Under the pieces are notes generated by a model. That model saw nothing but the letters and a program-made list of their open reading frames with translations. It had not been told where the DNA came from and made no database searches. The translations under genes were made by a program, and so were the position numbers. This document shows, piece after piece, positions 1 to 64,000 of a stretch of DNA of 64,000 nucleotides. Each line of letters opens with the position of its first letter. Positions within the stretch are counted from its first letter, which is position 1. The stretch lies in the NCBI RefSeq assembly GCF_963921235.1, contig NC_086108.1, positions 15,004,001 to 15,068,000 on the forward strand. Direction: 5' to 3'. Source of the stretch: Mobula hypostoma. Lineage: Eukaryota.

Positions 1-2130
1 ATCCTTTTATTCCCACTCGCTGCCTCCTACCAATCAGCCAATGATCTAACCATATTGGTAACTTTCCCGTAATACCATGGGCTCTTAACTTGGTAAGCAG
101 CCTCATGTGTGGCACCCTGTCGAAGGCCTTCTGAAAGTCTAAATACACAACATCCACTGCAGCCAATTTATCTATCCTACTTGTAATCTCCTCTAAGGAT
201 TCCAACAAGTTCATCAGGCAGGATTTTCCCTGAAGGAAACCACGCTGATTTTGTACTATATTGTCCTGTGTCACCAAGTACTCCATCACCTCATCTTTAA
301 CAATTGACTCCAACATCTTCCCAACCACTGAGGTCAGGCGAACTGGTCTATAGTTTCCTTTCTGCTGCCTTCCTCCTTTCTTAAAGAGTGGAGTAATATT
401 TGCAATTTTCCAGTCCTCTGGTACCATGCCAGAGTTCAATGATTTTTTAAAGATCATTTCTAATGCCACCATAATCTCTAACACTACCTCTTCCAAAACC
501 CTAGGGTGTAGTTCCTCTGGTCCGGGTGACTTATGGACCTTTAGGTTTTCAGTTTTTTGAGTACCTTCTCTCTTATAACAGTAACTGCACCCACTTCTCT
601 TCCTTCACACACATCAGGCATACAGCTAGTGTCTTCCACAGTGAAGACTGATGCAAAATACTCATTTAGTTCATCAGTCATCTCCTTGTCCCCTGTTATT
701 ATCTCTCCTGCCTCATTTTCTAATGGTCCTATATCCACTCTCATTTCTCTTTTATTTTTAACAAACTTGAAAAAACTGTTACTATCCACTTTGATTTATT
801 TGCTAGCTTGCTTTCATATTTCATCTTTTCCCTTATAATGATTTTTTTTAGTTGCTCTCTGTAGGTTTTTAAAAACTTTCCAATCCTCTATCTTCCTACA
901 AATTTTTGCTTTGCTGTATGCTCTTTCTTTTGCTTTTACAATAGCTTTGATTTCCCTTGTCAGCCACAGTTGTACTATTTTACCAATTGAGTATTTCTTC
1001 ACTTTTGGAATACACATGTCCTGTACCTTCCTCATTTTTCCCTGAAACGCACGCCATTGCTGCTCTGCTGACATCCCTGCCAGCAGCTCCTTCCAATTTT
1101 CTTTGGCCAACTCCTCTCCAATACCGCTGTAATTTCCCCTACTCCACTGAAATACTGCTACATCATACTTTCTCCCTATCAAATTTCAAGTTGAACACAA
1201 TCATATTGTGATCACTGGCTCCTAAGGGCTATTTTACCTTAAGCTCCCTAATCGCCTCAGGTTCATTACATAGCACCCAATCCAGTATAGCTGATCCCCT
1301 AGTAGGCTCAACAACAAACTACTCTAAAAAGCCATCTCTTAGGCATTCAACAAACTCACTCCCTTGAAATCTACTATCAACCTGATTTCCCCAATGTATG
1401 TTAAAATCTCCCATGACTACCATAACATTGCCCTTTTGCCTCACCTTTTCTATTTCCTGTTGTAACCTGTGGTCCACCTCCCAGCCACTGTTGGGAGGCC
1501 TGTATATAACTGCCATCAACACCCTTTTACCCTTGCAGTTTCTTAACTCAACCCCGAAGAATTCAACACCTTCCAATCCTGTCACATCTTTCTACTGATT
1601 TGATACCATTCTTTACCAGCAGAGCCACACCAACCCCCCTGCCTACCTTCCTATCCCTCCAATATAACGTGTAGCCTTCGACATTCAGCTCACAACTACA
1701 ACAGAATTATTTCTATAACACTTTATTTCTTATACTACACGCATTTAGATATAACACTTTGAATACCGTATTTGCTATACTTTCTGACTCTGCATCCCTA
1801 ATGATTTGATACACAGTCTGTTGGCTGTAACTAAGTCCCATCACCTGCCTGCCCTTCCTGACAATCTGACTGAACGCTATCTTTACTTTTTTACCATCCG
1901 TCCTTTCCTGAGTCCCTTCACTCCGGTTCCCACCCTCCTGCTAAGTTAGTTTAAACCCTTCCCAACAGCTCTAACAAACCTGCCTGTGAGAATATTGGTC
2001 CCTCTCGGGTTCAGGTGCAACCCGTCACTTTTGAACAGGTCATACCTCCCCCAGAAGAGATCCCAATTATCCAAGAACCTGAAGCCCTGCCCCCTGCACC
2101 AGCTTCTCAAATACGCATTTATCTGCCAAA
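1..2130 (-). mobile_element. CR1-clade LINE remnant (ORF1 SGNH-esterase C-terminus plus ORF2 endonuclease and RT N-terminal part), truncated by the window edge
   Basis: Minus-strand fragments: FLDNWDLFWGRYDLFKSDGLHLNPRGTNIL (ORF1 esterase); VIYRPPNS and VMGDFNI (APE endonuclease); LNEYFASVFT (linker). Several stops and frameshifts. Confidence 0.9.
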
Positions 2131-2132
2131 TT

Positions 2133-4315
2133 AGGTGCTTATGGAGTACAAGAAGTGCAAGAGAACGCTTAAGAAAAAAATCAGGAAGGTTAAAAGAAGG
2201 CAAAATGTTGCTCCTACAGACAAGGTGAAAGAGAATCTGAAAGGATTATACAGCTATGTTAAGAGCAAAAGGATTGCAAGGGACAAAATTGGTCCTCTGG
2301 AAGATCAGAATGGTAATTGTGTGTGGAGCCATAACAGATGGGAGAGATCTTAAATGCATTCTTTGTATCTGTATCTACTCAAGACACAGATACAGAGTTT
2401 ATAGCAGTGAGGCAAAGCGGCATCAAGGTCATGGACCCCGTACAGATTACAGAGGAGGTGGTGTTTGCTACCCTGAGGCAAATTAAGGTGGATAAATCCA
2501 CAGGTCCTGACAAGGTGTTCCTTCGAACCTTATGGGAAGCAAGTGCAGAAAAAGTCGGGACCATGACAGAGATACTTAAAACATCCTCAGCAACAGGAGA
2601 AGTACCAAAGAATTGAAACATAGAAAACCTACAGCACAATACAGGCCCTTCAGCCCACAAAGTTGTGCCGAACATGTCCTGACAACCTTAGAAATTACTG
2701 GGGTTACCCACAGCCCTCTATTTTTCTAAGCTCCATGTACCTATCCAAAAGACTCTTAAAAAACCCTATCGTATCCGCCTCCACCGCCGTTGCCGGCAGC
2801 CCATTCCACGCACTCACCACTCTCTGCGTAAAAAACTTACCCCTGACATTTCCTCTGCACCTACTCCCAAGCACCTTAAACCTGTGCCCTCTTGTGGCAG
2901 CCATTTCAGCCCTGGGAAAAAGCCTCTGACTATCCACACGATCAATTGGAATGCTGTTCTGCTGTTTAAAAAAGGCTCTGAACATAAACCAAGAAATTAT
3001 AGGTCGGTAAGTCTGATATCAGTTGTGGGAAAGTTATTGGGAGGTATTGTAAGGGACTGGATATATAAGTATTTGGATAGACATGTACTGATTAAGGATA
3101 GTCAGCATGGCTTTGTGCATGGTAAGTCATGTCTAATTAACCTTATAGAGTTTTTTGAGTAAGTTACCAGGAAACAAAGCAATCAATGATGTTGACATAG
3201 ACTTTAGTAAAGCATTTGACAAGGTCTCACATAGGAGGCTGGTCAAGAAGGTTCAATCATTTGGCATTCAGGATGAGATAGTAAATTGGATTAGACATTG
3301 GCTTAGTGGGAGAAGCCAGAGTGTGGTATTAGAGGGTTGCCTCTCTGACTGGATGCCTGTGACTTGTGCTGTGCACAGGGATCGGTGCAGAGTCTTTGGT
3401 TGTTTGTAAATTTGCAGATGACACCAAGATTGGGGGTGTAGTGAACAGTGAGGAATGTTATCATAGCTTGCAGAGGGATCTGCATCGGCTGGAAAAATGG
3501 GCTGAAAAATGGCAGATGAAATGTAATACAATGTCTATCTTAATATTGGTTTATATTGTTATTGGTTTATATATTTGAGATAATTCTCCTCTTGATTGTA
3601 TTTAGGCTCCTTTTAAATCAATAAAAAGACGAATAAAGAAAAAAAGAAAGAAATTTAATGCAGACAAGTGCGAGGTTTTGCACTTCAGTAGGACCAACCA
3701 GGGTAGGTCTTACACAGTGAAAGATAGGGCACTGAGAAGTGCAGAAGGTCAAAGGGATCTGGGAATGCGGGTACATAATTCTTTAAAAGTGGCATCACAG
3801 GTAGATCGGGTCATAAAAAAATCCTTTGGCACATTGGCCTTCATAAATCATTGTATTGAGTACAGAAGATGGGATGTTATGTTTGTTGTACAAGACAATG
3901 GTGAGGCCTAATTTGGAATATTGTGTGTAATTTTGGTCATCTACCTACAGGAAACATATAAATAAGGTTGAAAGAGTACAGACAATATTCATGAGGATGT
4001 TGCCGAGGCAAGAGGACCTGAGTTAAGAGAAAAGATTGAATAAGTTAGGAGTTTATCCCTTGGAATGTAGAAGATTGAAGGGAGATTTGACAGAGGTATA
4101 CAAAATTATGAGGGCTACAAATAGGGTAAATGCAAGCAGGCCTTTGGGTGGAACTACAAAGGTCATGGTGGCATTCAAGAGGCTCTTCAATGGACATGTG
4201 AAGATGTAGGGAATGGGGAATATGAACTGCGAACAAGCTGAAGAGATTTAGTTTAATTTGGTATCATGTTTGCACAGACATGGTAGACCGAAGGGCCTGT
4301 ACTATTCTATGTTCT
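2133..4315 (+). mobile_element. CR1-clade LINE, degenerate ORF2 RT and 3' end
   Basis: Fragments NYRSVSLISVVGKLL, SQHGFVHGKSCLINLIEFF, DFSKAFDKVSH and KFADDTKIGG; CR1-type 3' end tattctatgttcta near 4305. Confidence 0.9.
2615..2943 (-). mobile_element. CR1 3'-end fragment nested in the opposite orientation inside the preceding CR1
   Basis: Minus ORF LFPRAEMAATRGHRFKVLG...FFTQRVVSAWNGLP. Near-identical to the reverse complement of 47760-48080. It interrupts the host at EVPKN. Confidence 0.85.
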
Positions 4316-4559
4316 AAGGGAGGTTTGACAAACTTGAGATGCTTTCTTTGGAATGTCTGAGACTGAGGGGAGAAATCTGGATTATACCCACGCCCCTCAC
4401 ACACCACCCCACTCTTATATTCAGGGCCACTCGTTTCCTGGAATTAAAGTTTTGTTCTCTGGTAACAGAACAGGACTTCGCAGTAACAAGGTGCGTGTTT
4501 CTTCACATTCAGACTGGCTTTATTCAGATGTCGTGTCTCCTGATGGTGGAATTACAGAG

Positions 4560-4848
4560 GCCAGGGCTGTTGCCCAGAGGGACAATGACACAGGGAACCA
4601 GTGTTGTTTTCCAGAGGGACATAGACACAGGGGCCACTGCAGTTCTCCAGTAGGACAGAGTCACAAGGGGCAGTGCTGTTATTGAGTGAGACAGAGATAC
4701 AGGAGCAGTGCAGTTCTCCAGAGGGACAGAGACACAGTGGGCAGTGCTGTTGCCCAGAGGGACAGAGACACAGGGGGCAGCGCTATTGCCCAGAGGGACA
4801 GAGACACAGGTGGCAGTGCTGTTCTCCAGAGGGGCAGACACAAAGGGG
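4560..4848. repeat. 36-bp minisatellite, about 8 diverged copies
   Basis: Unit gcagtgctgttgcccagagggacagagacacagggg starts at 4741, 4777 and 4813, with more diverged units upstream. Confidence 0.85.
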
Positions 4849-5554
4849 GAACTACTCTTTATTTCCAGGGGCTATTGTTTCCCCATTAGAGACCAGTGAC
4901 ACCCAGTATACAATCACTTGAGTTCCGAGTGATTCACACTCTCTGAAGTTGGGTGGGGTAGCGGAGGGAGGAGGACTTTGGTTGCTCAAGGAAGCACAGC
5001 CTCATATTTCCCCATGGGGACAAATAATTTCCAAAGTATATTTTAAAGGGGGCAGAGAGATACAGCATCCAGTAGTTCATCGGGCACTTCTTGTGTTTGG
5101 GCAGCTCTCAGGGTATCATCATCACTGGCTGAACGATGCTGTGGAAGACCACCACAGTCAAACTCAGAATCAAGGTAAATTTATGATCAAAGTATGCATA
5201 TGTAACGTATACTACCTTGAAATTCATTTTTTGCAGACATTGTCAGTAAAAAAAAATAACAGAATTTTATGAAAATCTAGGCATGAATAGGCAAAGACCG
5301 ACAAACACCAATGTGTAAAAGAAAACAAGCTGTGGAAATAAAAATAATACTGAGAACATATGTTATAAAGAGTCCCTGATAGGTCATAGAATCAGGTCAG
5401 AGTAATGGTATATGAAATTATCTACACCAATTCAGGAGCCTGATTGTTGTAGGGTAATAACTGTTCCTGAACTGAAAGGTGTGGGACCTAAGGCTTCGGT
5501 ACCTCATGCAAGGGATGAGCAGACAATGTGAGGGTACAGTTTCCATATAAACTG

Positions 5555-7470
5555 GAAGAGTCCATTCAGCCTTCTGAGCCTACTGTCCCCTTCAGTGTGA
5601 TCACGGTTGTTCATTCACTCCATTCCCACATTTTCCACAGACTTCTTGACTTCCTCGACCACAAGAACTACATCTACTCCCTTCCCAAACATACTTAATA
5701 GCTTGGTCTCCATATTTTCATTTAGGGGCTTCCATAGGTCCAGCACCATCTGAGGGGAGAAAATTCTCATGATCTCATTTTTAAATGGTTTAACATCATA
5801 TCTTGAAGCCCCTGGTTCAGAGCTCCCTTGCTACTGGGAATGTCCTCCTGCATTTAGTCAGTACACTCCTGTTAGAATATCAAGTCAAGTTGTGTTTATT
5901 GTCATGTGTACAAATCCAGTGAGCTATAGTTTCAATGAAAAACTTGCTTGCGGCAACATCAAAAGCACATAGATTCAGACAATGCATCAAACATAAATTA
6001 TATATAAATTATATACAAAACAGTGAAAGATAAGACAATGTAAAAGCTAGATCTAAGTGAGAAACAAAATCACAATTAAGAGAGAAGCTCATGGTGTGCT
6101 GTTGCTGAGGTAGGATTAGGGTTGTGCTGGTCAGTTCAAGAACATGATGATTGTAGGAAAGTAGCTGTTCCAGAACCTGATGGTGTGTTACTCCTTGAGA
6201 ATAGATGCAGCCTTCGTGCTGCCAGTGAATGTAGGTCCAGTTGACCCCCATCCCTCTTCAAGCATCAGATGCAGGAATCAGCCATCTAAACCCATGTTGC
6301 AATCCCTCTGTATAAAGAACATTCTCCCTTGGTTATGGAGGTCAAACCTACACACAAAAATCTAAGTGGAATTTCAGTAAGGCCCTGCACAGGTACATCA
6401 TGACATCCCTTCTCCTGGGCTCAAATCCTCTTGCAATGAAAGACATTTGCCTCCCTGAATGCTACATTTGGTGACTGGGTCACAAGGACACCAAGTCTTG
6501 TAGTACCGTTCTTTTTCCCCAAACTGTCACCATTCAGATAATAATCAGCTTTTTTGTTTCTAGAACCAGTGGGCAGCCTTGTATTTCTCCACCTTAAACT
6601 GCATTTGCCACACCTTTGCCCACCCACTCAAAGTGCATATGCCGCAGATTTGCCCACCCACACAAAATGAATTTACCACACCTTTGCCCACTTAAATTGT
6701 ATTTGCCACAATATGGTGTCCTCCACACTGAATAAACCAAATGCAGACTGAGTGACTGCTCTATATTCAGTGCACTATGTAACACTGACTTTCCCATTGC
6801 CTGCCATTTTAGTCCCCCATTCCACTCTGAACTATTGGCCTGTGATCTCCTGTACTGTCACAGAGAGGTCCAACACTAGCATGAGGAACAGCATCTTATC
6901 TTCAGTCCAGGAATGGCGTAGCCTTCCCAGTTTAATACTGAATTCTACAACTTCAGGTAGAGCCATTGAGTAATGCAGCACAGAAACTGATCCTTCAGCT
7001 CAACTGGTCCATGCTGACCACTGCATTCTCCTTACTACTCCCAGTTGCCCATGTTAGGCTCATAAGCTACAATGAGCCTCCCTCCAAGTACCTATCCAAA
7101 TGCCTCTTAAATCTTGCAATTATACCAGCCTCCTTCCTCTGGTAGCTCATTCCAGATACCCACTATCTTCTGCTTAAAGAAGTTATCTTTTTGATATGTT
7201 TTAAATCTCTCCCCACTTATCTTGTGTCTGTGCACTCCAGTTTTGGACTTTCTGACGCTGGGGAAAGACTATTAATAGCACTCATTATTTTATAGACTTC
7301 AGTGAGGTCACCCGCATTCTCCTACGCTTCAAGAAATAAAGATCTAGTCTGGCCAACCTCTCCCTATAACTCAGGCCCTGTCATCCAGGCAGTACCTTTG
7401 TAAATCTCTTCTTCACCCTCTCCAGCATGATAAGGTATTTCCTAAGAAAAGGATGATGAAACCTGTACCC
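5555..7470 (-). mobile_element. Old fragmented CR1 3' pieces mixed with other repeat fragments
   Basis: Minus-strand similarity to CR1 RT C-terminus and 3' UTR (e.g. NKKADYYLNGD); heavily decayed. Confidence 0.55.
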
Positions 7471-7489
7471 TGTATTAAACCTGCTGTTC

Positions 7490-9045
7490 AGGTAGACCAT
7501 TTGTTTCTGCTTGTTTCTGCCACACCGAACTTATATCTGCATATCTCGACTCTGTTTTATCTCCCCTGGTTCAGTCCCTTCCTACCTACATCCATTCCCT
7601 GGCCCTGATCATTTCATTTTCACCTTGGATGTCCAGTCCCTATAGATCTCCATCCCCCATCAGGAGGGTCTTAAAACTCTGCAGTTCTTTCTATTCAACA
7701 GACCCAACCTATTCCCCTCCACCACCGCTCTCCTCCGTCTGGCGGAACTGGTCCTCACTCTCAAAAATTTCTCTTTCAGCTCCTCCCACTTCCTTCAAAC
7801 CAAAAGTCTAGCCATGGGCACTCGCTTGAGTCCCAGCTATGCCTGCCTTTTTGACGGCTACATGGAACAATCTATGTTCCAACCCTAACAATGGTATCAA
7901 TCCCCTATTTTTCCTATACTACACTGACAACTGCATTGGTGCTGCTTCCTGCACCCATGCTGAGCTCATCAACTTTGCCTCCAACTTCCACCCTGCCCTC
8001 AAATTTACCTGGTCCATTTTTGACACCTTCCTCCCCTTTCTCAACTTCCCTGTCTCTATTTCTGGAGACAGTTTATCTACTGATATCTTTTAAAACCCAC
8101 TGATTCTCACAGCTACCAGGACTAAATTCTTGTCGCCCTGTCATGTGCAAAAACGCCATCCCCTTCTCTCAGTTCCTCTGCCTCAGCCACATCTGCTCTC
8201 TGGATGAGGCATTTCATCCGACCTAATGAGATATCCCTCTTCTTTAAAGAAAGGGGCTTTCCTTCCTCCACCATCAACACTGCCCTCACCAGCATCTCTT
8301 CCATCCTGCGCACATTTGATCTCACCCCATCCCCCCACCACCCACAAGGGCCAGGGTTCCTCGTCCTCACCTATCACCTCACCAGCTTCCGTGTCCGGTA
8401 CATAATTCTCCGTAACTTCCGTCACCTCCAATGGATCCCACACCAAGCACATCTTCCTCTCTCTTCCTCCATCCCCCACCTCCACTTTTCTGCAGGGATA
8501 GCTCCCTTCTCAATTCATCCCTCTCCACTGATCTCCCTCCTGGCCCATTCCCATTCCAACATGTCAATCCATGGCCTCCTCTACTGAAGCCTTCAACTTG
8601 ATGGCATGAACACTGATTTCTCGAACTTCTGGTAATGTTCCCCTTTCAATTCACCATATCCCATTCCCAATTCCCTCCCTCACCTTATCTCCTTACCTGC
8701 TCATCAGCTCCCTCTGGTGCTTCTCCACCTTCACTTTCTTCCATGGTCTTCTACCCTCTCCTATCAGATCCCCCCTTCTCCAGCCCTTCATTTCTTTCAC
8801 CAATCAACTTCTCAGCTCTTTACTTCACCCCTCCCCCACCTCCTGGTTTCACATAGCACCTTGTACTTCTTCCTCCCCTCCCCCCACCTTCTTACTCTGA
8901 CTTCTCATCTTTCCTTGCAGTCCTGACAAAGGGTCTCGGCCTGAAACATCAACTGTTTGCTCTTTTCCATAGATGCTGCCTGACTTGTTAAATTCCTCCA
9001 GCGTTTCGTGTGTGTTGCTTGGATTTCCAGCATCTGCAGATTTTA
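7490..9045 (+). mobile_element. Penelope-like element (Neptune type), degenerate RT with internal deletion of most of the GIY-YIG domain, plus terminal repeat
   Basis: PLE RT motifs FTLDVQSLY, PHQEGLK, AMGTRLSPSYACLF and a decayed YIDD (YTDN); PFLNFPVSI thumb region; ends in the PLE terminal repeat with a decayed hammerhead at 8918-8955. Confidence 0.85.
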
Positions 9046-9049
9046 AAAA

Positions 9050-10186
9050 CGCAAACAACAGGAATTCGGCAGATGCTGGAAATTCAAGCAACACATATAA
9101 AGTTGCTGGTGAACGCAGCAGGCCAGCCAGCATCTCTAGGAAGAGGTACAGTTGATGTTTCGGGCCAAGACCCTTCGTCAGGACTAACTGAAGGAAGAGC
9201 TAGTAAGAGATTTGAAAGTGGGAGGGGGAGGGGGAGATCCAAAATGATAGAAGACAGAATGGGGAGGGATGGAGCCAAGAGCTAGACAGGTGATTGGCAA
9301 AAGGGATATGAGAGGATCATGGGACAGGAGGCTCAGGGAGAAGGAAAAGGGGGAGGGAGGATGGGCAAGGGGTATAGTCAGAGGGACAGAGGGACTCCCT
9401 TACCACCATTCAGGGCCCCAGACAGTCCTTCCAGGTGAGGTGACACTTCACCTGTGAGTCGGCTGGGGTGATACACTGCATCCGGTGCTCCCGATGTGGC
9501 CTTCTATATATTGGCGAGACCCGACGCAGGCTGGGAGACCGCTTTGCTGAACACCTATGCTCTGTCCGCTAGAGAAAGCAGGATCTCCCAGTGGCCACAC
9601 ATTTTAATTCCACATCCCATTCCCATTCTGATATGTCTATCCACGGCCTCCTCTACTGTAAAGATGAAGCCACACTCAGGTTGGAGGAACAACACCTTAT
9701 ATTCCGTCTGGGTAGCCTCCAACCTGATGGCATGAACATTTTCTCAAACTTCCGCTAATGCCCAACCTCCCCCTCATACCCATCCGTTATTTATGTATAT
9801 ACACACATTCTTTTTCTCTCTCTTCTTTTGCTCCCTCTGTCCCCCTAACTATACACCTTGCCCATCCTCTGGGTTCCCCCCCCCCTTTCCTTCTCCCTGG
9901 GCCTCCTGTCCCATGATCCTCTCATATCCCTTTTGCCAATCACCTGTCCAGCTCTTGGCTCCATCCCTCCCCCTCCTGTCTTCTCCTGTCATTTTGGATC
10001 TCCCCCTCCCCCCTCCCACTTTCAAATCTCTTACTAATTTCCTTCAGTTAGTCCTGACGAAGGGTCTCGGCCCGAAACGTCGACTGTACCTCTTCCTAGA
10101 GATGCTGCCTGGCCTGCTGTGTTCACCAGCAACTTTTATGTGTGTTGCTTGAATTTCCAGCATCTGCAGGATTCCTCGTGTTTGCG
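9050..10186 (+). mobile_element. Penelope-like element: GIY-YIG fragment between long inverted terminal repeats
   Basis: 9050-9392 is the reverse complement of about 9830-10186. The centre (9395-9758) encodes GVIHCIRCSRCGLLYIGETRRRLGDRFAEHL...GSLQPDGMNI with stops. Confidence 0.92.
10050..10085 (+). ncRNA. Minimal type I hammerhead ribozyme motif in the PLE terminal repeat (intact core)
   Basis: AGTC-CTGACGA-A-GGGT-CTCG-GCCC-GAAA-CG-TC-GACT. Helix I is AGTC/GACT, core CUGANGA and GAAA, helix II GGGU/GCCC, palindromic ACGU helix III. Predicted cleavage after GUC at 10081. Confidence 0.8.
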
Positions 10187-10324
10187 ATGCTAAGTGCCTT
10201 CTTCACAACCCCTTCTATTTGCATGGCTGCTTTGAGCAACCGTACACTTGTACTCCCAGGTCCCTCTGTTGCACAACACTCGTCAATCCCCTGCCATTCA
10301 CTGGTCTGAATGTCCAAAACGCAT

Positions 10325-10648
10325 CACCTTAGACTACAGAAGCCTGAAGGCACAAACTCAGCGATTCAGGAACAGCCTCTTCCCCTTTGCCATCCGATTC
10401 CTAAATGGTCATTGAAGCTTTGGACACTACCTCACCTTTTTTTAAAATATACAGTATTTGTTTTTTTGCACATTTTTAAAAATCTATTCAATACACGTAA
10501 TTGATTTACTTGTTTATTTATTATTATATTTTATTTTATTTATTATTTTTTCTCTCCCTCTGCTAGATTATGTATTGCATTGAACTGCTGCTGCTAAGTT
10601 AACAAATTTCACGTCACATGCTAGTGATAATAAACCTGATTCTGATTA
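10325..10648 (+). mobile_element. 3' end of a Rex1/Babar-like LINE inserted in the CR1
   Basis: gattcaggaacagc..ttcccct..gccatccgattcct motif, A/T-rich 3' UTR, and aataaacctgattctgatt tail. Confidence 0.6.
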
Positions 10649-12299
10649 TCTAAGATGAAACCAATTTGTTATACCTCAGCCCACTTCCCTTATTGATAAA
10701 GATTGCTTTGTAATTCATTGTAACCTGCTTCACCCCATAGTTCAGTAACATCAACAAACTTGCTAATTGTGCCATGTAGTCGCATACACATAAAATCATT
10801 TACCTAAATAATGCATAGCAGAGGTCAAAACACTGACCCCTGTGGCCCTGCCAGTCACAGGCCTCCAGTCAGAGAATCAACCTTGAATCATCACCTTCTG
10901 CTTCCTATCATCGAGCCAATTATAAATCCACCTTATTAGCAACTCCTAAATCTAACGCCACCTAACCTTCCAGATCTGCCTGCCAAATGGGACATTGTTA
11001 AAGGCCTTACTGAACAAGACAACATCCATTGCTCTACCTTCATCTATCCCCTTAGTCACCGCTTCAAAAAACTCCAAAAGGTCAGACATGATGTCAATGC
11101 ATGATGCCATGCTGACTACTCCAGACCAGGCCCTGACTATGAAAGAGAGAGCAATTCTTGGCCTTCAGAATTCCCTCCAGTAACGTCACTACAGCTGAAG
11201 TTAGGCTCACAGTTTCCTGGCCTGTTATTGATACCCCTCTTCAACACTGGAACAACAATAGCCACCCTCAAGTCTCTGGCAGTTCACCAGTGGCTAATGA
11301 TGAAGCAAATATCCCTGCAAGGGCCTCTGCGGTTTCTTCCTTGGCCTCCCATAAGTTCCAGGGGAGCACTTGGTCAGGCCCTGCTCCAAGCCTTAAGACA
11401 TCTTCCCTTCTTGGCATCCGTGATATTCTCCTTCATAAACAATGAGGAGAAATAGACATCAAAAATCTCAGTTATCTCCTGCAGCTCCACACATAAGTGG
11501 CTCTGATGGTCTTTAAGAGGACCTGGTCGCTCCTTAGTTAACCTTTTATTGTTAATATAACTGAAGAACCTCTTGGTATTATCCTTAGCCCTGCCTGGTA
11601 AATCCATCTCATGCCCTCTTTTTGCTTTCCTGATTTCCTTTTTACACGATTTATACTCATACAGGGATTTATTTGCACCCAGCTGCTTAAAGGCAATGAA
11701 TGCTTCCTTCTTTTTCCAGAGCAGAGCCTCTGTGTCTTGTCAGCCAGGGTTCACTGAACTTAATATGTCTACCCTAACAGGAACATGCTGCCCCTAGACT
11801 CTTAAAGTGACCTTTTTAAAACCCTTCCACTTGCTAACTGCTCCTTTGCTTTTAAATAGCTTCTCCCAGTTGAACTCAGCTAGATTCTGCTTAATGCCCT
11901 CAGAGTTGGACCTGCTCCAGTTCAAGATTTTAACCCGTGAACCTGTTCTACCTTTACCCATGACTATTTTAAAACCAATAGAATTGTGGTCACTGGACCC
12001 AAAGTGCACCCCAATTGCCATTTTGGCTACTTGGCCTGCCTCGTTCCCTAAGAGGAGGTCCAGTGTTGCTCCTACCAAGTACTGTATGAAGAAACTGTCT
12101 TGAATACACTGATTAATTCCACCCAATCCAGGCCCTTTGCAATCTGGGTGACCCAATGGATACTAGGAAAATTGAAATCTTCCAATAGCACTACCCTGCT
12201 CCTCTCACAAATACATGCAATGCCTTAACACATCTGCTCTTCAAGTTCCCACTGACTCTTGAGGCTTTATAATATAGCCCGTCAAGGTGTCCATAGTCT

Positions 12300-12640
12300 C
12301 TTAAAGTTGTTACTGGCGGGGGTGGTACTGAGGACAAGTTCCCACTACCTATTAAATGCTCCCAATGGTTTGCGTCTCAAGTAGCATCTGAAAACCAAGT
12401 CCAGTTCCTTCACGTGTGGCTTAGCTACTAAGCCCAGTAGAATTGTTTCAGCTGACAGGAGAAGGGGTAAAAGCCAGTTACTGGAGCCTGAAAACCAGTC
12501 ACTTCGGGCATTTGGGGCTTTTCAGCAGTGGTTGGTGGCTCATCTAGAAAGAAAACGCTGATCTCAAACCTCTGCTGCCTTGCAGCTATACCCACTCATG
12601 GAGAAGGCTTCGGGAGCAAACCCCGAGGAATGATCCGGAG
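12300..12640 (+). mobile_element. 5' fragment of the RTE-related family also present at 19436-20070
   Basis: 12530-12630 (caaacctctgctgccttgcagctataccc) matches the reverse complement of 19740-19830. Confidence 0.6.
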
Positions 12641-13788
12641 CTCTTCTCTCAGCCATGTTTCTGTTAAGGCCACAACATCCCAGTCTCTGGAGACCCTTAG
12701 CTCATCTGCCTTACTTGTTAAGTTATGTGTATACATATAAATAGATGTAATTTAAAGCTGAGGTCCTACCTGCCCTTTTATTGTAAACATGGCTATCTTG
12801 ACTGCTAGGCTTACATGCTCTGATTGTTCCATGTACTTGTCTTCTTGCTGATTTCACTCTACCGGGACCCATGCTCCTGCCGATCATTTAAATCCTGACT
12901 GGTGGTAAAAGCAAATTTCCCCACTAGGATATTAGCCCCCTCTGGTTCAAGTGAAACACTTCCTTCTTGTAAAGGTCACCTCTACCCCAGAAGAGATTCC
13001 AATGATCCCAGAACCTGAATCCCTGTGCCATGCAACAGCTCCTCAGCCACGCACTCACCTTACTATTACTGAACTCTGCAGTACATGGCACCAGGAGTAA
13101 TCTGGAGGTCACTGCTCTTGAGGTCCTCCATTTCTCATCAGTCATCCATGATATTGGCTCAGCTTGATTTTCACATATTCTGTCCATCTCCAAAATACAA
13201 AAGCCTACATACAAATGGATTCCTGTTATTAAACTCAAAGTTCAGTTAAGGTACAGTACATATTTTCATTGCTATGAACATCAGAACTAGTTTCTTCTCT
13301 CACTTCAGCTTTAGCAATGCTCTTTCATGCACTTTTGATGACATTAAAATATGGTCACCATACCATAGCCCTCTGTAACCCTTGACCTAACAATCTATCT
13401 CATCATGGCCCTTTCTCTGCAGCTGTAACACTATATTCTGATTCTGCTATTGTTTTTTCTCCCTTTGTACTTCCTCAATATACTAATGCTTTGGAATTAT
13501 CTCTATGGATGACAGACAAAACTACGTTTTTCCTCTGTATTTTGGTACACAATATGATTCGAAACCAATTCCAGCAGCAAGTGCATTCTCAGACTTGGGG
13601 ACAAAATCACCTTGTGGACATTAGTAAAAATGGAGACATTCTGGGAGAAAATGATATGTCCATTCTGGCACATCCTCCCACTCTGTATTTCACAGCTTCC
13701 ACATTCTTGCGCCGACTTTCTCACCCTCTGACTGTTCCCGTTCACTCACAGATCACAGAACCTGGTTACACTGGTCAGATCCTTATAC

Positions 13789-14100
13789 CTGTCCTTCCTG
13801 CTCTACTCCAACTTCAACAGCGACTCTGTTTCTCTCCTCATAGAAGCCGCACGACCTGCACCATTTCCAGCACTTGCTTCTAATTTCAATCTCACACCCT
13901 CCGCTGACACCGCTCTCTGGGGAGAGATTGTTCTCCCCGAGAAGGGGATCATTCTGCTGAGTTTCCCAGTGGTGGCGGGAGGAACAGGAGCGCGGGAACA
14001 GTTTTCTACGGCTCCTGTGTGTCGGGGGAAGGTGCTGGGCGAGCACCTGTTTCCGGTTTTCCGGGCTGCCGGTAGGTTGTGTGGTGGGGCTGGCCGGTAA
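13789..14100. promoter_or_regulatory. CpG-rich promoter-like region with candidate first exons on both strands
   Basis: Non-repeat, CpG-rich sequence. E2F-like GGCGGGA and GCGCGGGAA, two TTCCGG ETS cores. Plus-strand donors CCG|GTAGGT (14072) and CCG|GTAAGG (14097); minus-strand donor CAG|GTATAA (after 13789). Confidence 0.5.
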
Positions 14101-14104
14101 GGAG

Positions 14105-14580
14105 GGGCGGTCACGGTTAGCGGACAGGGAGGGAAGATGAGGGGTGGGCACGGTTACCGGGGAGGGAAGATGAGGGGTGGGCACGGTTAGCGGACAGGGA
14201 GGGTGAGGAGGGGTGGGTACAGTTAGCAGGGAGGGAAGATGAGAGGCGGGTACGGTTACCGGAGAGGGATGGAGGGTGAGGAGGGGCGGGCACGGTTACC
14301 ATGGAGGGTAAGGAGGGGCGGACATGGTTACCGGGGAGGGAAGATGAGGGGCGGCACGGTTACCTGGGGAGGAGAATGAGGAGGGGCAGGCTTGGTCACC
14401 GGAGAGGTGACTACGGTTACCGGGGAGGGAGGGTGAGGAGGGTTGAGCACGGTTACCGGGGAGGGAGGGTGAGGAGGGTTGAGCACGGTTACCGGGGAGG
14501 GAGTAGGAGGAGAGGTGAGCACGGTTACCAGGGAGGGAGGGTGAGGAGGGGTGGGCACGCTTACTGGGAAGGGAAGGTAA
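14105..14580. repeat. G-rich minisatellite (unit about 30-35 bp)
   Basis: Repeated gcacggttaccggggagggagggtgaggaggggtgg and variants, more than 12 copies. Confidence 0.9.
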
Positions 14581-15048
14581 AGAGGGCGAGGAAGGAGCGG
14601 AGAGGCAGACATGAGGCCATGACAAGGAGGAGCTCCGGGATGTGGGGTAGCCACCTGCTGCAGGTGCTGACAACAGGTTTTATCCCACTATCATCCTGCC
14701 TGTGTGACTGGACCCTCCCTTGTACCTCTTGAAACTTCTGCCTCAGCTCAGGCCTGCTCAGTGGCTCAAAAAATTTTCCTCCACGGATGTCTTCTGACCC
14801 ACTGAGTTCCTCCGGCCTTTTTACAAGTTGCTCCAGATTCTGGCATTGCAGAATCTCTTGTGTTGCCACGACTTGAAGAATTTGATGGGGAGAGGCTAAG
14901 CATGTTGGGACTTTGTTTCTTGCAGCATAGGGAACTGATGGATGATGTGATGGAGGTGTGTAAAATCACGAGGGGCATATGGTGAATGAACTCAAGTCTT
15001 TCTTTCAGGGTTAGGAAATCAAGAAAGAGTGGACATAGATTTAAAGTT

Positions 15049-15128
15049 TAGGGTTCACAACCTTTTTTTATGCCATGGAGCAATACCATTAAGTAAGGGG
15101 TCCAAGGACCCCAGGTTGGGAAGCCCTG
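15049..15128. mobile_element. About 80-bp MITE with hAT-like termini, inserted in a decayed CR1 3' end
   Basis: Terminal inverted repeats (TIRs) tagggttcacaacc / ggttgggaagccctg; second copy at 27034-27113. Confidence 0.65.
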
Positions 15129-15989
15129 GATTAAGGTGATAGGAAGTTGGGGGCAACTTCTGTATGCAGAGGGCAATGGGTATATGGAACAAGCAGCCAG
15201 AGGAAGTAGTGTAGGGAGGTACAATTACAACATTTAAATATGGATAAGCATTTAAGAAAGGGATATGAGCTAACTTAGATGAGTATCATGAATGAGTTGG
15301 GCCAAAAAGCCTATGTATGTGCTGTATTACTCTGACTCCACATATTATCTCTGGAACACAGGAACAGGTCCTTCAGCCCCCTACATCTGCACCAACCATG
15401 ATGCCAAATGATATAATGCCATCAGAATGCATGTGGTCCATATCTCTCCAATCTCTGTTTAGGTGTCTGTCTAAATGCATCTTAAACATCACTGTCATAC
15501 GTGGATTGGGACAGTAAGAGCAATGAGTAGAGAGCAAACATTGCTAAAAAGCATTTAGAAGATTTTTAATCATTGTGCAGGAAGACAAATGTCTCTCCCA
15601 GGGTGCAGTGATGAGTTTGCTTGGAATTGTAATATTAAAGTTGAAGTTGTAGTTAATAAACTATAGTCTGATGTAAGTGTTTAACTATACAGGTGCTCCA
15701 GAGATTAATGTAGGCCCAGGGATACATCATCCGCTGTATACCTGTTTCAGTGGTATGCTAATTGCATTGGGCCGAAGTCTGAATGCTCAGTGAGGAGGAG
15801 ACATTGTTAACAATCCCTAATAGCTGAGGAGTAGTCAAAATGGCTGGGAGGTGGATAGATATCTCTGGGACAAGGGCCACAAGTAATGGCTTTGTGGATG
15901 CTCCACGGACATGAGACAGCTTGGGGATCACTGACGACCACATAATTATTCCCCTTTGCAGTGGTCGGTGAGCCAAGATTCACTGATCT

Positions 15990-16633
15990 GGATGAATTTA
16001 GAACCAGAAATAGTTAAATAGTAATATGTAAATTATGCCAGTAAATTATGAAATAAGTCCAGGACCAGCCTATTGGCTCAAGGTGTCTGACCCTCCAAGG
16101 GAGGAGTTGTAAAGTTTGATGGCCACAAGCAGGAATGACTTCCTATGACGCTCAGTGCTGCATCTCAGTGGAATGAGTCTCTGGCTGAATGTACTCCTTT
16201 GCCCACCCAGTACATTATGTAGTGGATGGGAGACATTGACCAGGATGGCATGCAACTTGGACAGCATCTTCTTTTCAGACACCACCGTGAGAGAGTCCAG
16301 TTCCATCCCCACAACATCACTGGCCTTACGAATGAGTTTGTTGATTCTGATGGTGTCTGCTACCTTCAGCCTGCTGCCCCAGCACACAACAGCAAACATG
16401 ATAGCACTGGCCACCACAGACTCGTAGAACATCCTCAGCATCATCCAGCAGATGTTAAAGGACCTCATTCTCCTCAGGAAATAGAGACAGCTCTGACCCT
16501 TCTTGTAGACAGCCTCAGTGTTCTTTGACCAGTCCAGTTTATTGTCAATTCGTATCCCCAGGTATTTGTAATCCTCCACCATGTCCACACTGACCCCCTG
16601 GATGGAAACGGGTCACCGGTACCTTAGCTCTCC
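15990..16633 (-). mobile_element. Rex1/Babar LINE, RT C-terminus and 3' UTR (5'-truncated)
   Basis: YKYLGIRIDNKLDWSKNTEAVYKKGQSCLYFLRRMRSFN...VASAIMFAVVCWG; nearly identical to 41100-41720. Confidence 0.88.
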
Positions 16634-16689
16634 TCAGGTCTACCACCAGCTCAGTGTGAAAGAAAATAAATTTTTAAAAAAGTAGTGAG

Positions 16690-17150
16690 GTGTTCATGGG
16701 TTCAATGTTCATTTAGAAATTGGATGGCAGAGGGGTAGAAGCTGTTCCTGAATTGCTGAGTGTGTGCCTTCAGGCTTCTGTATCTCCTTCCCAATAGTTA
16801 CAATGTGAAGAGGGCACGTCCTGGATGATGGACATCACCTTCCTAAGGCACCGCTTCTTGGATACTACGGAGGCTAGTACCCATGATGGAGCTAACTAAG
16901 TTTACAGCATTTTGCAACTTACTTTGATCCTGTGCAGTAACCCCCTATCCCACCCATACCAGACAGTAACGCAGCCAGTCAGAATGCTCTCCATGGTACA
17001 TTTGTAGAAGTTTTTGAGTGTTTTAGTTGACAAACCAAATCTCCTCAAATTCCTAATGAAATATAGCCGCTGTCTTGCCTTCTTTATAGCTGTATTAATA
17101 TGTTGCGACCAGATTAGATCCTCAGAGATTTTGACACCCAGGAACTTGGA
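16690..17150 (-). mobile_element. Rex1/Babar-like LINE 3' fragment (another subfamily)
   Basis: The minus strand reads as an RT C-terminus (QRLYFIRNLRRFG, LTGCVTVWYG-like). Confidence 0.7.
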
Positions 17151-17539
17151 TCTGGGCCATACCCTCCAAATATCCGGACTGCCTCTCGGTTTTTTGCACT
17201 ACCTTACTTTCCCTTTTCTATTTATGATTTATAATTAAAATTTTTACTATTTACTATCGATTTGTACTCCAGGGAGCACAAAGCGCAGAATCAAATATCG
17301 CTGTGATGATTGTACACTCTAGTATCAATTGTTTGGTGACAATAAAGTAAAGTATTTACATTGTGTGACTGGAATAACCTTTATTTTACAGACGCTGCTC
17401 AATGCTCCTGGGATAATGGATTGCTGACAATTTAAGACTCCAGATGAGGGGCAATACTGCAAAGAGTGGCCCGTGGTAAGTCCAGAATAAAATCAGAAAA
17501 TGCTGGAAACACTCAGCAGGTCAGGTAGTATCTGTGCAA

Positions 17540-18995
17540 GAGAGGTAGATAAGTCACCTGGACCAGATGGTGTACACTCCAGTGTTCTGAAAGAGGTGGC
17601 TGAAGAGATCATGAAGGCATTAGTAATGAATTTACAAGAATTAATAGATTCTAGAACGGTTCCAGAAGACTGGAAAATTGCAAATATCACTCCAGTCTTC
17701 AAGAAGGGAGAGAGACATAAGAAAGGAAACTATAGGCCAGTTTATCTGACCCCAGTTGTTGGGAATATGTTGGAGGGACATGATAAAGTAAGCCTTAGCA
17801 CAGTTGCCTCAAGGAAAATCTTGCTTGACAAACCTGTTTGAATCCTTTGGAGAAATAACAAGCAGGATAGACGATGGGGAATCAGTTGATGTTGTGCACT
17901 TGGATTTTCAGAAGGCCTTGGATAAAGTGCCACACATGAGGCTGCTGAACAAGCTACGAGCCTGTGGTATTACAGGAAAGATTCTAGCATGGATAAAGCA
18001 ATGGCTGATTGGCAGGAGGCAAAGAGTGGGAATAAAGGGAGCCTCTTCTGGCTGGCTACTGGTGACTAGTAGAGTTCACAGGGGTCTGTGTTGGGAATGA
18101 TTCTTTTTGCGTTATATGTCAATGTTTTGGATGATGGAATTGATGGCTTTGTTGCAAAGTTTGCAGATGATATGAAACTAGGTGGAGGGGCAGGTAGTTT
18201 TGAGGAAGATGGCTACAGAAGGATGTAGTTTATGAGAATAGGCAAATAAATGGCTGATGGAATACAGTGGTGGAAAGTGTATGGTCATGCACTTTGGTAG
18301 AAGAAATAAAGGGTTGACTATTTTCTAAATGAAGAGGTTAATTTGCAGGTTGAGTCTGTGGTGAGGAAGGCAAATGCAATGTTAGCACTAATTTCAAGAG
18401 GACTAGAATATAAAAACAAGAATGTAATGTTGGGACTTTATAAAACACTAGTATTGTGAGCAGATTTGGGCCCCTTATCTTAAAATGGATGTGCTGAAAC
18501 TGGAGAGGGTTCAAAGGCAGTTCATGAAAATGATTCCTGGATTGAATGGCTTGTCATATGAAAAGCGTTTGATGGCTCTGGCCCATTACTCGCTAGAATT
18601 CAGAGGAATGAGGGGTGACCTCATTGAAACCTACAGAATTGTGAAAGGCCTTAACAGAGTGAATGTGGAGAGGATATTTCCTCTGAAGGGAGAGTCTGCG
18701 ACAAGAGGATACTGTCTCAGAATAGACAAACGTCCTTTTAGAACAGATGAGGAATTTCTTTAGCCAGAGAGTGATGAATATGTGGAATTCTTTACTACAG
18801 GCAGCTGTAGAGGCCATGTCTTTATGTATATTTAAGGCAAAGGTTGATAGATTCTTGATTGGTCAGGATTATAAGTGATATGGGGAGAAGGCAGGAAATT
18901 GGAACTGAGAGGAAAATTGGATTAGCCATAATAAAATGGCGGAGCAGACTCGATGGGCTAAATGGCCTGATTCTGCTCCTATGTCTTATGGTCTA
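17540..18995 (+). mobile_element. CR1 LINE, 5'-truncated RT and 3' UTR
   Basis: DKSPGPDGVHSSVLKEVA, NYRPV and LDFQKALDKVPH; tail ctcctatgtcttatggtc. Confidence 0.9.
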
Positions 18996-19339
18996 AATGC
19001 GTAGTAGCTTTTGATGAGAACTGGGAAAGTTCTAAATCAAGTATATTTTAATTGTAGAGAAGGGTGGTGAGAACAGAAAATACTTATCATGAGGTTGAAA
19101 CCAAGAAATAAGAGCTTTGGACTGGAAGCATGATTTTTCATTTTATGCCTGTTAAAATTTGCTTTGAAGCCAATATATCAAATTCTTGCAATCAATAGTG
19201 ATGAGTTGAGATGGTATGGCTTTAGTTTGTTAGCTTTTGGATTAATATCTCCCTCCAATACTAATATAGATCGTAACTTCTAATAACTTTTAATCATTGA
19301 AACCTGAATAACTATCTTCCATTGTAACAGTAACATATA

Positions 19340-20829
19340 CAGTGGATTCCAGTTAATTGCAACACATTGGGACTGGTACATTTTGGCCCAATTAAGTGGC
19401 TGCTCCAATTAGCTAAAGTTTCATGGAAGTGTGTATGGCCTCTGTCGGTTGTGGTCGACGATGAGTCCTGCGCCTCTGGTAGTCACTGGTTTGTCGAGCT
19501 GTGTTAACTGTGGCTATTGAGGAAGCTGGAGTAGCTTCTCCAGGGCAGAGTCGATACGGAGATCCGTCTGTTGCCCATGCAGTGGGACCCCCCCCCCCCC
19601 ATGCTGATGACAGGTCCAACGGAACGACGAAAGTCGATACAGTTTGGTGCCAGCAGCATGGCAGGAGTTGCTGTGCCGCTGCTGGGTACAGCAGTCAACC
19701 ACCTTCGGGACTCCGACTCCGGATTTTTCCTTGTGGTTTACTCCCAAAGCCTTTCCCGTGAGCGGGTATAGCCGCAAGGCAGCAGAGGTTTGAATCCGAG
19801 TTTTCTCTCTCCTGGATGAACTACCATCCATGGTTAATGAGCCCCATCTGCCCAGAGCAACTGGTTTTAAGGTGCCATTGGCCCACCTTTGCCCCTTCTG
19901 TCAGTGAGAACAGCTCCGCCGGGCCTAAGAACTATGCCACACGTGAAGGCCAGGAGTTGGACTTGGTGGTCAGAGGCTGTTTGAGAAGTACGCCATGAAG
20001 AGCATTTTTTTTTTAGCAGTGGGAGCTCGTCCCCACTACCACCCTTTGGCTATGACTACCTTTGGAGCCAGAAGTAGTTAAAAAGGTATAAAAAAGGCAA
20101 ACTACCATTTGATTAGCAAATTATGTATTTAAATGAAATACAGAACAAATTAGAACACTACCAATACAGTACTATAAAACTATGTTAGTTCCTAATACTT
20201 ATTGACGAAGGAATTCGTCCACGTCCTTTTGACTGCAACTGAACAAAATCAGTGCAGCCACCGAGTGCAGATAAAGCACTGCCTTCATACAATGCTGTCA
20301 ACGATTGCAACCTCCAAATCTTCATTTTCATTGTAACACTTAAGATGTTACCTTCAAAGTAGAAACTATGAAGAATTTAATACCTTCAAATTCTTCAATA
20401 GTTTCTAACTTATTGAAGTAGTGAAATCATTTCATTTTCACTGTTGGCCATTTCTTGCAACTCCAAGCCTGAATGTTTGAAACCACAGTGAGTAAAACAG
20501 TTCTGAATTGTCTTGCTGCTTATTTCTCACCAACTAAAAGTGACAAAATCACTGCTTTTTGAACACGAACACATGCAACTGATGCTATTTAAAATTTGTT
20601 TGCACCAATCTGTTCGTGTTATGTCCTAACAGCCGCGCAAGTGCATGCGACTAACGCTAGTTAGGAACTGTTTAGCAACAGTATCGTGTCCCAGTTAAAC
20701 AGTATAGTGTCCCAAATAAAGAAAGGGAATCCCTGCTATTTTCTCAGTTTAGTTTTTTGTTCTTTAAGAGTTGTCACAAATAAGCGGCTGCCATGATTCA
20801 CTGATGGCCCAATTAACCATAATGCACTG
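19340..20829. mobile_element. Non-autonomous Tc1/mariner (pogo/Tigger-like) DNA transposon with TA duplication
   Basis: TA|cagtggattccagttaattg at the left end and caattaaccataatgcactg|TA at the right end form imperfect TIRs; interrupted by 19431-20070. Confidence 0.7.
19431..20070 (-). mobile_element. Short RTE-related non-autonomous retroelement nested in the DNA transposon
   Basis: GC-rich island inside the AT-rich host. The 3' tail resembles the tail of the SINE at 22233, and the 5' part is shared with 12300-12640. gaagt is repeated at both junctions. Confidence 0.55.
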
Positions 20830-21139
20830 TATTTCCTGATTAACGTATCCCCTCATCATAACATCAAGAACTTCATTATTTCTCTCTTATCACGTAACCA
20901 ACTAAAATTTCCCCCATCATCAGACTCCATAAACTATCATCTCCCAGACTATATTCTGGGATCACTGTATGCTCATAATGTTCTCAAGGACTAATATCTT
21001 CCCTTCATAATCGCAGACTTAAAGCCTCAATTGAAACCACAATATTTCTCTGTTGTGATCTCAAAATCTAATAATAATTTTTAAAATTCTCCATCAAGAA
21101 GCAATATTTCTTTCCCCACAGTCATTGTACATTAAATAG

Positions 21140-21635
21140 AATTAGAATTTATTTAAATCTTACATCCATCCCACAACATGAGAGAGTAAAAATCTTTGTG
21201 TTATAACTTTGTTGCAGTGTACAGACATGTGAATTTATAAGTCTAATGGCTTGTAGAAAGAAGCTGTCTTCTAGCCTGTTGGTCCCGGCTTTAATGCCGC
21301 AGTCATTTGCCACACAGAAGCAGCTGAAACAGTTTATGGTTGGGGTGACTGGTGTCCCTGATGATCTTCCAGGCTTCCTTTCTGCACCTGCTGCTGTAAG
21401 TGTTCTCGATGGAGCGAAGTTCACATCAACAGATGTGCTGGGCTGTCTGTACCACACTCTGCAGTGCCCAGCGATGAAGGTTGGTGCTGTTCCCATACGA
21501 GGTGGTGATACAGCCAGTCAGGATGCTCTCAATGGTGCCCCTGTAGAAGGTCTTGAGGATTTGGGGGCCCATGCCAAACTTCTTCAGTTGCCTGAGGTGA
21601 AAGAGATGCTATTGTGTTTTTTTTGCCACAAAGCC
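21140..21635 (-). mobile_element. Rex1/Babar-like LINE 3' end
   Basis: TNRLEDSFFLQAIRLINS C-terminal motif; tail ending aataaattcta on the minus strand. Confidence 0.7.
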
Positions 21636-22232
21636 ACAATGTCTCAACATAGTTACTCCTTATCAAAATTGGGGAAATAAATAATAAATTAGAATAAAGC
21701 AAACCTTGATGAACATAAGAACTCGGAACAGGAATTGGCCGCCTGGCTCATCGAGCCTGCTCCGCCATTTAATAAGATCATGGCTGGTCTGGCCATAAAT
21801 TCAGTTTTACCTACCTTTTCTCCATAACCCTTAATTCCTTTGCTATGCAAAAGTTTATCTAACTGTTTCTTAAATGTATTTAATGAGTTAGCCTCTGCTG
21901 CTTCACTGTGCAGAGAATTTCATAGATTCACTACCCTGGGGGAAAAAGTGGATTCTCCTCATCTCTGTTCTAAATCTAATCTGCCTGCCCGCCCCCCCCA
22001 CCAAATATTGAGGTTTCACTGCACTCATTATATCGTCAAAGAACTCAATAGAATCATAGAATGCTACGGAACAGAAACAGGCCTTTCAGCCCATCTAGTC
22101 CATACTGAGCTATTAATCTGTCTAGTACACCTGGACCATAGCCCTCCATACCCTCCCAGTAAGCTTGTCATCAGGGTTTGCTCTTCATGCTGTGTTTGGG
22201 ACCATTTCTATTCAGATGTCTTGCTTTATATA

Positions 22233-22533
22233 GGCATCTGTTAGTCTCGTGAGACCATGGATTTGCCCCTTGGAAGATTTCCAGGGCACAGGCCTGAGCA
22301 GGGGTGTATGGAAGACTGGCAGTTTCCCATGCTGCAAGTCTCCCCTCTACACGCCACCGATGTTGTCCAAGGGAAGGGCACTAGGGCCGATACAGCTTGG
22401 CACCAGTGTCATCGCACAGCAGTGTGTGGTTAAGTGGCTTGCTCAAGGACACAACCCACTGCCTCAGCTGAGGCTCGAACTAGTGACCTTCAGATCACTA
22501 GACCGATGCCTTAACCACTTGGTCACGCGCCAA
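22233..22533 (-). mobile_element. tRNA-derived SINE with CORE-like segment and RTE-type tail
   Basis: Minus strand: box A TGACCAAGTGG, box B GTTCGAGCC, then gtgtccttgagcaagccacttaacc, and tail ccatggtctcacgagactaacagatgcc. Confidence 0.7.
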
Positions 22534-23550
22534 CATGATACCTTGCTATGTAGAAAGTAATATCAAGGTTCAATGTACCATAGTTCTTCTTACTGAGAAC
22601 AAGTTGGCACTCGTGTTGTAATGTAGCTAAAAGCAAGTTGATGCCCCCTGAATTCTCATAGCAAATGTATGGTCTTTATCACAGATGCAGAATAGACAAT
22701 TCATGTTATTATTTTTACTTGGTGTGGATTTTGCTGCCCAGGCAGGCGTTTATTGCCCACTTCTATCAAGCCTTCTCTTGGACTGCTGCTGGATTTCAGC
22801 TTTCTTTTCAATGAAGAATGATTTGTGGAGGCCACTCTGGGGATTTAGACCCAACAGTAATGGTAGAAATATTTACTTCCAGGTCAGATGGTGTGCGACT
22901 TGGAGGAGCACCTGTAATAGTGTTTCCAGGCCTCTGCTGCCTTTGTTCCTTGTGATGGTAGAGACTGGGTGTTTGGGAGGTGCTATTGGAGTAGCCTAGG
23001 CAAGTTTCTACAGAACATTTTGTACACCATGCACATTGCAGTTATGATGTAAGAGTGAAGGTCTCTGGACGTCAATAACGAAGAATCCAAGGAAATGTGA
23101 GTAGGAGTTGGACACTAGGCTTCTAAATCCATCTAGAATGATTGCAGTTGATCAACCATAGCCCTCCTCTCCTCGTCTATGTGTCTCAATTGCTTGATCA
23201 CCAGTAGGTGCTGGCATGCAGCCTTGTCTGACGTCTAGTCATTATTTTAATTACGAAGTATATATTATTCATTAAAAAATTCAATACAGAAGTTCAACAT
23301 TTTCATGAATGATGTTGTATTAATAAGTTAGCTGTCATCCATTTATTAAGTTCAATAATTTTATGGGTTTTAACATATTTTTAACTATAGGACCTGAGCT
23401 GCTGCTATTCCCCATAAGACCTCTACAAGTTTTCTTTCAAAAACAATAACTTTATTAATTTATTTACAAGGCTCATTGCAATGTTAGGTTAAAGTGCAAC
23501 TGCGGTGGGCAGCTTGCTTGAAAGGTTGTGGCAATGTCCATTTCTTTGGA

Positions 23551-23835
23551 GCAACACACATCAAAGTTGCTGGTGAACGCAGCAGGCCAGGCAGCATCTC
23601 TAGGAAGAGGTACAGTCGATATTTCAGGCAAAGACCCTTCGTCAGGACTAACTGAAGGAAGAGTAGGTAAGAGATTCAAATCTTACCTACTCTTCCTTCA
23701 GTTAGTCCTGACAAAGGGTCTCGGCCTGAAACGTCGACTGTACCTCTTCCTAGAGATGCTGCCTGGCCTGCTGCGTTCACCAGCAACTTTGATGTGTTGC
23801 TTGAATTTCCAGCATCTGCAGAATTCCTGTTGTTT
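23551..23835. mobile_element. Fold-back mini-element made of two inverted PLE terminal repeats
   Basis: 23551-23676 pairs with about 23680-23800, followed by an unpaired tail of about 35 nt. TSD ccatttctttgga at 23538-23550 and 23836-23848. Confidence 0.92.
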
Positions 23836-26059
23836 CCATTTCTTTGGAAGTCAGTTTATATCAGGCCAGTGTTTGACGTGTTAAAATTTTGACTTCATTA
23901 TGGTATGGCATACCCTTTTATGTGGTGTGACTGTCTGCAGCATACAGTAGCATTTAGCACAGAACTGCAATCCTGCCTGGTTTTCTTTCAGATTTCCAGC
24001 ATCTGCAGTTTTGGTTGATGACTTAACTGTAACCATTGCAAGGTACATGATGTTAGTACCCTGCTGTTTTTGCAGTCTACTACTGTCCTATTGAGTCATT
24101 GTTTCATGTTTTGAACGCCATCTGAGTATGCCCTTGTCTGTCAACCCTGGCAGGGTGTGTGTAGAAGACGCAACCCCGCCTCTTTCTCTCAGAGGGAGAA
24201 TCCATCAGTGCCCTGTGTTGTTCTTGGGTGAATCATTGTACACCAAGATGACCTCGCCTTGGTTTGTGTTACAGTGTGTCGTGTACCTTTGAGTGTGATT
24301 GTATACTATGTGGCTGTTACAATAATGCAAGTGAGCTGCTGGCACTGATTATGCCGGTACCCTACTCTGGGTGAACTGAATTGACACTGATTTAGCCTTA
24401 TGATTGCTTTAGATTTTGTTGTGGCATGTGTTGAGTATAATTGGCACTGGAAACTAATGGGAGGATAGAAGGCTTGAGGTTTTCAATATTGGGCTTATAG
24501 GCAATCAGTGATGACACCTGCTGATCGCGTTCACTTGAAGTTCGCATGAAGAACAGAAATACCCTCTTTATCCTTTCTGATGCAGGCATGGAATGAAAGC
24601 ACTCTTGAGTTTTTCCCCTAAAGGCCAAGGAAAATGTGGTTTCTGGTGAGTCACCATGCAAGCTTGTAATAACAACCTGGTTAGTTAGAGGATGAGCCCA
24701 TTTTGAAACTTTACTTGCCCAGCCTGTTCTGTGACTGAAGGCTTTTATTTAAGTATGTATGGCTTTTGTACCCTGGGAGGACATCTATTTTTTTTCTTAA
24801 ACACTTTGTTACGGCTTTTATCCCAGGCCCATCATTGTATGTTTGTTGCATTTTTATTAACTTTATTTGCAGAAGTCTTTACATTCAAATAGAATTCTTG
24901 CTGACCAGATGTACCTGAACTTCTGTGGTGTACACTGGTCTTTGGAGGTTTCCAGTGACCCAGTGATTCATTGCTCCCTCTTCATTCCAAAACAGACATA
25001 TTCTTGGAAGAGGGGCAGTCAGTCACCTTTGATGAGTCTTTCAACAGCCTGCTGACTGGACATATTGACAAGGCCTGACCAACAAGGAGGTCCCTCAACT
25101 GACTTGTTCCCTGCTGCACTCTAACCAACAATCAAGGGAGATGGGCAAATTAACTAGAAACCAGGATCGGTTCAACCAGAATTTGAGGAGCAGATCCTTC
25201 AAATACTCGGGAACTGTACCCTTTCACTCTCCATATAAATGACTTTTCTAGCTGTAGAAATGGCAGGTAATTTAAGACTCCAATAACCAAATTAAAAGCC
25301 TCATGCAGCAGTCTGCACTCCAGGGCCATGTTTTAAATGAGGACTACTGTATAGATAAGTCATCCACTGGTGAGTTCCACTTATTACCAAATAGCAGAGC
25401 GGACTGCCACAGCAAGCCAATTGAACGGATAGGGGCGAGGAAGTGGAGAGTGTGCAGGAGCAGCTGTGTGGAAAATGCACCTGCCTTACAGCATGAAGTA
25501 CATTACTGAGACTGCTTCTTTTGTGTAGTACCAGACTGTACTCTACTTCAAAGGAAAGGCATCTCCATCACAGAAGAAATCTGTGTCCAGCATCCCACCT
25601 TAGAGACCCTGCTCAGTTTCATGCCAAGCCTTGAGTACATACATGATATTACTGTCATCATTCCAAGGGTGGTTTACAAACATGGTTCCATGGATGTTCA
25701 TGTTTCACCAATTTATTGAAACACTTTGAAAATTAGTAAATTGGCTTCATATTGTCATGATACTGAGGTACCGTGAAAAGCTTTGTGTTGTGTGCCATCC
25801 ATGGAGATCAAGGGAAAACAACAGAATGTAGAATAAAGAGTTACAGTTAGAGAAAGTGCAGTGCCAGCAGACAATAAGGTGCAAGGTCATAACGAGGTAG
25901 ATTGTGAGTCCATCTTTTGTACAAGAGGTCCATTCAAAAGTTTGTAACAGCTGGTTAGAAGCTGTCCACAACTCTACATTTTCTAAACTGCTGAAGAAGT
26001 GACAGATGCTGTGGAAAGGGGAACTGATACTGCACTTAGATTTCCATTTGGCAATTTAG

Positions 26060-26635
26060 ATTTAGATTATGAAGACACGCAGTCCTCTTTTATTGTCATT
26101 TAGTAATGCATGCATTAAGAAATGATACAATATTTCCTCCGGTGTGATATCACAAAACACGGGACAGACCAAGACTGAAAAAACTAATGAAACCACATAA
26201 TTATAACATATAGTTACAACAGTGCAACAATACCATAACTTGATGAAGAACAGTCCATGAGCACAGTAAAAAGTTCAAAGTCTCTCAAATATCCCACATC
26301 TCACGTAGACAGTCCGACTCTGAGTCGTCCGAAAACTTCGAGCCTCCGATCAGCTGTCCGATACCGAGCACCATCTCTAACCGAACGATTTGACCTCAAT
26401 CTCGGTTGCCAACAGCAGGCAAAGCCGGAGATTTTGAGGCCTTCCCTCCGGAAGATTCTCGATCACACAGTAACAACAGCAGCGAACCTGCGTTTCAGAA
26501 ATTTCTCCAGATGTTCCTCTGTGCTTTCACGTCTGTCTCCATCATCAGAATTGTCCACAGCCCTTATTTAACAGATACGATATCATTTTCACTGGAGGGC
26601 TGCGCACATGCGGTGCGCTGCTATCTCCTCCCCCC
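26060..26635 (-). mobile_element. Unclassified non-autonomous retroposon (CpG-rich 5' part, LINE-like tail)
   Basis: The minus strand ends aataaaagaggactgcgtgtcttcataatctaaatctaaa, a poly(A) signal plus short tandem tail; CpG-rich body. Confidence 0.5.
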
Positions 26636-26804
26636 GCCTTTTAATGCATAAAATAATAGCCACTAGTGTTTTAAAAAAAGAAAGTGCTTTTGCATGGACA
26701 AAGGAATAGCTGATTAACGGAAAACTGGAGAGAAATAGGAATTTTACTGGTTGGCAAAGTGTGCCGTAGAAATGTGTTGGAGTTTCAACTGTTTGCGTTT
26801 ACAC

Positions 26805-27325
26805 TGCATAGTCACTTTATTAGGTGCACCTGTACACTTGCTTGTTAATGCAAATATCCAATCAGTCAATCATGGCAGCAACTCAATGCATAAAAGCATG
26901 AATGGTCAAGAGATTCAGTTGTTGTTCAGAAGAAACATCAGAATGGGGAAGAAGTATGATGTAAGTGACTTTGACCATGATTGTTGGTGTCTGAGTATCT
27001 CAGAAACTGCTAATCTTGTGGGATTTGGAAGGGCAGAGGTTCCCAAGATTTTACATGCCATGGACCAATACCATTAAGCAAGGGGTCCATGGACCTCAGG
27101 TTGGAAATCCCTGCTCTAAAGTTTACAAAGAATGGTACAAAAACACCCAGTGAGTGACAGTTCTGTGGGCAAAACTACCTTGTTAATGAGCAAGGTCGGA
27201 GGGGAATGGCCAGACTTTTTGAAGCTGACAGGAAGGTGAGAGTAATTGAATTAACCACACATTACAACGGTGGTGTGCATAACCTGTCAAACCTTAGAAT
27301 GATTGTGCTACAGCAGTGCACCACC
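26805..27325 (+). mobile_element. Tc1-family DNA transposon remnant (transposase N-terminus)
   Basis: MGKKYDVSDFD...LSISETANLVGF resembles the Tc1 paired-like HTH start; interrupted by the MITE at 27034-27113. Confidence 0.7.
27034..27113. mobile_element. About 80-bp hAT-like MITE
   Basis: cagaggttcccaag...ggttggaaatccctg; same body as 15049-15128. Confidence 0.65.
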
Positions 27326-27399
27326 ACAGAGTAGCTTTAGCACAACACTATTACAGTTTGGGGCATTGGAGTTCAGTCCCGGCTACTCTGTACGTCATA

Positions 27400-29590
27400 A
27401 AGCCATTGAAAAGTATACCACAGAAACATGCCCTTCGGCCCATCTAGTCCATGCCGAACCATTTAAATTGCCTACTCCTGTTGACCTACATCCAGACTAT
27501 AGCCCTCCATACCCCTGCCATCCATGTACCTATCCAAAATTATCCTCAACGTTGAAATCGTGTTTGCGTGCACCAGTTGTGCTGGCAGCTCATTCTACAC
27601 ACTCGCCATCCTTGGAGTGAAGACATTTCCCCATATGTGCCCTTAAACTTTTCATTTTTCACCCTTAATGACCTCTAGTTGTAGTCCCACCCGACCTCAG
27701 TGGAAAAAGCCTGCTTGCCTATCAAATCCCTCATAATTTTGTATACCTCTATCAAATCTCCCCTCAATCTTCTACATTCCAAGGGATAAAGTCCTAACCT
27801 ATTCAATCTTTACTTTTAATTCGTGTCCCCCAGTCACAGCAACAACCTTGTAAATTTTGTCTGTACTCTTTCAACCTTATTTGCATCTTTCTTGTAGCAG
27901 GTGACCAAAACTACACACAATACTCCAAATTAGGCCTCACCAAGGTCTTATACAACTTAAACATAACATCCCATCTCTTGTACTCTGTAGTTTGATTTAT
28001 GAAGGCCAATGTACTAAAAGCTTTCTTTATGACCCCACCTACCTTAGATGATGTCACTTTCAATTAATTATGTACCTGTATTCCCAGATCCCTTTGTTCT
28101 TCCTCAGTGCTCTATCATCACCACATAAGACTTGTTATGGTTGGTTCTTCTGAAGAGCAGTACTTTGCATTTGTCTTCATTAAGTTCCATCTGCCATTTT
28201 TCCAGCTGGTCCAGATCCCACTGCAGGCGCTGTCCACTACACTCCCAATCTTGGTGTCATCGCAAATTTGCTGACCCAGTTAACTACGTTATCATCCAGA
28301 TCATTGATATAAATGACAAACAGCAATGGATCCCTGTTGCACTCCACTCATCACAGGCCTTCAATCAGACAGGCAACCATCTACTACCACTCTCTGGTTT
28401 CTCCCACATGTTTAATCCAATTTACTACCTCATCTTGAATGCCAAGCAACTGAACCGTTTTCACCAACCTCCTATACTGGACCTTGTCAAATGCCTTGTA
28501 AGACAACATTCACTGCCTTGCCTTCATCAATTTTCCTTGTAATTTCCTCCAAAAACTCCAGTCCTTTATAATACCTACCAGTAAATTTCCCACTAATGTC
28601 AGGCACGTCAGCCTATAATTTCCTGGTTTTATTTTTAGAGCCTTTCTGAATCAGTGGAACAACATTAGTTATCCTCCAATCCCCTGATAACTCACCTGTT
28701 GCTAAGGATTTAAATATCACTGCTTGGGCCCTTGCAATTTCTACATTTGCCTCCCATAGGGTCCAAGGGAATGCCTTGTCAGACCCTGGGGATTTATCCA
28801 CCTTAATTTACCTCAAGACAGCAAACACCTTTTCCTCTGTAATCTGTATCGGGTCCATGACAATGCTGCTGCTTTGCCTCACTTCAATGGACTGTGTCTG
28901 TTTCCTGAATAAATACGGATGCAAAAAGCCCATTTAAGATTTCCCCCATCTCTTTTGGCCCACACATAGGTTACCATTCTGATCTTCCAGAGGACCAATT
29001 TTGTCCCTTGTAATCCTTTTGCTCTTAACATATCTTCAGAATCCCTTGGGATTCTCCTTCACCTTGTCTGCTACAGCAACCTCATGCCTTCTTTTAGCCC
29101 TCCTGATCTCTTTAAGTGTTTTCTTGCATTTCTTATACTCCATAAGCACCTCATTTGTTCCTACCTGCTATGCACCTCCTATTTTTTCTTTGCCAGAGCC
29201 CTAATATTTCTTGAAGATCAAGTTTCCATAAACCTATTATGTTATTCTGACAGGCACATATTTGCTTTGTACTCTCAAAATTTCACTTTTGAATTCTTCC
29301 CATTTACCAAGTGCACCTTTGCGAGAAAACTGCCTGTCACAATCCACACTTGCCAAATTCTTTCTGATACTATCAAAGTTGGCCTTTCTCCAATTTAGAA
29401 TTTCAACCTGCAAACCAGACCTATTTTTCCATATTTACATTGAAACTAAGGCATTATGATCACTAGATACAAAATGTTTCCCTACACAAACTTCTGTCAC
29501 CTGCCCTGTCTCATTCCCTAACAGCAGATCAAGTATCCACTCTCATTGGGACTTCTACATACTGATGAACAAACTTTCCTGAACACTGGA
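27400..29590 (-). mobile_element. CR1 LINE, degenerate ORF2 and 3' UTR
   Basis: DKSPGSDKAFPWTLWEA...DWRITNVVPL; same subfamily as 2133-4315. Confidence 0.85.
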
Positions 29591-30934
29591 AAACCATAAG
29601 ATTTAGGAGCAGAATTAGGCCAAATGTGATGTGAATCTAAGGTCCTATGGTAAAATGATCCCTGTACACTTTACAAAAATGAGTAGGGTAGGGTTCCCTT
29701 AGCTAGTGTTTAAATCCTCAACTTCCACTTAAACACAGCAACAAATTGCTTTCTGTGGCATCTTTGTATGATTGGCTGCCACATTGTGAACATTACACTA
29801 TGCTATATTTTAAAGTTGGATTGGGTTTAAAATGCTTGGGCACGTCCTGAGATCACAAAAGGCAAGGTACTAACATGGATGTCTTTTGTAGACTTCCTCC
29901 ATTGTAGTTGGACCACTTTCCAATTGTCGTCTTTAACTTCATGGTAAAGGAAATTTGAGTCTCTTGATCAAAAGGTGCCAGAGTCCCTTTTACAAGACTT
30001 GAGGTTCCAGACATGCTGGCTATTGGGAATGCTCGGAAACCTGAACATTGCCTGGCATGACTCATTCAGCGATAGGGAGAGACTGGGTTTCTGTTTCTTA
30101 AACCCTAGGAGGATCGAGTCAAGCTTATTGTCATTTAACTATATACAGTTATATAATGTATATAACCATCTAATGTATATAGAAACGAGAATGTTTCTCC
30201 AAACCAGGGTGTAAAACACAGTAGTGCACATAACACACGATAACCTATGAAGGTAAGGATAAAATCTACAGAATGATCACACATAAATAACCAACTAAAG
30301 TGCATTAATTTTAAATATTGGAAGGTATGAAACAGATTAACCAGAGTCACTTAGAATACAATGCAGTCAGGAGGGAGGATCTCAAAATTATAAGAGACAT
30401 CATATATGTGGAAATCTTTACCCATAGCAGAGGCATATGAAACTACTTGTCATAGGCCTAAGCTGAGGGGTAATAGGTTTAGAGGAAATCTGAGGAGGAA
30501 TGTTTCACCCAGAACGTGATTAGAATTTGGCATACACTGCCTAAGGTGGTGGTGGAGGCAGTTACTCTCAACATTTGAGAACTATTTGGACAAGCACTTG
30601 AATCAGTGACATACAAAAGGCTAAGGGTTAGAGGATGGTATTAGTACAAGGAATACTCAATATGTGCACGGACATGGTGGGCTGAAGGTTCAGTTTCTCT
30701 GCTATAATTACACCATGACTCTTTATCAGGGACTGGGGTAAATCTGCTAGGTACTCATCCAGTGAACTCAATTTAGTTGAATTTGTTGATGACCTGCAGA
30801 CAATCTCCATATCCCTTAGCACTCTTGGTTACCTAAAGTCTGTCAGTCTCAATTTAAAATTAATAATTGATTTTCCATTGCTTGAACTCTTTCACCTGCC
30901 AAGACAGAAGATTCAATATGAGCTTCCGATTTGT

Positions 30935-31200
30935 GAACCTAGCTAGCAGAGCCACTGCTCCACGGTGCTAGAGATCCAGGATTCAATCCCCACCTTGAGT
31001 GCTCCCTGCGGAGCTTGCATTTTCACCATGTGGGTTTCCTCCAGGTGTGCTAGTTTTTTGCCCACAAACTTTATTTGTGACTGGAAATTCCTAATCAGTC
31101 AGTGAGTAATAAAATCTGGGAGAGAGTTGATGAGAAAGTGGGAGGAGTGAAAAAAATCAGTGTAAATGAGTGGTTGATGGTCAGTGCAGACTTTGTTGCC
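30935..31200 (+). mobile_element. V-SINE (HE1-like) remnant
   Basis: Box B-like ggattcaatcc followed by a V-domain-like ggagcttgca...gtgggtttcctccaggtgtgc. Confidence 0.6.
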
Positions 31201-31314
31201 TGAGTCTCTACCAGGCATCAGCATCCACTCACACTCATTCAGTTTTATTCTCCCCATACTTGCATCAGTTTTCTCCAGATCCTATCACTCACCTACAGCA
31301 AACTCCTGTTTCTG

Positions 31315-31450
31315 GTGGGTTACTCACTAGGGGCAATTTACAGCAGCCAATTAACCCACCAACCCATACATTGTTGGGATGTGGTGGGAAACCATCACAC
31401 CCAGGGGAAGCCCACACGGTCAGAGGGTGCCAATTCAATACAGACATCAC
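31315..31450 (-). mobile_element. V-SINE fragment
   Basis: Reverse complement reads cgtgtgggcttcccctgggtgtgatggtttcccaccacatccc...ggttaattggctgctgtaaattgcccctagtg. Confidence 0.55.
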
Positions 31451-31654
31451 CCTGGGTCAGCATCGCAGATCTGAGAGGGCCATTCTGGTATCTGTTGATA
31501 ATAAATCTTCACAACAGCACTGGGAGGAGATGTGATGCAAGGTGTCGGGGGAAAAAAATCTTGAAAAGTACATTGTTGATGGATAAGGTACGTACATACA
31601 CCCACCCACCCAACTTGGTCGCAGAAGTAGCCTGTTTGCATTGCTGTGCAGCCG

Positions 31655-31889
31655 GGGATTAAATGGGCGGAGCTAGGCGGGGGCCTGTACCGCCGGGCAC
31701 TGTTTTGACTGACTATGCAAGTGCCTGATCATCCGGTAGTGTCTGTGCGCGTGCGTGGAAGTTCAGAGTGCGCTGCTCGAGCAGCTGTTTCCTGGTGGGG
31801 TGATTCCTCCCACACACAATAAGGAGGAAGTTGGAATATGAGGGTGGAAAACCCCAGAAGAAGAGAAGCAGAGATGTACCTCGAATAAG
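31655..31889 (+). promoter_or_regulatory. Probable promoter and non-coding exon 1 of RC3H1
   Basis: GC boxes GGGCGG (31665) and GGCGGGG (31676), NRF1-like GCGCGTGCG, local CpG enrichment, donor AAG|GTAGGC at 31890, and G/T-skewed sequence downstream. Confidence 0.5.
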
Positions 31890-33600
31890 GTAGGCATCTG
31901 TCCAGAAGAAGAAATTAGAAACAGCCTTCGATGCAGCTTCCTGTGCAGACTGCGGCTGGTGTTGAGCACGGAAGACTGCGACGGTGTCTCTGCTCTTAGC
32001 TTTGTGGGTCAGTGCGAATGGATGCATGTTATTCCCTTGATGGTGGCTGGCTTGGTTGGTCCAAGCTAGACTGCGGAGTTCCTCCCGTTCTGCGCTTCTC
32101 TATTCGTAGTGAGTGGGGGAGGGGACCGGAGGAGAGAGGCAGATTGAATTAACCCTTAAGTGTCTGGTGGAATGGAACAGTCCTTAAAGACAAAGAAGCG
32201 GGGCCTGTTTCCAGTGTGTTACACATAAGCACTTATTCAGGGCTTTGAGTTCAGACAGCTTACTATTCTAATGACAGACTAGCAGATTTCCCGTCTCAAA
32301 CTTTCAGACCTCTGGTTATCCCAGCTGGAGAAGAGTTAACCTGGCGTTCAGTTTAATATGGCGTAGTGAATAGCTGTTTGGGCGGGGGGGGGGGGTTACC
32401 GTAATGTATGAGGAGCTGAAAAGTCACTGACTTTTTGGCAAACAGCTACAGATAAAAAAAAAGTCTTTGTTAACCAGGCCTATGAATGACTTGCTCAGTC
32501 TCATGCTCTTGTGTCTAGAAGGAAGTACTGAGGGCCGCATCATTGACACCCATTTTACATTGCAAGTTTAATTTATATGGGAGGCATGATTTGGATTGAT
32601 GTGGAGGGCAACAATGATTTCACTACAATTGCAGCAATTCCAGTATCATCACTGTTTTTGATTAATAGTTCTGTGTATATATCTGAGGGAGCAATGGGCT
32701 GAAAGGCTGTACTTGTCCTTGTAGTTTTATCCATGTAGTAAAATGTAGTATTGTTTTCATTCAAGTTTGTGTGTGCACCCTGCCCCGTGTCTGACTTTGT
32801 ATGCCAGTGTTCTCGGTCTTGTATTTGAAACTTGTGACAGTGCATTTCCCTTGTTTTTGTGTCAGCATTATGTTCACTCCTGAGTTTGCATACATTAGTG
32901 TGCTTTAAGCTACATTTATGTCCAAAGTTTTGCTCATTTCCTGTTTGTGTATAGAACCTGCTCAGTGCTGTGTTAATATATGAAGGTTGTACTTGGTTCT
33001 GTGTTCCTCTGTAGGGCCCGTGCACTACCTGTTTTGGAGTGAGTGCTTGTGAGGTTGGTGTTAAAAGAGACTGTATTTGATATGGGAACTAAGATTGCTG
33101 CTGTGTTAATGTCCGTGTAGACTGTATTTAGTCATGTATTACTTGCTCCAATCCAAGGTCCAACATGAAAGATGTGCTTAGTCCCATTTTGGTGTGTGTA
33201 TGCCTGATCTCACATCAGTGAGTGAATGCTGTACTAATGTACTGCATTTCCCTGTACGTTTGGGTGTATTTCACCCAAAATGATGGTTAGGTTAGTTGAT
33301 CATTGTAAATTAGCTTGTAATTACGCTAGTGTTAAATTGCTGGGTGATCAGAAGGGCCCATTCCACGCTGTCTCTTAAATAAAAATAAATTAAATGTCAC
33401 TGTTTTTGATGTACATTTAATAAAAACTAATCTAATGGCTGTGCTCTTGTGTGAAGGCAGTGATCAGTTCCATGTTATTGTTAATGGCTGCACTCTCCCA
33501 TGTGGTCAGTTCTAAGTAGGTAGAATTTTTGTCATCCACTATTGTGTGGAGGTTACAAAGGGTTTTGTGTCAGTATGTGAAAGCTAATTTCTGTATATGG

Positions 33601-33816
33601 AAACAACAGGAATTCTGCAGATGCTGGAAATTCAAGCAACACGCATCAAAGTTGCTGGTGAACGCAGAAGGCCAGGCAGCATCTGTAGGAAGAGGTGCAG
33701 TCGACGTGTCAGGACGAAGTTAGTCCTGACGAAGGGTCTCAGCCTGAAACGTCGACTGCACCTCTTCCTACAGATGCTGCCTGGCCTGCTGCGTTCACCA
33801 GCAACTTTGATGTGTG
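33601..33816. mobile_element. Fold-back mini-element of inverted PLE termini (tail on the left)
   Basis: 33640-33716 pairs with 33722-33816. TSD tttctgtatatgg at 33588-33600 and 33817-33829. Confidence 0.92.
33722..33757 (+). ncRNA. Minimal hammerhead ribozyme motif (core intact)
   Basis: AGTC-CTGACGA-AGGGTCTCAGCCT-GAAA-CGTC-GACT. Confidence 0.7.
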
Positions 33817-33922
33817 TTTCTGTATATGGAGTTTGTGAAGGAGCAGTTGGTCTGCTGGTATGTAGAGGCCGTAATCTGTTGTGTTAATGTGCTCAGATCT
33901 TATTGTGTGGAGGCTTTCCTGA

Positions 33923-34530
33923 TGTGCAGTGGATGTTGTGTATTGATGGTGTGCAGTGGATGTTGTGTATTGATGGTGTGCAGTGGATGTTGTGTATTGA
34001 TGGTGTGCAGTGGATGTTGTGTATTGATGGTGTGCAGTGGATGTTGTGTATTGATGGTGTGCAGTGGATGTTGTGTATGCTGGTTAGCAGTGGATGTTGT
34101 GTATTGATGGTGTGCAGTGGATGTTGTGTATTGATGGTGTGCAGTGGATGTTGTGTATTGATGGTGTGCAGTGGATGTTGTGTATTGATGGTGTGCAGTG
34201 GATGTTGTGTATTGATGGTGTGCAGTGGATGTTGTGTATGCTGGTTAGCAGTGGATGTTGTGTATTGATGGTGTGCAGTGGATGTTGTGTATTGATGGTG
34301 TGCAGTGGATGTTGTGTATGCTGGTGTGCAGTGGATATTGTGTATTGATGGTGTGCAGTGGATATTGTGTATTGATGGTGTGCAGTGGATATTGTGTATG
34401 CTGGTGTGCAGTGGATATTGTGTATGCTGGTGTGCAGTGGATATTGTGTATGCTGGTGTGCAGTGGATGTTGTGTATTGATGGTGTGCAGTGGATGTTGT
34501 GTATTGATGGTGTGCAGTGGATGTTGTGTT
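33923..34530. repeat. 27-bp tandem repeat, about 22 copies, with 26-bp variants
   Basis: Unit tgtgcagtggatgttgtgtattgatgg, which gives the 9-aa periodicity VQWMLCIDG in the ORF track. Confidence 0.95.
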
Positions 34531-35124
34531 TGCAGGTAGAAGCTCAGTGCCGTTGCAGGCTAAGGTACTGCTGAATAATGGCTTAACTCAAACTTTTAAA
34601 AAGCAGTGAAAAATCCTTGGTTCAAGTCTCAAGGCTCTGCTTTGTGTAGTATTGGTGTGGATGTAGACTGTGTGGGTCTGTGGTGAATGTGTTCTCAAGG
34701 TATTTGTCAGTGAGTAAGTTCTGTGTCTATCTTGTTTCATTGAGTGGAGACTGTGATGATGGCTTGGTAGGCATTGTGTGTGGTGCTGTTTGAAGTGTGA
34801 GGTGAAGATGTTCAGTGGCAGTTTCTGGTTAAATCTTTGCTTTGGTTTGTGGAGGATGAGTGATGTCCAGTGATACTGGGCGGATGATGTACTTGCATTG
34901 ACAGCGAAGGGTATGTCCAGTCCTGCATTTGTGGCTGGCAGCAGTGCCTGGTCTCATGCCTGTGGCTGATGAGAATATCCGGTCTTCCGTATATTTGGTG
35001 GAGCAGTCTGAGCAGGCGTTCAAGGGCGCTGCAAAAATACCACTCGCTCTGTCTTTACAAAATCTTTCAAATGCTTTAGAAGGAGCAAACCACCATCAGT
35101 GTCCTCTTCTAGGCCAGCAGCCAC

Positions 35125-35370
35125 TTTTCCGAGCTCTGTCCAGAAGAGTTTACCAGTGGACAGAAGAAAAGATCCAAGGATGTTCTTGAAGCCTCACTGA
35201 AGAGGTGCAACACTGACTCTGAGAAATCCTTGGCCATGAAGGAGTATTGAGATCCCCTGAGGCCATGGACTGGGAACATGCAGAGAGCCTGTTCAAATGG
35301 TGGAAGGTGTATACTACATAACAAACTAGGCACCATCCGCCCCAACTCTCCCCACACTGGCTGATCACCT
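35125..35370 (+). mobile_element. RTE-clade LINE C-terminal fragment
   Basis: ggacagaagaaaagatccaaggatgttcttgaagcctcactgaagaggtgcaac = GQKKRSKDVLEASLKRCN, similar to the RTE GGQKKRYKDTLKASLK motif. Confidence 0.6.
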
Positions 35371-37609
35371 CAAGGTATGTTGTATTCCAGATTTGATCTC
35401 CTTTGAATCTCCTACCCCTCTCCTTAAACCTACACTCTCATAACTTGTCCAGTCTGTCCTTGTAACTGAAATGCTTCATCCCAGACAACATCCTGGTGAA
35501 TCTCCTCTGTATTTTCAGCATAGTCACATTCTTCCTACAGTGTGGCAACCACATCTACGCAACACTCCAGCTGTGGTCTAGCCATTCTTTTATAAAATTT
35601 TAACATGATATCCTAGCTCTCATATCAATATGAAATATTGGATGCTGGTGAATGTTCCAAAGGTTCTTTGTGAGTTAAGGATGAGGCATGAAACCTGGCG
35701 GTAATGGCGGTTTCTTAAGTGTAATGAGAACAAAGAGCGAAACAACAAAAAGACCAAGAGGAAAGAAATCATAGTCATCTCATGCTAAAAATTACCTCAA
35801 ACTAGAAAGATAACTTGACTCCATGATAACCAATAACCTAAGAACTAACCAGATTCAAGTGGCATGACACCTGCTACAGAAAAATCTAAGAAGCTTCTAG
35901 AAAAATACAGAATTAGCTAGACTATAATTACTGAACAATTACACATATATACTATAGGTGATCGTGTAAAACACAAACAGGTATAGGAAAGTTAAGCTAC
36001 AGCAGTTTTACTCCAGTCCAGCAAAAGTCTGCTTTTTCCTGTGGGTGCTGTACTGTGTTAGTCTGGCATATTTTATTTACTCCTAATTTAGTGTGAAGAG
36101 TGTGTGTGCAGTTTTAGATGAAGGCTCATCAGACTGATGCCAAAAGGCTGTGCTTGGTGCTGAGTGAAGAACATGTTTTGTGTTGATATGTGGATCCAGT
36201 CCTTAGTCCTATATTTGCATGTGCAGGCAGTGTGTGGCTCCATTCTGACGTGGAGATACAGCATGTGGTTCTGTGTGGGCTGTCAGGGCTGAGTATGGCA
36301 GCAGCATGCTAACATTTCTGTCACCCACTAACACGGTGCTGGTACATATAGGAAATGCATCATTGCACCAGAGAAGGTGTAGAGGAGATATTAACTGGGA
36401 AGGGGGTTTACTGTCCTGGGGAGATTGAAATGGCGTGATTTATGTTTAGAGTGGAGGAGGTTGGGTAGTGTACAGACAGTAGGAAGAATTGCTGGGCAAC
36501 AAGCCAATGTGCCAAAAGGAATTTATTGCGGATGAGCGTATGGAGATGCAATTTGGCAGAAGGGACGGGAAGGAGGTATTGTAAACTGATACATTCCAAA
36601 CTGTGCAAGAATAGAAGCCCCACACAGATTTTTTTTTTGGAACGTTGGCTTCATTTGACAAGCAGCATTTATTGCCCATCCCTAACCACCCTGGAGAAGG
36701 TGATGGTTATCTGCCTTCCTGAAGGATTGCACGCATTCTGGCATAAGTGCTTCCTCGGTGCTGTTGAATAGTGAGTGTAAGGGTTTGGGCCCAACCATTG
36801 TCATATGTATTTCCATGATAGGGTTATGTGGCATTTGAGAGTCCTGCAGGAACTTGGGATCCAGTAGGTCACGGTATTCTCATATATTTGCTGCCCTCGT
36901 CTTTCTGGATAATAGAGATCACAGGTTTGGAAAGTGGTAGTGGGATTGCTTATACACATAATAGCAATATATTTTGTGGAAGATGCACACTGAACCACTG
37001 TGCACTGATGGGCTAGAGAGAATGAATGCTTAGATTTATACAGTGTCAATCAAGCAGGCTATTTATCCTTAAACACATTGAGCTTGAGTTTTTTGAGCTG
37101 AATTTGTGTAGGCATCTAAAGATTATTGCATCACACCAACAAAATGTCTTTGGATAAGGTTTGGAATGTCAAATGGTGAATGACTTGTCACAGGGTATCC
37201 AGGCTCTGATTTGCTATTATGAGTTCAGTATTTATATGGGTGCAAAAACTGAGTTGCTGGAGTTCCATAAGCAGCTTGTTTTTTGCACCAGATTCTGTAT
37301 TTGTAGAATCGTATGTTTATTTATGTGACTGGTCCATATGCTTCTGGACAATGCTGACTACACTATATGGACTGAGTATGGGTGGTTAGGCTGTCACATT
37401 GGAGGTGGTCAATGTTCAGTATTTCTGAGGGAACAATGTTATTTGCCACTTAGTGGCCCATACTTAAACATTGGTTAAGTATTCCTAAGTGTAAGCTTAG
37501 GCCACTTAATTTGCAGAGGGCTAAGAATTAAACTGAAGCTCTAATCATCAGTGAACACCTCTGCTTGCGGTAGATGAAGGGTCTTGACCTGAAAGGTCAG
37601 CTATCCAAA

Positions 37610-39400
37610 GTTCAAAGTAAAATTGATTATCAGAATGCATACATGACATCACACGCAACCCTGAGATTCTTTTTTTCTGTGGGCATACTTAGCAAATCTA
37701 TAGAACAGTAACTGTAAACAGGATTAATGAACAACAAACTATGCAAATGCAATTATAAATAAATAGCAATAAATAATGAGCATGAAATAACAAGAGTCCT
37801 TAAAGTGAGACCATTGGTTGTGGGAACACCAGAAATAGACTGAGTGTAGTTAAACCCCTTTTGTTCAAGAGCCTAATGGCTGAGGGGTAATAGCTGTTCT
37901 TGAACCTGGTGGTGCAAGTCCTGAGGTACTTTTACCTTCTACCTGATGACAGCAGCAAGAAAAGAGCATGGTCTGGGTGGTGAGGATCTTTAATGAAGGA
38001 TACTTTTCTACGGCAGCATTCCATCTAGATGTGCTCAATGGTTGGGAGGACTTTACCTGTGATATACTGGGCCAAATCCACTACCGTATGTTGGATTTTC
38101 AGCTCAAAGGCATTGGTGTTCCCATACCAGGCTGTAATACAGCCAGTTAGCACACTTTACACCATACATTTATAGAAGTTTGCCCAGGTTTTTGATGAGA
38201 TGCTGAACTTCCGCAGACTCCTGAGGGAGGAGAAGTGCTGTCATGCTTTCTTTGCAATTATATTTGTGTGATGATTCCAGCTCCTCTGAGATAGTGACAC
38301 CCAGAGGAATTTAAAGTTACTGACCCCTCTCCATCTCTGATCCTCATGGACCTCTGGTTTCCCTCTCTTGAAGTCTACAATCAGTTCCTTGATCTTATTG
38401 ACATTGAGGGAGAGGTTGTTATTGCACCACTCAGCCAAATTCTTAATCTCCCTCCTGTATGTTGATTGGCCCACAATGGTGGTGTCATCAGCAAACTTGT
38501 ATATGGTGTTAGAACTGTACTTAGCCACACAGTCATAGGTGTAAGGCGAATAGATAAGAGGGCCTAAGCACACATCCCTGTGGTGCTCCAGTGCTGATGG
38601 AGATTGTGGAGGAGATATTTTTGTCAATCCGAACTGACTGGGGTCTACAAATGAAGAAATCCAGGATCCAATTGCACAAGGGGGTATTGAGTCCCAGGTC
38701 TTGAAGTTTACTGATTAGTTTTAAGAGACGATGGTATTAAATGCTGAGGTATGATTGATAAGGAGCATCCTGATGTATGCATCTTTGCTGTCCAGATGTT
38801 CCAGAGTTGTGTGAAGAGCCCACGTGACAGCATCTGCTGTAAACCTGTTGCTCCGCTTGGCGAATTGGAGCGGATCTAAGTCGCCACCCAGACAGGAGCT
38901 GAGCTGCTTCAACACCAACCTCTCAAAACACTTCATCACAATGGATATAAGTGCCACTGGGTGATAGTCATTTGGACAGATTATCACGCTCTTCTTGTGC
39001 ACTGGTATGATTGAAGCCTGTTTGAAGCAGGTGGATACCGCACACTGCTGGAGTGAGAGGTTGAAGACATCCGTGAATGCACCAGCCAGTTGGTCAGCGC
39101 AGGTCTTCGGTACTCGGCCAGGTACTCTGTCCAGACTGGATGCTGTCCTTGGACTCACTTTCTTGGAGGCAGCCTGCACGTCATCTCCAGATACTGAGAC
39201 CAAAGGATCATCCGGAGACATGGGGGTGTGCAATGGTTCCTCCCTGTTCTGGTGGTCAAAGTTAGCATAACTCTGCTGTCCCCAATGTCGCAAGATTTAA
39301 CTTTGTAGGAGGTTATGGCATTCAAACCCTGCCACAACTGTTGAGCATCCCTTGTCGACTCCAGTCTTGACTGGAATCTCCACTTCGCCCATGAGGTGGC
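37610..39400 (-). mobile_element. Rex1/Babar LINE, degenerate RT and 3' UTR
   Basis: CADQLAGAFTDVFNLSL, NDYHPVALISIVMKCFERLV, LDPLQFA and KFADDTTIVG. Confidence 0.9.
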
Positions 39401-40811
39401 TTCATTTTCTGGGCGAATATGAAAACTTCTCCACTTTTGTAGAAAGTAATGCCATAGCAGAGTACTTTCTGAATGGTGAGAGATTGAAAAATTTTGGTAT
39501 TTGGAGAAACCTGTATATGCATTACTGAAAGTTAACATTCAAGTCATATAGTATGTAACATCCTTCCAGGTATGAATATTTGAGTACAAGAATAAAGATA
39601 CGTCAGAATATATCGACCTGTAATTTAGCTGCCATACAGTGCTGTGGATCTGATTTCCTTGCCCAAGGAGCAATAGGGATTGGATCGGAGGGTCACCAGG
39701 CTGATTACTGATATGACCCGGGAGGGGGCATTGTCCTATAAGGAGTAATTCAGGGCCTTTACTGCATTGAGAAGGATGAGACATATGAAATTATGGGTCT
39801 TGACAGTAATGATGTTACCCCTAACCTGGGTGTGTAGAACCAGGGTTCAACCATTTGGGACAGAGTGGAGAAAGAACTTCTTCACCCAGAGGTAGTGAAT
39901 CTATTGAGGGCTGCACAGGTTCATTGAGTTATTCAAAACAGAGAATGATGGAATCGTAGGCTGTAGAAATATGGCACAGAGGGACAAGATTGTCATCTTA
40001 TTAAAGACAGCAATTATGAGGAGCCAAATGATAATTGGTATAAGATTGTAACTGGCTGATCTGGATGTGTCGTGTTCCTGAGCAATTTTTCACGCTTTCA
40101 AATATCCGCTGCTATCAACTATTTCTTAATTTTTGCAATGAGTGGATTGAATTACATGGCTTCTGATGTTGGGGATTTTAGAAGCTTTGGTTAATTCACA
40201 TGTGGAATTGCATCTAGTTCCTGTCACAGATTTGGAAAGATGGGAAAGTCTTTGAGAAAGAAGTTGTACGAATGGTAAAAGAACAAAACTGACCAACAAC
40301 AGATTGGATCTTAGGACTTCCTTACCTGCTGTAATTGGTGCAACTATTGGTGCTTTGCTCCAGATCTTGGGCAATGTATCAGACTTCACATAGCTAACCT
40401 GAATTCCTTTAATTCAATGGTGTCCACATATTTTGGACCTTCAGCTTTACCAATCTTCATGCCATTGATATTTTCCAAATTGATTAATCCAAGTTTTTGA
40501 TTTCTAATGCCTTTGTTGCAATTTTCCTTTTTCAGTTTTGAGAAAAGGAATAACACAGGAATAGCCCCTTCAGACCAACAGGGATTATAGAGACCAGAAG
40601 GATCAATCAACCATAAAGTTTAAATCTTCACTGTACTGGAAATTAGTTTATGTCAATCAGCACTTGGGTGATGGGTGAATAGGAATCTATATTATAGATT
40701 TTTTAGGTGTTATGCAGTAAAATTGCAGCACTGGTGTTAATTAGTTAGAGATACAGTGCGTATAGGCCCTTCTGGCCCTTAGAGCTGCACCGCCCAGCAA
40801 CCCTCCCGATT

Positions 40812-41812
40812 CTTGATTACCTGACTGGCAGACCACAGTACATGTGCTTGCAACACTGTGTGTCCGACAGAGTGATCAGCAGCACTGGGGCTCCACTGGG
40901 AACTGTCTTGTCTCCCTTTCTCTTCACCATTTACATCTTGGACTTCAACTACTGCACAGAGTCTTCAGAAGTTTTCTGATGACTCTGCCATAGTTGGATG
41001 CATCAGCAAGGGAGATGAGGCTGAGTACAGGGCTACAGTAGGAAACTTTGTCACATGGTGTGAGCAGAATTATCTGCAGCTTAATGTAAAAAAGGCGAAG
41101 GAGCTGGTGGTAGACCTGAGGAGAGCTAAGGTACCGGTGACCCCTGTTTCCATCCAGGGGGTCAGTGTGGACGTGGTGGAGGATTACAAATACCTGGGGA
41201 TACGAATTGACAATAAACTGGACTGGTCAAAGAACACTGAGGCTGCCTACAAGAAGGGTCAGAGCCATCTCTATTTCCTGAGGAGACTGAGGTCCTTTAA
41301 CATCGGCCGGACGATGCTGAGGATGTTCTACGAGTCTGTGGTGGCCAGTGCTATCATGTTTGCTGTTGTGTGCTGGGGCAGCAGGCTGAGGGTAGCAGAC
41401 ACCAGCAGAATCAACAAACTCATTTGTAAGGCCAGTGATGTTGTGAGGATGGAACTGGACTCTCTGACGGTGGTGTCTGAAAAGAGGATGCCATCTTGGA
41501 CAATGTCTCCCATCCACTACATAATGTACTGGGTGGGCACAGGAGTACATTCAGCCAGAGACTCATTCCACCAAGATGCAACACAGAGTGTCATAGGAAG
41601 TCATTCCTGCCTGTGGCCATCAAACTTTACAACTGCTCCCTTGGAGGGTCAGACACCCTGAGCCAATAGGCTGGTCCTGGACTTATTTCCTGGCATAATT
41701 TACATATTACTATCTAACTATTTATGATTTTATTACTATTTATTATTTATGGTGCAACTGTAACGAAAACCAATTTCCCCCAGTGATCAATAAAGTATAA
41801 TTTATGACTATG
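40812..41812 (+). mobile_element. Rex1/Babar LINE, 5'-truncated RT and 3' UTR
   Basis: TGAPLGTVLSPFLF, KFSDDSAIVG and LYFLRRLRSFNI; tail aataaagta...tatgactatgact. Confidence 0.9.
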
Positions 41813-42307
41813 ACTATTAAACCTAGCCTGCTAATGGGACAATTTACAATGACTAACCTCTTAACTAGTATGTCTTTGGACTGTGGGATAAAATCAGGGC
41901 CCCCAGAGAAAACCTACACATTCTATGAGGAAGTACCAGTGATGGATACGGCTTTAAGCCACGTGCTAACAATCTATATGCATTCTATCCTGCCTCAAAT
42001 TTAATAAATGAATGAACAACTTGACCTTCTATAAATAAATCAGAAGTAAGAGGGTAGCCAGGGAAAACATGGGTCCTGAGGATCAAAGATGGTAACTACT
42101 TGTGGAGCCAGGATATGTGGGCAAAATCTGAAATTACTACTACTCACTAAGTAGGACATGGAAGTCAGTGAGTACAGAGAGGGATATGTGGATAACCTGG
42201 GGCAGGTTAGTAGTAAGTGTTAAATGTCATGGACATGAAAGAGTTGATAAGTCCCCCCCCAGGGCTGAATGAGATCTGTCCAGGTTGATATGGAAAGCAA
42301 GGGAGGA

Positions 42308-45300
42308 AATTGTGGTACATATAGGTACCAATGACATAGGTAGGAAAAGGGATGAGGTCCTGAAAGGAGAATATAGGGAGCTAGGAAGGGAGTTGAGAAA
42401 AAGGACCGCAAAGGTAGTAATCTCGGGATTACTGCCTGTGCCACGCGACAGTGAGAGTAGGAATGTGATGAGATGGAGGATAAATGTGTGGCTGAGGGAT
42501 TGGAGCAGGGGGCAGGGATTCAAGTTTTTGGATCATTGAGACCTCTTTTGGCGCAGGCGTGACCTGTACAAAAAGGACGGGTTACACTTGAATCCTAGGG
42601 GGACCAATATCCTGGCAGGGAGATAAGCGAGGGCTACTGAGGTGACTTTAAACTAGAATGGTTGGGGGGTGGGAATCAAATTAAAGAGGCTAGGCGTGAG
42701 GAGGTTAGTTCACAACAGGGGGATGGGAACCAGTGCAGAGAGACAGAGGGGTGTAAAGTGAGGGTAGAAGCAAAAAGTGCTAAGGAGAAAAGTGAAAGTG
42801 GCAGGCTGACAAATCCAGGGCAAGCATTAAAAAGGGCCACTTTTCAACATAATTGTATAAGGGCTAAGAGAGTTGTAAAAGAGCGCCTGAAGGCTTTGTG
42901 TGTCAATGCAAGGAGCATTCGTAATAAGGTAGATGAATTGAAAGTGCAGATTGTTATTAATGATTATGATATAGTTGGGATCACAGAGACATGGCTCCAG
43001 GGTGACCAAGGATGGGAGCTCAACGTTCAGGGATATTCAATATTCAGGAGGGATAGACATGAAGGAAGGGGAGGCGGGGTGGCGTTGCTGGTTAAAGAAG
43101 AGATTAACGCAATAGAAAGGAAGGACGTAAGCCGGGAAGATGTGGAATCGATATGGGTAGAGCTGCATAACACTAAGGGGCAGAAAACGCTGGTGGGAGT
43201 TGTGTACAGGCCACCTAACAGTAGTAGTGAGGTCGGAGATGGTATTAAACAGGAAATTAGAAATGTGTGTAATAAAGGAACAGCAGTTATAATGGGTGAC
43301 TTCAATCTACATGTAGATTGGGTGAACCAAATTGGTAAAGGTGCTGAGGAAGAGGATTTCTTGGAATGTATGTGGGATGGTTTTTTGAACCAACATGTCG
43401 AGGAACCAACTAGAGAGCAGGCTATTCTGGACTGGGTTTTGAGCAATGAGGAAGGGTTGATTAGCAATCTTGTCGTGAGAGGCCCCTTGGGTAAGAGTGA
43501 CCATAATATGGTGGAATTCTTCATTAAGATGGAGAGTGACATAGTTAATTCAGAAACAAAGGTTCTGAACTTAAAGAGGCGTAACTTTGAAGGTATGAGA
43601 CGTGAATTAGCTAAGATAGACTGGCAAATGACACTTAAAGGATTGACGGTGGATATGCTATGGCAAGCATTTAAAGGTTGCATGGATGAACTACAACAAT
43701 TGTTCATCCCAGTTTGGCAAAAGAATAAATCAAGGAAGGTAGTGCACCCGTGGCTGACAAGAGAAATTAGGGATAGTATCAAGTCCAAAGAAGAAGCATA
43801 CAAATTAGCCAGAGAAAGTGGCTCACCTGAGGACTGGGAGAAATTCAGAGTTCAGCAGAGGAGGACAAAGGGCTTAATTAGGAAGGGGGAGAAAAGATTA
43901 TGAGAGAAAACTGGCAGGGAACATAAAAACTGACTGTAAAAGCTTTTATAGATATGTAAAAAGGAAAAGACTGGTAAAGACAAATGTAGGTCCCCTACAG
44001 ACAGAAACAGGTGAATTGATTATGGGGAGTAAGGACATGGCAGACCAATTGAATAGTTACTTTGGTTCTGTCTTCACTAAGGAGGACATAAATAATCTTC
44101 CAGAAATAGTAGGGGACAGAGGGTCCAGTGAGATGGAGGAACTGAGCGAAATACATGTTAGTAGGGAAATGGTGTTAGGTAAATTGAAGGGATTGAAAGC
44201 AGATAAATCCCCAGGGCCAGATGGTCTGCATCCTAGAGTGCTTAAGGAAGTAGCCCAAGAAATAGTGGATGCATTAGTGATAATTTTTCAAAACTCGTTA
44301 GATTCTGGACTAGTTCCTGAGGATTGGAGGGTGGCTAATGTAACCTCACTTTTTGAAAAAGGAGGGAGAGAGAAACCGGGGAAATTATAGACCGGTTAGC
44401 CTAACGTCGGTGGTGGGGAAACTGCTGGAGTCAGTTATCAAAGATGTGATAACAGCACATTTGGAAAGCGGTGAAATCATCAGACAAAGTCAGCATGGAT
44501 TTGTGAAAGGAAAATCATGTCTGACGAATCTCATAGAATTTTTTGAGGATGTAACTAGTAGAGTGGATAGGGGAGAACCAGTGGATGTGGTATATTTGGA
44601 TTTTCAAAAGGCTTTTGACAAGGTCCCACACAGGAGATTAGTGTGCAAACTTAAGGCACACGGTATTGGGGGTAAGGTATTGGTGTGGATGGAGAATTGG
44701 TTAGCAGACAGGAAGCAAAGAGTGGGAATAAACGGGACCTTTTCAGAATGGCAGGCGGTGACTAGTGGGGTACCGCAAGGCTCAGTGCTGGGACCCCAGT
44801 TGTTTACAATATATATTAATGACTTGGATGAGGGAATTAAATGCAGCATCTCCAAGTTTGCGGATGACACGAAGCTGGGTGGCAGTGTTAGCTGTGAGGA
44901 GGATGCTAAGAGGATGCAGAGTGACTTGGATAGGTTGGGTGAGTGGGCAAATTCATGGCAGATGCAATTTAAAGTGGATAAATGTGAAGTTATCCACTTT
45001 GGTGGCAAAAATAGGAAAACAGATTATTATCTGAATGGTGGCCGATTAGGAAAAGGGGAGGTGCAACGAGACCTGGGTGTCATTATACACCAGTCATTGA
45101 AAGTGGGCATGCAGGTACAGCAGGTGGTGAAAAAGGCGAATGGTATGCTGGCATTTATAGCAAGAGGATTCGAGTACAGGAGCAGGGAGGTACTACTGCA
45201 GTTGTACAAGGCCTTGGTGAGACCACACCTGGAGTATTGTGTGCAGTTTTGGTCCCCTAATCTGAGGAAAGACATCCTTGCCATAGAGGGAGTACAAAGA

Positions 45301-45786
45301 AGGTTCACCAGATTGATTCCTGGGATGGCAGGACTTTCATATGAAGAAAGACTGGATGGACTGGGCTTGTACTCGTTGGAATTTAGAAGATTGAGGGGGG
45401 ATCTGATTGAAACGTATAGAATCCTAAAGGGATTGGACAGGCTAGATGCAGGAAGATTGTTCCCGATGTTGGGGAAGTCCAGAACAAGGGGCCACAGTTT
45501 GAGGATAAAGGGGAAGCCTTTTAGGACCGAGATTAGGAAAAACTTCTTCACACAGAGAGTGGTGAATCTGTGGAATTCTCTGCTACAGGAAACAGTTGAG
45601 GCCAGTTCATTGGCTATATTTAAGAGGGAATTAAATATGGCCCTTGTGGCTATGGGGATCAGGGGGTATGGAGGGAAGGCTGGGGCGGGGTTCTGAGTTG
45701 GATGATCAGCCATGATCATAATAAATGGCGGTGCAGGCTCGAAGGGCCGAATGGCCTACTCCTGCACCTATTTTCTATGTTTCTAT
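42308..45786 (+). mobile_element. Young, 5'-truncated CR1 LINE (ORF1 esterase end, near-intact ORF2, 3' UTR) inserted into an older CR1
   Basis: VHIGTNDIG (SGNH) is followed by endonuclease and RT ORFs; it ends in ttctatgtttctat. The host reads gaggaaatt...gctgaggccctg across the junctions. Confidence 0.95.
42662..45696 (+). pseudogene. CR1 ORF2 (APE endonuclease + reverse transcriptase) broken by two frameshifts (near 43885 and 44378)
   Basis: ORFs 42662-43903 (NARSI, GITETWL, YRPP, GDFN, SDH), 44016-44390 and 44353-45696 (QHGF, DFQKAFD, GVPQGSVLGP, FADD). Confidence 0.93.
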
Positions 45787-46309
45787 CGCTGAGGCCCTGA
45801 CTGAGACTTTTTGCATCTTTGTTAGCCACAAGTGAGGTACAAGGAAACTGCAGGATAGCATAGATAAGCCAGGTAATCCCACATGGTAGGGAAATTATTG
45901 GGAAACATTCTAGAACTTTATGGGATAGGAATTGTGCACATTTATCAACCTGATGTTGAGGTGGGGAAATTGAAATTTTTGAGGAGGTGCCCTAAGAAAA
46001 TTAATCAAGTTATGGTGTTAGACACGGTATATATGGTCTTTAAAAGGTTCATTTTATTATCAAAGTAGGTACTCAATACAGCTCTGAGATTCATCTTCTC
46101 CAGATAGCCATGAAATACAGAAAAACAATTTAAAGTAATTGAAAGAAAATATATCAACCTTCTTTCCACACGAAAAAGAAAAAGGAGCAAAACTTGCAAA
46201 TCCCAAACCCCTCGCACAAAAAAACTAACAGATCTTCCACACAGACACGGCAGCTAAATCATCAAACTTCTAGCCCCCAAGCCCCTCCCACACAAAAAAA
46301 AACTGACAA

Positions 46310-48080
46310 AAAGAGCAAGAGAATAAGACATGAGAAAATAGGACCAATCAAGTGTGACAGTGGAAAAGTGTGTATGGAACCAGAGGAGATAGCAGAGATA
46401 CTTAATGAATATTTTGCTTCACTACTGAAAAGGACCTTGGCAATTGTAGGGATGACTTTTGGCGGACTGAAAAGCTTGAGCATATAGACATTAAGATAAA
46501 GGATGTGCTGGAGCTTTTGGAAAGCATTAAGTTGGATATGTCACTGGGACCGGACATGATATAGCCCAGGCTACTGTAGGAGGTGAGGGAGGAGATTGCT
46601 GAGCCTCTGGCAATGATCTTTGCATGATCAATGGGGACAGGAGAGGTTCCAGAGGTTTGGAGGGTTTCAGATGTTTTTCCCTTATTCAAGAAAGGGAGTA
46701 GAGATAGCCCAGGAAATTATAGACCAGTGAGTCTTACTTCAGTGTTTGGCAAGTTGATGGAGAAGATCCTGGGAGGCAGGATTTATGAACATTTGGATAG
46801 GCATAATATGATTAGGAATAGTCAGCATAGCTTTGTCAAGGGCAGGTCGTGTCTGATGAGCCTGATTGAATTTTTTGAGTGTGTGACTAAACACATTGAT
46901 GAAGGTAGGGCAGTAGATGTAGCGTATATGGATTTCAGCAAGGTATTTGATAAGGTACCCCATTTAAGGCTTATTGAGAAAGTAAAAAAAAAAGGCAACC
47001 TTGCTTTATGGATCCAGAATTGGCTTGCCCACAGAAGGCAAAGAGTGGCTGTAGATGGGTCATATTCTGCATGGAGGTTGGTGACCAGTGGTGAGCCTCA
47101 GTGATCTGTTCTGGGACCCTTACTCTTCATGATTTTTATAAATGACCTAGATGAGGAAGTGGAGGGATGGGTTAGTAAATTTGTTGATGACACAAAAGTT
47201 GGGGGTGTTGTGGATAGTGTGGAGGGCTGTCAGAGGTTACAGCGGGATATTGGTAGGATGCAAAATTGGGCTGAGAAGTGGCAGATGGAGTTCAACCCAG
47301 ATAAATGTGAGGTGGTTCATTTGGTAGGTCAGATATGATGACAGAATATATTATTAATTAGTACTCTTGGCAGTGTGGAGGATCAGAGGGATCTTGGAGT
47401 CAGAGAACATAGTATACTCAAAGCTGCTGTGCAGATTGACTGTGTGGTTAAGAAGTCATACAGTGCATTGGCCTTCATCAACCGTGGGATAGAGTTCAAG
47501 AGCAGAGAGGTAATGTTAAAGCTATATAGGACCCTGGTCAGACCCCACTTAGAGTACTGTGCTCAGTTCTGGTCACCTGACTAGAGGAAAGATGTGGAAA
47601 CTATAAAAAGGGTGCAGAGGAGATTTACAAGGATGCTGCCTGGAATGGGGAGCATTCCTTATGAGAATAAGTTGAGTGAACTCAGCCTTTTCTCCTTGGA
47701 GCAACAGAAGATGAGAGGTGACCTGATAGAAGTGTATAAGATGATGAGAGGGCAGTGATCATGTGGATAGTCAGAACCTTTTTCCCAGGGCTGAAATAGC
47801 TAACACAAGCGGGCACAGTTTTAAGGTGCTTGGAAATAGGTAGAGGAGATGTCAAGGGTCAGTTTTTTACGCAGAGAGTGGTGAGTGCATGGAATGGGCT
47901 GCCGGCAACAGTGGTGGAAGCAAATACGATAGGGTCTTTTATAAGACTCCTGGATAGGTACATGGAGCTTAGAAAAATAGAGAGCTATGGGTAACCCCAG
48001 ATAATTTCTGAAGTAAGTACATGCTCAGCACAGCATTGTGGGCCGATGGGCCTGTATTGTACTGTAGGTCTTCTGTGTTC
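46310..48080 (+). mobile_element. CR1 LINE, 5'-truncated RT and 3' UTR, nested in an A/C-rich repeat (46040-46310 and 48080-48290)
   Basis: GNYRPVSLTSVFGKLMEKI, MDFSKVFDKVPH, KFVDDTKVGG and LVRPHLEYCAQFWSP. Confidence 0.9.
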
Positions 48081-49324
48081 TTTCATAAACATCAAACCTC
48101 CAACCTTTCTTGCACACAAAAATCTAACAGATCGCTCACACACAAAATCAGCAACAAGAACATTAGACTTCAAATCCCCAGCCCCTCCCTCGCCCAAAAA
48201 AAGTAACACGTCGCTCACCCACCAATCAACAACAAGAAAGAAAACACAGAAAAACTGAAGGAGATCAATAAAATCTGCAGTCCACACCAATAATCACATG
48301 TAGCTATTACTAAATAGCTAAATTACTAAGCTTACTAAAGACTTTTAAAAAATTGACAATTCCTACTTGGCTGATTCTGGTTCAAAGATATGGGATCTAA
48401 GGAGAGCTTGCTGATTGGATTCAAAACTAGCTTAGTGATAGGAGACAGAAGGTAATGGACTAAGTGCCTTTTTGATTGAGAATCTGTGTCCAGTGAAGTA
48501 TTGCGGGAGTTTGTAGTATTAGCAACATGGAAATGAATGTAGGAATTATGATTTGTAAGTTTTATATGATAAGAAAGTTGGTGGCCTCATTGTTAACGAG
48601 GAAGATTGGTTAAGGGTACAGCAGAATATAGATCAGGGATGATCACCATGTCTTTATGTATGGGGAATCATGAATTTGATCGAATTTTTTTTAAAGAGAT
48701 GATGAGGTGGACTGCGCTGGGGACAGTGTATATGTGGACTTTGATTAGTTTCTGAATGTTATGCTAGTCTGGAGGATTATAAAACACACGAGATCCAGAG
48801 TGAGCAACTTGATTAGATATTGGTTTGGTAGAAGGAGGCAGAGCATGGTAGAGTATACAGTGAAGGTTGTCTAAGTGTGTAACAGAGAAAGTGAGTGGAG
48901 GAATGGTAGATGGAATTTAACTTGGTGTTACATTTTGGTAAGTGAATTAAGGACCTTGTAGTGTTGTTGAATAGAGGCACTGGGTACCTAGTTCCCTGAA
49001 AGTGGCCACATAGATAGCATCGTGAAGAAGGCATTATAAATTACTGTGATTGCACATTGCACATTTAGACGGAGGCGTAATGTAAAGATTTTTACTTCTC
49101 ATGTATGTGAAGGATGTAAGAAATAAAGTCAGTTCAATTCATATGGCATGCTTGAATTCATTGGCTGTGACAAGAGTTGGGACACTATTATGGTTGTACT
49201 GTATGTTGGTTAGATCAGTCTTTGAGTATTCTGTGCACATTTGATCATAAAGGGAGGGTATGATTAAGCTTGAGAGGGTGCAGAAAGGAATTAAAATGCA
49301 TTTACTGGAAACCTAAAGGAAAAC

Positions 49325-49530
49325 TTTAGGTAGTGCCAGAAGTATCCAACAGGTTAGGTAACATCTGTGGGAAGAGAGTCAACATTTCCGGTTGGAGTTC
49401 CTTCTTGAGACACTGATGTTCAGACCATCTGAGGGTCTGACAAAGGATTTCTGACATGAATCATTGCTTCTGTTTTTCTTCCCAAAGTGGCAGCATGTCT
49501 CGCTGAGTATTTACAGCATTTTCTGTATTT
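49325..49530. mobile_element. Old degenerate fold-back PLE-terminus element
   Basis: Left part (aacaggttaggtaacatctgtgggaagag) and right part (tcttcccaaagtggcagcatgtctcgctgagtatttacagcattttctg) are decayed inverted copies of the PLE terminus. Confidence 0.5.
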
Positions 49531-51799
49531 GTTATAAGAAGGATATGGTTGTACTGGAGAAAATGAAAAGGGGGTTCACCCAGATCTTGTTGAATTGAAG
49601 AACTTTAGTTATGGAGAGAGATTGGACAGGCTGGACTTGTTTTACCTGCAGTCTGAGGGGAGACTTGTTAAGTGGTGCAGGCCAACAGTGGGTTACAAGC
49701 ACTCAACTTATGGACACTCCTACATGTGAATGACCTCCCATAATATTAAATTTAAAAGTCCAACATGCATATGTTATACAGCAAACTAGTTTTCTCTGCA
49801 AAGTTTTTGTTTCTTCCTTTGATTTTTTTTATATATATGGAATTGTTACTTCTGGTCAGTTGTATGTGCTGCTGGTGCCATTCATTTCTATACTGTGGAG
49901 GTATGGCACAACATTGTGATTTTTGTGTATTTTTTAACTTGCAGATGAAATCAACTTATGGACATCTGTAAAAATGAAATCTTTACATGGGGCAGTCTGT
50001 ATGTTAAAAATATTACAAGTATAGATGATCAGAATCTTTTACCCATGTGTCAAACACAAAAGAGGGCATAAATTTAAAGTAAGAGGAAGGAATTTTAAAG
50101 GGGATTTGAGGTTTTTTTTTACCCAAACTAGTTGATATATAGTCTTGCTGCCTGAGGAAGTGGTGGAATCAGATACAGTCACTGTATTTAAGCGACATCG
50201 AGACAAAGCATAGGAGGGTACAGACATAATTAGGGAAGTTATAATTTATGTAAATAGACAAAAAAGATGAGCATGGGTTAGTAGGCCCATTTATGTGCTG
50301 TACAACTTTGAAACGTGTATAAACTATTTCTTCAGCATTCTGCTCCATGACAAAAGTTGTGATTGATTTGAATTCATTTAATGTGCATATTGTGGCCTAG
50401 TTGAACAGTCTTTCATTGATTCAGTTATAGTTATTCTATAGATTTGTTAAGTATGCCCACAAGAAAATGAATCACAGTTGTATATGGTGGCATATATGTA
50501 CTTTGATTTTAAAAAATGAACTTTGAACATGCTTTTAATGGCAAATGGAGGTACTGTTTGGTATGTTTTTGAATGCAAATTAAGGAAACTTGTATATTTA
50601 GTTTTAGGAATTTGGTAGCTTTCACATCTCTACTCATTCTCCACCCATCCCAGAGAAGAAACCGTGTAAAGTAAAGGGACAGATAAGCTCCTTCCAGATG
50701 GAGCTAGGTAATTCCTGCTGCCTGTCGCTTCTTCCCACCTCTCCCTGTTACTTCGCCCCAACTTTCCCACTCATGCTTTGCTGTCCTGGCCTATTGCACT
50801 ATTCCATTGCAACTCAGGGCAAGCTTAAAGGTCAGAATCTCATCTTCAAAGCAAGTACATGAGGGCCAGAATTGAATGCAACTTTAATGTCTAACCAATA
50901 AGGTATAATCACAAGCATAGTTTCAAACCCTTTATTAGAGTACCCTTAACCCATATCCTGTACTTGCCTGCTTTAATTTCTACTGCTACATAATTGAAAG
51001 ATGAAAAAGGATTTAAACACAATACTTATTTCCCATTATATTTGTTATTGTATTTTCCCACCTGTCCTATACCCGGTTGTTATACAGTGACAAACCTATC
51101 CCCACCAGTACAGTATCTCGGTGCTTCACAGGAACAAATGTCTCCATTGATACGGTACCCCCGTTCTATACAGTGACACAACTATCCCCACAAGTAGTGT
51201 ACCCTGGTCTCTGGTCTTTGTTCCCTTGCCCAATATACAATCCTCTCTCTGAGGCCAATCTGATCCTGAATCATTATAGTGAGTTGTGGCTGTCCTAGAG
51301 ATCTGTAGCTCTACCCTATTGACTTTGTGGTTTTACTAGAAAGTTGATGCACTCTTATGCAAAAGCGCATCAATTTCAAGGTATCCCATACCTCTTTGAT
51401 CTATTGGTAACTCTATTCTGAGTCCTAGATGATTTTAAAATCGCCATAAAATTCCGTGGTCTTGTCCTTAGCAGACCTATTTATTCCTTGGGCCCTTTGT
51501 GTTTGGCTCTTCCCCAGCCTTCTCTTTAAGGAAATTATTGAAAATGGATCATTTTCATCTATGGTGAAATAAATATGTCTGTATGCAAAGTTTTGTGTGT
51601 TTGTATGTATTTATGCATGTATGTGAAGAAAAGGAGGATAACTAGAGTGAGGGTAAGACCAATCAGGGATGAAAGAGCAAATGCTTGGAGTTAGTTGAGG
51701 CTGAAGATGTCCTTAATGAATATGGACTACATAAAACACTGATATACTGGAACATGTCAATGTTAAAAAAGGGGGTGAGCTGGGACTTCCAAAAAACAT

Positions 51800-53885
51800 T
51801 AAAGTTCAAAGTACATAGTATTATCTAAGTGCATATATGTCACCATTTACAACTCTGAGATTAATTTTCTTGCAGGCATACTCAATAAATCCTTATTAGA
51901 ATAATAACCATAATAGAAAGACCACATCAACTTGAGCTTTCAACCAATGTGCAAAAGACCACAAACTGCAAATACAAAAGGAAAAAAGAAATAATAATAA
52001 ATAATAAATATCAAGAACATGGGATGATGAGTCCATAAGTCGTGGGAACATTTCAATGATGGGGCAAGTGAAGTTGAGTGAAATTATCCCCTTTGGTTCA
52101 AGAACCTGATGGTTGAGGTAACTGTTCTTAAACCTGGTGGTGTGGATCCTGAGGCTCCTGTACCACCTTGCTAATGGCAGCAGCAAAATGGATGCTGCTA
52201 TCCTGCAACAATGCTCCGTGTAGATGTGCTCAGTGGTGGGGAAGGCTTTATCCATGGTGCACTGGGCCATATCCTACTTTTTGTAGGATTTTCCATTCAA
52301 GGGCATTGGTGTTTCCATACCAGGCTGGAATGCAACCAGTCAATATACTCTACTCCACGCATCTGTAGAAGTTTGTCAAAGTTTTAGATGTTATGCAAAC
52401 TCCGTAGAGGCGCTGCCGTATACTTTCTTCATAATTGCACTTGCGTGTTGGGCCCAGGACAAATCCTCCAAAATAACAACACCAAGAAACTTTAGCATTG
52501 CTGATCCCCTCCACCTCTGATCCTCCGATAAGGACTGGCTCATGACTTCTGGATTTGTCCTCCCGAAGTCAATAATCAGCTCCTTGGTCTCGCTAACATT
52601 GAGTACGAGGTGTATTTTGCAGCACCACTCAGCCAGATTTTCTCTCTCCTATATGCTGATCTGTAACCACTTTTGATACGTCCCATGACAGTGGTGTCGT
52701 CAGCAAACTTGAATATAGCATTGCAGCTGTGCTTAGCCACACAGTCATAAGTATAAAGTGAGTAGAGCAGGGGGCAAAGCACACAACCTTGTTGTGCACC
52801 TGTGCTGATGGTGACTGTGGGAGAGATGTTGCCAATCCAAACTGACCTGTCTGCAAATGAGGAAATCAAAGTGGTATCGGCCTAGGACGTGGATCTCGTT
52901 GATTAGTTTCAAGGGGATGATAATGTTGGAAGCTGAGCTGTAGTCAGTGACAAGCATCCTCACTTCACTGTCCGGATGTTCCAGAGCTCAGTGAGGAGCA
53001 TATGTAAAGCCACCCGCTGTTGATGTGTTGTGATGATTTTGGTGGATCTAAGTCACTCCTCAGGCAGGAGTTGATATACTTCATCACCATCCTCTCAAAG
53101 CACTTCACAGTGGATGTGAGTTAAACTGAACGATAGCTGTTAAGGCAGGTTACTACTTTCTTCTTAAGCAGTGGTATAATTGAAGCTTCTTCGAACCGGA
53201 TGGGTACATACCTCAGACCTGCCAAAGCAAGAAGTTGAAACTGTCAGTAAACAGTCAGGCCAGTTGCACAGGTCTTCTGTACTCGACCAGGTATAAGGTC
53301 TGGAAGCTCTCATTCGACCTCAGAGAATGGGATCAAAGTTTGAAGTACGATTATTGTCAAAGAAGTATATTTAAGAGGAAACTGGAACAATTTTCTGCAG
53401 CCCACAGAGAGTTGCTGATGTGCACCATCTTGTCACTTCTCAAACATGCCTCGACCTCACTTGTACCCACACGCCTCGACCCACAAGTCAGCCTCACCTT
53501 TGCTTGCCTCTTCATTGCAATTTTTGTTTACCATAAATTTTTACAGAGAAGTTGTTATTAATAAAGTATTTAGTTGTATTTCTTGCTTTGAAACCCACCA
53601 GTAAGTTGTCACTTGTCCTCAGTAGTTCATGAAGGTGCCTCCATGTTCTATCGGTCAAAGGGAATATAAAAGGTATTGAGCCCATCTGGGAGCAAAGCCT
53701 TGTTATTTATGTTGCTTGGTTTTTCTTTGTAGGAGGTGATGGCATTCAAGCTTTGCCAAAGTTGTCGAGCATCCTTCTGTGATTCAGGTTTGGTCTGGAA
53801 TTGTCACTTCATATGGGAGATGGCGTCCCAGGGCTCATACCTGGACCTCTGTACTTTTCTGTATCACTGGTCCTGAACACCACTG
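51800..53885 (-). mobile_element. Rex1/Babar LINE, degenerate, with interruptions
   Basis: STGAQQGCVLCPLLYSLYTYDC...KFADDTTVMG; C-terminal TTRFKNSY. Confidence 0.85.
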
Positions 53886-53894
53886 ATCTAGGCA

Positions 53895-55480
53895 GAACCA
53901 GTGGGTGTGGTGTATATGGATTTTCGCAAGGCTTTTGACAAGGTTGCACATGATAAGCTTATTCAGAATATCAAGAAGCATGGCTGCATGGATTCAGAAT
54001 TGGCAGAGAACATCGATAGGTTTCCACAGAAGGCAGAGGATAGTAGTAGAAGGAGCATATTCAGCTTGAGGTCTGTGATCAGAGGAGTTCTACAGGGATC
54101 TGTTCTGGGACCCCCTGCTCTTTGTGGATTTTGTTTTATTATATAAGCTGAGGCTAGTCAGACCACATTTGGAATACGGAGAGCAAGTTGGCCCCGTATC
54201 AAGGAGTGGATGTGCTGATGTTGGATGGGGTCCGGAGGAGGTTCACGACAGTGATCCTGAGAATGAAAGGGTTATTGTATGAGGAGCATTTGATGGCTCT
54301 GGGCCTGTATGCTCTGGAGTTCAGAAGAATGAGGGGGATCTCACTGAAACCTGTTGAGTATTGAGGGACAAAAATGGAGTGGACTTGGAGAGGGTGCTTC
54401 CTATAGTGAGGGAGACTCTGACCAGAGGACACAGCCTGAGATTACAGGGTGTCACTTTAGAACAGAGATGGGGAGGAATTTCTTCAGCCGGGGGCTGGTG
54501 AATCTATGGAATTCATTGTGGAGGCCATGTCATCGGGCATATTTAAGGCGGAAATTGATAGATTCTTGATTGGTAAGCATGTCGAGTGTTACAGGGAGAG
54601 GAGAATGGGGTTGAGAGAGATATTGGATCAGCCATGATGGAATGGTGGAGCAGACTTGATGGGTCGAGGGGCGTAATTCCACTCCTATGTCGTATGGTTC
54701 TACGTTTATCAAAGCTTGCAGTGGGGTCTGGACCAACTGGAAAAATGGGCTGAAAAATAGCAGATGGAATTTAATGCAGACAAGTGTGAGATGTTGCACT
54801 TTGGGAGGACAAACTAGAGTAGAATTTACACAGTAAGGCACTGAAGAGTGCAGTAGAACAGAGGGATCAGAGACCACACAGACATAATTCCTTGAAACTG
54901 ACATCACAGATAGATAGGGTTGTAAAGAAAGCTTTCGGCCCATTGGCCTTCACAAATCAAAGTATTGAGTACAGGGCTTGGGATGTTGTGTTGAAGTTTA
55001 TAAGACATTGGTGAGACTAAATTTGGAGTATTGTATGAAGTTCTGTTCACGTACCTACAGAGAAGATAACAAGAATATTGAAAGAGTACAGAGAAAATTT
55101 ACAGGCATGTTTTCAGAACTTGAGGGCCTGAATTATCGTGAAAGATTGAATGGATTAACACTTTATTCCCTGTAGTTCAGGAGAATGAGGAGAGGTTTGG
55201 TAAAGGCACACAACAATATGAGAGTATTAGTGAGAGTAAGAGTTCGGCACGAACTAGAAGGGCCAAGATGGCCTGTTTCCGTGCTGTAATTGTTATATGG
55301 TTATGTTTATAAGTGACTTGGATGAGAAAGTAGAAGGGTTGGGTTATTAAGCTTACAGATGACAGTAGGGTTAGTGGTGTTGTGGATAGCGTAGATGTAG
55401 AGCTAGGCTGAGAAGCAGTGTCTGGTGTTAAATCTGGAAAAGTGAAGTGATCCAGTACACTTTGAAAAGTTGAATAAAAA
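53895..55480 (+). mobile_element. Cluster of CR1 RT and 3'-end fragments
   Basis: YMDFRKAFDKVAH, GVLQGSVLGP and YKTLVRLNLEYC; at least two CR1 tails (about 54700 and 55300). Confidence 0.8.
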
Positions 55481-55489
55481 CTTCAGCCC

Positions 55490-58152
55490 CTGATGAGGAT
55501 GACACTGTGATTTCAGTCTCTGAGGCTGGTGTGAGAGCATCCTTCAGGAGGGTGAACCCACAGAAAGCATCCAGCCCAGATGGGATATTTGGCCAAGTAC
55601 TAAAGACCTGTGCTGATCGACAGGCTATAGTGTTCACCGACATCTTTACCCTTTCACTTCATCAGTCTTAGGTACCCATCTGCTTCAAGCAGGCTTCGTT
55701 ATGCCAGGGTGGAAGAATGAGGTAACCTGCCTCAATGACTGTCATCCAATACCACTTGCATCTACACTGATTGACTGGTTGAAGAGGTTGGTGATGGAAC
55801 ATATGAACTCCTGCCTGAGGGAAAACTTGGATCTATTCCAATTTATGCATCATCACAACAGGTGAACAGCAGATTCCATTTCATTGGCTCTTCACTCGAT
55901 CCTAGAACGTATGGACAGCAAAGATGCATACATCAGGATGCTCTTCATTGACTACAACTCAGCATTCAATACTATCATTCCCCCCCCGCATCCCCTCCAT
56001 AACTAGTCAATAAGCTTCAAGTCTTTGGCCTCAATACCTTCTCGTGCAATTGGATCTTTGACTTCCTCACTTGCAGATCCTAGTCAGTTTGAACTGACAA
56101 CAACATCTGCTCCACATACTCCATCAGCATAGATGCACCACAAGGTTGTGTGCTTAGTCCCCTACTCTACTTGCTTTATGCTTATGGCTGATGCTATGCA
56201 CAGCTCCAATGCCATATCTACGTTTGCCAAAGATATCACTGTCACTGGTCAAATCCAGGGTGGTGACAATTCAGCATATAGAAGGGAGATTAAAATGTGG
56301 CTGAGTAGTGCCACAATAATAACTTCTCACTCAGTGTTAGCATAACCAAGGAGCTGGTTAATGACATCAGGAGTAGAAAACCAGGGGTCCATGAGCCAGT
56401 CCTCATCAGAGGGTCAGAGGTGGAGAGGGTCAGCAACTTTAATTTCTTCAGTGTTATGCGCATGCGCCGGTCGTGCATGCAGCCTGTTACAGCCATTCCA
56501 ATCAGTATTCTTACTTCTTTCTTCTTACTTTTTAACTCACATTATTTTTTGTACTTTTTTTCACGGTAACACGTCGAAGCTGCACCCTCTGGTGCTGGTA
56601 GAGAGAGTTTTATTTGGGTTTTTAGCGCTGGAAACAGTTACATTCTGACACCTCTCATTAGCGGGACAGAAGCATGGTCGCATTGTTTATTCCAGGGACC
56701 AGCTGCTTGCGCTTATGCCGGCCAGTTTAGCGAGCAGAGCAGCGGACACCCCTGCTGAAATCTGGAGGAAAACACACAGAGGATGTAGAGGGGGATCACA
56801 AAGTCGAGGAAAGAGGACCGGGTCGAGACAACAGAGACTTATAGAGAAGAAGAGTTCGGTGGGTAATAAAATGGACAAGTTCATGGCGCTAGCCAGGGTC
56901 GGAGAACATTTCGGGAGTGCAGTGTTATGTGTTTCACTGGAACGGGGCTGCACCAGGACATACCCGATCAAAACTTTTCCATGGACGGCTTCCAGACCAT
57001 TTGGGCTGACCGGAAGTGCACTAAGAGCGGTAAGCGTAAAGGAGTTGGGTGCTTACTGTTCTGATTAACAACAGATGGTACAATCCGGATCATATTACGA
57101 TCGAGAAACGTGTTTGTAGACCGGATATTGAACTTTTTACTGTTGGACTTCGGCCATATTCCACCGAGATACAACACTGGGCGGCACAGGAGGTTGTTCC
57201 TGCCTGTGGCCATCGAACTTGCAGCTCCTCCTGTGGAGGGTCAGACACCCTGAGCCAATAGACTGCTCCTGGACTTATTTTCCATCTGGCATAGTTTGCA
57301 TTTTGTTGTTTGATTGTTCATGGTTTTTGTATTGCTATATTTATGCTCTATTCTTGGTTGGTGAGGCTGTAACGAAACCCAATTTCCCTCGGGATTAATA
57401 AAGTATATCTATCTATTATCATTTTAGAGGATCTGTCCTGGCTCCAACGTTCAAGTACCATTACGAAGAAAGCATCGCAGTGCCTGTACTTTCTTAGAAG
57501 TTTGTGAAGATTTGGCATGTCATCTATAACTTGATTAAACTTCTGTAGATGTATGCTGGAGAATATATTGACTAGTTGCATCATTGCCAAGTACGAAAAT
57601 GCCAATGCCCTTGTATGGAAAAGCCTGCAAGAAGTAGTTGATACGACCCAGTAGGTCACGGGTAAAGCCCTCTCCACCATTGAGAACATCTACACAGAGC
57701 ACTGCCACAAGAAAGCAGTATCCATCATCAGGGTCCCCCACCAACCAGGCCATGCTCTCTTCTCACTGCTCCCATCAGAAAGAAGGAACATGAGCCTCAG
57801 CACTCACCAACAAGTTCAGGAAGTTATTACCACTCAAACATCAGGCTTTTGAACCAGAGAGGATAATTTCATTCCACTTGCCCTTCACTGAATGTTCCCA
57901 CTGAACTGGGCTCATTTTCAAGGACTCTTCATCTCATGTTCATAATATTTATTGCTTGCTTATTTTTTTCCCCCTTTTTGTATTCGCACAATTTCTTCCT
58001 GTTTTTGCACTTTGGTTGTTGTCTGTCCTGTTGGATATGGTCTTTCATTAATTTTATTATCTCTCTTGTATCAACTGTGATAGCCACAAGAATCTCAGGG
58101 TTGTATATGGTGTTATGTATGTATTTTTATAATAAATTTACTTTGAACTTTG
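55490..58152 (+). mobile_element. Old Rex1/Babar LINE RT and 3' UTR, split by a nested insertion
   Basis: ASFRRVNPQKASSPDG, LKTCAD and [16 protein letters not shown]; resumes at about 57417; tail aataaatttactttgaactttga. Confidence 0.85.
56457..57416 (+). mobile_element. Internally deleted Rex1-family element (5' region and endonuclease start joined to the 3' end)
   Basis: RKTHRGCRGG basic motif and a decayed CFTETWL endonuclease motif, then a jump near 57170 to the 3' end shared with 41590-41790; tail aataaagtatatctatcta. Confidence 0.7.
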
Positions 58153-58154
58153 AG

Positions 58155-58582
58155 ATTTGCCAGGATGCTCTTTGGATTAGAAAGCATGTGTTAGGATAGA
58201 TTGAATGAGTTAGGCTTTTCTCTTTTGAGCGAAGGAAAATGAGAGGTGACAGAGTGATCAGAGACTAGACTAGACAACCAAAACTTGTTCCCAGGGTTGA
58301 AATGGCTAAAATGAATGTGCATAATTTTATAGTGATTGGAGAAAAGTATTGTGGGAGATATCAGTGGGGTTTTTTTGCATAAAGAGCAGTGAGTGCATGG
58401 AATGTGCTGTCAGGGTGGTAGAGGCAAATATATTAGGGACATTTAAGAGACTCTTATATAGGTACATGGATGAAGGAAAAATGAAGGGGTATATGGGAGG
58501 GAAGGGTTAGATTGATCTTAGAATAGGTTAAAAGATCGTATGTTGAAGGGTCTGTACTGTGCTGTACAGTTCTATATTCTAT
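58155..58582 (+). mobile_element. CR1 3' end fragment
   Basis: Similar to 47630-48080; ends gttctatattctat. Confidence 0.75.
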
Positions 58583-58703
58583 ATACATGTTGGTACTGCG
58601 TGTGAACACGTGCACATGTTGACACATGCTTGAGCTCAGGCATAAAGTCAGCCTTAAATTACCCAATTGCAACATAATTTGACTAATTTCTGTTTGATTA
58701 CAG

Positions 58704-58795
58704 ATGGTGTAATGCACAATGAGCCCGAGACAACAATGGTGAATTCCTATTTCTGACCACCTGATTCTGGGACTCCCCATTTGTTCACTGCCACA
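58704..58795 (+). other. RC3H1: 5' UTR portion of the RC3H1 first coding exon
   Basis: Branch-point-like gactaat (58681), a pyrimidine-rich tract, and acceptor cag ending at 58703. Confidence 0.7.
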
Positions 58796-59026
58796 ATGCC
58801 TGTGCAGGCTCCACAATGGACAGACTTCCTCTCCTGCCCAATCTGCTTCCAAACCTTCGATGAGAACATACGCAAGCCCATCAGCCTAGGCTGTGGACAC
58901 ACAGTCTGTAAAATGTGTCTCAACAAACTGCATCGCAAGGCTTGCCCTTTTGATCAAACCACTATCAACACAGACATAGACATGTTACCTGTGAACTCTG
59001 CTTTGTTACAGCTGGTAGGAGCCCAG
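58796..59026 (+). CDS. RC3H1: Roquin-1, first coding exon (77 codons, RING finger); the gene continues beyond the window
   Basis: [77 protein letters not shown]. Kozak context gccacaATG; phase-0 donor CAG|GTAAGA. The residues APQWTD, GCGH, CKMC and VNSA match roquin-1 rather than roquin-2 as I recall them. Confidence 0.95.
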
Positions 59027-59248
59027 GTAAGAATCACTGTCTATAAATTAACAAATAAGGCTATTTAATGTGATTGGATGCATTCTGTAAGGTTTTATCA
59101 GATTGTAGTATCCTCCCCCACCATGTGGCACCACCACCTTCTGCTTGTTTACGCCATTGGATGCACAGAGATTAACAATTTTTCCCCATTACCGGAGCTT
59201 TTCTAATATGTGTTAAATCAGAATTGAAAATGTACACTCTTATCCTGA

Positions 59249-59391
59249 CAACACACATAAAAGTTGCTGGTGAACGCAGCAGGCCAGGCAGCATCTCTAG
59301 GAAGAGGTGCAGTCGACATTTCAGGCCGAGACCCTTCGTCAGGACTAACCCTCAGCTTGAATTTCCAGCATCTGCAGAATTCCTGTTGTTT
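59249..59391. mobile_element. 143-bp PLE-terminus insertion: inverted arm joined to a sense tail
   Basis: 59249-59349 is the reverse-complement terminus and 59355-59391 the sense tail. TSD actcttatcctga at 59236-59248 and 59392-59404. Confidence 0.9.
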
Positions 59392-62098
59392 ACTCTTATC
59401 CTGAGTTTGGTTGCAGTGGTGTTAGTGTTTCATACCTGGAGACTTCAGGTTGAAGCCTACTTACAAGCTGCCAGCAATGGTGTTCTCTTTATCAGTCAGA
59501 ACTCACTCACTTTGTTCCTTTCTTCAATCATCCAAACTGAACCAGACCATTTTCCTCTCCTGCAGAGCATTCAAACTGTACACCTTCTAGCAAAGCATCT
59601 TATTCAGACATTTTTTTCCCCTCTACAACATCTGTTAACGTTCTGCAACACTCCTTGCAACATATTTGTTCTCAAATCTCAGTGTATAACACATTATTCA
59701 GTCCCCATGACTTCCAGACTAATGTGGTGTTCAGCCTTGAACCCTGCGTGGTTTTGTTGAGTTACTGTAACATCCATATTTGTCAATCATTGTAAAACAT
59801 TAGCATTTGTGCAAGGTATTATGCAGTACATACAGTAGCTGGAACAGTGTTCAATGCATGGATGTGTCAACGGGCTGAGTTGGTTCTGAGTTAGAAGATG
59901 TTGGGTTTAAGATCGAGCTTTGAACACAGAATGAAGACTGAACCTGAGTGTTACATCATGGTGCAATATATGGAAAATAGGCATAAGCAACACGATAGCA
60001 CTGTTCCTCTTTAAATTACTATATCTCACCAGTATTGTCCCTTAAGCATTTCTAAAATGTTTTCAGGTTGATGCTGTTTGCTGTGTACAAATGGGCAACT
60101 TGTTTCCTGAATATCTGTCACTATAGTAGTTCAAGAAACAGCCAACTCAGAACTTCTGAAGTGTTGGCTTGTTTGGAGGTTATAAAAGGTGTTATGTGAA
60201 CTCCTTTTTTTAAAATTTCATCTGCATCTCCCTGTTGAAATGGTTTTCCTCGTGTAGCATACACTCTATAATTATTCATAAAGCACCCTATAATTATTCA
60301 GTCCATTCTTCTCTTATGATGAATAGCACCTTTCTGTATGGATTGCCCAAGTATACTGTGCAGAAATCTGCAAAGCGTTGCGTCTTTCTTGACTATAGGA
60401 GTTCGTATCAGGTTTATGACTCAGTGGCGGATGGTGTGTGTAATGCAAGGCTGAAGTGGAATAGCAGAGCTCAAAATACAGTGGTGAGGGATGGAAATAA
60501 ATCAGAAAGTGAGATGCTTGTACAGTTCTGCTGCACATAGTGTAGGAGGGCTGTGTGTGACATCTGAATGCCTATAGGAGTTGTTATTTTCAAAACTGCA
60601 GTGCTGAATCATTGGAGGGTTGGGCCCCTGTTTACAACTCTCCCTAGAATAGCACTTCATGTAATCTGTCCAATGACCACTGACTCACTCTGGGATTTCT
60701 TCATACCTATGTCTTTGTTGAAAAAGCATAAGCCTGTATACTTCCCAGGTAATTTTATAGCTGACCAAAGGAAGCTTTGCAAATTACCATTCACCTCTTA
60801 CCACTTAAAAGAACAGTAAGAGATGCCTCTACTCCATATGCCTCTGTTCATTCACTTAAATTATTATTAATATGTTGTATTAAATCATTATTAATTTCAT
60901 TGACCCTGTAGTTCCAGCTCTGTTAGTACACTAAACATATAAGGGGCACACCTCAAATGTTAATGTCATTTACTCATTATCCACATACCATTATTGCCAC
61001 ACTTTCAACAAAGGCAAATGATTTCTTTAAAAAAACTCTACTGTAATCACCTTAAACACCTCAGGAAAATCACCCCACAAGTTACCCAGACCGTTAGTGC
61101 TGAACGCCACTGATCCCTGAGTGTGCAGCACCAACCGCATCCCCTCTCCAACTCACCACCTCTTTGCAGGTGGAGTTTTCATTCACTGCTAAGTGGGTCT
61201 TACTCCCACTTATTAATGCTGTTCTCCAGCTGACACTGTCCCCTGACCAGATACAAGATGATACACTGATTGCATTTGTTCCTTTGAAGAAGCTGTGAAA
61301 GGTTTGGCATTGTTGCTGCTGTCTTTATGGATGGAATACATCCTTCATGTTAACAGAAAAGATTAGGGGTGATGAGCTGTGAAGGTAAGTGATTACGTGG
61401 AGAACAAGAAGGATGTAGTATGAAGCTCAGGTGCTACGAACTGTTTACCTTCGAGAGGGTGCTGATTTCCCCGTGCACTTGTAGGGACGAGGAAGTTCAA
61501 GTACTTTTGTAGAAGCAGTGAGATTCAAAATAATAAGAGATTTGATAAAGTGGGCGAGGAATTTTTTTCACTGGAAGATTAGGCAATAATCAGAAGGCAC
61601 AGATTCAAGCTAATTGCCAAAAGTTAAACCAATGAAGCATTGAAAATTACTTTACCAAAGCAAATTGTAATAAATTGAAGTATGTTGCCTGGGAAAAAAG
61701 AGGTGTAAATTACTTCCTTAGTAACTTTAAAGTGGTAAAACACTGTAAAAAGTGGTATTTGAAGTGGAATAGTGAGACTAATTGGGAAACCTTTGAAAGC
61801 TTGGCTCCAGCAAGTGACTGCGCCTCCTCTGCGATCTGACTCTGGGCTTTTGCAGTTCCAATTTTGGTTTGGTTCTGGTAGTGTGAGGATGATTTCATAG
61901 TTCCCACAGGTGGCCAGTCCATGTTTGTGCCATAAATGGTGAATGTCAGGGTGGATTAACACCAGACCCAATCGTGTTCCCAGCTGGGTCTACACACTCC
62001 CACTTCTGAAGAGTGTCACCAACCACTAGTAAAGGGTGAAAATCCTTACCATTTTTTAATTATTTGTAAAAAAAACCGTAATAATCCCCTCTAGATGA

Positions 62099-63051
62099 AG
62101 TAACGGGTGCCACCTCCAATGGGATCCCACCACTAAGCACATCTTTCCCTCCCCCCTCTCTCTGCATTCCGCAGGGATCGCTCCCTACGCAACTCCCTTG
62201 TCCATTCGTCCCCCCCATCCCTCCCCACTGATCTCCCTCCTGGCACTTATCTGTGGAAGCAGAACAAGTGCTACACATGCCCTTACACTTCCTCCCTTAC
62301 CACCATTCAGGGCCCCAAACAGTCCTTCCAGGTGAGGCAACACTTCACCTGTGAGTCGACTGGGGTGATATACTGCGTCCGGTGCTCCCGATGTGGCCTT
62401 TTATATATTGGCGAGACCCGACGCAGACTGAGAGACCGCTTTGCTGAACGTCTACGCTCTGTCCGCCAGAGAAAGCAGGATCTCCCAGCGGCCACACATT
62501 TTAATTCCACATCCCATTCCCATTCTGACATGTCTATCCACGGCCTCCTCTACTGTAAAGATGAAGCCACACTCAGGTTGGAGGAACAACACCTTATATT
62601 CCGTCTGGGTAGCCTCCAACCTGATGGCATGAACATCGACTTCTCTAACTTCCGCTAAGGCCCCACCTCCCCCTCGTACCCCATCTGTTTCTTATTTTTA
62701 TGCACACATTCTTTCTCTCGCTCTCCTTTTTCTCCCTCTGTCCCTCTGAATATACCTCTTGCCCATCCTCTGGGTCACTCCCCCCCCCTTGTCTTTCTTC
62801 CCGGACCTCCTGTCCCATGATCCTCTCGTATCCCCTTTTGCCTATCACCTGTCCAGCTCTTGGCTCTATCCCTCCCCCTCCTGTCTTCTCCTGTCATTTT
62901 GGATCTCCCCCTCCCCCTCCAACTTTCAAATCCCTTACTCACTCTTCCTTCAGTTAGTCCTGACGAAGGGTCTCGGCCTGAAACGTCGACTGCACCTCTT
63001 CTTACAGATGCTGCCTGGCCTGCTGCGTTCACCAGCAACTTTGATGTGTGT
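62099..63051 (+). mobile_element. 5'-truncated Penelope-like element (Neptune type): Cys-rich linker, GIY-YIG endonuclease and terminal repeat
   Basis: Open frame about 62137-62658: AFRRDRSLRNSLVHS, KCYTC, GVIYCVRCSRCGLLYIGETRRRLRDRFAE...GSLQPDGMN. TSD ccctctagatga at 62087-62098 and 63052-63063. Confidence 0.93.
62956..62991 (+). ncRNA. Minimal hammerhead ribozyme motif (core intact)
   Basis: AGTC-CTGACGA-AGGGTCTCGGCCT-GAAA-CGTC-GACT. Confidence 0.72.
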
Positions 63052-64000
63052 CCCTCTAGATGACATCACTTAACTAAGCTTGACATGAGGTGTTGGTGAT
63101 TATTATCACAGCACTGATTGAGGAACTGGGTTGGCACCTTATACAAAATTGTGTATTTTCAAAGCACACTATGGAATGGCCCTCCTGCCATATCACACCT
63201 TTAAGTAACAAGATGATCAAGAGCAGAGAACAGTAGAAAAGATGCATTTTTATAATATGCATCCCAAAGTATTTTACAGCTTCTAAGTCTTGCATATAGG
63301 AAGCACAGCAACCAATTTGCACATAGCAAGCTTCATCTAGTAGGAATATAATGATTGATTAACTTCCTATAGTGGTGGTGGTTGATGAATGTCATCTAGG
63401 ACATTGGAGTTAACATCCTAGTTCTTTGCAGTAAGATTTTGGGATCATTTGCATTAATCTGAGAGGGCAGCTGGGGTCTTGGTTTGATACATCTAAATGG
63501 CAGACCTCTAATAGCAAGCACTCTCTCATCACTGCCTTCCCAATGGTGCAGTAATTGATTGCACAAAAGTTCCCTCATTCCTGCCTCTCCAAAGATGCAC
63601 CAAGGCATGATCCTTGGGCTCTTAATTTCTGAAGATGATCATTGAATCTGCAATCTTCTGACTTGAGAGAATGTTAAGTGAGTCATATCAAAACAAGGAC
63701 AAAATATAAACTGAAGTAGTTGCAACTGTCCCTTCTTATTCCTCTTTTCCTTTCTGGGGAAGCTGAAACTTTTGGTTGTTGGGTGTTCTGGAGCTCATAC
63801 TTACAACGTGAGCACTATTAACGTATTTATCATTACGTTTATTATTTTCTGTATTACAACAACTGTGCTTCAAAATGTTCAGAGGGATGTACAGGGAAAA
63901 GATAATGTTGATCCTATACCAGCTGAGTCAGAAGAGATTATTTTGAGGACTGTGAAATTGGCAGAGAAGTTAAATATTCTGTGCCAGTCAATCATTCAAT

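Follow-up and report, generated by a model that had tools for sequence, protein, structure and literature searches.

The closest described relatives of the sequence studied here are the minimal hammerhead ribozymes (min-HHRs) of Penelope-like elements (PLEs). As described in the 2014 survey by Cervera and De la Pena (PMC4209133), these have a type I topology, a CUGANGA box followed by one extra base, a G at position 10.1, a GAAA box, a 2-nt palindrome replacing helix III, and an NUH triplet. The unpaired base between 9 and 10.1 is a hallmark of the class, the upstream sequence is pyrimidine- or U-rich, and copies are mostly solitary or on opposite strands in truncated PLEs. All of these features recur in the ray motif described below. 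Among the rows of that survey, Neptune of Acropora digitifera has the same core letters and the same 4-bp helix II as the ray motif, whereas helix II of the schistosome families has 7-8 bp. Published min-HHRs showed no activity as monomers and little cutting as dimers (PMC4209133).

The Poseidon element PAc of Anolis carolinensis (Frangieh et al., 2024; PMC11167929), the one PLE assayed together with its protein, likewise carries a hammerhead in its pseudo-LTR (pLTR), inserts from unprocessed RNA, and has two classes of 3' ends 30-40 nt apart that define a tail downstream of the cut. Its ribozyme cut only in the presence of the element's protein, with rescue at C3/G8, its ribozyme mutants inserted normally in vitro, where the cut was dispensable, and RNA-seq gave no ends at the cut site. 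PAc differs from the ray element in belonging to the Poseidon clade and in starting its ORF within stem II, where the ray motif has no ATG; its start sites are described as AC-rich, while the sense strand is GU-rich at both ray end sites. In Drosophila virilis, Penelope (PMC4209133; PMC2377424) also has a pLTR hammerhead, and an intron whose end coincides with the 5' boundary of helix I; the acceptor-like signal of the ray element would be a parallel to this intron end. Penelope differs in having a 2-bp helix I, a bulged helix II, a small helix III and a proven intron, whereas neither a donor nor a spliced read was found for the ray element. Non-LTR retrozymes (bioRxiv 10.64898/2026.07.22.740005) share a type I hammerhead in short non-coding pLTR-derived copies, but are defined by head-to-tail tandem units, none of which occur in the window. 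The in vivo role of PLE hammerheads is still called unclear in PMC8557442.

The window, that is the whole 64,000-nt stretch of DNA analysed, contains at 10050-10085 what is almost certainly a minimal hammerhead of type I, located in the 3' pLTR of a very abundant Neptune-type PLE in a myliobatiform-ray-like genome. The parts of the motif are as follows.

10050..10085, plus strand: minimal type I hammerhead motif (36 nt), the only copy that combines five intact CpGs with G10.1-C11.1
10050-53/10082-85, plus strand: helix I
10054-10060, plus strand: core box C3-A9, CTGACGA, followed by an unpaired A at 10061
10062-65/10070-73, plus strand: helix II, 4 bp (three G-C, one U-G), with a CUCG loop
10074-77, plus strand: GAAA box
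10077-10080, plus strand: loopless palindrome ACGU, 15.1-16.1, standing in for helix III
10079-10081, plus strand: GUC triplet, predicted cut after 10081 (consensus in Fig. S3 of PMC4209133)

Direct reading of the sequence placed every box and helix where the initial annotation had put them. It had also described helix III as a loopless palindrome, and 15.2-16.2 is indeed palindromic with no helix III loop. The unpaired A10061 between 9 and 10.1, absent from that annotation, was invariant in 13/13 aligned rows. Position 11.1 of helix II corresponds to nt 10073 and is a U in six of the eight window copies, which thus have G10.1-U11.1, while the copies at 10050 and 9150 have a G10.1-C11.1 pair. 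The motif at 10050 presents CUGANGA, GAAA and an NUH triplet in type I order under a strict descriptor. The hammerhead-pattern search proposed as a check had a split outcome: the strict descriptor returned four matches in the window against a shuffle mean of 0.00, but Rfam returned none in the window and none at E<=10 in 9900-10250. Folding energy was not above that of shuffles either (z -0.15 to -1.18 in 6/6 stretches), and the case therefore rests on pattern, position and comparison. On its sequence, the ray motif has every testable defining feature of the known PLE min-HHR class, and in kind it is not new.

The PLE copies in the window that carry or adjoin the motif were delimited as follows.

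7491..9043, plus strand: older diverged PLE subfamily copy, with a broken reverse transcriptase (RT; 7491-8440), part of the endonuclease (EN), and a pLTR motif at 8919-8954 with G8 changed to A
9050..9394, minus strand: inverted 5'-truncated copy of 9832-10186, 90% identical, with a motif at 9150-9185 changed at G16.2 and G1.1
9395..9758, plus strand: GIY-YIG endonuclease end, 5'-truncated and stop-interrupted, 63% identity to P0007, owner of the 10050 motif
23550..23835, both strands: inverted pair of short pLTR copies, with motifs at 23614-23649 (minus) and 23704-23739 (plus), both changed in the core, and a 14-nt target-site duplication
33601..33821, both strands: inverted pair, with a half motif to 33717 (minus, with tail), a motif at 33722-33757 (plus, no tail), and a 14-nt target-site duplication
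59249..59391, mixed strands: minus-strand copy and a tail alone, inverted, with a motif at 59311-59346 changed at C15.2 and a 13-nt target-site duplication
62100..63051, plus strand: 5'-truncated PLE without tail, with a GIY-YIG ORF end at 62137-62658, a motif at 62956-62991 and a 12-nt target-site duplication

The motif had been assigned to a PLE terminal repeat, and this was borne out by its class hallmarks and by its pLTR position after a GIY-YIG ORF on the sense strand. Three motif copies were continuous with RT/EN coding sequence; the one at 62956 begins 298 nt 3' of the stop of a 173-aa frame (62137-62658). The GIY-YIG match of this frame was weak (Pfam E 0.003, under the curated cut-off), and among its 14 matches identity was 89% to a Mobula hypostoma RT-EN protein, 75-82% to Hypanus and 60-64% to two shark proteins, which makes a myliobatiform ray the most likely host. 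The order of an RT followed by a C-terminal GIY-YIG was seen in the remains at 7491-8637 and in relatives P0007 and P0011, and the window holds no intact full ORF. Relatives P0001, P0002, P0007 and P0011 have a CX4CxxC linker, of which the 62137 copy lacks the first C. A CX2-5CxxC linker between RT and EN marks Neptune and is also present in Nematis (PMC8557442); by this linker the element would be classed as Neptune-type. Target-site duplications of 12-14 nt flanked four of the five insertions examined, four of five had an inverted partner or an inverted tail, and a search for a duplication around 9050-10186 found none. No direct pLTR-ORF-pLTR tandem, the active form, occurs within the window, and the eight window copies are 5'-truncated, CpG-decaying relics that most likely do nothing.

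Several further repeats were recorded in the same stretch. An older PLE endonuclease fragment lies at 6790-6957 on the plus strand (36% to P0007, E 8e-6), with no motif detected after it by the covariance model, and a 27-nt tandem array at 33919-34529 (22.7 copies, 95% matches) starts ~100 nt past the 33601-33821 PLE insertion. A nearly intact CR1/L2-type LINE ORF2 is present in three overlapping frames at 42641-45696 on the plus strand (Pfam Exo_endo_phos and RVT_1), and a second LINE family, whose C-terminus gives an ALKBH8_N-like match, is represented by pieces at 40876-41661 (plus), 16070-16612 (minus) and 38241-39296 (minus). G-rich minisatellites occupy 4554-4853 (36-nt unit) and 14102-14576 (32-36-nt unit). 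Ray gene models P0015, P0016, P0003, P0004 and P0010, which are named as host genes, contain or consist of PLE sequence; to judge from these sequences, the PLE repeat contaminates, or is exonised in, ray annotations.

An ungapped scan of both strands recovered eight full copies with 0-5 mismatches, in line with the previous count of at least eight, while in 50 mononucleotide shuffles of the window there were no matches with up to 10 mismatches and 0.06 with up to 13.

Motif copies, start and strand: 8919 plus, 9150 minus, 10050 plus, 23614 minus, 23704 plus, 33722 plus, 59311 minus, 62956 plus
37567..37602, plus strand: strongly decayed motif, probably of another subfamily, 13 mismatches (covariance model 37573-37598, E 0.006)

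The positions previously given for mutated copies were right for 23614, 23704 and 59311, and off by one for two others, whose true starts are 8919 (not 8918) and 9150 (not 9149). Mutation had been ascribed mostly to CpG-type transitions, and all 19 differences among the eight copies indeed fell on CpG positions (18 transitions and 1 transversion), with none at the 26 non-CpG positions of the motif. This absence of non-CpG changes was not counted as selection, because private non-CpG changes were, by eye, rare in the flanks too. The three cores reported as intact (10050, 33722 and 62956) keep all core letters, but 33722 and 62956 have G10.1-U11.1 rather than G-C; the other five of the eight copies are changed in the core or palindrome, at G8, C15.2 or G16.2. 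The covariance model was built from the eight window copies and five related loci and recovers the same eight by construction. It also matched the 5'-clipped half copy ending at 33717 (minus strand; E 0.16, near 33700), and two further matches at E 0.37-0.58 were taken as chance.

The repeat is present at very high copy number, with 93,369 contigs of run X1 matching the stretch. U11.1 made up 49% (X1) and 59% (X9) of summed contig depth, compared with 10-13% at other CpG sites in X1, and reads as a subfamily letter that is also found in published min-HHR rows. The contig variant table had no rows for 10050-10066, CpG 10058-59 included, and that segment was not counted as conserved. CpG decay was lower in X9, whose RNA label is a guess, than in X1, a difference that was set aside as shallower contig sets lose rare variants. 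Raw-read runs X21 and X22 had 0 reads on the stretch, and among viral contigs there were 0 pattern matches and 0/39 confirmed candidates. U11.1 and the self-pairing permitted by a C at position 7 were considered as oddities of the ray motif and dropped, since both occur in published rows (PMC4209133); a literature search for the G10.1-U11.1 combination itself returned no paper.

Conservation was assessed between ray subfamilies and between families, both of which had been named as tests of the ribozyme reading. Between the 8919 subfamily and 10050, 0/26 non-CpG motif positions differed, compared with 60/216 in the flanks (Fisher p 0.0004; 41/130 upstream and 19/86 downstream, the downstream flank alone giving p 0.004), which upheld the expected excess conservation of the motif. 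Among the best-supported loose contig ends in run X1 are 10050, 10051 and 10087, which coincide with the motif edges, where other subfamilies diverge. An EN-alignment scan of metagenome contigs confirmed 14 loci out of 364 candidates, with 41-67% protein identity; in 13 of these 14 related PLE loci the EN is followed at a short distance by a same-strand min-HHR, and the 14th contig stops before the site. Ten of the 13 motif-bearing loci passed the strict descriptor (shuffle mean 0.01) and three more were found by the covariance model. The flanks in this distant family have no alignable DNA with the ray repeat, and the core letters are identical. Helix I/II covariation was likewise found, with 6/8 pairs changed on both sides and the core kept (5/13 loci aligned), and pairing held in 98% of 104 cells as opposed to 26-45% in slid controls; this covariation represents two lineages only, as all 13 loci belong to a single family, with a median upstream identity of 97%. 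The letters invariant between the two families are exactly the catalytic ones. The C-terminal peptide of P0008, a model protein from the zebra shark, would be compatible with the motif read in frame.

All eight 3' ends that could be mapped run 64-105 nt past the predicted cut at C17 and form two classes, at 64-68 nt (four ends) and 102-105 nt (four ends). The sequence between them is listed below, and loose contig ends also accumulate at 10183 and 10186.

10147..10186, plus strand: PLE 'tail', ~37 nt, between the two 3' end classes

As all mapped 3' ends lie past the cut, the integrated templates must have been uncut or religated there. The ~37-nt stretch is the known PLE tail and fits the two reverse-transcription start sites of the Anolis element (PMC11167929). 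In the insertions at 23550-23835 and 33601-33821, one pLTR segment occurs twice, inverted, within one target-site duplication, one arm with the tail and the other without; inverted-copy insertions are described for PLEs in PMC8557442. In two copies (33718 and 59349) the 5' truncation point lies just 3-4 nt ahead of helix I, and contig joints and loose ends are many at 10046-10052, which may be a preferred truncation point or mere subfamily divergence.

The initial annotation had proposed that the family processes its transcripts with a dimeric ribozyme. Membership of the dimer class stood, but a simple version of the claim is disfavoured by uncut or religated templates, the lack of an intact tandem pair and a preference for inactive folds, and also by the weak cutting of published dimers and by the Anolis ribozyme, which needed protein to cut and was dispensable for insertion in vitro. 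Under nearest-neighbour energies, which here come from a 2D model that ignores core tertiary contacts and Mg2+, the active double hammerhead reached -14.7 vs -23.8 kcal/mol for two monomers; for L001 the gap between active dimer and monomers was 1.5. The inactive monomer fold, favoured by ~9 kcal/mol in this model, pairs G5-G8 with C15.2-C17, and the same self-pairing is possible in published min-HHR rows with C at position 7 (PMC4209133). The modelled preference for an inactive fold fits a need for help in cleavage. No intact same-strand motif pair exists within the window; 8919 shares the strand of 10050 but has lost G8. Inverted neighbours of 10050, 23704 and 33722 are predicted to pair with them, and in a read-through RNA 35/36 bases of 10050 are predicted to form dsRNA with the inverted 9150 copy.

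The best overall explanation, which I hold with good though not full confidence, is that of a PLE min-HHR that acts as a trimmer in tandem master copies, where the cut is not needed for integration and the window copies are relics. Cleavage in the master copies would, by inference from published PLEs, somewhat more probably than otherwise be slow, dimeric and protein-assisted. In active tandem master copies, two motifs would swap strands and their two ACGU palindromes would form helix III, and the RNA would then be cut slowly after C17, probably helped by the element's own protein. The cut would trim long read-through tandem precursors. Because reverse transcription would begin beyond the cut, at two sites ~65 and 103 nt further downstream, and would read through the motif, the cut would not be required for integration.

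A different reading of the same facts is that the fold persists for a purpose other than catalysis, as a protein-binding or RNA-RNA pairing handle, and that cutting is incidental in this PLE family. I consider this unlikely, even though integrated templates are uncut at the predicted site, U11.1 subfamilies have spread as well as C11.1 ones (the 49% of depth in X1 against 10-13% at other CpGs), and 2D energies favour inactive folds. In the literature, catalytic mutants had no effect on insertion in vitro (PMC11167929) and Naiad PLEs thrive without a canonical hammerhead (PMC8557442). Against it stands that precisely the catalytic letters are invariant between families, that G10.1-U11.1 occurs in several published rows including S. 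mansoni(1) and so does not signal loss (PMC4209133), and that cleavage by the Anolis motif does take place once protein is added, with rescue at C3/G8 (PMC11167929).

A more speculative extension concerns the edge of helix I, where a splice-acceptor-like signal was noted.

10030..10051, plus strand: splice-acceptor-like signal with a branch-point-like word, a pyrimidine tract, AG at 10046-47 and AG at 10050-51 (start of helix I)

In copies with enough flank, a branch-point-like word lies at -19 to -21 and 15-16 of 20 nt are pyrimidines; AG forms the first two bases of helix I in 6/6 copies examined, and loose-end consensuses of other subfamilies are similar. The branch-like word, pyrimidine tract and YAG are common to two subfamilies whose flanks are ~30% different. 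A post-hoc acceptor filter passed 55 of 8,911 window AGs and three of the four helix-I AGs tested. It is conceivable, though doubtful, that a pLTR intron of this vertebrate Neptune-type element has its 3' splice site in the two opening bases of helix I, with splicing rewriting helix I and gating the ribozyme, as noted to date for D. virilis Penelope, and that two RNA templates are brought together for a dimeric reverse transcriptase through the hammerhead dimer interface. Such template pairing, if true, would explain the inverted twin pLTR insertions within one target-site duplication at 23550-23835 and 33601-33821. Against an acceptor, the pLTR is pyrimidine-rich throughout and the distant family has no AG there; a U-rich upstream sequence is part of the published min-HHR consensus (PMC4209133). 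Searches for exonised host proteins gave 2/8 matching candidates in one frame, of which the first reads through the site and the second begins after it, and 0/1 in the other frame, and no spliced junction at the acceptor-like site appeared in these host-protein searches. Consensus-like splice donors are present in the EN coding sequence of both ray copies (9433-9440 and 62331-62338, plus strand), where shark residues differ; these donor-like sites are a possible partner for the acceptor-like site.

That dispersed copies cut host RNAs today, whether by pairing in trans or by pairing with a nearby copy on one pre-mRNA, is very unlikely. The 93,369 matching contigs in X1, two host gene models that take in the motif region, and the three window copies with every core letter would provide the opportunity, but five of eight copies are changed in core or palindrome, core-CpG decay looks neutral at 10-13%, inverted partners would be predicted to bury 10050 and 23704 in dsRNA, and published dimers are slow even in cis (PMC4209133). 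A tandem non-LTR retrozyme family, as opposed to PLE ends, has very little to recommend it: retrozymes derive from pLTRs and are found in one chondrichthyan (bioRxiv 10.64898/2026.07.22.740005), and several window copies are just ~100-160 nt, but 0/17 TRF rows cover a motif, three copies run on from RT/EN coding sequence, and the short copies bear PLE tails, inversions and target-site duplications. Chance resemblance within a passively copied repeat, which a short motif, an empty Rfam search and shuffle-like folding energy might suggest, is practically discounted by a family without alignable flanks that has an identical core at the equivalent position and on the same strand, by compensation in both helices and by excess motif conservation between ray subfamilies.

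The preferred reading thus remains a PLE min-HHR. No report of such a motif in rays or sharks was found in the openly accessible literature searched, and the 56 rows extracted from Fig. S3 of PMC4209133 include no cartilaginous fish. With this motif, rays join the animals whose PLEs carry minimal hammerheads, as a specialist would expect. The ray PLE family is good test material, being very abundant and split into several subfamilies; its target-site duplications are clean and its 3' ends fall into two sharp classes, and it would allow tests of orientation bias, cyclic-phosphate ends and splicing at scale.
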